From NCBI GenBank assembly GCA_964016885.1, contig OZ024745.1, forward strand, positions 87,978,001-88,042,000: 64,000 bases of DNA, read 5' to 3'. The DNA is from Eledone cirrhosa (taxonomy: Eukaryota). Position 1 is the stretch's first letter; each line of letters begins with the position of its first letter. The notes below the pieces were generated by a model. That model was not told the DNA's origin and did no database searches. It saw only the letters and a list, made by a program, of their open reading frames with translations. The translations under genes were made by a program, and so were the position numbers. Below are positions 1 through 64,000 of this stretch, piece by piece.

Positions 1-519
1 GCATCAATTAACTGTCGCATTTCACCAATATATATATATATGTTTCTCGTTTCTTACAACGAACACTTTCAAAACAAAAAAAAACATTTCACGATATATA
101 TATATATATGTTTCTCGTTTCTTACAACGAAATCTTTCAAAACACAAAAAAAAAAGAAATTTGATATTCTTTAAATAACATTTCAACAGGAACATTTATT
201 TTCGATGAACCTTTGCCTTTTTGTTCATCGTTTTCTTCATCGTTCAATTTTTTTTTTTTTTTTTTCCCCAAAGTTCACACCAATAATTATGCTGATTGAA
301 GCCTTTCTTTTTCATCATTGTCACTTTCAACATTGCACTATCATTTTCTCGCGCGTTAGAAATATTATTTTTTTTCAACCTTGTATTGGCACGTGTAGGC
401 AGCACAAATTCTCGATTCACAGAGATGTCTCTACTCACAGACAGCCGCACGCCATTTATCACCAGGGATTCTTCAGCCTTAAGCTATATTCTTCTATTTG
501 CCGGTTTATAAATTTACAA

Positions 520-735
520 TGTAAATTTACAGTTGATAACCGCGCATTTATTAAGAATGCTTATTTCTCTGGTCGCTGGCCTCTTGACCCTTCCAGGTCA
601 ACGCATTCTCAACATCGACCATCAACTTCGGCTGCTATTTCTAGCACTTTGCGCAACTCATTTTTTCTAAATAAATTTTTTTTACTGTGAATTTAAACAC
701 CGAATACGCTCACTCAGCGAGACAACAGCAGCAGC
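520..735 (-). pseudogene. Possible degraded pogo/Tigger transposase N-terminus
   Basis: Frameshifted minus-strand peptides VVSLSERIRCLN, TVKKIYLEK/NELRKVLE and MVDVENALTW loosely resemble psq/CENP-B HTH regions; weak. Confidence 0.2.
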
Positions 736-1499
736 AACAGCAATACATCAATACAGCTTCACCAAAGCCAGAGAATTCATTTTTGCAGCACTCTTCCTGT
801 GAGAAAATCCATTCGGAGGTTGGAAATTTCACGATATACCACAGAACAGAAACCACCTGCATTCATTCTCTGGAACACACTTTCTTTCCTGCTGTCATGT
901 GATTGCACACCTGTGAACTATATTTTGAACTTTGAGCTCTTCTATTACTTTTACTTTATTACATTGTATCTTTGGGTGATGGATAGATGGATGTCCAGTC
1001 GTTCTCTGGCCAAGAGCGGTTGGCTACCTTGATATCTATCATTGATTTTTCCAAACATTCTTTTGTCGTACTTTTCATGCCTGTTACAACATTCTCGCCA
1101 ACTTGCTACATATTTTCATTTCGATTTTTATACACTAAAATTCTGGCGGGAGGTTATGTAGCGGTTGTCTCCCTTGTTTTGATTGGGATCTAGACGGGAG
1201 GTGGAACCCTTTCTGCAACTTCCGGTCAGAGCCCTATAAAACTAACAACTTTAAGCTTCCTTTCTCTCTTTGCCTTTTCGGCACCTGGTCAAGAGCCTCT
1301 CATTTGGCTCTGCCATTAATTTGGCCAACAGGCGCCTGGCGTTAGCCAGGCGCCCTCTGCCAGCCGCGTTTGCCTGGCAATCAAAACGGTAACTACTAAC
1401 TTTGTTTCATTCTAACATCTATCTTTGACATGTCAAGTATACTATCTACCGTTAATTAAATATTATACACACAAACCATGTCTCGTTTTGTTACATTCA

Positions 1500-2414
1500 T
1501 ACAACCCAGTATCCTCGCTATAACTTGTTTGCTGTAATCGCCCTCTGCGCCGCCGCTGACGTGGTATGGCGACCGAGGCGACTACTCTTTTTAGGTGGCA
1601 TTGTATGTGAAAATGAAAGGGTGAAAGTTACTTCTACAGCAAAATTGCCTTTGAAAGTATAAGGCTGAAAACTGTCTGCGTTGCGCAGGGGGAAATGGGA
1701 GAACGAACGGCAAATAAATAACTCACAGTTTGTTGAAAGCGCGCTTCTGTCAGCAATTTGAAGTTGTTTGGCCAAAAATCCCTATGTGGTTTTTTTTTTC
1801 CACTCAATAAACGTGTAAATATGTTATACACAAAATGTAATTGTGTGTGAGTTGGATGATAGATGTTTTAAAAAAAGATTTTAAGCGTATATAAGAGATT
1901 GTTGAATAAATTTATCTGTTGCTTTTGAATAATTGTAGTTTGGTATAAAATGTAAGCGTCATGTATTTAATGTTTGTCTCTGTATCTCACTATTTAGCTC
2001 ACTCCTTTATTTTTTTCTCTCTCTCTAAAGGAAATTATTAAGGAGTGGGGTTATAAGCGTCATGTATTTAACGTTTGTCTCTGGCTCACTCCTTTATTTT
2101 TTCTCTCTCTCTCTAAAGGAAATTAGTAAGGAGTGGGTAGGTTGCAGCATGTATTTTTTTTTTTTTCGATTTTTAAGGGGTGTTAGGCAGTGTAATCAGA
2201 AGGTATTATAGAGGGTAAAGCGTCATGTATATAGTTTTATCGATTATTTCCGTAATTGTGGGGGAGTTTGAATGAAATAAATAGTCGTTAAACTAAGTTA
2301 GACCATTTACAACATTCTTACAGACTTTGAGTCGAATAGGTTTGAAATTGTGCAAATGTATAAACATGGAACATGTACGCACACACACAACAACAACAAT
2401 CTGCCTTTTATAGA
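1500..2414 (-). mobile_element. Probable Helitron 5' portion
   Basis: Minus strand starts A|TCTATAAAAGGCAGA followed by (TTG)n/(TG)n, has ~100-bp subterminal repeats (1953-2137), then a basic ORF start MPPKKSSRLGRHTTSAAAQR typical of RepHel N-termini. Confidence 0.4.
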
Positions 2415-3104
2415 TAATTGTTTCTACTTTAGGCACAAGGCTTTTATAGATAATGATGAAATTACAACGCGTAACACTACTATACATTTCGCATTAAACA
2501 CTCTAAACTTCACTATAGTAAAACAAATGCTTTCCATATCTCCAGGTTGAGCTGTCTCGAAACTTTATAATTATAGATACCACCCTAGAGAATAATATAT
2601 GTTTCTCTCCCAAAACGTGAAAAGCTAGTAAATTTCGTTCATTTGGCAGGAATTTTGGATTAGACATTCTTTATGTACGTTTCAATAAGTACGATTGACA
2701 AATTAGTTATAATTTACGTTTTTTCTCATATCTATTTCTGAAATGAGCTAATACACAGTAATATGCATATACAAAGAAATTTATATTCATTTCCTAGTTA
2801 CAGTCAGTAGACTGGCGCCAGCCTGGGTCACCATCACCTTGAAATATTAACCAATAGTAACAACCTCGGTACATATTTTCATGTTTAGTACATACTTTGT
2901 TGACTTTGTTTTGTCAAACCCATAAGTGCTAGGACAGACACAGAAAGGTACACATACGAACCTACATGCCGGGCTAACGTACCATTTCCGTTTACCAATT
3001 TTTCCTTCACAAGGCATTAGTCAAACCAAACAGCCCATAGCAGACACTTACGCAATGAGCCGTGACTGTGACGTTAACTCTTTCATCACACACAGATAAA
3101 AATA

Positions 3105-3854
<750 letters not shown>

Positions 3855-3855
3855 C

Positions 3856-4150
3856 ACGTTAGAAGGCGAGAACAATGCAGGTTTGGAGATAGGATATAAA
3901 TGTAAAATATAACGCTGACAATTAGTCTTTTACCTTAATTTATTCATATATCCTGATATTTGGAGATGATATCTCTTTGTCTGAGCAAAGTAAAGGGGTT
4001 AATCCAGTGTCCGAAGTGGGTTGCTAAGTCATGCTGACCAGAAGTAGTATACCATTCTATTCTACTTCTAATGTCAAAGAGTGAAGGTTTAGGCAGGTCA
4101 AGTGGTTAAAGAGTTGTCTCGCTTTAAAGGGTTTGGACATGTATGTCTAA

Positions 4151-4182
<32 letters not shown>

Positions 4183-6478
4183 ATACATAAAGGTGCAGGC
4201 ATGCGCATACGTGTGTGTGTGTGAGAGGATACGTGGATATGTAAATATGAGGGCTAGATGCTCTAATATGTAGGGAGTACCACACATTCTAAGTGTGTAA
4301 GTGTGTGCGTAAAGATATAAGCATGCGTGTGTGTGTGTTTTTGTGTGAGCGTTGGAGGATACATAGAGATGTAAATATGAGTGTAGATGTTCTATCATGT
4401 TAAAAATTGAGTGTTGAGTTCTAATCTATTATTGATTTGTGATTGCGTTTTGTCTATAATTAATGCTTCTTTAATTCGAAGATTGCCGAGGTTTCTTTCC
4501 TTAGCTTCTATCCTAACTATTATGTTTTTGTTGATGTTTTTACATTTCCCTAGATGTTTCTTAAATGAGGAAGCATTAGTGTTGAGGTGTTCTTTTATTC
4601 TAATGTGCAGGTGTCTGTTGGTGTTCCCTACGTATAAGTTGCTACATTTGTCGCACTCTAATCTGTAGATGACGCATGCCTGGTGGCATAGGTTTGTGTC
4701 GTCGATGGGGCAGTTGGCCAGCTTGCAGCGGCTGTCTTGTCTGGTGGAGTGTCTCTTGGCTAGCTGTCCGCGTAGAGAAGGTCCTGAGTGGGCTAGCTGG
4801 ATATCTAATACCTCTCGCCTGGTGGTCCTGCGTATGACCGACCTGAAATGGACGAACAGGTTGCCTTTTTATAGAAGTAGGTGTGGATGTCACCTTCCTC
4901 TGTTACCCTGAGTTGGAAGTCTAATAGGGATAGGGATCCATGCTGAACTTTATATTGGCGTCCATGCTGGAGAATGCCATGTATATTTTATTCGCTTCTT
5001 CACGGGATGATGTAAGGATGAGAATGTCATCTACATATCGCGTGAACAAGGTACATGAATGGCAGGTGTTGAGGGCTCGGCATTCCAGCTGGTTCATATA
5101 AGTGATGGCCAGCAGGCCCGATAGGCTGGATCCCATGGGTAATCCTGTTGTCTGTCTGTATGTGTGGTGGTCGAAGGTGATATATGTGTTGTTCAGCGTG
5201 AAGGACAATACCTGGAGTATGTCCGTCGGATGGAGGCCGTAGCAGTGGAGGTCTTCGGCGACCATGCAGTCCGTTAATAAATTGACAGCTGGATGAGCGG
5301 CGACTGTAGTATAGAGGGAGACAACGTCGAGGCTAAAGGCGTATCTATTAAGTTAACTTGTTCTGGCTGGAGTTGGTGTAGTCTACGTAAAACCTTGTCG
5401 GAGCTACTGACATGCCCGGGAAAGGTGGAAAGTAAAAGCTTATGGACATGGAGATGAGCCAAGAAATTTTGTATAGGGGCCCTTCTATGCTAGAGACGAT
5501 GGGTCTTATTTGTGTCTCAGTACTATTCTTGTGGGTCTTGATGAGGTGATAGAAAGTGAGCAGTCTGCTATTTCTAGTGGTGTAGTTGGACTTAAATTTA
5601 TTTGGGAGATGTCGAACCAGATGGAGTTGGCCTGCTTTTCGATCTGGGCTGCAGTTTTTGTCCGGGACCTCTGTATACAGTTTGTTGTCGCTTAAATGTT
5701 CAAAAGCTAGGTTGTTGTATGTGGCTTCAGAGATGATACAAAACTGTTTCCCCTTGTCAGATGGTAAGTAGATAAGTTCCCTATTTCGCAGGTTCTTCAG
5801 GGCGAGTTGTTGCATCTTGGAGAGGTTTGGGGCTATCTTCCTCTGTTTCCGTAAGATGTTAAATACGGAATATTTTAGTCTCGAGAGTTTTTCTTCTAGT
5901 GCGCGGTTAGAAGGTGGTGGACAGAGTGGGCGGTCTAGTTGGTATATCGGGAATCTGTGTTAGGCGGCCCGACAGAAATTCGTTTCTATGTCGAGCCATA
6001 ACTTGTCTTCCAGTCTCTGTTTTAATATGAACTTGGGACCCAGGCTGAGGAGGTCTAGTTCATCTCGGGAGAGGGATCCTGTCAAGTCTGTGACAAGGTG
6101 TTTTGTTGGTCGTGGCGCCGCTAGGTTCGATGTTGGTACCGTCTTGTTTGCCTCTGTTGGTGCTTAGAGTTGGGTCGTTGTTAGGACGGTCAGCCGTTCT
6201 GAGTTTGATGAATTTTTGCTTTAAGCGTTTTTTCTCGTAATCTCGGCGATAGTGGTAGGACCTGTCTATAGCGGCGGAAATTACTCCGAGCAGAGGTTCT
6301 GGGGTTTCAGCCAGTTGCGGTACTAGGCTGGAAATTGCCCGTATGTGTTGTGGTAGCGTGAGGTGTAGGTGTTGTAGGAGTTTTCTTAGGCAAGATTTGT
6401 GTATGTAGCTAAGTGATCGTTTGAGGCCTGGTGATTTGAAGCATGTTGGTAGGTGCAGGTTTTTGATTGTTTTGGGGA
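3856..6478 (-). mobile_element. Penelope-like retroelement (RT plus C-terminal GIY-YIG), frameshifted
   Basis: Peptides PSDKG, IRPIVS, YRQTTGLPMGSSLS, RYVDDIL and, near 4560-4680, VIYRLECDKCSNLYVGNTNRHLHIRIKEH; 3' end abuts (TA)n. Confidence 0.92.
4921..5265 (-). pseudogene. PLE reverse transcriptase core fragment
   Basis: ORF contains GLPMGSSLS and YVDD motifs. Confidence 0.9.
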
Positions 6479-6657
6479 GCACCACCAGACACCTTCACAT
6501 TATATAAAAGAACACCTCAATACTAATGCTTCCTCATTTAAGAAACACCCAGGGAAATGTAAAAACATCAACAAAAACATAATAGTTAGGATAGAAGCTA
6601 AGGAAAGAAACCTCGGCAATCTTCGAAAGAAGCATTAATTATAGACACAAAATCAAT

Positions 6658-6800
6658 AATTGTTTCTACTTTAGGCACAATGCCAGCAATTATCCAGTGC
6701 ATTACTGGTACTTTATTTTATCGACCCCGTAAGGATGAAAAGCAAAGTCAACCTCGGCGGGATTTGAACTCAGATCGTAAAGGGACGTAACTATGCTAGA
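6658..6800 (-). mobile_element. tRNA-derived SINE (octopod-like family)
   Basis: Reverse complement of CTGAGTTCAAATCCCGCCGAGGTT...GGGGTCGATAAAATAAAGTACCAGT; B-box GTTCAAATCC. Confidence 0.85.
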
Positions 6801-7220
6801 AAATAATAGATTAGAACTCAACACCCAATGTTTAACATGATAGAACATCTAGCCCTCATATTTACATCTCTACGTATTCTCCCACACTCATGCTTATATC
6901 TTTACGTATTCTCTTACACACACACACTTAGAATGTGTGGTACACCCTACATATTAGAGCATCTAACCCTCATATTTACATATCCACGTATCCTCTCACA
7001 TACACACACGCGCGCGCGCATGCCTGCACCTTTATGTATTCTCTTACACATACACACACTTAGACATACATGTCCAAACCCTTTAAAGGGAGACAACTCT
7101 TTAACCACCCGACCTGCCCAAACCTTCACTCTTTGACATTAGAAGTAGAATAGAATTGTATACTACTTCCGGTCAGCATGACTTAGCAACCCACTTCGGA
7201 CACTGGATTAACCCCTTTAG

Positions 7221-7271
7221 TTTGCTCAGACGAAGAGATATTATCTCGAAATATCAGGATATATGAACAAA
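7221..7271 (+). ncRNA. Variant hammerhead motif (CAGACGA core) in PLE pseudo-LTR
   Basis: CAGACGA-A-GAGAT/ATCTC-GAAA-TATC/GATA-TA; more decayed minus-strand copy at ~3940-3988. Confidence 0.5.
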
Positions 7272-7500
7272 TTAAGGTAAAAGACTAATTGTCAGCGCTA
7301 TCTTTTACATTTATATTCTATCTCCAAACCTTCATTGTTCTGGCTTTCTAACTTCTAACGTTTATACCACACTATACAATACTTCAAATAAACTACCAAT
7401 TCCTTCTATATATTTATATATAATGAAGGAAGTGTGGTAAGGAACCAGGTGGACCATAACGCACCAGAGTACTCGATACTGAGGGTAGTAGAGTGGGCAA

Positions 7501-7604
7501 TAGGAAAAGAGTCAGGACCCCGACGGCTGAGCTCTGCCCATTTCGACAGCTAGATATAGCTGTCGAAACGTTCGGAGCTCAGCCGTCGGGGTCCTGGCTC
7601 TATT

Positions 7605-7608
<4 letters not shown>
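7501..7608. repeat. ~108-bp near-perfect palindrome
   Basis: TAGGAAAAGAGTCAGGACCCCGACGGCTGAGCTC ... GAGCTCAGCCGTCGGGGTCCTGGCTCTATTCCTA with inner TTTCGACAGCTA-GATA-TAGCTGTCGAAA. Confidence 0.9.
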
Positions 7609-7646
<38 letters not shown>

Positions 7647-8375
7647 CACATACACATACATAACCTCAATTGTACCTTTTAAACTATTAAAAATCAAATA
7701 TGTATAATTGACTTTTACTAGGCACAAAGCTTCGATATTTCAGAGAGGAAGAAATGGGATAATATGATTACTCTGCCAAGATCCCCCGCAGCCGTAAAAT
7801 AAACTGAAATGATTTCAAAAAGGAATTAAATTCATATAACATAACTGGATTACCAAATGCTTATCGTTTGCTCCACACAGTCTACTCCGAACTGATAAAC
7901 ACATATGTTAATATATTTTTTTGCCGTTTTCAATTATTAAACTGCTGTTATACGGGATTTTTGTTTGACGCATTGTCGCTTTGTCATTTTCTTCTGATAC
8001 ACACACACAAACACAAACACACACACATGCACCCCCCCCCCCCCACATACACACACACATTCACACACGCACATATTTACATACACCCACACACACACAC
8101 ATCCAGATGTACATACACACGTACATAGAACCTGTAGCACACATTATGACATAAAGCAAAATCTTAGCTATTCTATCAAATAATATCCAGTTTTATGAAG
8201 CCAACCTTATATCTGAAATTCCAATTTAACTAGATCACGTAACACAAGTGTGGGGCTATCTAAATAAATATAAGTGTTTCATTATTTATTACTTCACCTA
8301 AAGCGTGATGTTTGCCTGATGGCTGACTTGTTCTAAACATTCAGAAGGTTAAACTTAAAAGAGTACTGTTTAGCT

Positions 8376-8697
8376 CAGGGGCTTGTAACAGGCGGCCCGC
8401 AGGCCACAATCCGCCCCGCCAGACCAGTCAGAGTGTCTCGCGATGACTGTTTTTAATGTTTACCTTGTAGGCTTATTTAGAATTTTTTTCGTAACCGTAA
8501 TAATACAATTTTCCGTTAGTTGAGCTATGTTAAAAGACTTCACTGATAGGGTTATGTGTGTTATAATTTCCCAGTTCCATATTATGGAAAGAAGTTGTGG
8601 TGAATCTTTGGAATAGTGTTTAATAAATATTAATTGTTCTTATAGTTGTTTCAATGTTCAAAGGTGGCCCGCCAATGGAACATGTTGTTCACCCCTG
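8376..8697. mobile_element. Non-autonomous hAT MITE
   Basis: CAGGGG...CCCCTG termini, GGCCCGC subterminal motifs, 8-bp TSD GTTTAGCT/GTTTAGAT; second copy at 19255-19574. Confidence 0.85.
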
Positions 8698-8921
8698 GTT
8701 TAGATTCAGTTAATATGTGCCGACTGGATGGACACTTCTTGTATAAATCCTGTCGTCGTTTTAAATCAAACCTTAAAACAACAAATAAGATACACAAGTT
8801 ATATATTCTCTTCTGTATCAGAACTCTAAAGTGGTTTTCGTAGTCTAACGTTAAAAGTTAAACTTGTTTGAATTATATTTATGCTTCGCACCGCAAGACA
8901 CTTCACATAATAAAATGTTTC

Positions 8922-8962
<41 letters not shown>

Positions 8963-8964
8963 CC

Positions 8965-9362
8965 TTTCTTCCGATATCATTTCGGAAGAAGGATCAGGAT
9001 GGAGAGAGAGGTGCTGCACCCCAGCCATTTCTATGAAAGATGGGTGAAAGTGGCGAGAATGGCCCGTGTGAATGGGCCTTCACTCTACATCAGACTATAG
9101 GTGAGGAAGATGAAAGACCAAGGGAGCACCCCTTCTCTGTGCTCCTGAGGAGAAGGGTTGCACACTTTTTTAGGGGGTGTGTGCGACCCCCCAAGGCGCC
9201 TCCTCTCTATTGAGGATTTTGTTAAAAATTTTATTTTTTGTTATATCTTATTTTATTTTTATATTTTGTTATTGCCTCCTCCTTATTGAGGACGCCTTTT
9301 TGTGTAAACTCCCCCCTTTGTACTTGTCCCACTTTTGATGCCCTAGTGGCAAATAAAAGAAA
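8965..9362 (+). mobile_element. 3' fragment of Tx1/L1-type LINE
   Basis: FFRYHFGRRIRMEREVL...ERWVKVARM matches the C-terminus of the 29.7-33.4 kb element; flanked by (CTAT)n. Confidence 0.8.
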
Positions 9363-9364
9363 TA

Positions 9365-9429
<65 letters not shown>

Positions 9430-9439
9430 GTCTATCTAT

Positions 9440-9920
9440 CTATCTAGGGCGGGTAAAATGCCTGAGATCCATGAACGAGTTCTCTCCAGTGGTCTGTGTC
9501 CTTCATCATCGCTGCTATGTCCTGCGTCTCCATGAGACTGGTGTCTGTCCTTAGGTCATCAACATATGTAAACCTCGGTCTCCTTCTTTTAGTGTGTCCG
9601 TGCAGGGCCTCCCATAGGAGCACTGAGTGTAGTGTCAACTCTGGATGTCGGTGAGCATGTCCAGCTAACCTCAGTCTCCTCTGTGCTACTTTCGAACTGA
9701 TTTTTGGAGGCTTCACGTACAGCTCTGAGTTCTTCATCCTCAGTGTATGCTATTTAATGTTCAGAGCCATCCTCGGCATTCTCATGTAGCACCCATCCAA
9801 TATCTGAGTGAGTTTCTTGGTCAGTGTCCAAGTCTCAGACTCGTACAGCAGCACAGACTCCACTACAGCAACGAAGAGACGGATCTTCAGTTCTTTATGA
9901 AGGTCAGACTTCCACACCGA
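9440..9920 (-). mobile_element. 3' fragment of RTE-type LINE
   Basis: SSKVAQRRLRLAGHAHRHPE...LLWE...RPR; same family as 48490-49103. Confidence 0.85.
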
Positions 9921-11067
9921 TATTATTTAATAGGATGTGTAAAATGACGATTTCTATAACATATCAGAAATAATCTGAAGATTCAATTGCTTTTATTTAT
10001 GAGCTATTTGAAACAAATTAAACTCAACTGTTTTATGACAAATTGAATACATCGACATAGAGAAATAGAATAATATGTCTAATAATTAATATCAGTAGCG
10101 CGTCGGACACCATGCTTTGCGGCATTCTTTCGTATATCAAATACTGCTTTAACTCTTATACCATTATTTATCTAAGACGGTAATGATATGTAGCTGCTAT
10201 TTCTAGCAGATTCAAGACTCCTCCTGATGGCTCAACACAGCTATACCTAAGTGTAATAATATTTTATTATGTTTTTCCTATTACTGTATATAAATCATCA
10301 CTCATATTATTATGTGTAAACAAACATACCACATTTTGCTAACTCAAACGATATTGACCTTAATGTATATATCAGCTGCTAGATAACGGCTAAGCAAGTA
10401 AATATAATATATATGTGGTTTCAACAACTTAGCGAAATTATTGCTGGAATGGTTTGTTGTACAGAAAACACATTTGCTACTTCACAAATATAATCACATA
10501 AACACAAACACCTTTAAAAGAAAACGATGTAATAAAGTAAGAAGAAAATTTAATTTACAGCAAGTCCTAAATAGATAACGCAATATTGATTCTACATGCG
10601 GACAAATTAATGACATAAGTGTAAAGGGAAAGTTATGATATGGTGCTCATAATTTTCAAATTCCATCTCTTGTTCAATCTATAACAGGGTATAATAATAT
10701 GTACGTAGCCATAGACATAACGTAGCTCTGAGGAACGACTGACTGTTCGGATACTCAGTCTATACCCACTGTCGTCTGTAGTTCTGGTATTATATATGAT
10801 AAAAAAAAAAGAAGCCATTTATAACTAAGAATTAACCTAAGTTTATTTCTGGCTAAAATCGTTTAGAATTCGTTGGCGACATGTGTATAGAGCATATGTC
10901 GTCTGTCGGAGTGCAAAACATGCTCTATAATGTCATAGTTTACACGGTGAAAGGAGGCATGAATTGCCTAGAATAGATAACACAAGTATTTTAATCCGAC
11001 CATCCATAAACACGTATACACAGACACACACACAAACACATACACATCTATACATCTATACATACAT

Positions 11068-11137
<70 letters not shown>

Positions 11138-11139
11138 TA

Positions 11140-13048
11140 TACACGTCGCCACTAACATACCGGGAACCTTTTTCAGGGCTGTCGAACAATCTTTTCCACA
11201 CACACACAAATACCACAAGCTCTTCAATAAACGCACCGTAAAATTTTCTTTCTCCACAGCACCAAACCTAGGCCACACAATAGCACACAATAATATGTCG
11301 AAAATACAAAAACCACCACCACAACCCAGAACGAAACCACACGCACAACACAACAACACACACACCACACCAACACCGCACGACACATATATAGGTGCGA
11401 CATCCACTACGTTTAAGGAGCGCTGGTATAACCACAGAGCTTCTTCAAACATAGATTGAAACGACCCCAAACAAAACTGGCCGACCTGATCTGGGACCTC
11501 AAGGACAGGAATATTGAACCCCAGATTTCGTGGTCAGTAAAAAGACGCGTGGCATACATCCCCAGTGACAGAAACCACTGCAGATTATACCTAGCTGAGG
11601 CGGCGGAAATAATTAAACTTGATTCCGCCATAAACTATAGGTCGGACATAATTGTCAATTGCAGACACACTAGGATGCACACCTTTTCTGCACAAACTTT
11701 CGCGGGAGGACCACGCACTAACAATGACCCACCATAATAATCACCATAATAATAACCACATCTGCCCCGTATCACCATCGCCCATCTCAACGAACATTAA
11801 TTATAATCTAACTTCACTTTATCTTATTTCATTGCATTGCATTTAACCATATGTAAGCCCGTATTTTGTATATCATGCCGCATACATAACCCACACCAAA
11901 AATCACACTAACCACGACACACCATATTAATAACCACATATACCCCGTCTCAACATCGCCCTCCTCAATGAACTTATTGTATTGTACTCCATGTAACCAT
12001 TTCTAAGCCCGCATTTGTATATCATGCTGCACACACCACCATCACCACCACCAAAATTCACATCAACATACACACCTCATCGTTGCAACATCGTATTAGA
12101 TCGGTATCCTATGATACGTTCTACCTTGCAATCCACAATGACAAGGGACATTGTAAATAAAATGTCGATCATATCACACCAACGCCACCACCACCACAAC
12201 ACCACCACACATCGTCATATGCCTACCATACACGCCTATAACATCATCCCCTCATGTTCCCTCTGTCTACTCTAACCTACAACCCCACGCTAAATTCGAC
12301 CCTGTAATTATACTGTCGCACGCACACACAACCACAGCCACCACTAGATACATCCAAATACCTCAACAATCATTATCATTAACATCATCAACACATATCA
12401 CCCCTCGCTCCCAGATCGACTGTATTATAGACCCCCCACCCCCCGTCTGCCTTACCCTATAACACACCGTAACCTCTGATCATGTAACCATCTCGTCGAA
12501 CATATCACCCCAGCACCACCACCACCATGTCCGCAACACACATCGCCGTACACCCATAAACACCTTCTAACCGGTATTCGATCCTGTATATATATTTTTG
12601 TCCCTCACAACTCCACCACCACCACCACAAAACACAACTCCATACTTCACCAACACCAACAACGCACACCCCCACTCCCCAACCAACAATAGCGTGTGTG
12701 TCGGTGTGTAAGTATTCTTACACATACGGACCTATGAGTGTGCGTGCGTGTACGCATAGTTATTGTATGTGTGTGTGTGTGTGTATGTGAGCGCAGGTGT
12801 ATACATGTGTGTGTGGGTACGTATGTGTGGGTACGTATCTGTATGCATATATATGCCTATGTGTATGCGTATGTGTATGTGTGTGTGTCTATACGCATGT
12901 GTATGTATGTGTGTATATGTGCACGTCTACATATAGGTATATCGGTGAATCTGACCATATGTGTAGGTGAGCTCATGTGCGTGTATGTATGTGTATATGT
13001 GCGTGTATATCTGTGTGCTGTATGTACATGAGTGTGTGTGTGTATATC

Positions 13049-13134
<86 letters not shown>

Positions 13135-14091
13135 TGAGTGTGTATATATGTGCGAGAGTATACGTGTGTGTGAGTGAGTATGTGTATATTTTGTATACGT
13201 GAGTGTCAGTCCAGGTGCCCATCTCCATATGTATGTGTGGGCATATGTATGTGTAGGTATGTATGTAAAACACCTTCTACATTGCTTCTACCTTCCCCTC
13301 ATCTCCGTCGTTCGCCACCCCCAACTATACTCCCCCCACTCTCCATATTCGTTTCCGCACGCGCACACGCACATACATGTGTGTACATATACATATGGCC
13401 GTGTGTGACAGTGTCTCGATATGTGTGGGCAAGGATGTACGTATGTGATGTGTGGTGGGTGTGTTTATACAACAATGTGTGTGCACATATATACCTATAT
13501 ATGTGTGTGCGTATAGGTATATACAAAGCATCTGCCAGACGATGACCGACTAGCTATGTAAGTGGGTAATGACCTTGACACCACCAATACATCCGTCACA
13601 CCACCACAAACGCCACTACCATAGACAGCGGCACCAATAACAAACCCCCACACACACTCCAACCCGTCTACTGACAACCCGCTAACCTCATACCACAGCC
13701 CATCCCACTAAGCAACCATAACCAACACCATATCATGACATCCACACCCACACATACTCTACACGCCAAGGCCAATCAACTACCACCATCTCATCCACCC
13801 ATCGTCACGAACATCTCACTATCACACCCACCCCTATATACACTACAGGCCAGTACATCACCTTGACCCTTCCACCAATCAAAACAACTCATTTTGTCAA
13901 ACTCTTGAATATCTGACTTTATCACATAGCATGTATTTCATTTTCTTATAGCATTTCAGGAAGGTCCGTCGAGCTGCGGATTATTGAGTCGGGTAAGATC
14001 GATATAGATCGAACCTTGAGCTGATCAGTGGCGAAACGCGCGTCACCTATCAATAAATGCAATGAAGGAATAATCAATCGTCCTTTTTATC

Positions 14092-14095
<4 letters not shown>
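11140..14095 (+). mobile_element. 5'-truncated PLE (Hydra-clade-like) with GIY-YIG remnant and ~2.3-kb low-complexity 3' region
   Basis: FPHTHKYHKLFNKRTVKFSFSTAPNL, YIGATSTTFKERWYNH, TKLADLIWDLKD...CRH; (TA)n on both sides; hammerhead-like fold at the 3' end. Confidence 0.8.
13951..14060 (+). ncRNA. Degenerate type I hammerhead with long stem II
   Basis: Stem I AGGT/ACCT extended by GCATTT/AAATGC, core CCGTCGA (two deviations), stem II GCTGC/GTGGC, then GAAACGCGCGTC. Confidence 0.55.
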
Positions 14096-14149
<54 letters not shown>

Positions 14150-14151
<2 letters not shown>

Positions 14152-14306
14152 CCACTCCCCCACACACCCTCGGAACTCTCTTCCCACCCACTTTTCTCCT
14201 GAAGAAGGGCTTATGCCCAAAACGTCCCCGTCACTCTCAAGAGCGTGAAACTAATAAACCTTTATTTGTACTACCTCTATGTTTTCGTTCTCGTTCCAAT
14301 TTTCAC
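14150..14306 (+). mobile_element. Solo PLE pseudo-LTR fragment with decayed hammerhead
   Basis: CTGAAGA-AGGGC-TTAT-GCCC-AAAACGTC (G12 changed to A) at 14199-14226, then AATAAA; between (TA)n tracts. Confidence 0.55.
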
Positions 14307-14406
14307 TATATATATATATATAGGTATGTTTCTGTATATATATTGAAATAAAAATATTACGGTGAAGCTTCTATTTCTATTTCAATTCTAAACTTTTATG
14401 TATCTT

Positions 14407-14462
<56 letters not shown>

Positions 14463-14499
14463 CACGTATGTGTGTGTGTGCGTATGTGTGTGTGTGCGT

Positions 14500-14531
<32 letters not shown>

Positions 14532-15004
14532 ATTTATATTCCCGCCCAAACCTCCTCCACTTATAAACATAGCAGACTAGAAATAGTTGTTTTGGACAGA
14601 AACGAAGCATATATAGCCATGGAGGTCAGATGCTAGGTCGGTGTGAATATCTCTTCCAAATTCAGTATGCTAGAGAATAATTATGGACAAGGTCGAAACG
14701 CTCAACTTATCTATGCAGATTATGCGAATATTTATTAGTGGCCTTATCAAAGAACTTGATACACATTTGGCTGATATTTCTAATTGACTTATAATATATT
14801 GTGTAGAGTTGTTGGCCGAATGTATTGTTGTCTGTACTGATGTAATATTGGTAGCCGTAGATGTGTAACGAAGACTGTAGTGGTGTGGATGTGTTCAGCT
14901 ACGATTTTGACTATAAATATAGCTATATTGGTGAGGCTTTGAATAAAATGTTTGACTGTCCCAAGTGGTTGTGTATCGATTGTGGTAATTAAAATTCTAG
15001 CAGT

Positions 15005-15205
15005 AATATTGGTTTCTGATTTAGGAACAAAGCCAACAATTTGATGGAGGGAAAAATCGATTAATTCGACCGCAGTGCATTACTGGTACTTTTTTTATCG
15101 ACCCGGTAAAGATGAAACGTAAAGTTAAGCTCGGCGGGATTTGAAATCAGATCGTAAAGGGTCATAACCTTATGCCATAAAACATGTTGTCTGACGATTG
15201 CTGCC
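15005..15205 (-). mobile_element. tRNA-derived SINE
   Basis: Same family as 6658-6800. Confidence 0.8.
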
Positions 15206-15785
15206 AAGGGTTCAGTTGTATATTCTGACTAGTGACAACAAATTAAAACCCTTGAAAATATCATGAGGGCATTAAAATCTGGTCATTCCACCAATTTGGC
15301 ATTTCTTCGAAGAAATGTATATAAGAATGTTAACTATACACCACGGCAATTCAACAATGAAACCAAACGTCACACATCAAATATATAGGGCTGTTTGTGC
15401 ATGGGGTTGGTATATAGTAAAATAAATATTAAAAGATCTGTGATTTTACCAACGATTCAGTCCAGTACCGTTAATATGACACAATCTGTAAACCTCAAAA
15501 ATAAGCAGCACATTTGTGTCTCTATATAATAATGGATATATGAGAACAATATATGTTTGATTATACTTACTATATGATATAGTTGAAGTAGATTCGAAGG
15601 ACTTGAGTTATGGGCATGACATTTCAAGGCGTGGATTTACTCTCATGATCACTAGAAGAAGAAAACACAGAAAATAGATCGTTCTCTAATTATAATTAAT
15701 AATTATTAAAGTTGCAAAACACATATAAATATACATGACAAGTAAGTTTGCTTTGAAACAGCGAGCGAAGTTTAAAGTTTAGTAG

Positions 15786-15966
15786 AAATAGAAGCTTTTG
15801 CCGTACTTTTGACTAATGAAATTTTAGCCTGTTAGTGGGGTCCTAAACCCTCTAAAAATGGAGAAGGATGCGTATTGACGTATCCTTTTCCATTTTAAAG
15901 AGGGTTTTAAACTACACTATCAGAGTAACATTTCATTAGTCAAACATACGGCGAAAGCTTCTATTT
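15786..15966. repeat. ~180-bp imperfect palindrome (foldback MITE-like)
   Basis: AAATAGAAGCTTTTGCCGTA...TGACTAATGAAAT / ATTTCATTAGTCA...TACGGCGAAAGCTTCTATTT, inner AAGGATGCGT/ACGTATCCTT. Confidence 0.85.
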
Positions 15967-16127
15967 TAAGTAACTTATAAATGTATGAAACATAATAGAG
16001 TTTTTCATTAGCACATAATCATAATAGTTTTGAGAATTCGATTCTAACACAATACAATACAACTAGACTTGAACGTAATTCCATCGTTGTATCGTAAGGA
16101 AGGGAGTGAATATGGAACAATGTAGTC

Positions 16128-16176
<49 letters not shown>

Positions 16177-16544
16177 AAAGAACCGGTCGGAGCTCGCTTG
16201 CTAATTGGTCTGGTCAATCAAGGCTGACCTGTGACAAACCAACAACATCACCTTGTTTACTATTCATTTGATTGTTCAGAAACATATAAATATATATGTA
16301 GATGCATTTCTCTCCAATATACCAGATCGACTATGCGCAAAAGCAGAACAGCCACCAACAATTCGTTGATGCCTCAACAGACATTTGACATAAACTGAAA
16401 AACCCAAAACAAACAACGGTACTCTGGATATAATCGAAGTCGATTCTAGCGGAATATGCTTTCAAAGGGAGAAAATTAATAACATAAGCTATTTAGTATA
16501 TAGTTTTATCATTTTCTTTACTGCACCTCCTTTATTATATTAAA

Positions 16545-16675
16545 TGTTCAAATCCTGAGTTCAAATCCTGCCGAGGTTAACTTTGCCTTTCAGCCTTACG
16601 GGGTCGATAAACTAAAGTACCAGTAATGGACTGGGTAATTGCTGGCCTTGTGCCAAAAGGTAGAAACAATTATAT
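16545..16675 (+). mobile_element. tRNA-derived SINE, 5'-truncated
   Basis: CTGAGTTCAAATCCTGCCGAGGTTAACTTTGCC...; the B-box segment is locally duplicated. Confidence 0.8.
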
Positions 16676-16694
16676 TAAATGTTTTGCTGGTATG

Positions 16695-16820
16695 AGTGTG
16701 GGGCGACCAGCGCGTGGGACCCCATTTGCTCATAATAGTGAGACATGTAGAGGGCAAGAGAGACGGAAGTGATGGCAGTGGGAGTTTGGTTCCTCTGTGT
16801 TCGGACCTGGTGTACATGAC
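16695..16820 (-). repeat. Unclassified dispersed repeat
   Basis: Reverse complement of 60780-60883 plus 61119-61142; related to 60480-60575. Confidence 0.7.
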
Positions 16821-17979
16821 TATCGACTCTTTCCTTTCTCTTTCTTTGTAAAATATATATGTGTACATATGTGTGTGTATCTTAATTCTGACACTACAAG
16901 AGAAATTCATAACTCCCTTGTAATATAGGTACATTAAGCAGTATTCTCGTTGAATGAATTTAAGAGGTTCAATGTTTATATCTTCCTAGCTAAAGTATCA
17001 CATAAAAGCAGATCAGGAATGTATATTTGATAAATACTGACACAAAGACTGCCAATGTTTAACCCAATCTATTACAAACGATAGCCAAATCTTCCTTCAA
17101 TTTACACCTTACCTTCTTAACCCTTTACTCTACATTTAGTAGATACTTACATAGTATCGAATCTATGAGATTTTGATAAAATTTATTTTCAGAACAATAA
17201 CTTAACTTTGGTATGAACAACCGGTTATAGTTGGTTTGAACAGAAAGAGGCGAGAGAATTCTGGTCGGATAAGGTCGGTTTAAATGCTAAAGGGTTAAGG
17301 AATAATATATTGAATAATGTAACATGATAATTATGGTTGAAAATAATTAAAACCATGAACGCAGTTGGAACACCATTGCTCAATGGTTAGCTGTATCTTA
17401 GATTAACTAATATCTAAATAACAAAATCCACAAATAATGCATGACTTTCTGTTTAGCAGAGTAAGTAAATATGTGCTAAATATACGAACTAACCTCCATT
17501 TTCAATATCACAAACTCTTGTGTTGATGATGTCACTATTCAATACTTTAAGACATTTCGAAATTTGAGGGAGATTTAACAACTATTTCTAGCAGGCTCAG
17601 CAACCACATAGTGGACGCTTTAATAGCTCGTGTATTTGTCATGCATTAAAATGATAACTGAATGAAAAATTATATTATTTGCTCGCAGCGCATCCTACAT
17701 CAATTCAACGTTATCGATAATCTCAAACAATTTTCTATATCCTGGAGTTAATTACCGCCCACTCACCACGAACACATATTGAACCTTGCAAGTTTTGTAC
17801 CGATATTTCAAATAAATTGCCTTTAAAAACCTTCAGGATATTGTTATCTGTTTTTCATTCAAATAATTACCGTATGTTGTGGGAAATTTATTTCTTCACC
17901 TAACTCACAAGATATTAAAAACAAAGTCTTATTAAACTCTGCTCAGATTTCTGAATAGCATCACACAAGTGCAGAAATT

Positions 17980-18205
17980 CCGTCGGTTACGACGGAGAGA
18001 GTTCACGACGGAATCATTTCAAATATTTAAGTTGATACAGCAAATGACAACGTCAATCTTTTGGATTACATGTAGAGCTCATCTGAGGGGAACTGAAGCA
18101 ATGTAAAATAGAGTGTCTTGCTCAAGGACACATCGTAACACCGGGAATTGAACGCATGACCTTAGGATTATGTGTCGGTTACCCTAACCACTACGTCTCG
18201 CCCCT
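17980..18205 (-). mobile_element. tRNA-headed CORE-type SINE, degenerate
   Basis: GTGTCTTGCTCAAGGACAC core plus tRNA-like head; similar to 21458-21760. Confidence 0.65.
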
Positions 18206-18484
18206 TCAGATATAACACGCATATCAATAGACACACAAAAAACACACGCACATACACACGCACATAAACATACACATAAACACACACACACACACACACA
18301 CACAGCGAGACTTACACATACATGTACAGGCATGGCTGTGTGCTTAATAATCTATTTATTGACTACGAATAAACTGGCATAAAATCGACGAAGATGATTA
18401 TGACGACAAAATTTCTTACAGATCTTTCAGTTTCTCTTTATATAATACACAGAATGTGCTTAATCTAACGAAATACTAAAGTAA

Positions 18485-18662
18485 ATTTTTTCTACTTTTG
18501 GTACAAGGCCAGCAATTAACCCAGTGCATTACTGGGGCTTTATTTTATCGACCCTGTAAGGATGAAATGCAAAGTTAACCTCGGGATTTGACCTCAGACC
18601 GTAAAGGGTTGTAACTCTATGCTGCAAAGTATGGTGTCTAACGCTCCACCGATATTGGCAAT
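18485..18662 (-). mobile_element. tRNA-derived SINE
   Basis: Same family as 6658-6800. Confidence 0.8.
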
Positions 18663-18734
18663 CAAAATAATATTATTACATTTTAGTTATGAATATTGAT
18701 ATTAAGATAAGTTCTGAACATCTTATCTTGTGAC

Positions 18735-19075
18735 GCTAAACTCCGCCAGTTGTAGACGGCGCATCAACATGTAATATCTCTCTCCACAAATTTCGATCAC
18801 CAGCAGCAGAGTTCAAAGAACAAAGATCAAGTCCAGTCCATAGGTTGACATTGTCAAGCCATCGTTTTGGTTGCGGGCCTCTGCTTCTCTACCAGCCAAA
18901 CTTCCTTCCAGGTATAACCTACTCACACTTCGGGTTGATCTTTTTATATGACCTTATAATTTGAGTACTCTTGACTTGACAATTGATGTAATTGTTCTGA
19001 GTCTGGTAATGTGGACAACTGGTAGGATCTAAGTATCAAAGATCTTAGCCTTCAAATGATAGGAAACTCGTTTTG
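18735..19075 (-). pseudogene. Old RTE-type LINE 3' relic
   Basis: Frameshifted LEG..AGR...RWLDNV-like C-terminal pattern on the minus strand. Confidence 0.45.
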
Positions 19076-19200
19076 ATGTTAGTACTTCTTTGTCCTTACT
19101 TCGTTATCCTTACTTCTGAACATAGTAAGTAGCAAACATGTTAAACGCCTACGCTAATATATTTCTCTTATGTCATTGTAGTTAATATTTCGCTGTAACG

Positions 19201-19770
19201 AGGGCGGTGGATTGGCGAGGGAATTGGTAGAGCGTCGGATAAAATGCTTTATAGAAAGGGCGTGCAACAGGTGGCCCTCGGGCCACAATCCGGCCCGCCA
19301 GACCAGTTAGAGTGGCCCGCGATAACCGTTTTTAATTTTTACCTTATAGGCTTATTTAGAATTTTTTTTTCGTAACCGTAATACAATTTTCTGTTAGTTG
19401 ACCTATACTAAAGGGCTTCACTGATAGAATTATGTGTGTTATAATTTCCCAGTTCCATGTTATGGAAAGAGGTGGTGGTTTTCATTAGATTACATATCTT
19501 TTACAGTGACTGGCCCTAATAGTTGTTCCAATGACCAAAAATGGCCCGCCAATGGAATATGTTGTACACCCCTGCTTTATAGCATAGAGTTACGTTCCTT
19601 TACGTTCTGAGTTCAAATCCCGCCGAGGTTATCTTTCCCTTTCATCCCTACGAAGTCGATAGAACAAAGCAACAGTAATGCACTGGGGTCAATTTAATCG
19701 ACTTTTCTCTCTCCCAAATAGTGATGGCCTTGTACCTAAATCAGAAACCAATATTTGATGTATTATTATT
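19201..19770 (+). mobile_element. Full-length tRNA-derived SINE interrupted by a hAT MITE
   Basis: Head AGGGCGGTGGATTGGC...GGTAGAG; the body resumes after 19574 with GAGTTCAAATCCCGCCGAGG. Confidence 0.85.
19255..19574. mobile_element. Non-autonomous hAT MITE
   Basis: Perfect 8-bp TSD CTTTATAG; homologous to 8376-8697. Confidence 0.88.
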
Positions 19771-20037
19771 TGAAAAATTATTACCTTATTATAAGACTAA
19801 TCATATGCTATATATGGAAAAGTTTAACGAATGGTATGAAGTACCGAAGTATCAAAGAGATCTTATTATTTGTAATGGGAATATAACTCCAGAAAAGGTT
19901 TTTAGAGCTTATCTATCTACAGGATAATGAGCTCAGACAGGTACGAAATATAAGATTTTTTTAGAAGGATGAATTGTATTAACTAATGTCCAAACTTACT
20001 GAGATCTGTGATTTATTTTCCTATATTGATTACTGTT

Positions 20038-20245
<208 letters not shown>

Positions 20246-21411
20246 TTCTCAATAGAACGTATTGTGTATTTTCTATTTTCCGGAAATCAGACAATATATT
20301 TCCTTAATCATGAAAACATGCTATCCATCTCGACTGAAATTAAAACAGTGGAATCGTTGTTCCTACACTGATTCAATTACCAATTCGTTAATTTGATATT
20401 GAAACTCATGATAGGGAATCTACAGTTTTGTTAATATAGTATATAGTGAATGAAAGATTTCGACACAAAACTTTTCCACTACGTCGTATTTTTTCTCATT
20501 CATTATTGAGACTATTAATCTTCAGTAAGTGCTATAAACAAACGAGAAAAATAAAAATAGCGCGCAAATCTCGCCACAATGCAAATACAGAAATGTCCAT
20601 TATGTGAGCAGGGTCTATTTTTTTTTCTTATCCAATTTGTTGAGAATAATAACCAGAGCTTTACCCTGAAAGAAATTTGAACACTAAATTAGTATTAAAA
20701 ATAATGTTTTAGACCCATAAAATATGGTTGTGTTAAATCGGCGACGAACAAACATTGAAAGAGTCCATCATTATCTTTATATCGGATACTAAAGCACTAA
20801 AGCTGTTTTTTTTCTGTTCTCAAATTAATTGGTCATGCTACTATACACAATAAACAGTTGACAATATGATCAGAAAATGCACTTAACTATTTTTATTAGT
20901 TTTTTCTCCTATCATTGTCCTTTGCAGAACATTTTTGGACAACTTTTCTTTTATTTAACTCCTCATTACTAACTATATTAAGAAAACAAAATCACCCCCC
21001 AACTTTCTAATTACTACGAATAGAAAATAACATCTAATTGTTTTAGTTGTTATATCCTTGTATTTCTAGATGTCAGGAATAATAACGCTGTTAAACATAG
21101 GTTCACAGTTTTACCCGGGGTGAATTTGCACTTAGTATCGTACTGACTGCCCTTCACAAAAACAACAACATGAGCGAAGGAAGAACGTTCTGCACGGTCA
21201 GTAGACCGGCTACTAATAACAGTCACGTCATCCTCAAGTTACTCGTTGGATATTGTAATTAACGATATATGAGAGCGTTATAATTATTTTGGACGTATCA
21301 GGTCTGAAGAATAATATATATTGGTTAAAATTGAGATCTTGTAAGAAATAAATCACTATCTATTTATCAGAAAGATTAATTTGAGCTAATGCATTCCAGC
21401 AACACCATACC

Positions 21412-21446
<35 letters not shown>

Positions 21447-21457
21447 AATAGCTGCAC

Positions 21458-21760
21458 TGCGTCGGTTACGAAGACGAGTGTTCCAGTTGATATGATATAC
21501 GGAAAAGCCTGCTCATGAAATTAACGTGTAAGTGACTGAGCATCCCACAAACACACGTTACCTTAACGTAGTTCTAAGGGAAGTCCAGTGTGATACAGAA
21601 TGTGACAAGGCTGGTCCTTCGAATTACAGGTACAACTAAGTGAACTGGAACAACGTGAAATAAAGTTTCTTGCTCAAGGACAGAGCACGCCGTCGATAAT
21701 CGAACTCACGACCTCATGATTGTGAGCCGAATACCCTAACTACATGGCCACGCGCCTTCA
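21458..21760 (-). mobile_element. tRNA-headed CORE-type SINE
   Basis: Minus-strand head GGCGCGTGGCC...TAGGGTATTCGGCTCACAATC...GAGTTCGATT, followed by the TGTCCTTGAGCAAG core. Confidence 0.75.
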
Positions 21761-22448
21761 CACCATACCCACCTAAGACTGAACTGATTAAAAAGTAGTA
21801 TAAATATAATTGTTGTAAATATACACTCGAAAGGTGAGGAGAAGAGTGTGTTAAAGGATAATCTTATAATGTTTAATGTTGTTTCTAAGATCGAGAAAGC
21901 TAAACGAGTATCAACGTTCATCTACAGATACCTAGTTATCTAACGACAGCAACAGCTGACTGATGAAATGACAAGTCGGTCATTCATATTGGTGGCCTGC
22001 CCACAGCTCCGGTGGACAGAATGGATTAGGTGATGTATTTGTTTTGCAAAGTTTTTGATATGAAATCCTGTGTTGAAACAGATAGTGTTACATTTGGGGA
22101 CGGTCATGTTGTCCTAATATTCCCTAAAATAGTAAAACACACGCACAGTATGATTTGGCTATCGCTTCAGTATATCATATTGCTTCATAAAGCGAATTTG
22201 TTCCGTTGTTAATGTTTTTACGCAACAGAAAAATAGTGTCTTTCTAAAAATATAAAAATATACTGAAGCGAAAACCAAACCAAACCAAACAGTGAGTGTG
22301 TTTTACTAATTTTGGCAATATTTTGACAAAATGACCCTCTTCAAATATAATAATCTAAACTATAATAAAGTAAGGAGTGCGGGACTGCGTCCAGAATATA
22401 TATTTTTTTATCCCGTTTGTAAAATAAGATGAATTACTTTGAATAAAT

Positions 22449-22615
22449 AAGTGTTTCTACTTTTGGCACAAGGCTAGCAATTACCCAGTGTATTACTGGT
22501 ACTTTATTTTATCGACCCCGTAGGGATGAATGGCAAAGTTAACCTCGGCGGGATTTGAACTCAGAATGGCAAGGGCCGTGACTCTATGCGTCAAAGCATG
22601 CCAATTCACCGACCT
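22449..22615 (-). mobile_element. tRNA-derived SINE with ATTACTTTGAATAAAT TSD
   Basis: Family match; flanking direct repeat at 22433 and 22616. Confidence 0.85.
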
Positions 22616-23806
22616 ATTACTTTGAATAAATTATTACTTTGAATAAATAATGAATGAATATTATTAATTTATCTACTAAATTTCGTTATTCTTCATTAAA
22701 TATAAATAATAATGTTGCTTATTTTAAGATTCACTTCCTTAAACTTTTCAAATGTAAACACTTCCGGTTAACGACCGCTTAAATAAGCATTCATATATTT
22801 CCGTCACTAATTTTCTCCTAATGCAGTTTATATTTAATATCGTCTGTTTTTAATGTATCATGGATTACGTTACTGATTACATGAGACTGTGTAACGCAGT
22901 CTTCGTTCAATTTCTGTGTATATTGTCAATTACGATTTTACTTGATGTATCATATCTACATGCATATATATTTGCTTATAATATCAATATGCACATTACA
23001 CATGCTAGCAGAAAACCAACAGAAGGGTTGTTTTTCTGCTAGTCTTTTTAATATATATAAATTAAATCCAGTGGTCATCTGTTGATAAATATGCCGCAGC
23101 GTATGATACAGGTATCCATAATGTTTCAGCGACAAAAAATTACGATAGTAATAAAACAAAGAAACTAACAAACAACAAATAAATTAAGGGTGGAAACTGA
23201 TTAAGTAATTAACGTTCTCGTTGCTTCGTTAAGAGAAAATACAGAAACACAAAAGGAAGAATGGAGTATCAGGAATGTAATGTTTACCATGAAAGTCTCA
23301 TGGAAACGCACCAAATTAATGAAGAAATTGTTTTCTTCAGTCAAAGTGGATAATAATATGAGACCGATTTTGTACATGTGTGTGTGTGGTGTATGTGAGA
23401 GCCTTAAAGTGTTTGTGTGTTTTATAGAAAAGATGCGAGAATATATTGTCTATATGTGTGTGGAGGTATGTACACATGTGTGTAGGCAAGATATATAAAC
23501 ACTGACTTAAAATAATGGTAAAGGACCCAAGCTGATAGTTTGGCCAGGCCAAAGCAGGCTGAGTGAACACTCACATAAAATAATGATAAAAGATCCAGGT
23601 ATATGTGAAATGTAGAACTTTATAGCTGATAGTAGGACAAGGCAGAAGACAGCCGATGACCCTGGAGTTCTGTGTCTTTCGTTTGTATTTATATTTAAAA
23701 AGGATTAAAAAAAAAACTTTTTTAAGGTTCCGCTTAAAAAAAGTGTTTTTCCCTCTGCCTTGTTTTCGTCTATATTCTTGTCCTCTCTATGTTAATGTTC
23801 CTAAGT

Positions 23807-23862
<56 letters not shown>

Positions 23863-23867
<5 letters not shown>

Positions 23868-25290
23868 TAGAATAACAGATTAAAGTTTAAGCAAAGAATC
23901 GCTGCTTTCACCCTTAACGGGAACTTCTGAAACTAACAAAGTCAATCTGTAAACGCAGAAGTGGATATTTCAAAAAACGTTGCAACCGGAGGAAGACAGG
24001 AAGACGATACTTTGGTTCGTGGAAACGTTCGCTGGCAAAGAACGGGAAAAAACGAATATAATACGTCATTAATAGGAGCGGTGAAAAACAATTACGCGCA
24101 AAGACAGAACCACGTTTATGGTATAAAAGAGGTCGTAGACTAATGTTCTCTTAGGTGGTTCATAGAGACGTTCTCTGGCAATGAACGAAAAAAACGAAGA
24201 TAGTACGTCATATGTGGAGCGTGGAGAACAATAGCACGCAAAGACAAAACCACGTAAATGGTATAGCAGAAGTCGTAGACTAAAATTCTAACTATTTGAC
24301 CGAATGAATCTCCGCTACAGAGTTAAGAACAAAGTAAATAAATACAATACAGAAGCAAGGGAAATAAATAAATACATACACGCAAACAAATACGTACATA
24401 CACAAGCATACGCAAAACACTTACCATAGGTAAAGAAAACCATGCACATATAATATGTGTATGTGTGTTTGCGTGTATACAAATAAATAAATAATTATAT
24501 AAACGTATATAAATAAATACGTATATAACAAAAGCACACACATACCTACATGTAAATATACGAATGTTCGGAGACGTAAGTCAACCAAAACATGAAGTAC
24601 ACATACACACACTCTACATACGTACACACTGCATACTCACACAGAAGCAAAACTCCCGTATACACATAGCCAAACCATATGTACCAGTATATATAAAAAT
24701 ATACGCCATAACATAAACAATCAAATATACGTACGAGAAGGTATACGTACCTTCACAAAACATACGGGTAATATATACTTACCTATGCAAATAAGTAATG
24801 GTATAAACAAAACATACTTAGCTCCCACATCAAGACGTAAAATATCCACATATAGATCGTACTATCCGTTAGGGTATAACGTGGGCTGAAATACAGGAAA
24901 GTTTTGTGCAATTTATGTTTACAAGCCGAAATTGCCTCAGATTTTTTGTTTAAGATGTTGTCTGTGGCGTAGAGTATTTCCAGGGCCTCAGCGGCGCAGA
25001 GGTCACATGGTCTTTTATTTCCGTTATACGATCTAGCCCTAGCTAGGATCTCCCAGTGTAACTTATATTCGGTGTGGTTGTCTTTTAGACTCCAGATATA
25101 AGCTGAAAGTGACGTCATATTCCTTCTTAGAGGGTAACGAAAAGAATGGATATGCATGTAAAGACGCTGCTTGAATCTATTGGCCTACATAGGGTTAACC
25201 GCCAATAGATTCAAGCAGCGTCTTTACATGCATACCCATTCTTTTCGTTACCCTCTAAAAAGGAATATGACGTCACTTTCAGCTTATATA
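23863..25290 (-). mobile_element. 5'-truncated Hydra-clade-like PLE with 5' foldback inversion
   Basis: GIY-YIG C-terminal half (TSLSAYIWSLKD...PCDLCAAEALEI...CKHK) near-identical to 36345-36968; shared 3' UTR; inverted duplication at 25181-25290. Confidence 0.9.
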
Positions 25291-25292
25291 TA

Positions 25293-25895
25293 CCGAGCAT
25301 TGCTGACTTGTGGGTTTATGTCGAACACCTGCTGTCACGTGCAGGACGGATCCAGCTATCAGCTGAGTCCATCGTGAGGATTGCCCCGCCCTCTTCCTTT
25401 AGCCGGGAAGGGCAGGCAGTTTTTTATCTGTCTGGTGGCCATGGCGAAAGAGATAGTATGGTGGACACGTTTGAAAGGGCTGAAGACGAGCACTTACCTC
25501 TTCGGTGATGCCCTGATTAACTTTTTCAAATTTCATTTGAAAAGGAAAATCAGGGTAGAGAGGGAAGTGCTCTCTTCCCAGCATTTTGTTGAAAGATGGG
25601 TGAGAGAAGCAAGTATGGTCCGAATGAATGGGCCTTCTCTGAATATGTGTCTGTAAATTAAAGGTGGAAAACTGGGAGAGGGCACTTGCCCTGGTGGTCA
25701 GGGTCACTGTGGTCTTTTAATGGGCTTTCTCCACAAATGCCCTCGGAAGTCTCCCCCCTATTGTGGAATTTTTCTTTGTTATTTTATTACATCCTCTGTT
25801 TTTTTTACACGCAGAAATGCCCATTTGTACCGTCGTGTATTGTCCTGTACTGTCCTTAATGTCTACTTTATGTGAACCCTTGTGGTTAATAAAGA
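25293..25895 (+). mobile_element. 3' fragment of Tx1/L1-type LINE
   Basis: FICLVAMAKEIVWWTRLKGLKT...FKFHLKRKIRVEREVL matches 32303-33010; ends at (TTA)n. Confidence 0.88.
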
Positions 25896-25915
25896 AAACA
25901 TTATTATTATTATTA

Positions 25916-25967
<52 letters not shown>

Positions 25968-28900
25968 AGCTGCATTTATCTTGCTCTATATCATTCGCGC
26001 CCAGACTGCACATTGAAATTATATGATCAATGGTATCTGGTTGTTTTTTACCTACATGGCATAATGGGTTGCATCCATTTTTTATTATGTTGGCTTGGTA
26101 ATTTTTTGTTGGCAGACACAGATCTTGTGCTGATATAATCAGTCCTTCAGCCTCCGATTTCAGTCCAAAGGATGCCAACCACTTATGGGTTAAAATTTTG
26201 TCAACATCAGGATTGTTAGCTCTTTCTGCGTATTTTCCATACAGAGGATTTTCTTGCCATTTCTTAGCCAGTTTCTGTAGCAGTTCTTTCTTTGCAGTTA
26301 CTTTTACCTGCTTTGCTTTTTCTGTGTTTTCCATTTGAGCAGTAAATGGGACTTCTGAAATTTGTAGTCCATTACTGTATCTTTGTGCATCTTTTGTAAT
26401 GGAGTATGATCTTTTGATGCTTTCGTGTTTCAAAACGAGTTTGATCATCCAATCATGTGATTCCCTTAGATATGTAGATAATCCAATTGTTGCAGTTTTC
26501 AACGCAATATCTAACTGGATTAACCCACGTCCTCCTTCTTTCATAGGGAGATATATTCTATCTGTATCTGCCTTATGGTGATGCATTCTCTGCATGGTTA
26601 AGAATTTTCTAATTTTTGTATCGAGCCTACGGATCTCTGTGCTTGACCAGTTGATGACATTGTAACTGTAGGTTACTACTGGTATGGCAAGCGTGTTTAT
26701 GGCATCGATCCTATTGTTTGCATTCAATTCCGTTCTTAAGATTGCTCTTACTCTGCGGTAACATTCCTTCCTTATCCTTTCCCTCATTGTCGAGTGCTTG
26801 ATTCCGTCTCCTTCACAAACACCTAGATATTTGTAAGTTTCCTCTTGATCAAGTTCTCTTATCACATTTCCCCGATCAAGATTAATGTCTGAACTTTTCA
26901 GCAGCTTTCCTCTGGTGAACGTTGCTTTGGCGCATTTATCTCGTCCAAACACCATTTTAATGTCATCACTGAACTGCTCCACAGTGGATAATAGCCCTTG
27001 CAATTGTTCATCATTTTTTGCAAATAGTTTCATGTCATCCATGTAGAACAAGTGATTAATGGTTTTATCATAGATTCTATATTCATGTTTTGTTTCATTG
27101 AGCATTTTACTTAATGGTATAAGTGCGATGCAGAATAAAAGCGGTGATAAAGAGTCACTCTGAAAAATTCCACAATTAATATTAACTTCTCCAGCTTTCA
27201 CTGATTTTTTTTCACTATTCAAAAGGAGTGTCGTTTTCCATGTCTTCATACTGAATGACAAGAACCTCCTGACAACGGGAGATATTTTGAAAACCTCTAA
27301 ACATTTTTCAATCCAACTGTGTGGCAAACTATCGAATGCTTTTTTATAATCTATCCAAGCAATTGATATATTTTTGTGTCTATTATGACAATCTTCCAGT
27401 ATCATTTTTTTAACCAAAAGCTTATCCTTACAGCCATATGAGCCTCGTTTACACCCTTTCTGCTCATTGGGAAATAGGTCATTTTTTATCAGGTGGTCAT
27501 ATGTATATTCAGTTAGAACTGATGATAACATTTTATACATTGTGGTCAAGCAAGTTATATCGGTCTGTAATTTTTGGGCTTGTTTGTCTCATCATTTTTC
27601 GGAAGCAGGAATGTAATGCCGTAAACTAGCCATGATGGTATCTTTTCTGGCTCCTTAACTATTTCATTGTAAAGTTAGGCTAACAGCTCATGAGACTCTG
27701 TGAAGGCATTTATCCAAAAATTTGGTATTTTGTTTTTCCTGGGGATTTCCACATTTGCTGGTTTTTCTTAGAGCCAAACGCAACTGTTCAATTGTTATAT
27801 TTTCCCATATTTGTTCCTCAAGGTGAGCTGTATCTTTCATTTGTCTGTCTATCCATGGTGCATGTATATTATGAACTTTTTCTTCGGCCCAGATCTTTTC
27901 CCAGAATTCTTGTACTTCCTCCTTGGGTGGTATTGATTTAGCAGTTATTGTTGACTTGCCAAATTTCCTGTAGAAGTTTCTTTGTTTTTTTTTAACATAT
28001 TATTGTCCTTATAGAATCTAGATCGTTTTTCAAAGCGCCTTATACGAGCAGCTTTGGCCGACACTTTTTTGCTTGATTATTTCTATCAGCATGTCTATGT
28101 CACTTGTTGATTTTATACTGTATTTTCTTTTCAATTTTCTAAGTTTAGTTTGTTTAACATGTTCACCTACTTAGTAGTTTGTTAAAATTTCTATGTCAGA
28201 TCGGAGAAGGTTTATTTGGCGATTGATGTTCTCTTGCCAAGTAAATTTCTTGTGGAATTCCTTTGTTTTTTCTTTCTCACTCCACATAAATGAGTGGGGA
28301 CTTTAGCCGATTTGTAATAGAGATGATTTAAATCAGTAATGTTTAGTTTGTTTGTGATGATAATGTTTTTGAGAATTATGTTAGTCTTGTGTATTATCTT
28401 TTGGTTCTGTTTGGAGTTCTGGATCTTAGGGAGGGTCTCTCGTTCCCCTATGACAGATTCTTTCATTTTCATCCATTCGATAATAATTTCATATTCAATT
28501 TGGCAAGTTCATTCTCATTCATTTCTTTATCATTTACCATCTCATTGTTTTCATTTTGAGTTTCATCTTGAGCATGCACTCCCTCGTTTTCACTGACACA
28601 TGTTTCATTTTCACTTCGCTGACTTTGTGCTAATAGCTTGATCTGATCAATTTCTCTATCAGTTAGTAACTTTATTTTAACAATATTTCTTTGTATATTG
28701 GCTAGTTTGTTACTGTCAATATAGCCTCTATTTTCGGGATGTTTCTTTTTCCAGTTGATATATGTCTGTTCTGTATTCGATCTATTTCATGGGTAGTAAA
28801 TGGCAGTGTAGAAAGCCTCAAGGACTTCTTTATTATCTTCCCTTGACAATTTTTCTCTTTTTTTCTTTGGATTTCTTGGTGGTGAGCATGGAGGGCCAAC

Positions 28901-29235
28901 AGTAGGAGTATTCCGGTTATGGGAGGTCTCCAGCTCCTAAGTGATGGGAAGGTTTGAACCATTAGCTGATTTTTCTACCCCAGTCTGGTTCCTCTCTGAG
29001 GAACGCGGCCCTTTTTGACCCGGGTGACGGCCGATCCGGTATGAGATTTTATCTTTTGACATTTACTTTATTTTGTCGCGATTTATCCTTAACCGCCAAG
29101 GGGTAATCATTTCGTGTTACCACTTCTAGGACGAGTGTCAACCAAGACTAGAGGGGTCTTCCTCCCCTAGAGACACGGCTATTCCCCGCCGGCCGCCATC
29201 CCGGTATTTCTTGGTCACGTGGTTTTCTTTTTTGT
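25968..29235 (-). mobile_element. R4/Dong-type non-LTR retrotransposon, decayed, 3' RLE part missing
   Basis: EQKGC..GSYGCKD.LL, WIDYKKAFDSLPHSWI, GIFQSDSLSPLLF, HLFYMDDMKL, GGRGL; abuts (TAA)n; 5' UTR extends to ~29235. Confidence 0.88.
25970..27549 (-). CDS. Reverse transcriptase of R4/Dong-type LINE (fragment; ORF reads through into microsatellite)
   Basis: 610-aa ORF with YMDD; the tail after SCN(N)n is spurious. Confidence 0.85.
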
Positions 29236-29719
29236 TGTTTTTTAAATTGTTATTATCATGAGTGATTCCTTAATGTGAGCATTGCGTGGTTTAAGAATGA
29301 AATTATTAATATTATAACATACTTTTTGCTGAAGTTGCCTCTTATTGTTGTTGGCTATGTCGGTGGTGGTGCTGGGGTCTTTTCTATTGTTGGTGGGGGA
29401 AGGGGGAGCCAGCAGTGTCATAGTCGTTGACGTTTGACCGAGTCACTAAGTCAATTTATTTATATCTTTTGCTAGCCTCTCCCTTGTCTAGTGATACCGC
29501 CACCTTCCCCTTTCTTAAGTTAACAGAAGGTAATGGGGGAATGGTGGTGGTAGCAATGAAGGAGTGGTGGCGGCGGTGATGGGATAGTGGTAGCAATGAT
29601 GGATGAAGTGGTGGCGGCGGTGACTATAGTAATGGCGTTGTTGTTACTGAGTTTTGTTGAATAGACTGTAGTAGCATGCGTTTGTTTGATCTGTGTATCT
29701 ATTACCCCGATATCATAGA

Positions 29720-32700
29720 CATCTAGGAAGGACTCCAACTACCTATAAGTGTAGAGTGAAGACGGCCAAAATGTTATTTCTGTGGGTCGAAGGGTCACCT
29801 CAGGTCCTTTTTCCCGCAGAAGACAGCGAAGAAGGCCCCTCTCCTTCCAACACCCGGTCCGCTGCTACCAAGAGCAGGGCAGGCAACAAGCGAAGAAGCC
29901 CCTTCCACAATGAGTAGGAGGCTACGATGTATACGAATCTCGCAGCCGTCCAGGATCGGGGGGAAGGGTTGCCGTCCTTTTTCAGAGAGGCAGGCTTGGA
30001 TCTCGTGATACGGGCCATTTTCCTAGACGCAGAAGTAAGTCGGTGGTGCTGGAGTGATCGGCAGCGAAGGCAATGCTTTCAGGCTAGTAGCCGTCTACGC
30101 CCCAACAGGGGCAGGACGGCCAGATGTTTTCAGACGTCTAGAGACCTTTCTTGGAACGTCCCGCTCTTTAGTGTTAGTGGGCGACTGCAACGGTATCTTG
30201 GATGCACGCTGGGATCGTGTGGGGCTAGTGGATAGGGGAGGAGGGTGAAAGAGCCTCAACAACCTGCTCAGACGTTTTGAACTGTCTGACAGGTATCGAC
30301 TGGATCACCCGAATGTGCCAATGTGGACATGGACAAACCGCATCGGGTCATACAGATCGTATCTCGATAGGGTATTCTGCAGAGAACTAGATAAGGCTAG
30401 TATAAGTTGTCCACACTTTAAAATAGTCGACTACACAGACCACAAATTTGTGATCTGTGAGATCGACATAGACAGACTTCATAGACAAGGGCCTGGTTAC
30501 TGGAAGCTGAACGCGTCTTTCCCGGCGCGCATAGCCTACAGAGACCGGATTAGCGTATTAGTTAAGCGGGCGTTGACGGGAGCCATCGTCAACAACAGGT
30601 GGTGGTTCGCCCTGAAAAGGGCAATTAAAGTAGACTCGATTAGGTTTAGCAAAGGAGTAGTGATAGAGGAAAATAGAGTAGAGGGAGAGCTAGTCAGAAA
30701 GCTAGAAGAGGCGTTTAGGACAGGCATCGCAACCGACGTTCTTGCAGCGAGATTGGCTCTCGACAAATTCTTCAACACAAAACACGAAGGCTGCGTTGTC
30801 AGAGCAAGAGCGCGTGCTCTGAAACACGAGCGGACAAAAGCCGTCCAATGGGCCCAGGTGGCAGAGGCGCGACGTGGCAACAAAGCCTCAATTCGGTCTT
30901 TGTCTGACCAAAACGGGTGTGCATGCTCGAACCCGAGCGGATGTGTGAAGCTTTTCAGCAGCACTTTGCTGAACTGTTCGGGAGCGGCGGCGGCCCGGGT
31001 CGGGGCATGGACTCCAATACATACCTCGACGGACTGCCTCGGCTCTCGACGACCGCAGCACAGTGTTGCGAAAAGCCAATAACAGCCGGTGAAAAACGGG
31101 AAGCGATGGCTAACTGCACAAGGGGTAAATCGCCAGGTTTGGATGGTCTGCCCTACGAGCTTTACGCATTTATGCCAGACTTGTTCGGTGACCTCTTGGC
31201 AGACGTCAACTGCAACTGCCAGCAGAACGGGAGCATTCCAAGTTTTGTGAACCGGGGAGTAGTGGCGCTGCTGCGAAAAGACCCGAACAAGGGGGATGTT
31301 ATCGATAATTTCAGGCCCATAACCCTGCTGAAAGTAGAGTTTAAGATTTTGGCCAAGGTGTTAGCAACGAGGTTGGCGCTTGTCGTCAAGGGTGTCGTGG
31401 GAGAGGCGCATACATGCGCCATTCCGGACAGATCCATACACGACAACCTCCACCTCATGCGAAACATCATAGAGAGGGTGGTTAAGGAACCTGGCACGGG
31501 TGGGGATCTGAACAACTTGGATCAATCCAAAAAATTCGATAGGGTCGACATCTGCTCAGTTGTGAGGGTGAAAGGTCACCTGTCGCAGCCGTTCAACATC
31601 ATGTTCTCAGTCCACCAGGGTTGTCCCCTCTCGTCCCTCTTGTACGTATTGGCTCTCTAGTCGTTACTGCACAAACTGGGGACGATGAGGGGCGTCCCAC
31701 GCGAACTAGGATGCGGGAAATTCCGAGTCGGCTTAGGCTGACGATGTCAACGTGGTGGTGTCGAGCACCAGACACGTCCAGATGCTCGCATCGCTCTCAA
31801 GGAATACGAAGCGGTGACAGGAGCAAAGATAAACCAGGAAAAGTCGGTGGGCTTGCAGCTCGGCACCTGGAGAGGCAAGTCCATGCCGCCCGACAGCGTC
31901 GTGGGTCGTTGGACGGATGTACCGGTTAAATTGCTCAGGGTCTGTGTCGGACCGGACCTCCAGATGGAGAAAATCTGGAACGAGGTGACGAGCAGGGTTG
32001 CCTCCCTCACTCAGAAATGAGCCGAGAGGAAGCTGTCCCTGAAAGGCCGGGAGGAGGTGGCGAATGCGTACATCGCATCCGTCATCTGTAACCGCCTCAC
32101 CGTCGTCCCTTGCTCCAGCCCAACTCTCACCAAAATGGAGCGCCTCCTCTTCCGCTTTTTGTGGAAGGGACGCGCTCCCATGGTCAGACGATCCATCTGC
32201 TGTCAACACCCGTTGTGTGGAGGACTGGGCATGCCATGGCTGATGATGCGCAAACATACGCTGAGGCTGCGACATCTCTGGTGCTTCCTTGATGGTGAAT
32301 AGGTGTGGTCGCCGTTCGCCAGGCACGTTTTCCCACAGCTCGTCTCCTTGACGGAGATGCAGTCCTGGGTCAGAAAAAGACCGAGGGATAGCGCTTGGAA
32401 ACTGGAACGTCTCCAGGCGCTTACTGCCCTCTGCCAGCTGGGCACCAGTATCGGTGGAACATCCACCTCGGCGTTCTATAGAAGACTAGTGGAGGGGAAG
32501 AGCGACGACATTCTCGGAGAGATGCTGGGCGTCGAAGAAGATCAGCTGTTTGCTCTCTTCCGGAGAACTTTCGGCCCGGGGCCTATGGATGACTTCCAAA
32601 AATTCCTGGCCTGGCAGTGCTACCGGGGCGCGCTGCCGGTTCGAGATAAGCTCTACAGGCACGGAAGTGCCGTCAGCCGAGCCTGTCCGAGATGCGCGCA

Positions 32701-33383
32701 GAGCGACGAAACCGTCGTGCACGCACTCGTGCAGTGCCTGAGCATTCCTGACATGTGGAGCTATGTCGAACAGTTGCTGTCGCGTGTAGGACTGATCCGG
32801 TTGTCGACTGAGTCCATTGTGCAGATGGTCTCGCCGTCTTCCTTCGAGGAAGAAGGGCAGGCGGTTTTCATCTGCCTGGTATCCATGGCGAAAGAGATTG
32901 TGTGGTGGACAAGGTTAAAAGGTTTAAAGACAGACACTTTCCTCTTCAGCGAATCCCTAATTAACCTTTTCAAGTTTCACTTGAAGAGGAAAATCAGGGT
33001 GGAGAGGTAAGTGCTGCCTTCTAGCAAGTTCGTTGAAAGACGCGTGAATGTAGCGAGAATGGTCCGAGTATACGTCTGTAGTTTGAGAGATGGAAACATT
33101 GAGAGAGGGCGCTTGCCCTGGTGGTCAGGGTGGCCGTGGTCTTTTGTGTGTTTTCGGCACGAGTAACCCTCGGACGTTTCCCCCCTATTGGGGAATTTTT
33201 CATTGTTTCAATTTTCATTTTTATTGTTTATATATATATATGTTTCTATGTCCTTTTTTTCTTCTTTTCTTATATAAATAATAAAAATATTTACACGCAA
33301 AAACCCACAACGAACCGTCCTGTGCCGTCCTGTGCCGTCTGTAATGTTTTTCTTGATATCAGCCCTTGTGGCCAATAAATAAA

Positions 33384-33385
<2 letters not shown>
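29720..33385 (+). mobile_element. Tx1/L1-clade LINE ORF2 (APE endonuclease, RT, zf-RVT), frameshifted, with (ATT)n tail
   Basis: LVAVYAP, LVGDCN, SYLDRVF, TDHK, GPGYWKLN, KSPGLDGLPYE, NFRPITLL, QGCPLS, CPRCAQSDETVVHALVQC. Confidence 0.92.
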
Positions 33386-33458
<73 letters not shown>

Positions 33459-33560
33459 TTTGAGTCTCAGTCAATGATGTTAGTTAACTGGAAAGTTTGT
33501 TGAATGAATATCAAGCCACTACCTGCAGCCTCAGATATTTAGGACGTATCGGAGGGTTCT

Positions 33561-33657
<97 letters not shown>

Positions 33658-33659
33658 GA

Positions 33660-35970
33660 GCATTTATCGTAATAAATTAATATTTATTATATTATATAAA
33701 ATCACTATATTAGTTCTACCTTTATGGGAAGAATGAACTCTAAATAATGATTATATTATTGTACAATATATTTATATTTTCACAAACTATATATAGCGTT
33801 ATACCGAAACAATAGTTATGATTAAGTTATACATTATGAATATAGATGCAAAAGAAAACCAAATGCAGAGATATACTAATAATATGATTATGTTATTATA
33901 CAATATACACTTATTTGCAAAAAATTAGATATAGAGAGATATACTAAGTATTAATGAGACAGTATACATTTGGTAAATGATAACGATTATAATCTTATAT
34001 AATAGATTCAAACATGCATAAGTTAAATACATACATATATATAAAAGAGTGTAAACGCATGAATGATTCACAGTTCAAAATAAGGTCCGCAAAAATTTAC
34101 AGGTTGGATATTTGAACTATATTTAAAACATAGATACAAAAATAAAGATAGAGAAATAATGGTATGGATCAAAATTAGTAATATTATGTTATGTATATCA
34201 ACGTGTCAGCATGTTATTAAACAAGTGTCATTCATTCAAACGTTATTTCCTTTATAGATAGTAATAAGATAAAGCAATATTAAAGGCCATTAAGGTTTTC
34301 AACTGTTGATTATGTACGTCTAAAAGCCAAGTTTGGTTGGTTACTGTTTTTTCCTGGTCTTATGGGAGGCTTGGCATGTAGACAAGGCTTTATGAAGGCA
34401 GTTAGAGAATAATTCACTTTTTTGTTAATTAAGGTATCATAATTATTAATAATCTAAAGGGTCTCCATTGTACAAAGCGCGCAGTTACTTGATATACTTG
34501 AGTTGCGGTAAACTCCACTGTTCCGAAGTCTCGTCCAAAAAATGGAGTATTTTAAATTCTTCTCTTTTAATGACCATATAAACTGTGATAAAGAAGTGGA
34601 TGATTTCCTCTTGGAGTTCGAAAATGAGCATTTATGATTCGCAAATCTGGCTTTAAATGTAGAAGAAGTCGATCCTATCTAGTTGTATGTGTTGTAATCA
34701 GTTTTAACGGTGAATTTATACACCAAATTACTATCCAAACAATTATTTTGCAGAGGGCAATCAATTTTATTTCTACAATTACATTTTGGTTTATTATCAT
34801 TTATGTTAACACATAGATCATTATGCTGACTCTGCTTTAGAATTTTACTGTTTAATTTAGCAATGTTTTGGGCCATATTCATAGTTGTAGAATAAGACAA
34901 TTTAATAGTGTGTCTATTAAAATTGAATGGTATTTATGTTGAGTAGGGAAAGAGGTGGCCAAAGCATTAAAGAATAATTTTGCAATTGGTGTTCTAACTG
35001 CTACCGAAGCAGGGGGGGGGACCATATGACTGATTTAGATCTAGTTCTTTTCCTCAATTTGTTTGGAGTATGGGTGTTTGAATTATAATTATTAGAGTTT
35101 CGTTTATATATGACATTATTTTTATCAGGATTAAAACTTGGATTATTATTATCTACGTATTCTATATTATTCTCATATCCTTCCCTTTTTAACGCATTAT
35201 TGTTGTATGCTGCATTATCATCAAATATTGATTTATTGGCTGATATTCTATTAATGCGTTTTTGTACATTATTTACTATAGCTTGTTTTACAGATTTAGG
35301 GTGATTGGAATGGTTACTAACATAGTTTAAGTTTTCATTGGGCTTATGAAAAGGGTAATAAAAGCCATAGTTTAAGTTAAACGTAACGTCTAGGAAATTA
35401 ACTATTTTGGTACCATTTTCTACTACTAACTTAAGGTCATACATTTTAAAGAATTCTATTATACTTTTCTTTACTCTATTTAGTTCAATAATGATGTGTT
35501 TGACCACCGTACATAAAATGTCGTCCCTATATAAACCACGGGTAATCTCCGGCAGTTTTCTATTTATATTTAATATGAAAATTCCCAGAATGTCTGTGAT
35601 TTGCGCAGAATCAGATGCCCCCATAGTAATATCAAAGTTTCTATTTCTATCTGAGCGAGTCCAATACGCATTGTTGAAGTTAATAAGAGTTATTCTGGCT
35701 GTTAGTATGATATCAATTTCATCAGTGGTTAGATCAGTGTGCTTATAAGCGTAAGATAGAGCCTTATTTAGTAGGTTAGGTGCTTTGGAAGAATAGTAGT
35801 TTGTTATGTCCATCTGGATGAATTTATGGTTTTTCTCATCATCTATATTCTTGTACCATTCTATGACTTCATTTGTATCTTTCCACAAGCTCAAATTAGA
35901 TCTAATTTAAGAGCGGGTAAGATTCTATCGATGATGTTTTTACTGATTAGTCCAATATCCGATTTGGTAT
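33660..35970 (-). mobile_element. Hydra-clade-like PLE, frameshifted
   Basis: DITNYYSS, ITMGASDSAQITD, GLYRDD, VNFLDVTFNL, SNHP, CNCRNKIDCPLQNNCL..LVYK. Confidence 0.9.
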
Positions 35971-35984
35971 GTCATGTATCATTA

Positions 35985-36036
35985 TATTTTGTCTGATGAG
36001 GTCGTACTGTTGTACCTCTGAAATATGTATAATAAC
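35985..36036 (+). ncRNA. Hammerhead-like motif in a putative inverted pseudo-LTR
   Basis: TGT-CTGATGA-GGT...ACC-TCT-GAAA-TATGTA-TA-ATAACA; opposite orientation to the PLE, at its 5' junction. Confidence 0.45.
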
Positions 36037-36078
36037 ATTTAGTTGATCAAAAAGAGATCTATCTTATTAATATTTGTA

Positions 36079-36136
<58 letters not shown>

Positions 36137-36195
36137 TAGAGATAGAGAGAGAGATATTATATATATTATATATATGTTATATATATATATATTAT

Positions 36196-38072
36196 ATTTA
36201 TTAAAATAACAGATTAAAGTTTAGAATCGCTGATTTCACCCATAACGGGATCTTCTGAAACTGATATATATATTTATCCTTAACGCGAATAGGCCTAGAA
36301 GAAATAGATCCCGACGCATTATATGGTATAACCCACCATATAATATGGAGTGGGCCACACCATTAGCTAAGATCTTTCTCTCGCTTAAATATAGTAAAAT
36401 TTTTAATAGAAATACTATTAAAATTTCTTACTCTACGACTCCTAACCTTGCACATAACATCACAGCTTCAGATTTAGCTAAACTACCTAGCCGTAGGAAC
36501 ACGTGCAACCCTGTTGTTAGTACTAACTGTAATTGTAGAAATCGGGTTGACTGCCCCCTATCCGGGAAATGCCTCTCTAGTAGCATTGTCTACAAATGTA
36601 AGGTTGAAACACCCATGTCTCGTAGGGCCCACATAGGGTTAACCGCCAATATATTCAAGCAACATCTTTACATGCATACCCATTCTTTTCGTTACACTTT
36701 AAGAAGGAATATGACGTCTCTTTCAGCTTATATCTGGAGTCTAAAAGAGAACCATACCCAATATAAGTTACACTGGGAGATCCTAGCTAGGGCTAGATTG
36801 TATAACGGAAATAAAAGACCATGTGACCTCTGCGCCGCTGAGGCTCTGGAAATACACTACGCCAAAGACCACATCTTAAACAAAAAATCTGAGGCAATTT
36901 CGGCTTGTAAACATAAATTGCACAAAACTTTCCTGTATTGCAGCCCCACATTATACCCTAACGGATAGTACGACTATACGCGGATATTTTACGTCTTGAT
37001 GTGGTAGCTAAGTATATGTTATGTATATACCATTACTTATTTGTATAGTGAAGTATATTTTACCTGTATGTTTTGTGAAGGTACGTATAATTCCTCGTAC
37101 GTATATTTGATTGTATTTGTTTTGGCGTATATATAATATATTCTGGTACATATGCTTTTGGTTATGTGTATACGTGAGTTTTGCGTTTGTGTGAGTATGC
37201 AGGTTCGTACGTATGTAGGGTGTGTGTATATATGTACTTCGTGTTTTGGTTGACGTAGTCTCCGAACATATGTGTATTTACATGTAGGTATGTGTGTGCG
37301 CTTGTTATATACGTATTTATTTATTTATATACGTTTATTTAATTATATGTATACACGCACACACACACACATATATATGTATATTAATATGTATATTTCT
37401 ATATATAATTTTATGTGTATTTGGTGTATACATTCGTATGCTTGCGGGTAAAAACGTTGCGTGGGTTCTGTATGTGCGGGTTTTTTTTTGTGTACGTGCG
37501 TGTATTTGTATACCTATGGCGAGTGTTTTTGCGTATGCTTGTGTATTTACGTATATGGATACTTGTGTATGTATTTATTTATTTTCGATTACCTCTGTAT
37601 TTTATTTACTTTATTCTTAACTCTGAAGCCGCGAATCATTAAGTTTCCTAGTTAGAATTTTAGTCTACGACTTCAGCTATACCATTTACGTGGTTTTGTC
37701 TTTGCGTGCAATTGTACTCCGCGCTCCACATATGACGTATTATTTTCGTTTTTCCCGTTCATTGCCAGAGAACGTCTCTATGAACCACCTAAGAGAACAT
37801 TAGTCTACGACTTCTTTTATACCATAAACGTGGTTTTGTCTTTGCGTGTAATTGTTTTTCACCGCTCCAAATAATGACGTGTTATATTCGTTTTTTCCCG
37901 TTCATTGCCAGGGAACGTTTCCACGAACCAAAGTATCGTCTTCCAGTCTTCCTCCGGTTGCAACGTTTTTTGAAATATTCACTTTCGCGTTCACAGATTG
38001 ATTTTGTTAGTTTCAGAAGATCCCGTTAAGCGTGAAAGCAGCGATTCTTTGGTTAAACTATAATCTGTTATA

Positions 38073-38078
<6 letters not shown>
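36196..38078 (+). mobile_element. Hydra-clade-like PLE 3' portion with short inverted 3'-end copy (36196-36263) at the 5' side
   Basis: IWYNPPY, ISYSTTPNL, NCNCRNRVDCPLSGKCL..IVYKC..HIGLT; 3' UTR with ~135-bp internal duplication; (TA)n on both sides. Confidence 0.92.
36345..36968 (+). CDS. PLE linker plus GIY-YIG endonuclease (fragment)
   Basis: CxCx5Cx5C motif followed by IVY...HIG...FKQHLYMH...CDLCAAE. Confidence 0.85.
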   Translation: MEWATPLAKIFLSLKYSKIFNRNTIKISYSTTPNLAHNITASDLAKLPSRRNTCNPVVSTNCNCRNRVDCPLSGKCLSSSIVYKCKVETPMSRRAHIGLTANIFKQHLYMHTHSFRYTLRRNMTSLSAYIWSLKENHTQYKLHWEILARARLYNGNKRPCDLCAAEALEIHYAKDHILNKKSEAISACKHKLHKTFLYCSPTLYPNG

Positions 38079-38151
<73 letters not shown>

Positions 38152-38152
<1 letters not shown>

Positions 38153-39540
38153 TTAGGATTCCTGCAGCTGCGCCTCGTTGAGGACCCGGACGCGTTCTCC
38201 CTTAGAAGCCAAATGCAGTGCCTTCTTCTCCCTCGTCCGGTCGATGACGATCCTCGCCCTCACCAGACGATTATCACTGTTAGTGTTGAATGGCGTTATG
38301 ACGGAAACGCCCTGCAGTATTCGTCGCTTGTCGACCAAGATGTAGTCAATCTCGTTTCGGTACCCAGGTCCATCTCTTCTCCTTCTTCCTGAATAGGCTG
38401 TTTCCGATGTAGAGTCGTCTCGCCTCCGCCATGGTGACCAGATGCTCTCCTCTCTCATTTCGCTCTCCTAGGCCGAATCTTCCGACATACTCTTCCCCTT
38501 GCCGTCCCTGTCCCACCTTTGCGTTGAAGTCTCCCATCACGACGGTGTAAGTGGACTTCACAGCTAGCACTTGGTCTAGCTGGCGATAGAATTCTTCTAC
38601 CTCATCATCGTCGCTGGCACTTGTCGGAGTGTAGGTCTGGACGATCTTGAGGGTGGCTTTCCCTGAGAGGTTCACGTTCAGTACACCAATCCGTGACGAT
38701 ATGAACTGGCAGGAAGCGACCTTCGAAGCCCATTCCTTGCTTATGCAGAAAATGTGGCGTCAAGGAGACGGCATAGACGCTGACTACGACTCACTGATAG
38801 GGAAACTGTAGGAGTGCTTGAGGAAGGCTAAGGGTGTGTGCCCGAGGGAGCGGAAGGGAAGAGTCTCGGAGGAAACTATGAAGTTGCTTGAGAAGAGGAA
38901 GAATATGAAGGGGACACCTAAAGATCACCTCGAATATTCCCTTCTCAGCAGAGTGATACGTCAACAACTAAAGAGAGACTGCGAGGCATACCGGATGGAG
39001 AAGCTCCTGAAGGCCGCAAAGGAAAAGAAGAGCCTCAGGAAATGCGAGAGGGACATGACAATGTACAGATCGGAGGTGACGACCCTGAAAAACACAGTTG
39101 GAGTACCGGTCAGCGACAAGAGTGAGGTGGAAAATGTTGCGAAGACTTCTACACCAAGCTCTTCAAGTCTGTCCGGAATGTGCAACCGTGCCGTCACTCC
39201 AACAGGAAGAAAATGTGCCACCCATCCTTGTCGGTGAGGTCGAAAGAGCCGTCGGCTTGATGAAAAGCGGAAAGGCGCCAGGGAAAGATGGCATAACATC
39301 GGAGGTGTTGAAGTCAGGCGGAGATCAGCTCTGGAAAATCCTCGCCGAACGATTCACACACTATCTGGACGAGAGAAGAATACCCTCGCAGTGGAAAGAG
39401 TCGAATACCATCCTACTATACAAGAAGGGTGATAGAGAAGATCTGAAGAACTACCGACCCATATGTCTGCTGACTCACGTGTACAAGCTGTTCACGAAGA
39501 TAATTCTGAACAGGTTATCACGTCATCTGGACGAACAGCA
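38152..39540. mobile_element. RTE-type LINE fragment with internal inversion (APE on minus 38152-38750, RT N-terminus on plus 38751-39540)
   Basis: IVQTYTPTS, MGDFNAKVG, NEIDYIL on minus; GKAPGKDGI, KKGDREDLKNYRPICLL on plus. Confidence 0.88.
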
Positions 39541-39890
39541 ATAAGGTGAGTATATACGTTCAACAATCTGGCAGGAAGGTATACGTTGCTGACGATAGCT
39601 AATAAGCTTGAAACTAGTACAGCGTTCCTTTGTCAGTGTTGAACAAACGAACAACGATGGTTGCTAGACACTACGGCTTAATACGGGATGTTTGTTTACA
39701 AACACACCGAGCATTATAATAAATGTTCGGTGAATCCATACGTACATATATATATGTGTGCATGTATGTATATATATATACATACTACTGTACGTCTGTA
39801 TACATATATGTATGTACGTGTACATACTTATATTTAAGTAACAGCCGTACTAAGAGTGGGAAATGAAATTTCGTTTCATTTTTTCCGTTT
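39541..39890 (+). mobile_element. Partial copy of the 421-bp hammerhead (retrozyme-like) monomer
   Basis: Near-identical to 47792-48112 and 48182-48466; hammerhead at 39583-39625. Confidence 0.85.
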
Positions 39891-39947
39891 ATATATATAT
39901 ATGTATATATATAGTGTAAATGATTCTGGTATATATATATATATATT

Positions 39948-43327
<3,380 letters not shown>

Positions 43328-43350
43328 TGTATATATATATATATATATAT

Positions 43351-44947
43351 ATGTAATAAAATGAGACCCTCATCAGTGATTTGCCGAAGATCATAGATAT
43401 TTCATTGCATTAAAAATCATATACCTCACTTCGGTGCAATAATAACCAAAATAAGTTATTAGGACAATTAAAACGCGTAAAGCGAGTGAGACAGGAGAGC
43501 AACATAGTAAGGCTAACCAGGGGAAAGAAACAAGCTTCAAAAATTATTCTGTTTAGCATAAGCTAGGTGAATATATGAGCGCTTTTAGAACAGACAATAC
43601 AGAAGCGAAGGCTATGAGCGGAGAGAAGAAAATAGCTCTCGTGGTGTACAGGATGAAATGAAGAGAAGAGAGAGAAACAGTGAGTGAGTGAAAATGTGAG
43701 GAAGAGTTAACTGACATGACAGAGGGGGAGAAACAGAGAGAATAGGGGAACAGTAAGAGAGAGAGAGAAAAAAACACAGAATCGCAGTGGTAAATATATG
43801 TAATAAAATATAGAGAAAAATACTGCAGGTAGCACATGGATAACATGTAATAAAATGAGTCCCTCATCAGTGATTTGCCGAAGATCATAGATATTTCATT
43901 GCATTAAAAATCATATACCTCATTTCGGTGCAATAATAACCAAAATAAGTTATTAGGACAATTAAAACGCGTAAAGCGAGTGAGACAGGAGAACAACATA
44001 GTAAGGCTAACCAGGGGAAAGAAACAAGCTTCAAAAATTATTCTGTTTAGCATAAGCTAGGTGAATATATGAGCGCTTTTAGAACAGACAATACACGAGC
44101 GAAGGCTATGAGCGGAGAGAGAAAAAAATAGCTCTCATGGTGTACAGGATGAAATGAAGAGAAGAGAGAGAAACAGTGAGTGAGTGAAAGTGTGAGAAAG
44201 AGTTAATTGACATGACAGAGGGGGAGAAACAGAGAGAATGGGGGAACAGTAAGAGAGAGAGAAAAAAACTATGTTGTTCTCCTGTCTCACTCGCTTTACG
44301 CGTTTTAATTGTCCTAATAACTTATTTTGGTTATTATTGCACCGAAGTGATGTATATGATTTTTAATGCAATGAAATATCTATGATCTTCGGCAAATCAC
44401 TGATGAGGGACTCATTTTATTACATGTTATCCATGTGCTACCTGCAGTATTTTTCTCTATATTTTATTACATATATTTACCACTGCGATTCTGTGTTTTT
44501 TTCTCTCTCTCTTACTGTTCCCCCATTCTCTCTGTTTCTCCCCCTCTGTCATGTCAGTTAACTCTTCCTCACACTTTCACTCACTCACTGTTTCTCTCTC
44601 TTCTCTTCATTTCACCACGAGAGCTATTTTTCTCTCTCCGCTCATAGCCTTCGCTCGTGTATTGTCTGTTCTAAAAGCGCTCATATATTCACCTAGCTTA
44701 TGCTAAACAGAATAATTTTTGAAGCTTGTTTCTTTCCCCTGGTTAGCCTTACTATGTTGTTCTCCTGTCTCACTCGCTTTACGCGTTTTAATTGTCCTAA
44801 TAACTTATTTTGGTTATTATTGCACCGAAGTGAGGTATATGATTTTTAATGCAATGAAATATCTATGATCTTCGGCAAATCACTGATGAGGGACTCATTT
44901 TATTACATGTTATCCATGTGCTACCTGCAGTATTTTTCTCTATATTT

Positions 44948-44950
<3 letters not shown>
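43351..44950. repeat. ~490-bp monomer in tandem and inverted array, flanked by (TA)n
   Basis: Units start at 43351 and 43845 (494 bp); inversion at 44268; inverted units start at 44268 and 44751. Confidence 0.92.
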
Positions 44951-45033
<83 letters not shown>

Positions 45034-45041
<8 letters not shown>

Positions 45042-45205
45042 ATACTTCGGGAGGGTCATGTTGCCAATAAGAAACACACGAACCAGTTGCTTTCACTACG
45101 ATTTATTATAATAAATTTATAAATTTTTTATAATAAATTGAAGTGAAAGCAATAGGTGCGTGTGTTTCTTATTGGCAACATGACCCTCCCAAAGTATAAC
45201 AATAT
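45034..45205. repeat. ~170-bp palindrome
   Basis: ATTGTTATACTTCGGGAGGGTCATGTTGCCAATAAGAAACACACG ... CGTGTGTTTCTTATTGGCAACATGACCCTCCCAAAGTATAACAAT. Confidence 0.92.
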
Positions 45206-45271
45206 CGGTTTCAACACACGTTTTCAGATAAAGAATCTTGCTAAACAAATTCATAATCGAAATATATATAT

Positions 45272-45757
<486 letters not shown>

Positions 45758-46714
45758 CATATATATATACACAAACACATGTAAAACTCACATATAATAT
45801 ATAATGCAGCTTTGTAGACTCATTTACTAAATAACGAACAATAATGTTGCTCATGAGAACATTACCCATTGTCGACATTCATATTTGACCTTTTCATTCT
45901 CATAATCACAATGGTCTGTTTAGTGCCATATTAATCTACTCCCCGTTGCTGTTGCACCATTTCAGTTAGTATCTAGATTCACATTATAACAGTATAAGAT
46001 ACAAAAGAGCTGTCTATTTTGCTATTGTCTTGTAATGCTTCTTTCACTTAGTGAGATCATTTTGTTCATGTATGATTACACATTTATTACATATATCCAC
46101 AGTGGAATTGTAATGCTCAAAAAGCTGTTCATACTAAATTCTGGTTTGTTTACAACATATTCTGTAGATGCTAGCTTCATAACTGCTCTTTTATCTTTTT
46201 GTATCTATTAGTAAGTAGTAAGTATCCTATCTTTATACTACGAGGAATTGACACTCCTAATCAAGTGATTGTTTATTGATTATTATATCATGTGAGCTGA
46301 CGGCCATCACTTGTCTCCAAGGGAAGAACATAATTTAGCTGGTAAACAGACAGATACTCTTTCACGCGCAAACAGAGACAGAGGCAGATGGAGAGACACA
46401 CTTACAATGTTATCAATAACTTGACCTAAACACTCATATATAAACTCAATCATATATAAACCCATAGAATCCAACTTGCACGCAATGCTTACATATATTT
46501 GTCATTTTTATAGTTTGTATATACTTATTTATATGCGTAACTATGTAAACAACAGCAGTTATAACACCTTCATTCGCACTCTTTCTTCACCCTATCTCTC
46601 TATGTATATACACATCTGTTCAGAAATATAAAGAGGATGGACGATGCCAGGTTAAGAAAGCCCCAAGTCGTATGTCACTCTGGTATCTTTACGATACCAC
46701 CTGGCGCTACGGCT

Positions 46715-46846
<132 letters not shown>

Positions 46847-46849
46847 TCT

Positions 46850-47175
46850 GAGGTGCTGAGACAGGGTAGATCATTAGTTATGGGAGTACTCAATGCATGG
46901 AGTTATGCAGAGTAAGTATAGAGATATATCTATATATTTATATATACCTATATCTATATGTTTCTCTTTCACTCTCTCGACACACACACACATGTATATA
47001 TATAGATCTATTAAATCCCGAACGCGGCGCCAAGTGGTTTTGGCCTGTGTATCAGCAAGCCTTTCAATGATGAACACACAGGCGAGACCGCTTGGCACCG
47101 CATCTCTATACACACTCTACATCTCTCTATGTATCGAGTACTCACATGATTAGTAATCTCCTCAGTCTCAGCACC
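46850..47175. mobile_element. MITE-like element with ~75-bp imperfect inverted repeats inside mirrored (TA)(GA)/(CT)(TA) microsatellites
   Basis: GGTGCTGAGAC...GAGTACTCAATGCAT...GTATAGAGAT versus ATCTCTATAC...ATGTATCGAGTACTC...GTCTCAGCACC. Confidence 0.65.
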
Positions 47176-47234
47176 GAAACCTCTCACTCTCTCTCTCTCT
47201 CTCTCTCCCACTCTCTCTCTCTCTCTCTCTCTCA

Positions 47235-47296
<62 letters not shown>

Positions 47297-47802
47297 GAAA
47301 AAAATGAAACGAAATTTCATTTCCCACTCTTAGTACGGCTGTTACTTAAATATAAGTATGTACACGTACATACATATATGTATACAGACATACAGTAGTA
47401 TGTATATATATATACATACATGCACACATATATATATGTACCTATGGATTCACCGAACATTTATTATAATGCTCGGTGTGTTTGTAAACAAACATCCCGT
47501 ATTAAGCCGTAGTGTCCAGCAACCATCGTTGCTCGTTTGTTCAACACTGACAAAGGAACGCTGTACTAGTTTCAAACTTATTAGCTATCGTCAGCAACGT
47601 ATACCTTCCTGCCAGATTGTTGAACGTATATACTTACCTTATGCATATTAACGGCTGAGTAGCCCAATTTGCATATCGAGTGGGTTAATCGGCCGGGTGC
47701 ACCGAAAACGATAAACGAAAAAATGAAACGAAATTTCATTTCCCACTCTTAGTACGGCTGTTACTTAAATATAAGTATGTACACGTACATACAGGAAGGT
47801 AT

Positions 47803-47845
47803 ACGTTGCTGACGATAGCTAATAAGCTTGAAACTAGTACAGCGT
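47803..47845 (+). ncRNA. Minimal type I hammerhead ribozyme
   Basis: ACGTTG-CTGACGA-TAGCT-AATA-AGCTT-GAAA-CTAG-TA-CAGCGT: 6-bp stem I, intact core, palindromic stem III ACTAGT, GUA site. Confidence 0.88.
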
Positions 47846-48223
47846 TCCTTTGTCAGTGTTGAACAAACGAGCAACGATAGTTGCTAGACACTACGGCTTA
47901 ATACGGGATGTTTGTTTACAAACACACCGAGCATTATAATAAATGTTCGGTGAATCCATACGTACATATATATATCTGTGTATGTATGTATATACATATA
48001 CATACTACTGTATGTCTGTATACATATATGTATGTACGTGTACATACTTATATTTAAGTAACAGCCGTACTAAGAGTGGGAAATGAAATTTCATTTCATT
48101 TTTTTTCGTTTATCGTTTTCGGTGCACCCGGCCGATTAACCCACTCGATGTGCAAATTGGGCTACTCAGCCGTTAATATGCATAAGGTAAGTATATACGT
48201 TCAACAATCTGGCAGGAAGGTAT

Positions 48224-48266
48224 ACGTTGCTGACGATAGCTAATAAGCTTGAAACTAGTACAGCGT
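48224..48266 (+). ncRNA. Minimal type I hammerhead ribozyme
   Basis: Identical to 47803-47845, 421 bp downstream. Confidence 0.88.
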
Positions 48267-48489
48267 TCCTTTGTCAGTGTTGAACAAACGAGCAACGATG
48301 GTTGCTGGACACTACGGCTTAATACTGGATGTTTGTTTACAAACACACCGAGCATTATAATAAATTTTCGGTGAATCCATACGTACATATATATATGTGT
48401 GCATGTATATATATATACATACTACTGTATGTCTGTATACATATATGTATGTACGTGTACATACTTATATATATATATATATATATATT

Positions 48490-49415
48490 CTAAGGCGAGT
48501 AAATTCCCGAGATCCATGGACGAGCTCTCTCCAGCGGCCTCTGTCCCTCATCATCGCTGCCATGTCCTGCGTCTCCAACAGACCAGTGTCTGTCCTTAGG
48601 GCATCAAGATACGTTAACGTTGGTCTTCCACTTCTAGTGTGTGCATGTAGGGGCTCCCAAAGGAGCACTGAGTGCAATGTCAACTCTGGATGACGGTGAG
48701 CATGTCCAGCTAACCTCAGTCTCCTCTGTGTCACTTTTGAGCTGACTTTTGGGATGCTCCCATACAGCTCTGAGTTTTTCATCTTCGGTGTATACTGATT
48801 AATGTTCAGAGCCATCCTCAACATTCTCGTGTAGCACCCATCCACCATCTGAGTGAGTTTCTTGGTCAGTGTCCAAGTCTCAGACCCATACAGCAGCACA
48901 GACTCCACTACAGCAATGAAGAGGCGGATTTTTAGTTCTTTACGAAGGTTCGACTTCCACACCGATCTCAAGCTGTGGCACGCCGCCCAGGCCTTGCTCT
49001 TCCTCTCAACCACATCCTCTTCCGTATTCCCCATCTTTGCTCCCAAATACAGGAAGCCCTCAACCAATTCTAGCGGCTTCCCGCCTACATTAGTGATCCC
49101 CAAGTCATTACACCTGATGAGATGACAGAGTTCTTTGAGATACTGGCTGGAGTGCTCCAGGGAGATACATTGGCTCCCTACCTTTTTATCATCGTAGTGG
49201 AATATTGTATGCGCCTTTCAGTGGAGAAACACCAGGACTCTGGCTTTACTGTAGCACCGGCTCAGAGCAGGAGAGTTAGGGCGCAAAAGGTATCGGATGC
49301 TGAATTTGCCGACGACATAGTTTTGGTGACAAATACAGTGAAGGAGGCAGAGGATTTGATGCGAGAGGTTGAGACTGTGTCGATGAGTGTGGGGCTGAGA
49401 ATGAATGAGACTAAA
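48490..49415. mobile_element. RTE-type LINE with inverted 5' segment (3' part on minus 48490-49120; RT core on plus 49122-49415)
   Basis: FLYLG, ESVLLYGSETW, RRLRLAGH on minus; GVLQGDTLAPYLF and EFADD on plus. Confidence 0.9.
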
Positions 49416-49420
49416 ACAAA

Positions 49421-49509
<89 letters not shown>

Positions 49510-50487
49510 TAGATATAGATACGTATATGAATATCTCTCTATATATATGTGTTGCATACTATATCTGTACACTAGAGAACAAATGGATAAATGACTATAT
49601 ATGAATACAAATATCAAAATCATTTATTATCAGGAACATATTATTAAAGAGGAAAAAATAAGCAAAATAAAATTTAGTTTGTATATTAAAAGCCATCTTG
49701 AAAACATGTCACTCTGCCAAACCTTATAGAAGCAAACTTTACACAACGACATTTTGTACAAGTATATGATATGAACAATGACGCATGCTTACCTAAATGC
49801 ACTCACACACACGTATACATACATACATACACACACACACACATATATATATATATAATATAATATATATGGGTGTGTATAAATTTATATATAATATATA
49901 AATATATATATATGCAAACAGACATATTTATATAAATATGTATATATATACATACATATATACTCACTACATACATACATACCAACTTAAGTGTATCAAC
50001 CAACTGGTGAAACATATTGCCAGGAATATATATAACATGAATAATTTTACGCTTCACTAAATCTAAATGGTTTTACTTCAATATTCTTTATAAGGAAGTT
50101 GACTCATTTTAGTAGATTGAAGAAATAATGGCTTCTTTTCAATGTCATTCCATAGTGTTTTTGCGATAAGGCAAGGTAGATTCTTTAGTTTGATACGTCT
50201 GTCATTCAAGACGCCATATTTTTTCTGAAATTTTTATCGACGTTGTTGCGGATTTTGTTTTTGTTTCGCTGTTGCAATTGTCGCTTATTATTTTATTATT
50301 ATAGTCATTGATATTTGTCTTCATATTTAGGATTCCCTTCGTTCTCTCATCGTTATCTTCCGTGGATTTCTTTGCATCAACAACAAAACCTCGTCGACAT
50401 AATCATGGCCGCCGTTATTTTGCCTTTGTCTTCTTGTGTCTTCTTCGTCGTTGTCATGATCGACATTAGCATCAGCATAAGCATCGA

Positions 50488-50608
50488 TTCTTCTTCTTCT
50501 TCTTCTTCTTCTTCTTCTTCTTCTTCTTCTTCTTCTTCTTCTTCTTCTTCTTCTTCTTCTTCTTCTTCTTCTTCTTCTTCTTCTTCTTCTTCTGCTTCTT
50601 CTTCTTCT
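50488..50608. repeat. (TTC)n microsatellite
   Basis: Seen directly. Confidence 0.95.
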
Positions 50609-50614
50609 TGCACA

Positions 50615-51200
50615 AGACCAGGCACCCAGAACCAAGACGGAGAAAGCTAACATTGATGTACAAAATTGCTCCTCACCCTGCATACTATGCCGTAAAGCAG
50701 ACGAATCTGTGGCACATATTTCTAGCAAATGTGAACAATTAGCAAAAAGACGCCATGATCTTATAGAAAAAAAAATCCATTGGGTGTTGTGCAAAAAATT
50801 GAAATATAATGTCCGTGGTACGAACATACTTCTCTTGGATCCAGGTGAGGGAGTAGAGTTATTTTGGCATCTTAAGTCCAACATAACCGCTCTGATATTG
50901 TAAAACAAACAACCCATCAAAATAGACTTTAATTGATATTGCAATCCCTCAAGACTACAATGTGGCTGAAAAGGAAATGGAAAGATCAATAAGTATGCAC
51001 TCCTCTCAGGCGCTATCACTATATAGATACAGACGTTATGCGAATCATCACTGGGGTGCTAGGCACGATCCCTAAACGTCTTACATCTTTCGTCAACAGC
51101 CTTGGGACTTCAGGCTTCATTGGCAAATTTCTACCACCACTAACACTGCCAGAACCTTACACGATATATTAAGACTCTGAGACCAGGCACTAATCTGAGG
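50615..51200 (+). mobile_element. Decayed 3' (CCHC plus RLE) fragment of R4/Dong-type LINE
   Basis: CILCRKADESVAHISSKCEQLAKRRHD..IHWVLCKK, HNRSDI, IDIAIP, IITGVLGTIP. Confidence 0.75.
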
Positions 51201-51267
51201 TCTATTAACACGCTTCACCAAGCTACCAATTGCTAGAGAAACCTTACAAAAGAAAACAAATTATTAT

Positions 51268-51970
51268 AGGGGGTCAATAAAATAAAGCACCAGTAATACA
51301 CTGGGGTCAACTTAATCGACTTTCCTCTCGCCCCAAAATCGTTGCCTTTGAGCCTAAATCAGAATCCGAGGGTCGGATTCCATGCATTGCAGCAAAGAGT
51401 TACATCCCTTTATGATCTGAGTTCAAATCACGCCGAGGTTAACTTTGCCTTTCAGCCTTACGGGGTCGATTAAATAAAGTACCAGTAATTCACTGGGATA
51501 ATTGCTGGCTTTGTGCCAAAAGTAGGAATAATTATTATTGGGGTGGTGGATTGGCAGTATCCGTAGAGGGTCGGACGCCATGCTTTGCACCATAGAGTTA
51601 CGGCCCTTTATGATCTGAGTTCAAATCCCGCCGAGGTTAACTTTGCCTTTCATCTTTACGGGTTCGATAAAATAAAGTACCAGTCACACACTGGGGTCGA
51701 TTTAATCGAATTTCCACTTCCTCAAAATTACTGGCCTTGTGCCTATGTTAGAAATCATTATTATTATAGTAGGGCGGTGGATTGGCAGTATCAGTAGAGG
51801 GTCGGACGCCATGCTTTGACGCATTGAGTTACGGCCCTTGCCATTCTGAGTTCAAATCCCGCCGAGGTTAACTTTGCCTTTCATCCTTACGGGGTCGATA
51901 AATAAAGTACCAGTAATGCACTAGGTAATTGCTGGCCTTGTGCCAAAAAGTAGAAACAATTATTATTATA
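51268..51970 (+). mobile_element. Head-to-tail array of about four tRNA-derived SINEs
   Basis: Repeated GGTGGATTGGCAGTATC..TAGAGGGTCGGA...GAGTTCAAATCCCGCCGAGG units at ~51370, 51540 and 51770, each ending in (ATT)n, plus a partial unit at 51268. Confidence 0.9.
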
Positions 51971-51987
51971 GTAGTAGTAGTAGTACT

Positions 51988-52018
<31 letters not shown>

Positions 52019-52254
52019 GTAGTTTGATATTTAGTTTATATGGTGTTGGCTGTTGGGATATTATCTCGGTAATATATGTTATATTCAATCTCAGTATACA
52101 ATTATTGTTGTTTTCCTTCTCTATTCTTCGATATAACTAATAACATTCCACTTGTAAACGTCACTTTTTAAAAGTGAAATGTTAACGTTTACTTCATCCG
52201 TTATAGTTTTCTAGCCACATACTTCAACGTTTTTACACCAGTTCAAGTACTTAC

Positions 52255-52786
52255 CTACATACATAACCCGAAATACTGCTTATCAACACACATACATATA
52301 CATACATACAAACATACATACATATATACATACGTACGTGCATACATACATACGTACATACATACGTACATACATACATACAAACATATACACATACATA
52401 CAAACATATATGCGTAAATTCATTCGTACATACAATCATACATAAAACACATATATATATAAACATATATACGTACACACATTCATACATTCATACATAC
52501 ATTCATACACACATATATACATAGCTAATATATACATACATGTATACATATGTACGTGCGTGCATACATACAAACATATATACGTATATTTATTAATCCA
52601 TACATACATTCATACATACATAATACTCTCACACATACAAATATATATACATACATTCATACATACGTACATAACTAAATACACACATACACACATACAT
52701 AGATACATAGATAATACATACATACATAGATGATACATACATAGATGATACATACATAGATACATAGATAATATATACATACATAC
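52255..52786. repeat. Degenerate (CATA)n microsatellite
   Basis: Seen directly. Confidence 0.9.
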
Positions 52787-54765
52787 AAAATGATTCAGGA
52801 AAAAACAACAAAGAATCGCAGAAACATGACTGTGGTGTGGCTGGACTATCAAAAAGCAAATGATAGTGTACCTCATGGGTGGATTATTAAGGCTTTACAG
52901 TTAGCTAAAGTCCCACAACCATTGGTAGCTGCTGTTGAACGCCTGACCAAGAACTGGTACACCAATTTGATCCTTAGAGGTAAGAAGGAGCAAGTTAAGA
53001 CTGATAAGATACATTACCAGAAGGGCATCTTTCAGGTTGATAGATTGTCAGTGCTACTCTTCTTTCTCTCACTGAATCCACTATCTTACCTACTCGGGAA
53101 ACAAGGTGGACAAAGAAGTGGGCCCAGAAGTATCTCCCATCTTTTCTTTGTTGATGCCCTGAAGTTGTATGGGACAAATATCAATGATATCAAGAAACAA
53201 TTGGACCTCATTACACAATTTTCAACCGACATCAAAATGAAATTTGGTGAGTCCAAGTGTGCATATTTGGCAGTAAAACGTGGAAGAGCTGTGCCCTCCT
53301 CTAGAAATCTAGAGATGAAAGGCCTGACAATACAACCTCTGCAGTCAGGTGACAACTACAGATATCTTGGACAGGATGAGAATGTCAGATATGATGGACC
53401 CATAAATAAGGAGAGAACCAGAACTGAATACCTCAGAAGAGTAAAGAAAATATGGTCATCAGAACTGTCAGCGTACAACAAATACATTGCCCACAATACT
53501 TATGCTGTGCCAATTGTAACGCCAACATTTGGCCTGCTGAACTGGTCATTGCAAGAACTAAGTGAGATGGATGTTAGAACTCGAAAACTTCTCAGTGTTA
53601 CTGGGAACTTTAACATCAATGGTGATGTGGATAGGCTATACTTCTCACGCAAGGAAGGTGGCTGGGGTCTAAAATCAATATTAACAACATATGAGACCCG
53701 GATAGTAACACTGAAGCAACACCTTCAACAGAGGAAAAAGGTTGGCAACCATCTTGCCCAGGTTTATGAGCATGAACAAAAAAAATCATTAGAATAGCGA
53801 CTGATCTGGAGGAGAGATATGGAATAAAGCCTGATATAAATCTCTCACCCAGAGAAATCGGAAGATCCTATTCAATGTTCAAACAAGAATAAAAAAATTG
53901 ACCAATTTACAGAAAAAGTTGTGCATGGATACTTGAGGCGTAAAATACAGACCATAGAGGGGATAAACCACTCAAAAAGCCTGGCATGGAGTTCCGACAA
54001 ATTTATGACATCACACGTTGAGGGATATCTCTATGCAATAAGGAACAATAACTCCCTACCAAATATCTGCTGCACAAAAGAGGAGGGCCAGCAGCTGACA
54101 ATAAATGTAGGCTATGTAAAACAAAGATCGAGGATGTAAGCCACATTGTTGCCAGCTGCGAAAGAATGTCATCTCGCTACTACCTCCCCATGAGACACGA
54201 TGGGATAGCTAGAACCATCTGGAACGCACTTCGGAAAACAAAATTAACAACAAACGAGGAAGAATATATTGAGACAGATGGCACCAAGGAATACTGGTGG
54301 AACCTGAAAATAAAAACTGCCACCAAATTAAAGCACAACCGGCCTGATATTGTTGTTTGGGACCATACATTGAAAATGTGTTCTGTTGTGGAGATCAGCT
54401 GCCCACTTGATGTAAACGTTGTCAGAAAAATACAGGAGAAGGAGGACATCTACGGACCATTGATGAGGAGTTTACAAATCCAGTATCCAAGATACACCTT
54501 TAGATTCATACCCATCATTATTAGAGCTACGGGTTATATACCAACCCGCTTGGACCAAAGTATGACTGAACTTGGATTTGCGGACAAAAAGCGCAGCTCC
54601 CTAATTCATAGTCTACAAATGGCTGCGATAGCTGGCAGCTTCAAAATTTGCAAAAGATTCTTGCGATTCAAGGGATGACAATTTCTGTTCTTTTACAACC
54701 TTGCCACCAGGAAGGTGGCCGGTCAAAAAAATGTAATCGAAATTAAGAGAAAGAGAAAAACAAAC
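52787..54765 (+). mobile_element. 5'-truncated R4/Dong-type LINE (RT, CCHC, RLE) in (CATA)n
   Basis: WLDYQKANDSVPH, GIFQ, HLFFVDALKLY, YRYLG, RHDGIA, HNRPDIVVWD..VVEISCP.D.N...KED.Y. Confidence 0.92.
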
Positions 54766-54784
54766 ATACATACATACATACATC

Positions 54785-57700
54785 AGTCAACGCGATCAGT
54801 CGCATATTTTGGCGTGGGAGACTATTTATTAAAGTTAAGATGAATACTATCTCCGACAGTAATGCCACAAATACAGCCAGGTTGAATAACTGGTTATCCT
54901 TCTAACTATCCCTTCTGAAGACACCTTTTATTCGAATTCGTAGAGATATCCGACTAAATACATAATTCATTTTACAAGGATTTGCTACAAACAGCATGGC
55001 TGAACACAACATCAACAACAACAATTAAGGAAGTATCGAAGACAAATAACAAAGAAGGTAATCAAACTTTATTCAGTTGTAGCTACAGAAGAAACCGAAA
55101 TTATAAATCGCATTTCTCTTGGAGTTGCGAACTTAATGATGATTTATTTAATTGTTATAAAATGGCAAAAAACAATCCCTCCATTGGCTATATGAATAGA
55201 ATGAAGCTACACTGAGACGAAATGCACCCAGAGCTAAATTATTTCACAGCGAAACAATTACGCCAACAAGCGACGTTTGTTGAACGTAAAAATAAGATAA
55301 ATATTATTAATTATAAGTCCCCCACAACAAACATGGTATCAACAACACATGCTACAGATCGCCATGCTACTAGACTTCCTAGCAGCCAGGTCGAACAGCG
55401 CCTTGAAACAACTATGCCTGTAAGAAACTTGACACCACCTGTACCATCTAAGTCTACCTCGAATGCAGAGGAAAACACTATCGATAATAATAATAATCGA
55501 ATAAATAATAATAATAATCGAATAAATGTGACACCACGTATACCATCCGAGTCTACCTCGACTGTTGTGGAAAATACTATCGATAATGATAATCAAAAGT
55601 ATAAACAATTGAAAATTTCCCTCAACGAAATCTTCCAGAGAGAAATTAACTCATGTATAAATATCTCTCTGGCTGAACGTGTTAAAATGACAATGTTGAA
55701 TAAAAAACCAAATAATAAAATACTACGTGTTATTGACGAAATAGGGGATGAATATTTACGACGGATAAAACCCCCAACATTTTAGCAAATCAACGCCTGT
55801 TTATATGCCTTAGCAATGACAGTGAAGCATTATCTTGGTGATAGCAGAGATATTAACAAGAACAAAACACCACCAAAAATATCATCATATATAACGAAAA
55901 TAGAAAAAAAGAGTGCTGACCTACGAAAAAATATAGGCCATGTGACAATGCTCCTTACATGCAAACAAACACAAAAAACCCTCACTCCTCACCAACAAAG
56001 AGTGAAAAATAAAATAGAGACGTTTGGTAACAGTAGAACCAATACTCTGCAATATAAGAATTGAGAGCTGTTAGCGAAAAACGCCGATACCTGAAGAAGG
56101 TAGATGAGAGAAAAATGCTTAATAAAATATTCAGACGGAACCAATCATCAGTCTATAGAGATATGAAGGGCAAAATAATAAGTGTCACTGAGGCCCCATC
56201 CCAGAAAGACAGATTCCTTTTTGAGAAAAATATGGGGTGAAAAGAAGAATTTCAAGCAAGATGCAGTGTGGCTAAGAGAAATCCGAAAGAACTATTGCTC
56301 CTACACTACAACAAAAACATACGAAATAAGTGAGGGTATCCTTGAGACTGTGATAGGAAAACTCCAAGATAAGAAAACACCAGGAAGTGACATGATTGTC
56401 GGCTACCGGCACAAAAAACTAATATTCTATCGGAGGTATCTTACTGACCACTACCAACAAGTTCTTAAGGGACATACACTTATACCAGAATGGTTGACAT
56501 TAGCACAAATGTTACTGGTCCCCAAGAACAAAGACACCCACTTGGCAAAAAACTACCGACCCATTGCATGCCAGAACCTAATGTATAAGATGTATACAAC
56601 CTGCCTGAACCTATTCCTCCAAGATCACTGTGAAAATAATAACATCATCACAAATGAACAAGTAGCTGGAAAGAAAAGGGTTTGGGGATGTGCTGAACAA
56701 CTCCTAATCAACAAAACTGCGATGTCGGAGGTGCGACAACTTAGGAGGAATATGACTACAAGAAAGCTTTCGATTCTGTTCCCCACTCTTGGATGATAGA
56801 GGCCCTCCAACTTGCTAAAGTCCCAGACATTATTGTCAGAGCCATAGAGAGGCTGTCTTCTTCTTGGGCTACTACCTTAAGGTTAAAGACAGAGAGGGAG
56901 GACTCTATTTTCACTGATAAAATAAAATATTGCAGGGGTATATTTCAGGGGGACAGTCTCTCTGTGATATTGTTCATCTTGTCATTAGACTCCTTGTCCT
57001 TTCTGCTCAAGAAATATGAGGGATACATCATTGGCTCACAGGAGGACAGAAATACGAAGCTAACCCATAACTTCTTTGTGGACGATCTGAAACTCTATGC
57101 CAAGAACATGGATGGGATGAAGACAAATCTTGACCTGGTTGCAACGTTCTCAAAGGATATAGGAATGGAGTTTGGCCAAGATAAATGCTCATACATGACT
57201 GTAAAGCGAGGAAAAACAACAACCCAATCTAGCAACATTGTCATCAATGGCCTAACTGTTTCACCGATATCTGATGAGCACTGCTACAGATACCTGGGGA
57301 TAGATGAGAACATATCCTATAATGGTATCTGTAATAAAGAACGCATAACCAGGGAATACTACACCCGATTAAGAAGATCTGGTCATCGGAACGCTCTGCG
57401 CAAAGCAAAACAGTGGCTCACAATGTTTGCTGTGCCTGTCCTAACACTAACGTTTGGAATACTCAATTGGACGATAGACGAAATCCGAGCAGTTGATGTT
57501 GGAACTCGAAAAATACTGAACAACACCGGAAACTTCCACATCAACAGTGACATAGACCGCCTTTACTTGAAACGTAAGCAGGGAGGAAGAGGCCTAACAT
57601 CAGTCCAGACAACATTTGAATGTCGCATCATATCTCCGACAACATCTACGAACCTCGAAGCTTAGGAGCCCGTTTCTCGAGCAAATCTATCTGCATGAAA

Positions 57701-58866
57701 CAGATAAGATCATGAGAGTTGGAAAGGAACTCCTTGAGAGATATTCCCAGTTTGATAATCAAAAACTCACACCCAGGGATGTCACTCAGCAGTACCGCAG
57801 TGAATCCATGGATGAAAAACTGCATGCCTATCAGCAAAAAATCATGCATGGATATGTTGCCAGTAAGCTCCAGAGTGAGAGTAATATAGATAAGGAAAGT
57901 AGTCTATCTTGGACCAACAACTGCTATATTGGCTCCCACTTTCAAGGATACGCTTTTGCAATCAAAGAACAGGAGATTAGCACGAAATACCTGATTCACA
58001 AAAGAGATAGGGATGCATGCAAAACACCTAGATGTGATAACAAGTGCAGACTCTGAAGAACTAACATCGAGGATATCACCCATGTCATCAGCAGCTGTCA
58101 AGAGATGTCATCGCGGTACTATCTACCTATGAGGCATGATGCAGTGGCCAAAACACTGTACATTGCAGTTCGTAAAAAAGATAGCCCCGATAATAAACTT
58201 ATTAAAAGCTACAACAATGTGGAAGACATCCATGTACATAATACGAAAGGGTACTGGTGGAATGTTCCAGTAAAAACCCCAATAAAATGCAGGCATAACA
58301 GACCAGATATTATTATATGGGACAGGGAGAAGAAAACATGCACAGTAGTGGAAATTAGCTGACCAGCAGATGCCAATATAATATCAAAGATTAGTGAAAA
58401 GGAGAATATTTATGCAGAACTGATGAGAAATCTGCAGATACTCCACCCTGATTACACCTTCAGATTTATGCCTGTGATTATTGGGGCACTGGGATATGTT
58501 AGTAACTGCCTCAATACAAATCTTGAGAAGCTAGGCTTCACAGGAACAGAAATAACACAACTAGTTAGGAAACTACAAGTACAATCCATTAATGGAACAG
58601 TAAAAATATGTAAAACATTCCAAAAATGTTGCATCTAATAACTGCATATACACATGTACAGATACAAAGCATATACACATGCACACATACAACTCAAAAC
58701 ATACACATCCACCCATACAATAACATCCATATCTACACATGCATGCATGCAGACATACATACATATCTACCTAGTTGATATTGTGTAAATTCCAATGAGA
58801 GTCTTGTGTCTAAGTTAGACTCTCTCTCTATTGGTAAAACTTTGTGAAATTATAAAACCAGAAGAA
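54785..58866 (+). mobile_element. Near-full-length decayed R4/Dong-type LINE in (CATA)n
   Basis: N-terminal GYMNRMKLH..HPELNYFTAKQLRQQA, NYRPIAC, GIFQGDSLS, HNFFVDDLKLY, GGRGL, RHDAVA, HNRPDIIIWD..VVEIS; CATACATA at both junctions. Confidence 0.92.
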
Positions 58867-58879
58867 CATACATACATGG

Positions 58880-59450
58880 TGACTGCCAACTCGTTTTCGA
58901 GTACGTCCTATACTTTATATCCATGTAGGAGAACCCCTACCGATGCGCTGAACGAATGTGACTTTTTAGTCCAGCCAGCGACTTGAAAACTCTCGTACAA
59001 ACACTAAACTTGTGTCAATCATTAACACATAGTGCTGGGCCCATGGTACCATGTGACGACAAGTGCAGAGCGATCTCCAGATATAAAGCAATGCCTGTGC
59101 CGTGAAGCTTTTATAGTGAGCAAAGGCACTGCACAAAGCCAGTCCCACTCTCTTAACCAAGATGATATTTACCAAAAAGAAGACTAAGTCAACATCATTG
59201 GATGCCATCAGGGTTGCAGGTGTTATATCAGAGTTTTCCTTCTCCTAGAATTCTGCCTTGACAAAGGCTAAGGGGTCATCTCTCTCGGTGATTTTGGATG
59301 GCCATTGACTCTTAAGAGCTCCTTTGCCCTTTGACAGGTTTTGTTTTTAGTCCTGCAGGATGTCAAAAGTCACCCTCCTCACCAAGAAACCTTGGTGGGG
59401 TTGCCAGCTTAGTGGCCAACGACCCGACCATGAGACAGGTTGTACTGGGA
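58880..59450 (-). mobile_element. Probable 5' UTR/start of an RTE-like LINE next to (CATA)n
   Basis: Minus strand has TAGCCTTTGTCAAGGC...CTAGGAGAAGGAAAACTCTGA, a motif I associate with RTE 5' UTRs, plus GGCAACCCCACC. Confidence 0.5.
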
Positions 59451-60883
59451 TACATACATACATACATTCATAAATACATACATACATATATACATACATT
59501 CATACATACATACATACATACATACATACATACATACATACATACATACATACATACATACATACATACATACATACATACATGCAAATGGATTAGAAAC
59601 AACTTCAATTCAGGAAAATTGCAGTACAGAAATAGATCTTGACTTCATATGAGAAACTTAAGACGTGTTTCACAGACATTTAACCTATTCATACTTCAAT
59701 ACCTTCAATGAAACATTTATATAATATGGCGTACAATCACATTATGGTGTTTTTAGGATTTTCAATTTGGCAAACGCGCAAATGTTTCGCAAGAAAGAAG
59801 AAAAACAATAAAAAAACAAGACGGCTCATTTACCAATGTTATTTAAGCTATTTCTAAGTTTTGCTAGACAGATAAGCAATTACAGCAGTGAAAACGTATA
59901 AAATGTCTAACGATCGTTATAACCTCATTTTAACCTTAACTCAGAAAGGCTAATAAGAATTTGATTCTCATTGAATTCATCACCAAACAATGCTGAGAAA
60001 TGGTTAACCGTGCCAGGAACGAGCAGGTGATAAATTGAGTTGTTATAAGAAGTATAGTTCACTTTTGTTATTCTTCTTCCAAATAGATAAGAATGGATCA
60101 AGTTTTCATACTCTGTTAGAATGAACCACAGTTATAATGTTGATGCCATGGAAGAGGAGAGTTCTAAATATCATAGCCCTATATACTACTTTGCTTATAA
60201 CAGTGAGGTATTATAGCTACGAACGAAATCACTTTTGTTTTCGATTAACTACTAGGAGACTAAGATGAACTACCGTGATTTATTGGTAAATTACATTTTT
60301 CTGCCCGTCACATTCGAGACGACAGTTTGAGACAGGTAATTTTCTCTTCTTTTCGTAGTATTTACTCTATATATACATACGATATGAGTTTCAATCTAAT
60401 TCAATTATTTTTACATATATTTCATTACTGCACTAGGGCTTGGTGAACACAACCACAAGGATATGGTCCGAATTGGAAGAGCCGAACTCCCACTGTCATC
60501 GCCTCCATCTCTCTCACCCTCCCCATCTCACCGTAAGGTGAGCAAATGGGGTCCCACGTGCTGGTCACCCCACAGCCCCAGCGGACAGAATGGGGAAGAC
60601 AATTGCCGGAGGATGGTAAGGGAGATGCGTCTATAAGATTTCAATTCTCAGAGCCTGCATGACATCGTTATTAGTTTTAAGAGAGGAGTAAATATCATAA
60701 AACTTCACCATTCCTCTTCATTTTTGTTCATTTATTTGTTTATAAGGAGAAAGAAATACTATTAAATCAGTCACACACACATGTACACTAAGTCAGAACA
60801 CAGGGGAACCAAACTCCAACTGCCACCGACTCCGTCTCTCTTGCTCTCCCGCTCTCCCCATCTCTCATTATTATGAGCAAATG

Positions 60884-61100
60884 AAGGGCGTTGGGTTGGC
60901 AGTATCGGTAGAGGGTCGGACACGATGCTTGGCAGCATAGAGTTATGGCCCTTTATCGTCTGAGTTCAAATCCCGCGGTGTTTAACTTTGCCTTTCATCC
61001 TTTCGGGGTCCATCAAATAAAGCACCAGTCACGCACTGGGGTCGTTTTAATCGACTTTTCCCTCCCCCAAAATTGCTGGCCTTGTGCCTATATAAGAAAC
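60884..61100 (+). mobile_element. Full-length tRNA-derived SINE with 18-bp TSD
   Basis: CATTATTATGAGCAAATG at 60866-60883 and 61101-61118; A- and B-box-like head. Confidence 0.92.
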
Positions 61101-61773
61101 CATTATTATGAGCAAATGGTGGCCCACGCGCTGGCCGCCACGCGGCCCCAGTGGGCAGAATATAGAGAAGGCGCGTCCTTGGAGATGGTGAGGGAGGTGC
61201 GCTGGAAGAGCCATTTATTGTTTATAAATAAGATGTACGAGTACAAAATAAATTATGCTTCTAAGAGTTTTAGATAACGATAATGAAACCCATTTTCCAT
61301 TATCGTTCCGAACCATCAGATTTACATCACCACATTGGAGACCCTAATTACATAGCATAACGCATTAAAAAAAACTTTTACTATTTAACTGCTAGTAACT
61401 TTCGAAGTATACACTGATGTCTCCAGGACACATTTTAACAAGAGGACACATATTTTTCTCACTAACGTACATAGCTCTTGTCACCTAGTTACACTGGGTA
61501 ACGTCAAGAGTATATTTCAAAGGTTAATTTGCTTCCTATATCAAACATTATAGTAAAATCGTCAGTAGGAGAAGGTTTAACGCATTCAATAGGGCATTAA
61601 TTCCCACGAGCTACCAACACAAATATAGAGATCAGAATATCTAGCTAAATTAATAAATTGTTTTCACTTACGGTATATTTTAGACATCAATATTTTATTG
61701 AAAACAATAAACGAAATAATGTATCTAAAATGTGCAAAACAAATATGTATCAAAACCTCATATAATATAATCA

Positions 61774-64000
61774 TCTATATATATAAAACAGAAGATGTCT
61801 GTCTGTCTGTGTAACCGCATGCATTTCTACATTTTACAACGGATTTGCACCAAATTTCATACATAGGTTTCTGAAGGCCTATTACGCGTTGGAGGCTATT
61901 TTAGTTTTTGTGGGGCCTCCCAGGGGCAGATAACCCCCTTAAGCCTCTCGCTTGGAGTCAGCAGTACTACTGCATAAAGGCCCCATAATTCCTGTAGTTT
62001 GCCTCCCATCTTCACTAAAATTAATCTTTTGTTTGCTTATGGCCTACAAATAAATTTGCAGGCATGCACTTGCGCAGAAATTCAGGTAGGAGACACATTG
62101 GGGGGCAGTAAACCGACTTAATGAATATAGCAACAAAACGTCATAAATGCTTGAATTGGTGATTGGTTTTCACGAAGCGATACGTATTATAAAGGAAGGT
62201 GAACACATGGACCTTTACTTGAACTTATCAAGGGGACCCCTGGGGGAAGGGGGTAGTAAGCTCCTTCGACTTATCTATTGAAGTTCACATTAACACTGTA
62301 TTAGTATCTGATAACTTTTGAAGTTTACGTTCGATTTTAATTTTACCGGACACATTGGTTACCCATTACCTAAAGATAATTTTGAAGACACTGTCTATAC
62401 CCGGAACAAGCAAAGGGAGCCCCAGGGGGCAGTAAGCCCCGGCGAGTTATTTATTGAATTTGGCTATTGTAATGCAGCAAAGCGTCATATCTTCGATAAT
62501 TGGTAGTCCAATAAAACGAATTTCGACTTAGATGTTATTCATGTACTCCAGATGAAGATACAGTGAGGCACATTTACTTTCATTTCAATTCAGCAAGAGG
62601 ACCCCCCCGGGGACAATGAGCCCAATTCATTAACCTATAAAAGTTCAAACTGCCACAATAAAAAAGCACCATAACCTCGGGAGTTTATACTTGATTCTTA
62701 CAAAAACTAAACGAAAGATAAAGCACCACACATTCGTTATCACTTGAATTTTGCAAGGTAACCCCCTCTGGAGGGCAGTAAGTCCCTTTGGACCACTTTT
62801 AAAGTTCATATTATGGTCGCAGCAAAGCATTTGAACTTCTGGAAATAAAAGTCAATTTAAACGAAAGTTGACGCATCGGTTACTCATGTCCTACAAATGG
62901 ATAGCGAATTTTAAAATCCTCCTTTAGTTTGTTTAGCTAACTTTAGGATGATTGAATTTAATTTTGCACCCGGTTGTCTCCCCCGTGTAATTGCACCACA
63001 ATTAAGTGCGGAATGGGGAGTTAACTTTTTTCCCTTGAACTTTGGCGTCATTTCACACTGTTAAACAAGAAAACGTGATTTAACCCAGGTGTACATTTTA
63101 ACGCCTACTGTATGTGGATTGTGCTATTTCACACTTATGCCTAAACTGTGCGAATGATTGATTAGTTTTTGCACCCGGTTGTATCTCCCGTTTAATTGCA
63201 CCCCAATTAAGTGCGAAATGGCGACATCTCGCCAACCACACATCAGTGACTTGTGTTCAGTAGATTTCATCACACGTATTTGTATTATCTAACCAATCAG
63301 ACAACTCGAGTGTTGTTCATTGAGCGAAATCACTCCTATTTATATCGGTCAAGTCGGACCTAAGATCAGACTTCTTTTTTGGCTTTTGACATGCGTACTC
63401 TCATAAGCTACCCGATGTTTCTGAAACACATGCTTCTTCAACATTTGTCACCTTAAAGGAGGTTTAGTTAATGTGTTTATGGTCATAAGGTACCAGTTTA
63501 TCATGCTGTGATTTTTCGGCCATTTTTGCCTGTATCCTTTCAATGGTTAATACTTACTTATTGCTATGTTCGAACTGAACAAACATACTGACACTTATAT
63601 ACCTACCACTGTAGCCACACTATTTAATTTCCTTTATCACAGGTAGTCCGTACGCTGCGTTTCCCTTAACTTAATATCTTAAATTTGACTGGTACACAAA
63701 ATCTTGCAAAACATACCCACTTTCTCAGACCACATAGATTTATCACATTTTTTCACAATTTATATCTGTGTTTATATTTGCTTACTTAAACGTTATTTGT
63801 CCACTATTTATCGTTCTACCTGGTTAATTTTCTAAGAACAATTTCCCAAAGAAAAGAACTTTCATTGGTTGATTATCTAATGTTGTAAGCAGGTCTAAGC
63901 GAAGGCGTCTCACCGAAGATGTAAATGCGACACAGAATGTTGTGCAGACGGCAGCTACAAGAGCGGAGGAGGATGACAGTCGGCGTGAATTTCGACAGAA
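61774..64000 (+). mobile_element. Probable Helitron 5' portion, continuing beyond the window
   Basis: A|TCTATATATATAAAA followed by (GTCT)n and CGGATTTGCACCAAATTT; internal GGGGCAGTAAGCCCC repeats; coding-like end RSKRRRLTED...AATRAEEDDSRREFRQ. Confidence 0.6.

Follow-up and report, generated by a model that had tools for sequence, protein, structure and literature searches.

The window, that is, the whole stretch of 64,000 nucleotides of Eledone cirrhosa DNA (contig OZ024745.1) that was analysed, contains an insertion made of two arms of a tandemly repeated 421-nt unit, which are joined head-to-head at their 5′ ends and whose 3′ ends both run outward into (TA)n. Positions within the unit (q1 to q421) are counted from the predicted hammerhead cut after GUA, and the unit with its copies elsewhere in the genome is referred to as family A. 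The repeats of the window and their landmarks are the following:

47291-48473: head-to-head insertion; the 5′ ends of its two arms meet at 47792/3 and the 3′ ends run outward into (TA)n
47291..47793, minus strand: minus arm, about q190-421 then q1-274, ending at the long 3′ site with the tail, joined to (TA)n
47792..48473, plus strand: plus arm, q374-421, q1-421 and q1-217, with its 3′ end at the short site and (TA)n directly after it
47840..48260, plus strand: full 421-nt unit (would-be monomer or circle) between the two predicted cleavage sites, q1-q421
47793..47850, plus strand: copy 1 of the type I hammerhead motif; cleavage predicted after 47839
48214..48271, plus strand: copy 2 of the type I hammerhead motif; cleavage predicted after 48260
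47553..47610, minus strand: minus-arm copy of the type I hammerhead motif, in which one G-C pair of stem II has become G-U
47243..47293, no strand: (AT)n target, left flank
48467..48488, no strand: (TA)n target, right flank, starting at about 48467
39541..39892, plus strand: single-arm copy, 5′-truncated, q343-421 and q1-274, hammerhead core at 39589
43351-44962: family C, a 490-530-nt non-coding unit in tandem and head-to-head copies

Four hammerhead cores start in the window, three on the plus strand (39589, 47809 and 48230) and one on the minus strand (47594). Two sites set the middle unit apart from the units on either side, and both vary across family A. The single-arm copy at 39541-39892 has (TA)n only at its 3′ end, which lies at the long 3′ site, and its 5′ end adjoins a fragment of a LINE-type reverse transcriptase (RT). 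The unit has a GC content of 37% and is non-coding, the longest ATG-initiated ORF in 47292-48473 being 97 aa, and no autonomous Penelope-like element (PLE) ORF (RT plus GIY-YIG) is present in the family A unit or its arrays. This layout agrees with the sequence-only reading of the locus, which had described a non-coding 421-nt unit with a hammerhead, head-to-tail copies flipped near 47792, a single stem II change in the minus-strand copy and a further copy at 39541-39890, the last of which is seen here as one arm reaching 39892.

A separate observation concerns q347-q17 (48186-48277), where motifs resembling a splice donor, a branch point and an acceptor lie around the hammerhead. An intron at this place was considered and set aside, as precisely spliced genomic copies numbered zero and the single match proved to be another deletion; because PLEs retain introns, this null result is weak evidence against an intron.

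The predicted hammerhead ribozyme

The full core and three helices of a type I hammerhead are present in consecutive units. In family A, helix I consists of 6 bp, an internal loop and a distal helix, helix II has 3-4 bp with a U.U mismatch at its base in place of G10.1-C11.1, and helix III is a single base pair closed by a palindromic tetraloop. The minimal hammerhead of PLEs is reported to have no helix III, a long helix II (7-8 bp), a short helix I and G10.1-C11.1 (PMC4209133). Of the intact minimal hammerhead claimed earlier, the hammerhead therefore stands and the word minimal does not, as helix III is present, helix II is short and U.U occupies 10.1-11.1; judged by its predicted structure, the ribozyme belongs with the canonical metazoan type I hammerheads and not with the minimal ones of PLEs. 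For the active axolotl hammerhead HHR_Amex2, too, U.U has been described at this base (PMC7229834).

In the predicted monomer fold of family A the core is paired with loop III, and the helix III hexamer is self-complementary (computed at -4.8 kcal/mol), so that action as a dimer is plausible in the model. Cleavage after GUA at 47839 and 48260 is predicted to yield a 421-nt product. The Rfam scan suggested along with the first description gave a divided answer: Hammerhead_HH9 matches copy 1 with 20.4 bits (E 0.0042), below its gathering score of 52, and a scan of 12 kb returned no hammerhead at E<=1. Folded as a circle, 47840..48260 reaches -134.1 kcal/mol with 70% of its bases paired (z -8.6 against 60 shuffles), a self-pairing that is partly due to a TA-rich palindromic segment (-117.6 for the opposite strand vs -134.1).

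Over 24 hand-picked variants of family A and its sister family B the core is invariant, two-sided changes affect 3 of 7 helix I pairs and 3 of 4 helix II pairs, and pairing cells amount to 85.8% vs 72.4% in shuffles. The count of pairs with a two-sided change shows no excess over shuffles (205/500), and these changes are few independent events in only two related families. The invariant core and the two-sided changes appear to mark a ribozyme kept under selection.

Abundance of family A

The core 18-mer of family A has 13,167 exact matches across the 3.0-Gb genome and its reversed control has none, from which it follows that the recurrence of the unit is not due to chance; the genome-wide copies that the sequence-only reading proposed to search for are thus abundant. 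Arrays range from 1 to more than 20 units, and families A and B together comprise more than 22,000 hammerheads. Family A is also found, under three organism labels, in contigs of four sequencing runs of unrecorded kind, one 533-nt contig covering 48044-48371 with 10 differences. With 9 long-array or compound loci set aside, divergence is 3.5-3.7% within insertions vs 3.6% between them, and family A is therefore silent on single-template copying; rare variants common to both arms are present (L015, L112) and few. The long family A arrays L115-L120 (G000:C28) contain higher-order periodic variants, as in a retrozyme turned satellite.

Ends of the insertions

An unbiased sample of 49 loci, chosen solely by the core 18-mer, provided 87 3′ termini, 61 of which fall at two fixed sites 57 nt apart (36 at the long site, q274, and 25 at the short site, q217, in family A), with (TA)n within 30 nt at 51 of the 61. 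Both start sites end in TTAT, bases in common with the target, and the 3′ ends lie away from the cleavage site, with the 5′ ends scattered over the unit. Targeting of (TA)n, as proposed from the window, where it is found on both outer sides of 47291-48473, is thereby supported; permuted ends, which had also been proposed, must be given up, since the 3′ ends are fixed at two sites and only the 5′ ends are scattered.

Top matches and unbiased loci were pooled into a sample of 40 head-to-head insertions, from which the compound locus L114 was left out (its pairs, examined by hand, each combine a long and a short end). An end outside the fixed sites occurs in 11 of the 40, and in every one of the 29 with both ends at fixed sites a long end is paired with a short one, in keeping with the PLE-style inversion inferred earlier. 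The 5′ ends of the two arms meet head-to-head, mostly with a few overlapping bases. Insertions of PLEs are described as having an inverted 5′-truncated copy and a tail at one end (PMC8557442), and for the anole PLE in vitro the tail is reported to be the stretch between two internal RT start sites, both target strands being cut and extended (PMC11167929). We infer that one of the two sites primes each strand, and the obligate long and short ends suggest how both target strands are used.

The cleavage site is crossed by 66 of the 80 arms (about 40 of them by selection, and about 26 of the 40 that were unselected). As the arms run through the cut, the template must be continuous there, either circular or a multimer left uncleaved. 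End-to-end jumps from one linear, cleaved monomer to another were rejected, as 5′ starts within 6 nt of the cleavage site number only 2 of 80, about the chance level, and the junction is intact.

Sister families B and C

Family B has a 466-470-nt unit and 9,512 pattern matches (the first 100 matches listed are all B); it aligns end to end with family A and carries a G-C-closed version of the hammerhead. Its end sites are q235 and q304, giving a tail of 69 nt, and a long end is paired with a short one in 12 of 12 head-to-head insertions. Head-to-head arrays of family B in (TA)n reach 25 identical units, a further locus being L103:1-707. At C1:30.83M (L151 and L166, G000) all 18 full units are identical across both arms, and at C18:30.95M (L296 and L297), where one arm has 17 units, 23 of 24 are. 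From its sequences family B is young, and family A is older.

The B haplotype of the 17-unit arm has 69 matches at 7 loci and occurs in no longer run; because it is common to 7 loci, identity cannot separate a circle from a homogeneous linear array. The perfect family B arrays could also have been polished by assembly. At C744 (L302) two diverged units stand in phase among identical ones. There (G000:C744), the switch of one arm from a diverged subtype to the identical haplotype falls between q468 and q70, an interval with the cleavage site in it. Some long arrays seem to have later grown or homogenised by local exchange, namely the C1:5.74M array, with 19 distinct units among 30 and nested variants, and the C28 arrays of family A, with nested common variants.

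Family C, present in the window at 43351-44962, has 4,665 matches, two 3′ ends about 56 nt apart and (TA)n flanks, and at L247 its units are identical (3/3). Neither motif scans nor Rfam found a type I hammerhead in it: CUGAUGA is present and a complete hammerhead is absent. Family C offers a natural control when asking what the ribozyme does.

A proposed Penelope-like partner

A PLE ORF on the same strand directly after the free 5′ junction was found at 0 of 32 such junctions, and PLE ORF pieces occur in 5 of the 49 unbiased loci, none of them as a pseudo-LTR (pLTR). Family A is non-autonomous, without LTR organisation and without a linked RT ORF. Constant attachment to a PLE ORF, which the sequence-only reading had named as evidence against itself, was therefore not seen, in a sample of less than 1% of the sites (about 100 of more than 13,000 loci were inspected in sequence).

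PLEs are plentiful across the genome. The window holds several PLE copies, and one further repeat:

40850-43327, minus strand: 5′-truncated PLE of a 785-aa family, recently amplified, whose long pLTR contains a microsatellite; at 40999 there is a hammerhead-like motif of atypical form
35001-38077 and 23812-25184: PLE copies of a 713-aa family, with a 140-bp tandem duplication in the pLTR and one head-to-head inversion
3853-6494, minus strand: broken PLE with RT and GIY-YIG matches, ending at (TA)n, which we take from its motifs to be Penelope/Poseidon-like
45038-45203: long near-perfect inverted repeat (MITE-like) adjoining (TA)n, with sub-threshold Rfam miRNA matches

Outside the window, the 3′ UTR of an ORF-bearing GIY-YIG PLE (L203, L204) contains a hammerhead with the same U.U helix II base and a palindromic tetraloop, in unrelated sequence.

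The 785-aa family has an intact ORF elsewhere (e.g., L101), (TA)n flanks and 150 of 150 scored matches that are 100% identical to the window copy. Both this family and the 713-aa family (L194) have RWK/RWR, DKT, CxCx5C, CxxC and CxH, and are of Hydra type because these motifs are marks of the Hydra clade, which is reported to insert in (TA)n (PMC8557442); an assignment to Neptune was dropped, as the motifs fit Hydra. The pLTRs of the two families have no similarity to A or B, and a homologous pLTR was found neither in GIY-YIG loci nor in the two Hydra-type families nor in two more from the neighbourhood, a few of the many PLE families. A pattern requiring the helix III seen in family A was used to look for further hammerheads and gave 17 matches vs 2 in the control, several of which were B variants, and no helper pLTR.

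At L016 and L111 a family A arm meets a Hydra-type endonuclease fragment head-to-head, which is no more than a lead, 2 chimeric junctions in 32 being about the expectation from PLE density. Retrozyme 5′ ends joined directly and head-to-head to such fragments were noted at L016:1755 and at L209/L210 (G000:C1:18.49M), possibly as chimeric insertions from two RNAs. The perfect multi-kilobase arrays of the young B branch occur beside an intact, recently amplified Hydra-type PLE, and we infer that the helper is most likely a PLE of this type.

Discussion

In this study, we have described a non-coding, non-autonomous element of 421 nt that is, with high confidence, a retrozyme mobilised by PLE machinery. 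Mobilisation of a retrozyme by a PLE RT had been the main proposal of the sequence-only reading; it gains from the PLE insertion anatomy, the (TA)n targets and the many copies, and loses its minimal hammerhead and permuted ends. As for the template, the sequences incline us, with some reserve, to a circular RNA that would be copied in trans by a Penelope-like RT/endonuclease. Transcription of copies longer than one unit would provide RNAs whose tandem hammerheads are predicted to cut, probably when two of them pair as a dimer by their self-complementary helix III, and the monomer would be closed by a host ligase, as in other animals. According to the end statistics, a PLE protein would then nick (TA)n on both strands and start cDNA at q274 and at q217, one per strand. 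The sequences of the insertions are those expected if each arm continues past the cleavage junction to an extent that varies, reaching 17 units in family B, and the two 5′ ends are then joined head-to-head.

A more specific scheme, which we advance only tentatively, is rolling-circle reverse transcription in two arms, templated by an RNA circle that the ribozyme would produce, in which the (TA)n strands would be primed at the two fixed sites, the arms would lap the circle up to 17 times, and arrays of up to 12 kb would be produced per event, a process that might be ongoing in family B. If true, this would be the clearest genomic case of circRNA-templated retrotransposition, together with the birth of a satellite in one step. 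Families A and B offer a defined RNA, start sites, a target and a candidate enzyme for an in vitro test of rolling-circle reverse transcription.

The same element and the same PLE machinery might instead work on a linear uncleaved multimer, or on one RNA that is re-engaged, the hammerhead being slow, regulatory or a passenger. Several reports and observations count against a circle: uncleaved RNA is described as the main in vitro substrate of the anole PLE, which inserts it with no effect of hammerhead mutants (PMC11167929), 8 of 9 Xenopus retrozyme dimers are reported as uncleaved (10.64898/2026.07.22.740005), and the three identical family C units at L247 arise without a type I hammerhead having been found. 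In family A, the U.U base and the predicted pairing of the core with loop III point the same way. The family C arrays in general, the several long source arrays of one B haplotype, the mixed in-phase units at C744 and the weak U.U stem II of family A are also in favour of a linear template. However, an RNA of up to 8 kb would have to pass 17 canonical G-C hammerheads uncut, whereas a circular template explains the identical units of family B simply. Moreover, arrays can only lose length by 5′ truncation, yet no differences separate the units of the longest arm and its PLE ends are fresh, and compensatory changes between A and B preserve the helices of the hammerhead. The linear template thus seems to us rather unlikely; if it holds, the elements still form a large undescribed repeat family, but an ordinary one.

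Two other readings depart further from a mobile retrozyme. The unit might be no more than a pseudo-LTR, belonging to an autonomous PLE of which the sample missed the full-length copies, in which case the tandem and inverted copies would be 5′-truncated products. The ends, tail and inversions are indeed as in PLEs, Xenopus retrozymes are reported to be related to pLTRs (10.64898/2026.07.22.740005), and the sites inspected are about 100 of the more than 13,000. Nevertheless, the tail is always preceded by a further unit and never by an ORF, unit-after-unit arrays reach 20 and more, none of the 32 free 5′ junctions enters a same-strand ORF, and the pLTRs of the PLE families compared carry other hammerheads, all of which makes this origin very improbable. 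Harder still to credit is a spread by recombination, with the unit a satellite or another DNA-level element and its hammerhead either fortuitous or dead. The nested common variants of the C28 and C1:5.74M arrays are typical of unequal exchange, but recombination does not account for what the dispersed copies show, namely 3′ ends at fixed sites, 5′ ends at random and long ends strictly paired with short ones, and for these copies this reading is largely refuted.

The retrozyme class is known and its link to PLEs has already been argued. Retrozyme circles were proposed as templates of the PLE RT between 2014 and 2020, and in the available text of these sources the link consists of co-occurrence and pLTR similarity. 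No cephalopod retrozyme appears in the mostly open-access literature surveyed, which likewise holds no account of obligate long/short ends or of perfect multi-unit arms in retrozymes. The metazoan non-LTR retrozymes of coral, mussel and axolotl (Cervera and de la Pena 2020, PMC7229834) resemble family A in having a non-coding tandem unit of a few hundred nucleotides with a GC content below 50%, a type I hammerhead per unit, a self-paired circle (predicted in our case), thousands of copies and PLEs in the same genome. Their reported size of 170-400 nt is slightly exceeded by family A, and the available text of that study does not describe for them the head-to-head arms, the tail of PLE type or the (TA)n target that family A has. 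The vertebrate retrozymes regarded as non-autonomous PLE derivatives (Li et al. 2026, 10.64898/2026.07.22.740005) also co-occur with PLEs and form monomers, dimers and multimers, and 421 nt falls inside their reported range of 51-972 bp; their link to PLEs is given as pLTR homology, whereas that of family A is insertion anatomy.

In the case of EN+ PLEs, as described for the Hydra clade (Craig et al. 2021, PMC8557442) and for anole Poseidon PAc (Frangieh et al. 2024, PMC11167929), the likeness lies in 5′ truncation, partial tandems, an inverted 5′ copy, a tail at one end, a (TA)n or AT-rich target and two internal RT start sites. Their tail is reported as 30-40 nt vs 57 nt in family A and 69 nt in family B, and, unlike them, family A is without an ORF, consists entirely of the repeat and has start sites that end in TTAT. 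The non-autonomous Chlamys elements, such as MRC1, are also non-coding PLE parasites with multicopy head-to-tail insertions; as described, they are without hammerheads and have 3′ sequence in common with their helper, which places them nearer to family C than to family A (PMC8557442).
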